DNA of 5,100 nucleotides from a virus (lineage: Duplodnaviria > Heunggongvirae > Uroviricota > Caudoviricetes), in the IMG/VR virus record IMGVR_UViG_2703718783_000004, one strand, 5' to 3'. Positions 1 to 5,100 of the stretch are shown in pieces. The notes beneath the pieces were generated by a model, which saw only the letters and a program-made list of their open reading frames with translations, was not told where the DNA came from and searched no databases. The translations under genes were made by a program, and so were the position numbers. How positions within the stretch are numbered: position 1 is the stretch's first letter; each line of letters opens with the position of its first letter.

Positions 1-893
1 GCCCAGGTCTCCAGCGTACCCATGTTCTCTTTCAGGCGGCGGGTCTGGTCATCAAACCCTTTCGTTGCGGCCTCGTTCGCCGCCTGCAACGCCCCGGCCC
101 CATCGCCGGAACGCTGCAACTGAGCAACATACGCAATCTGTTCCGCCGTCACGTTATGGAACTGGCGCGCCATCGCCGTCAACCCAGACGTCGGGTCAGT
201 GGTCAGCTTCCCGAAGGCTTCAGCGACCTTGTCCACCTCCACGCCGGATGCAGAGGAGAAACGCGCCACACTCTGGCTGATTTCCTCAAACTGCTCACCA
301 CCACGCACACCGGCATTCACCAGCGCCGTCAGTGACTCGCTGGTCTGGTTAAACGTCAGCCCTGCCGCCTGCCCGGATCTGGACAGGGCCAGCATACGAT
401 CTGCCGTCAGTCCCGCCTGATTACCGGAAAGGACCAGCGTTTTGTTGAAATTAGACAGGGTTGAGTCACCCTGATACCAGGCATACGCCAGCGCACCGGT
501 CGCCACCGCTAGCGAGGTGGCCCCCACCATCGGCAGGGTGATCGCACCGGCAAGCCCCCTGAACATGGGGATCATCCCGCCGAAGGAGTCCTTCACCTGA
601 CCACCCTGTTGCAGCAGGATCAGCCACGGGTTCTGCCCGCCTGCAAGCTGCGTGGCCACGTCGGTGAACTGTGCAGGCAGCATACGCATGGCGGCTTTAT
701 ACTGCCCGACGGAAATCCCCGCTTTCTGTGCAGCCAGTGCCTGTCGGCTCAGCGACTGTTCAACGACTGCCGCTGTTTTTTTCGCATCACTTTCCGTACC
801 GGAAAAATGACGCCTGACTCTGGCCATCTGCTCGTCAAATCTGGCCGCATCCAGACTCAAATCAACGACCAGATCGCCTATCGGTTCAGCCAT
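1..893 (-). CDS. H: Tail tape measure protein, N-terminal ~297 codons only; the C-terminal part lies beyond the window start
   Basis: ATG is at 891-893 (plus-strand 'cat'), preceded on the mRNA by an AGGAGGAG Shine-Dalgarno (plus 896-903). Hand translation of the reverse complement gives MAEPIGDLVVDLSLDAARFDEQMARVRRHFSG... and further in ...LAGGQNPWLILLQQGGQVKDSFGGMIPMFRGLAGAI, which I recognise as lambda gpH. The reading frame was spot-checked, not fully translated to position 1. The start overlaps the T stop by 8 nt. Confidence 0.9.
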   Translation of the reverse strand, partial: MAEPIGDLVVDLSLDAARFDEQMARVRRHFSGTESDAKKTAAVVEQSLSRQALAAQKAGISVGQYKAAMRMLPAQFTDVATQLAGGQNPWLILLQQGGQVKDSFGGMIPMFRGLAGAITLPMVGATSLAVATGALAYAWYQGDSTLSNFNKTLVLSGNQAGLTADRMLALSRSGQAAGLTFNQTSESLTALVNAGVRGGEQFEEISQSVARFSSASGVEVDKVAEAFGKLTTDPTSGLTAMARQFHNVTAEQIAYVAQLQRSGDGAGALQAANEAATKGFDDQTRRLKENMGTLETW

Positions 894-1320
894 ACCGGAC
901 TCCTCCTGCGATCCCTTCTGATACTGTCATCAGCATTACGTCATCCTCCGTCATTTCAGCCACATCCGGGGAAGCGGAGATAACTTCATTCCCGTCCGGA
1001 CCAAAGCGGACGCCTCCGGCAAGCCCTGCCGCTTTCTGCATCAGCACATCATCTTCAGGCTCTTCGTCAGCCTCGCGCCGGTTCAGCAGACTGAAATCCA
1101 GCGGATGCATATCCGGATCGCTGAAAAACAGGCTGAGTACGGTGTACGTCAGCCCGGAAAAGTGCATATCCAGCAGAACATCATGAAAATAATGGGTACT
1201 GTAAAAGCGGTGCCAGTCGGCGTACTCCGTGGATGACATCCCGGCAAGCATGGCGCGCCAGTCGGGTCGCCCCATCTCGCGCGCCAGTTTCAGGGCAAAA
1301 CTCAGCTCACCGTCGAACAC
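886..1320 (-). CDS. T: Tail assembly chaperone T segment, expressed only as a G-T fusion through -1 ribosomal frameshift near the 3' end of G
   Basis: Track ORF 886..1320 (translation ...FDGELSFALKLAREMGRPDWRAMLAGMSSTEYADWHRF...VSEGIAGGVRYG) is in the -1 frame relative to G and overlaps the G 3' end. It has no Shine-Dalgarno or conventional start of its own; the track's first codon is GTG. The slippery heptamer GGGAAAG sits at 1320-1326. Stop codon TGA is at 886-888. Confidence 0.85.
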   Translation of the reverse strand: MFDGELSFALKLAREMGRPDWRAMLAGMSSTEYADWHRFYSTHYFHDVLLDMHFSGLTYTVLSLFFSDPDMHPLDFSLLNRREADEEPEDDVLMQKAAGLAGGVRFGPDGNEVISASPDVAEMTEDDVMLMTVSEGIAGGVRYG

Positions 1321-1724
1321 TTTCCCGCAGAAACAGGCTCTGCAGGCCCGGCGTCCTCTGTCTGTTCAGGGGCATCATTCACCACAAACTCATACATTCC
1401 GGACAGCCGGTACACCACGTTTTCAGCATGAGAAATTGCCTCCGCGGGCCAGGTGGTAAGCACTTCCTGCTCAATCTGTTTAACGGCTTCATTCATGGAC
1501 GGCATCTGCGTCTTCTTCGGATGGTTATGCCACAGGGACATCGCCACCACAAAAGCACCGGTTCTGATAAGGTCTGCCAAAGCAACCTGTTGGTTGCTGT
1601 CGGAGTCCGCCTGTTCTGCCTGCCGTTTCATCAGAAAAAGATGCTCAATACGCTGCAGGGCTGACAGTTCAGAAAGCGTGACGGTCACGCCGTTATGTTC
1701 AAATGATTCGGTTTTCAGGAACAT
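1302..1724 (-). CDS. G: Tail assembly chaperone G (140 aa)
   Basis: Track ORF of 140 aa, MFLKTESFEHNGVTVTLSELSALQRIEHLFLMKRQAEQ...PVSAGKCSTVS, recognisable as lambda gpG. ATG at 1722-1724 with GGAGAG Shine-Dalgarno upstream; TGA stop at 1302-1304. It begins 15 nt after the V stop. Confidence 0.93.
   Translation of the reverse strand: MFLKTESFEHNGVTVTLSELSALQRIEHLFLMKRQAEQADSDSNQQVALADLIRTGAFVVAMSLWHNHPKKTQMPSMNEAVKQIEQEVLTTWPAEAISHAENVVYRLSGMYEFVVNDAPEQTEDAGPAEPVSAGKCSTVS
1320..1326 (-). other. -1 programmed ribosomal frameshift slippery heptamer G GGA AAG (G to GT fusion)
   Basis: Plus-strand 1320-1326 is 'ctttccc', so the mRNA reads GGGAAAG. In the G frame it encodes Gly-Lys (the ...SAGK... 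near the G C-terminus), 6 codons before the G stop. The -1 frame continues open for 144 codons (T). Confidence 0.85.
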
Positions 1725-1739
1725 CGCTGACTCTCCGGA

Positions 1740-2480
1740 TTAGCTGTCGGTGACGTTGATTTCTGCAACCGCAGCAAACTCACCATTACCGGATACAACC
1801 GGAATGTTGACCTTGCCTGCAGCAACACCTTTCACGGTGATGGTCATACCACTGACCGACACGGTGGCTTTTGTTTTATCCGCTGACACCGCACGGAAGC
1901 TCTTGTCAGTTGCGCCCTCCGGCTGGAATGCCACGGTCAGCGTGGTGCTCTGCCCTTTCACCACCGAGGAGCTGGCAGGCGTCACGGTCATACCGGTTGC
2001 CGCCGTCACCGTGCTGCGATCTTCTGCCATCGACGGACGTCCCACGTTGGTGACTTTCACCGTGCGGGTGATCACTTCCTTCGCCGTCACCGCCTTACCG
2101 ATACTGCTGACCCAGCCACGGAACACATCGACCGTGCCGTTCGGGAAGCGGATTTTATAGGCACGGGTATCACCTTCATTAAACCACGCCAGCAGCGCCT
2201 GCTGCCCCTGCTCTCCGGGCATCCACGCCAGCGTGAAGCTGGTATCTCCGGCGGATTTCTGCCCCTGCCCGGTCGCAGTCCAGTCCGCATCTTCATCATC
2301 GAGATAACTGTCGTCATAGGACTCAGCGGTCAGTTCGCCGGGCGTCAGGTCTTTAACTTTAGCCAGACGCGACCAGTCAACGTCTGAAAGCGGATTTGCG
2401 TAAGGGTCGCCGCTCCCGTTATAAACCCACAGTGTGGTCCCGGCCCCTTTCACCGGTGCCAGAGGATTTGGTGTTGGCAT
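1740..2480 (-). CDS. V: Major tail tube protein V (246 aa)
   Basis: The track ORF (1740..2510) starts at an upstream in-frame ATG. The likely true start is the internal Met at 2478-2480 ([36 protein letters not shown]...), which has a GAGGA Shine-Dalgarno and lies 7 nt after the U stop. The product is recognisable as lambda gpV with a C-terminal Ig-like region. TAA stop at 1740-1742. Confidence 0.92.
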
Positions 2481-2487
2481 ATCGTCC

Positions 2488-2883
2488 TCACATTTCATAG
2501 GTAATGACATAAGTCAGATCGGCTGAACTCCACAGGCCCGCATCATCGTCGCGCCGGTAGTCATAGCCACTGGCCACCATACTGGTGATCAAATCTGACA
2601 GTGCCGGGATATCACTCATCACCGGATAAATCCGGGACTCCATCCACGCATCCAGCTCTGAATCCGGCACCTGAGCAGGCAGGAAAACTTCAATATGCAG
2701 CTCCGCCTGCCAGGTATCGCTGTCCAGCTCTTCGCCCGTGTATTCAGCGCCGGTGAGATAAACGGCAACTGCCGGAAAATCTTCCTCATCAAAAACAGCG
2801 GGGCGACCATCAAAAAGCGTCGCCCCGGTGTCATGCTTCTCCAGTGCATCCAGTACGGCTGCACGGAGTTCAGTATGTTTCAT
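2488..2883 (-). CDS. U: Tail terminator protein U (131 aa)
   Basis: Track [39 protein letters not shown]...LTYVITYEM, recognisable as lambda gpU. The ATG at 2881-2883 overlaps the Z stop in an ATGA arrangement (plus-strand 'tcat' at 2880-2883). TGA stop at 2488-2490. Confidence 0.93.
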
Positions 2884-3458
2884 CGCTTTATTACCATTCT
2901 CAGTTGATGCTGCAGCGCATAGCCCAGCTCTTTCGGCAAACGTTCACGCCGTATCCGTTCAATATTCTGTTTAAACGCCGTGGTCAGCGGCACCGCCATC
3001 GGGATTTTCACCACATCAATGGGGTAACGGTTTTTCCCGGCCACACGCTGCATGACATGCCACCGGCCATTTTTCAGTTGCTGAATAAACGCGCCGGGAA
3101 TACGACGGTTTCCCACCACAAGCACGCTGCCGCCACCTTTCAGGGATGAACGCTGCCCCTTTTTACGACGTCTGCGGCGGGAAAGGACGACCCGCGCGTT
3201 ACCCAGTTTGATTACGGGCAAATCCCCCCGGTTAACCTTGATTCTGGCCTGCGGATTTTTGACCGTGGCCCTTTTCAGCCTGGCCCTTTCCTTTACCAGT
3301 TTTCGGCGTACCTTTGTCTCACGGGCAACCTGTGACACCGACTGCGATATCGCGGATGAAGCAACGCGGTTAATGGCCATTGCGGCGGCACCGGGCACCG
3401 CCGTTTTGCTGATACGGCTGAGGTTTTCAACGGCCTGCTCAAGACCTTTTATAGCCAT
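2880..3458 (-). CDS. Z: Tail completion protein Z (192 aa)
   Basis: Track ORF MAIKGLEQAVENLSRISKTAVPGAAAMAINRVASS...LRMVIKR, recognisable as lambda gpZ. ATG at 3456-3458 with a G-rich Shine-Dalgarno (AGGGGGA); it begins 11 nt after the FII stop. Confidence 0.93.
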   Translation of the reverse strand: MAIKGLEQAVENLSRISKTAVPGAAAMAINRVASSAISQSVSQVARETKVRRKLVKERARLKRATVKNPQARIKVNRGDLPVIKLGNARVVLSRRRRRKKGQRSSLKGGGSVLVVGNRRIPGAFIQQLKNGRWHVMQRVAGKNRYPIDVVKIPMAVPLTTAFKQNIERIRRERLPKELGYALQHQLRMVIKR

Positions 3459-3469
3459 ACATCCCCCTT

Positions 3470-3823
3470 TCAGCGGCGACGGTTAACGGCAGGCGGCACG
3501 CCACGCCCAAGCCAGAGATGACAGCTTCCGCCATCATCCGGCGAAACCCGGTCTATCCAGAAGTTTTCCTCACCGATGGTCAGCGTGTCGCCGCGCCGCA
3601 GCTGCCGCACATCATCAGTCCGGACAAACAGGGCCGGGCTGGAGCCTTCAACACGCACGCCCGGCCCGGCATAGCTGATATTTTCAGGGTCATCAAAAAC
3701 ACCACGTATCACAGCACCGGACTGCTCACCGGATGTCATGGTGGCTGACGTTCCCATGTACCCGCGTATCGTTTCATCGGCGCGGGCAATGGCAGCATCG
3801 AACAGGTTATCGAAATCAGCCAC
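3470..3823 (-). CDS. FII: Head-tail joining (head completion) protein FII (117 aa)
   Basis: Track ORF MADFDNLFDAAIARADETIRGYMGTSATMTSGEQSG...GVPPAVNRRR, recognisable as lambda gpFII. The start codon is GTG (plus-strand 'cac' at 3821-3823), preceded by a GGGAGG Shine-Dalgarno; it begins 11 nt after the FI stop. Confidence 0.92.
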   Translation of the reverse strand: MADFDNLFDAAIARADETIRGYMGTSATMTSGEQSGAVIRGVFDDPENISYAGPGVRVEGSSPALFVRTDDVRQLRRGDTLTIGEENFWIDRVSPDDGGSCHLWLGRGVPPAVNRRR

Positions 3824-3834
3824 AGCGCCTCCCG

Positions 3835-4233
3835 TTATTGCATTCTGGCCAGGCCACGTTCTGTCATTTCGGCTGCCACACCGGCAGAGACACGGAACGC
3901 CGTTCCCGGCAGCACAAATGCCACAGGTTCATCCCGCGTGGCGTGAAGTGCATCGGTATGCAGCGTCACCAGTGCCACTACCGTGACCAGTTCAGCCGTA
4001 TCATGAATCACGGTATCCGGCTGCGCTGATACCACCTCATTTTCATGCCCGGTCAGCACATTTTCCGGGCTGAGAGATGTGTCCTGACCGGCAGCGTCAT
4101 CCGTGTCATCAAGCTCCTCTTCCAGCTCTGCCACACGGAGTGCCAGTTCTTCTTTCGTCCCCGTCAGGCTGACATCACGGTTCAGTTGCTCACCCAGCAC
4201 CTGAAGACGGGCAATCAGTTCATCTTTCGTCAT
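3835..4233 (-). CDS. FI: DNA-packaging / head assembly protein FI (132 aa)
   Basis: The track ORF (3835..4272) begins at an ATG that lies inside the E-FI hairpin. The likely true start is the internal Met at 4231-4233 (MTKDELIARLQVLGEQLNRDVSLTGTKEELALRVAELEEELDD...ERGLARMQ), preceded by a GGAGGAG Shine-Dalgarno. Recognisable as lambda gpFI with an acidic linker. TAA stop at 3835-3837. Confidence 0.9.
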   Translation of the reverse strand: MTKDELIARLQVLGEQLNRDVSLTGTKEELALRVAELEEELDDTDDAAGQDTSLSPENVLTGHENEVVSAQPDTVIHDTAELVTVVALVTLHTDALHATRDEPVAFVLPGTAFRVSAGVAAEMTERGLARMQ

Positions 4234-4254
4234 GGACTCCTCCACAGAGAAAAA

Positions 4255-4272
4255 ATGGCCCCGAAGGGCCAT
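4255..4272 (-). promoter_or_regulatory. Hairpin in the E-FI intergenic region with a UUCG tetraloop, followed by a U-tract; possible attenuator or mRNA 3' stabiliser
   Basis: Plus-strand 4255-4272 is 'atggccccgaagggccat'. On the minus-strand mRNA this is 5'-AUGGCCC-UUCG-GGGCCAU-3', a perfect 7-bp stem (5 GC pairs) with a C(UUCG)G tetraloop. It starts 2 nt after the E stop and is followed by UUUUCUCUGU, then the FI Shine-Dalgarno and ATG. Confidence 0.45.
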
Positions 4273-4274
4273 GA

Positions 4275-5100
4275 TTACGCCAGTTGTACAGACACGAATT
4301 CATCAGGGTCAGCCAGCAGCATCAGCGGTGCTGACTGAATCATAGTGAACTCACGCGCCGGATCGCCGGTGGTCACCCAGTTTTTCGGGTAACGGGCAGA
4401 GGCGTTAATGCCTTCGCGCTGTGCGTCCGCATCCTGAATGCAGCCATAGGTGCGCAGACCGCGTGCCTGAGTGTTCCCCAGCACCATCGTGTTGTCCGGC
4501 AGGAAGTTCTTTTTGACGCCGTTTTCCACGTACTGTCCGGAATAAACGACGATGGCCACATCGCCATACATTCCCTTATAAGACACCGCTTTGCCCAGGT
4601 CTTTCACCGCTGTCTCCAGCTCGGAATGAGAGCCGCGACGGGTATCCAGCTTATCCCTGACGGCTTTGAAGGAACGGAACAGCGCCCAGCCTTTCGGATC
4701 AAACACGATGATATTCACCACACCGCTGGCGTTCAGCGCGTAGGCTTCGATATCGTCGGTCGGGTCATACGTGGACTTGTCACGCTGGCTCCACTGCGTG
4801 CCGCCGGACTGCGTGATGTTATTCGCCGCACTGCGGCCCATATCCACTTCAACCGGATCGAAGGCTTCACCGGTCATGGTATATTTGCCCTTAAGCACGG
4901 CAGAAACGGCCTGCATCTCTTCGACCTGAGCAATGGCCAGCTCTTCGTCACGCATGTTCTGCATGATGATGCGACGGCGGCGGTAAGCCGGGTCTGCCAG
5001 ATTCTGCGGATCTTCATCCGGCAGGCGACGCAGGGTCATCTGCGGATTCACTTCATGCTTGGGTTTGACATATCCCGGCGTAAATTCAGAGGTGGAGCCG
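4275..5100 (-). CDS. E: Major capsid protein E, C-terminal ~274 codons; the N-terminal part lies beyond the window end
   Basis: The minus-strand frame is open from the window edge to the TAA stop at 4275-4277. The track translation ...VNPQMTLRRLPDEDPQNLADPAYRRRRIIMQNMRDEELAIAQVEEMQAVSAVLKGKYTMTGEAFDP...DPDEFVSVQLA is recognisable as the lambda gpE C-terminus (HK97-fold major capsid protein). Confidence 0.93.
   Translation of the reverse strand, partial: GSTSEFTPGYVKPKHEVNPQMTLRRLPDEDPQNLADPAYRRRRIIMQNMRDEELAIAQVEEMQAVSAVLKGKYTMTGEAFDPVEVDMGRSAANNITQSGGTQWSQRDKSTYDPTDDIEAYALNASGVVNIIVFDPKGWALFRSFKAVRDKLDTRRGSHSELETAVKDLGKAVSYKGMYGDVAIVVYSGQYVENGVKKNFLPDNTMVLGNTQARGLRTYGCIQDADAQREGINASARYPKNWVTTGDPAREFTMIQSAPLMLLADPDEFVSVQLA

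Follow-up and report, generated by a model that had tools for sequence, protein, structure and literature searches.

We find that an RNA hairpin lies directly downstream of the major capsid gene E of a lambda-like phage, in the spacer that separates E from FI, and that a strong hairpin occupies the same place in most relatives of E, on stems that are unrelated between lineages. From this comparison we conclude that the post-capsid hairpin is very probably a real, selected RNA signal of a familiar kind, and that it probably serves differential mRNA abundance. As to how it would do so, our tentative preference, held at somewhat less than even confidence, is that the hairpin mainly protects processed 3′ ends of the D and E message, with some leaky termination possible. 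This kind of element is already known from T7, phiX174 and SPP1; the E-FI hairpin itself is unannotated in the public records inspected.

The window, the whole 5,100-nt stretch of DNA analysed, comes from a lambda-like phage whose best match is Escherichia phage YDC107_1 (96.7%), and many "Lambda_ev" isolates match it at about 96%. It carries the late genes E, FI, FII, Z, U, V, G and H, all on the minus strand. The features of the E-FI junction are as follows.

4275..5100, minus strand: 3′ part of gene E (major capsid protein), running off the window, with 97-99% identity to lambda-group E proteins; matching phage records label this region major capsid protein E.
4277..4275, minus strand: E stop codon UAA.
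4274..4234, minus strand: E-FI intercistronic spacer, 41 nt, with a minimum free energy (MFE) fold of -16.3 kcal/mol (z = -2.0).
4272..4255, minus strand: RNA hairpin AUGGCCC-UUCG-GGGCCAU, a perfect 7-bp stem with a C(UUCG)G tetraloop.
4272..4266, minus strand: 5′ arm of the hairpin, AUGGCCC.
4265..4262, minus strand: hairpin loop UUCG, closed by C-G.
4261..4255, minus strand: 3′ arm of the hairpin, GGGCCAU.
4254..4246, minus strand: U/pyrimidine tract UUUUUCUCU, directly 3′ of the stem; its tail score of 5.04 is the best of the lambda-clade variants.
4243..4237, minus strand: FI Shine-Dalgarno sequence GGAGGAG, where some phage records annotate a ribosome binding site.
4233..4231, minus strand: FI start codon AUG.
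3835..4233, minus strand: gene FI (DNA-packaging chaperone, 132 aa), so named in matching phage records, the first gene downstream of the hairpin.

Read along the gene strand, the spacer is UC-AUGGCCC-UUCG-GGGCCAU-UUUUUCUCU-GU-GGAGGAG-UCC. The stem, with five G-C and two A-U pairs, begins 2 nt past the E stop in sense orientation, and the hairpin ends 11 nt before the FI Shine-Dalgarno sequence. At its base stands a run of six consecutive U including the last paired U, so that five unpaired U are followed by CUCU. A first-pass annotation had placed a perfect 7-bp stem closed by C(UUCG)G in this 41-nt spacer; the coordinates were right and folding confirmed the structure. Its description of the hairpin was accurate, and the only amendments are that all features lie on the minus strand and that the U run is slightly longer. 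The spacer is the longest in this part of the operon (FI-FII, FII-Z and V-G have only 11-15 nt), and the genes past FI are joined by such short spacers or overlap, without hairpins. In the MFE fold of the spacer, the FI Shine-Dalgarno sequence additionally pairs weakly with the pyrimidine tract (UUUCUC with GGAGGA).

The folding check that had been proposed for this element gave -12.3 kcal/mol for the hairpin by itself, and the -16.3 kcal/mol of the whole spacer was equalled by 5 of 200 shuffles; the best perfect hairpin of the spacer had p = 0.03 in the shuffle test. Judged alone, the hairpin is modestly beyond chance, which is suggestive and not conclusive. Within the window, however, it is singular. 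Among the 25 longest inverted repeats listed, no other is a perfect 7-nt repeat with a loop of at least 3 nt, and the hairpin motif is single-copy even with two mismatches allowed. The terminator-like shape that had been noted was borne out as well: the hairpin ranks first in a consensus terminator scan of the window, and by terminator-style score no site on the gene strand of the 5.1-kb stretch exceeds it, with a d'Aubenton-Carafa-style score of +40.7 for the window and +15.6 for lambda. Intrinsic terminators have a GC-rich stem of ~5-14 bp and a loop of 3-8 nt; here the stem has 7 bp, 5 of them G-C, and the loop has 4 nt. The U-tract follows directly 3′ on the transcribed strand with at least five U in its first 8 nt, and the whole lies in sense orientation downstream of a stop codon. 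The hairpin equally has the makings of an mRNA stabiliser: it is a stable stem-loop, it stands in the spacer just past the cistron with the higher expression, and its structure is conserved independently of terminator features in both the lambda clade and most distant phages. We read the element as an intrinsic-terminator-type hairpin within a Q-antiterminated operon.

Several other identities were considered for the site. A REP/BIME element was rejected because the motif is single-copy in the window and the Rfam scan of the region gave no family at the gathering threshold, the best matches reaching 14-16 bits against a threshold of 45. An RNase III processing site was rejected because the stem has 7 bp against the ~20 bp expected; no robust long helix was found in the 141-nt context of the hairpin (fold z = -1.6). 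An N-terminally extended FI was considered as well, since a 145-aa ORF in the FI frame begins at the AUG in the 5′ arm (4272). We rejected this as a conserved feature because the start codon is missing or out of frame in other lineages, because a stretch of 13 codons stays open by chance roughly half the time, and because the AUG lacks an upstream Shine-Dalgarno sequence. The phi80 and 3W records place the FI start inside their hairpins.

The decisive evidence against chance is comparative. We collected diverse loci by tblastn against phage records, from annotated regions, and by a species-level genome scan with an E alignment, which gave 44 distinct E-family loci (E identity 43-100%) to survey. 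In 42 of these 44, a perfect hairpin reaching -9.6 kcal/mol or better lies within 60 nt of the E stop. The best hairpin has a median of -12.5 after E, compared with -3.9 at the ends of 418 other ORFs on the same strand (Mann-Whitney p = 2e-21). When each spacer was set against dinucleotide shuffles of itself, 30 of 37 came out ahead at p <= 0.05. In 24 of 46 loci, no other terminator-like site on that strand of the 3-9-kb locus outranks the post-E hairpin. These counts are conservative, because the perfect-stem scanner under-scores mismatched hairpins (e.g. L136) and A-U extensions that absorb the U-tract (L087).

The position is kept while the sequence is replaced. Post-capsid hairpins are built on ~20 or more unrelated stem sequences; stems that differ between lineages include GGCCC/GGGCC, GUGGCCC/GGGCCAC, CGGGGGC/GCCCCCG, CGGCGGG/CCCGCCG, GAGCC/GGCUC, GGGGC/GCCCC, GUGGGGCC/GGCCCCAC, GGGUCC/GGACCC and GGAGGC/GCCUCC. 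UNCG or GNRA tetraloops make up 26 of 46 loops, and the UUCG loop sits on at least five different stems (GGCCC, GGGGC, CAGGGC, Salvo GCCCGG and Nazgul GGCCC/GGGCU). Distances also vary, with the hairpin up to ~30 nt from the stop in other lineages and at a variable distance from the Shine-Dalgarno sequence. Still more distant phages with 23-35% E identity, namely Chi, Xylella Salvo, Xanthomonas FoX4, BcepNazgul, Ruegeria V18, RcPutin, Rhizobium PPF1 and Vibrio K242, have a strong post-capsid hairpin in 8 of 8 cases, in spacers of 55-82 nt. What follows the hairpin differs among lineages: several have textbook terminators after E, such as AAAAGUGGGGCC-AGU-GGCCCCACUUUUGUUUU in Aeromonas and one ending in CCCUUUUUUCUUUU on a Vibrio sinus plasmid, and most of the distant phages (Chi-like, alphaproteobacterial) have little or no U-tract.

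Covariation in the stem across lambdoid phages, another check that had been proposed, was assessed in the homologous lambda/phi80/N15-like group (31 sequences, 28 distinct), the relatives at 97-99% identity from our first viral scan being too close for this purpose. The five inner pairs of this GGCCC family are invariant and are uninformative on pairing because they never vary. Outer pair 14-31 occurs as AU (13), GU (9) and GC (4), and outer pair 15-30 as UA (20), CG (4) and UG (1). Cells with double changes at these outer pairs number 8 versus 2.2 +/- 1.4 in shuffles (0 of 500 reach 8), and 97% of cells are paired versus 33-57% when the partner is slid. By this alignment the two outer stem pairs covary, with evidently compensated changes.

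Among the closest relatives, the stem is frozen and the tail drifts. The first-pass annotation had supposed that the element is conserved in lambda itself; indeed lambda (J02459) has a hairpin identical to that of the window, and conservation extends far beyond lambda. The lambda tail is UUGUUUCUCU, weaker and interrupted compared with UUUUUCUCU of the window. The stem-loop is constant in 80 IMG/VR relatives (97-99% identity) with two exceptions, an A-to-G change that turns the outermost A-U into G-U and a singleton in the loop. The tail of the same relatives comes in at least five versions, the U-tract is often interrupted (e.g. UUGUUUCUCU, UUGUCUCUCU), and the window carries the most terminator-like tail of its clade. 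Over 48 distinct haplotypes of the lambda clade, 0 of 10 core stem sites are polymorphic (pi 0), as are 1 of 4 loop sites (pi 0.01), 8 of 10 tail sites (pi 0.137) and, across the final 100 codons of E, 42% of third positions (pi 0.065), so that the U-tract changes faster than synonymous sites. By these measures purifying selection acts on the lambda-clade stem, and no constraint on the U-tract is detectable. A conserved pairing between the pyrimidine tract and the FI Shine-Dalgarno sequence was also considered and rejected, because it is not maintained across variants: the Shine-Dalgarno forms GGAGAAG and GGAUGAG occur without compensating tail changes. In one sequenced phage, PhiR70_1, an IS4 sits inside the hairpin and brings its own terminator-like hairpin ~55 nt further on; an intact E-hairpin junction is apparently non-essential, given this insertion.

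Hairpins of this kind follow particular genes, and this is our most informative result. After placing the neighbouring genes by tblastn and scoring the 60 nt past each stop, we found a strong hairpin at 29 of 38 loci (76%) after D, 42 of 44 (95%) after E and 9 of 18 (50%) after V. The corresponding counts are 0 of 28 after FI, 0 of 31 after FII, 1 of 19 after Z and 0 of 17 after G. An apparent 33% after U was discarded, since it reflects palindromic codons inside the start of V (LAPVKGAG) and not spacer hairpins. D, E and V encode the three most abundant virion proteins, present in hundreds of copies per virion (D ~400, V ~190), so the E-FI hairpin belongs to a set found at the ends of abundant-protein genes. 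This is what a ratio-setting device would predict. The suggestion that the hairpin sets the ratio of E to the products needed in smaller amounts thus held in its direction (D 76%, E 95% and V 50% versus 0-5% for FI, FII, Z and G), while its mechanism is a matter of interpretation. FI also has a strong Shine-Dalgarno sequence of its own. In lambda, the spacer between D and E carries AAAGGCCGC-CUGU-GCGGCUUUU followed by UUU (a U7 tract), with z = -2.8. This sister hairpin lies outside the window and had been overlooked by the first-pass annotation; the arrangement is not particular to E and FI.

The tails of these hairpins also differ by gene. After the GC core of post-E hairpins we counted on average 4.97 U in 8 nt versus 2.59 on the 5′ side (background 0.22 per base), and 84% of post-E hairpins have at least 4 U of 8. 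The average is 6.5 of 8 after D and 3.2 of 8 after V, where most hairpins have no U-tract.

Lambda is the textbook case in which one long late transcript is made under antitermination and translation initiation is credited with the protein ratios. In the reading that we tentatively prefer, protection of 3′ ends, the late transcript would be made by Q-modified RNA polymerase that is resistant to terminators, and most polymerases would reach FI and the tail genes. Such read-through is needed by FI and the tail genes, because our scan found no promoter-like site in the window and spacers of 35-80 nt are too short for one. Q-lambda is reported to form a nozzle at the RNA exit channel of the polymerase and so to prevent terminator RNA from forming (PMC9388147). 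The hairpin would then fold in the mRNA once the polymerase has passed. The long transcript would be cut downstream, plausibly in the single-stranded U-rich tract, and 3′-to-5′ exonucleases would halt at the C(UUCG)G stem; that terminator stems shield 3′ ends from exonucleases is an accepted principle (PMC4104026). RNA segments bearing D and E would in this way outlast the FI-tail part, and a minority of true termination events at the U-tract would add to the same effect. Translation-initiation strength would still set most of the protein ratio, with the hairpin providing an RNA-level bias toward capsid protein. The steps on RNA polymerase, RNases and mRNA levels are ones that we infer.

Protection of 3′ ends is favoured by the frozen stem of the lambda clade together with the hairpins that have no U-tract in distant phages and after V, since the hairpin is the common denominator of all these cases. 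The first-pass annotation had likewise ranked stabilisation of a processed 3′ end above outright termination, and the combination of an invariant stem, a variable U-tract and hairpins without U-tracts fits that ranking. Other considerations run counter to an exonuclease barrier. A U-rich tail is enriched after E and after D although a barrier needs none; this enrichment is a sign of genuine termination in many lineages, and the window has the best U-tract of its clade. A stem that begins 2 nt past the E stop would be melted again and again by terminating ribosomes, and a 7-bp hairpin of -12 kcal/mol is only a moderate barrier. The IS4 insertion in the hairpin of PhiR70_1 also counts against this reading. 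Additionally, Sampson et al., in PNAS in 1988, reportedly found that lambda late-protein ratios arise mainly from translation initiation with mRNA roughly even, a result that would limit the size of any hairpin effect.

The main rival to 3′-end protection is a leaky intrinsic terminator, at which a fraction of polymerases, Q-modified or not, would release at the U-tract and produce step-downs after D, E and V. We consider this unlikely as the principal role, although leaky termination is quite possibly a contributing effect. The canonical shape and the scores of +40.7 in the window and +15.6 in lambda speak for it, as do the sense-orientation enrichment of U-tracts after E and D and the textbook terminators at this site in many relatives (Aeromonas, the Vibrio sinus plasmid). 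T_J, T_F and T_G of phiX174 block only 20-40% of transcription, and inefficient terminators have been reported to balance expression in T7 and LUZ7 (PMC9163698). Against it stand the nozzle attributed to Q-lambda in the work cited above, and the lambda-clade U-tract, which changes at a higher rate than synonymous sites and is often broken up, next to a stem that stays frozen. A hairpin without a U-tract is retained in distant relatives. A trailing ribosome would be expected to hinder folding only 2 nt past the stop, and V, needed in ~190 copies, sits downstream and would drop too.

A translational role appears improbable. The hairpin, with the weak pairing of the pyrimidine tract to the Shine-Dalgarno sequence, would here act as an insulator that uncouples FI from the ribosome traffic of E and keeps FI initiation independent and low. 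The location between a heavily translated E and a low-need FI, 2 nt past the stop and 11 nt before the Shine-Dalgarno sequence, would suit such a function, as would the pairing of UUUCUC with GGAGGA in the MFE fold and the short spacers (11-15 nt) or overlaps, without hairpins, of the genes beyond FI. However, a like hairpin separates D from E, whose products are required in equal and very large amounts. The tail/Shine-Dalgarno pairing is weak (about -4 kcal/mol) and fails to be maintained in the GGAGAAG and GGAUGAG variants, and elsewhere the hairpin stands up to ~30 nt from the stop at varying distances from the Shine-Dalgarno sequence.

Somewhat more improbable still is a safety terminator that would stop polymerase lacking Q modification, in the lysogen or early in infection, before it reaches the morphogenetic genes, with no role in late ratios. 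A hairpin of terminator shape could be fully active only on unmodified polymerase and be ignored by the Q-modified form, but this would leave unexplained why D, E and V carry hairpins and FI, FII, Z and G do not, why virulent Chi-like phages have a post-capsid hairpin, and why the lambda-clade U-tract is unconstrained. Finally, we regard as very improbable any reading in which the site has no RNA function, be it a palindrome arisen by chance, a protein site on the DNA or a short junction sequence where mosaic head-gene modules meet: the spacer fold alone reaches only z = -2.0, and the E/FI junction is a mosaic boundary where FI N-termini and flanks differ despite a shared GGCCC core, but the position is kept with unrelated stems and differing loop lengths in more than 50 lineages, stem changes are compensatory, the U-tract has a sense-strand bias, and UNCG/GNRA tetraloops recur on different stems.

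Returning to 3′-end protection, we can imagine a broader form of it, in which we place less confidence than in the protective role itself. In lambda-like late operons, the set of hairpins after D, E and V might define stable mRNA segments post-transcriptionally, such that RNA processing, in addition to the strength of ribosome binding sites, helps to set virion stoichiometry, with the fast-evolving U-tract tuning a small termination component by lineage. If true, this would add an RNA-level layer to the account of lambda late genes, with hairpins after E, after D and, in relatives, after V. Ribosome-profiling and mRNA-seq data on lambda induction are already public (GSE47509), which makes the idea inexpensive to check. 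The element also has practical consequences: gene callers and annotators mis-start FI within the hairpin in some records, and in lambda head-gene refactoring, D/E display or packaging constructs, these spacers are not neutral linkers. Since the kind of element is familiar, the finding refines known biology without a new principle, and a specialist would not be very surprised.

We found no terminator or stem-loop annotation in the E-FI spacer in J02459 or in the 60 listed of 80 matching phage records, which have CDS and RBS features only. Our literature search returned neither the hairpin sequence nor a study of the element, and older lambda literature may mention it; nothing specific turned up on lambda late-transcript 3′ ends, Term-seq or decay.

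The E-FI element resembles several known systems. In T7, T-phi lies directly after gene 10, the major capsid gene. As at E-FI, a stem-loop follows the capsid gene and the downstream morphogenetic genes are expressed by read-through; T-phi acts on T7 RNA polymerase, whereas the E-FI element would act on E. coli polymerase carrying Q. The phiX174 terminators T_J, T_F and T_G also lie directly after abundant structural genes within a multi-gene unit. They are mostly read through, which yields nested mRNAs and graded gene dosage. They differ in having measured activity and in working in a phage that lacks an antiterminator, while the E-FI operon is Q-antiterminated and any activity of its hairpin is predicted; the U-tract of the lambda clade, in further contrast, appears unconstrained. 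The layout in SPP1 matches that of E-FI, with a hairpin in the ~50-nt gap that follows the capsid gene. The major capsid gene 13 stops at 8777, a rho-independent terminator is predicted at 8775-8815 (-14 kcal/mol), and gene 14 of the same late cluster starts from 8828 (PMC6316719). SPP1 has a Gram-positive host and a capsid protein of unrelated sequence, and its terminator is likewise only predicted.

Intercistronic stabilisers of bacterial operons offer a further parallel, the mal REP and puf hairpins being the classic cases. The malE-malF REP, Rhodobacter pufBA-pufLMX and pap hairpins block 3′-to-5′ exonucleases after a downstream cleavage, so that the upstream segment accumulates, and in each a stem-loop stands 3′ of the higher-need cistron, as at E-FI. 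REP elements, however, form genome-wide repeat families whereas the E-FI hairpin is single-copy, and differential stability has been demonstrated for mal, puf and pap whereas a stabiliser role at E-FI is proposed from its sequence. Tuerk et al. in 1988 reportedly described extra-stable C(UUCG)G tetraloop hairpins in phage intercistronic regions and terminators; this class shares its loop and closing pair with E-FI and is a structural motif class, not a functional family. Another counterpart is the lambda D-E hairpin, which has the same operon and shape as that of E-FI, follows a head protein of ~400 copies and occurs in 76% of relatives, with a much stronger U-tract (6.5/8 on average) than the one after E.

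The hairpin in the E-FI spacer is interrupted by a mobile element in one relative, phage PhiR70_1.

L167 (PV340577.1, phage PhiR70_1), 763-774 and 2202-2213: insertion of IS4 (about 1.43 kb, with transposase InsG) within the E-FI hairpin

The insertion is flanked by a 12-bp target duplication, GGCCCTTCGGGG, and leaves two unequal copies of the hairpin. The copy adjoining E has lost its 3′ arm to IS4, while the copy 5′ of FI retains GGCCC-UUCG-GGGCC and the tail. At its left end, approximately 55 nt past the E stop codon, IS4 contributes a hairpin of its own followed by U7. Because the PhiR70_1 record was deposited as a complete phage genome, disruption of the E-FI hairpin by IS4 appears to be tolerated.

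The AUG at the 5′ end of the hairpin begins an ORF of 145 aa that shares the frame of FI (window 4272-3835, minus strand), and in the phi80 and 3W records (L082, 2035; L085, 2032) the FI start is annotated at a GUG within the hairpin of the phage concerned. Since other lineages conserve neither the frame nor the start codon, FI starts placed inside the hairpin are probably artefacts of gene calling. A separate labelling error was observed in the lambda record itself (J02459.1; L081, 2067-2465), whose feature table describes Fi as "(DNA packaging;117)" for a CDS, 7202-7600, that encodes 132 aa; the figure of 117 belongs to Fii.

Several database records matching this region seem to be of doubtful origin. 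E sequences 97-100% identical to that of lambda were found in many assemblies of unrelated taxa, including Chromatium, Kitasatospora, Paenibacillus, Bradyrhizobium, Enterococcus, Prevotella, Corynebacterium and others, at the following loci.

L088-L103, L123, L124, L129, L138, L139, L142-L149: E 97-100% identical to lambda
L152, L153, L157, L162, L163, L165, L166: likewise E 97-100% identical to lambda

These sequences often lie on short contigs, with coverage near 1x where the contig name states it, and have the appearance of contaminating or spiked-in lambda DNA, not of genuine prophages. Additionally, MW057783.1, "Campylobacter phage CJLB-4" (48,361 bp), is labelled as a Campylobacter jejuni phage and annotated with lambda E/FI. 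Its 7034-7164 segment is 93.9% identical to the E-FI region of the window, a value equal to that of lambda, and the record is probably mislabelled lambda or a contaminant.

Terminator-like hairpins were also observed elsewhere. Near the B/C junction, L094 carries GAACCCGC-CUAUGC-GCGGGUUU followed by UCUUUUG, just past the point where the portal gene B ends, yet within the overlapping C reading frame.

L094, 2350-2371 (lambda about 4484-4505): terminator-like hairpin within gene C, in its 5′ part

Directly 3′ of the major tail gene V, 9 of 18 relatives have a GC hairpin, mostly without a U-tract, as in CGGGGC-UCCG-GCCCCG. The V-G spacer of the window (1725-1739) and that of lambda are only 15 nt long and contain no hairpin. 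Within V, approximately 30 nt into the coding region, the codons for LAPVKGAG form a palindrome, GCUGGCACCUGUUAAAGGUGCCGGU, which reaches -18.7 kcal/mol in relatives; the window has a weaker version, of 13 nt at 77%.

L110 ~7549; L117 ~7565; L125 ~7595; L116 ~7587: post-V GC hairpin
Window ~2444-2465; L116/L117 ~6816; L140 ~6779; L107 ~6800: LAPVKGAG palindrome

Outside the window, the D-E spacer of lambda holds a hairpin of canonical terminator shape, AAAGGCCGC-CUGU-GCGGCUUUU followed by UUU.

L081 (lambda J02459), 962-986: terminator-shaped hairpin, z = -2.8

Of 38 relatives, 29 carry an equivalent hairpin after D, and the 8 nt that follow it hold 6.5 U on average.
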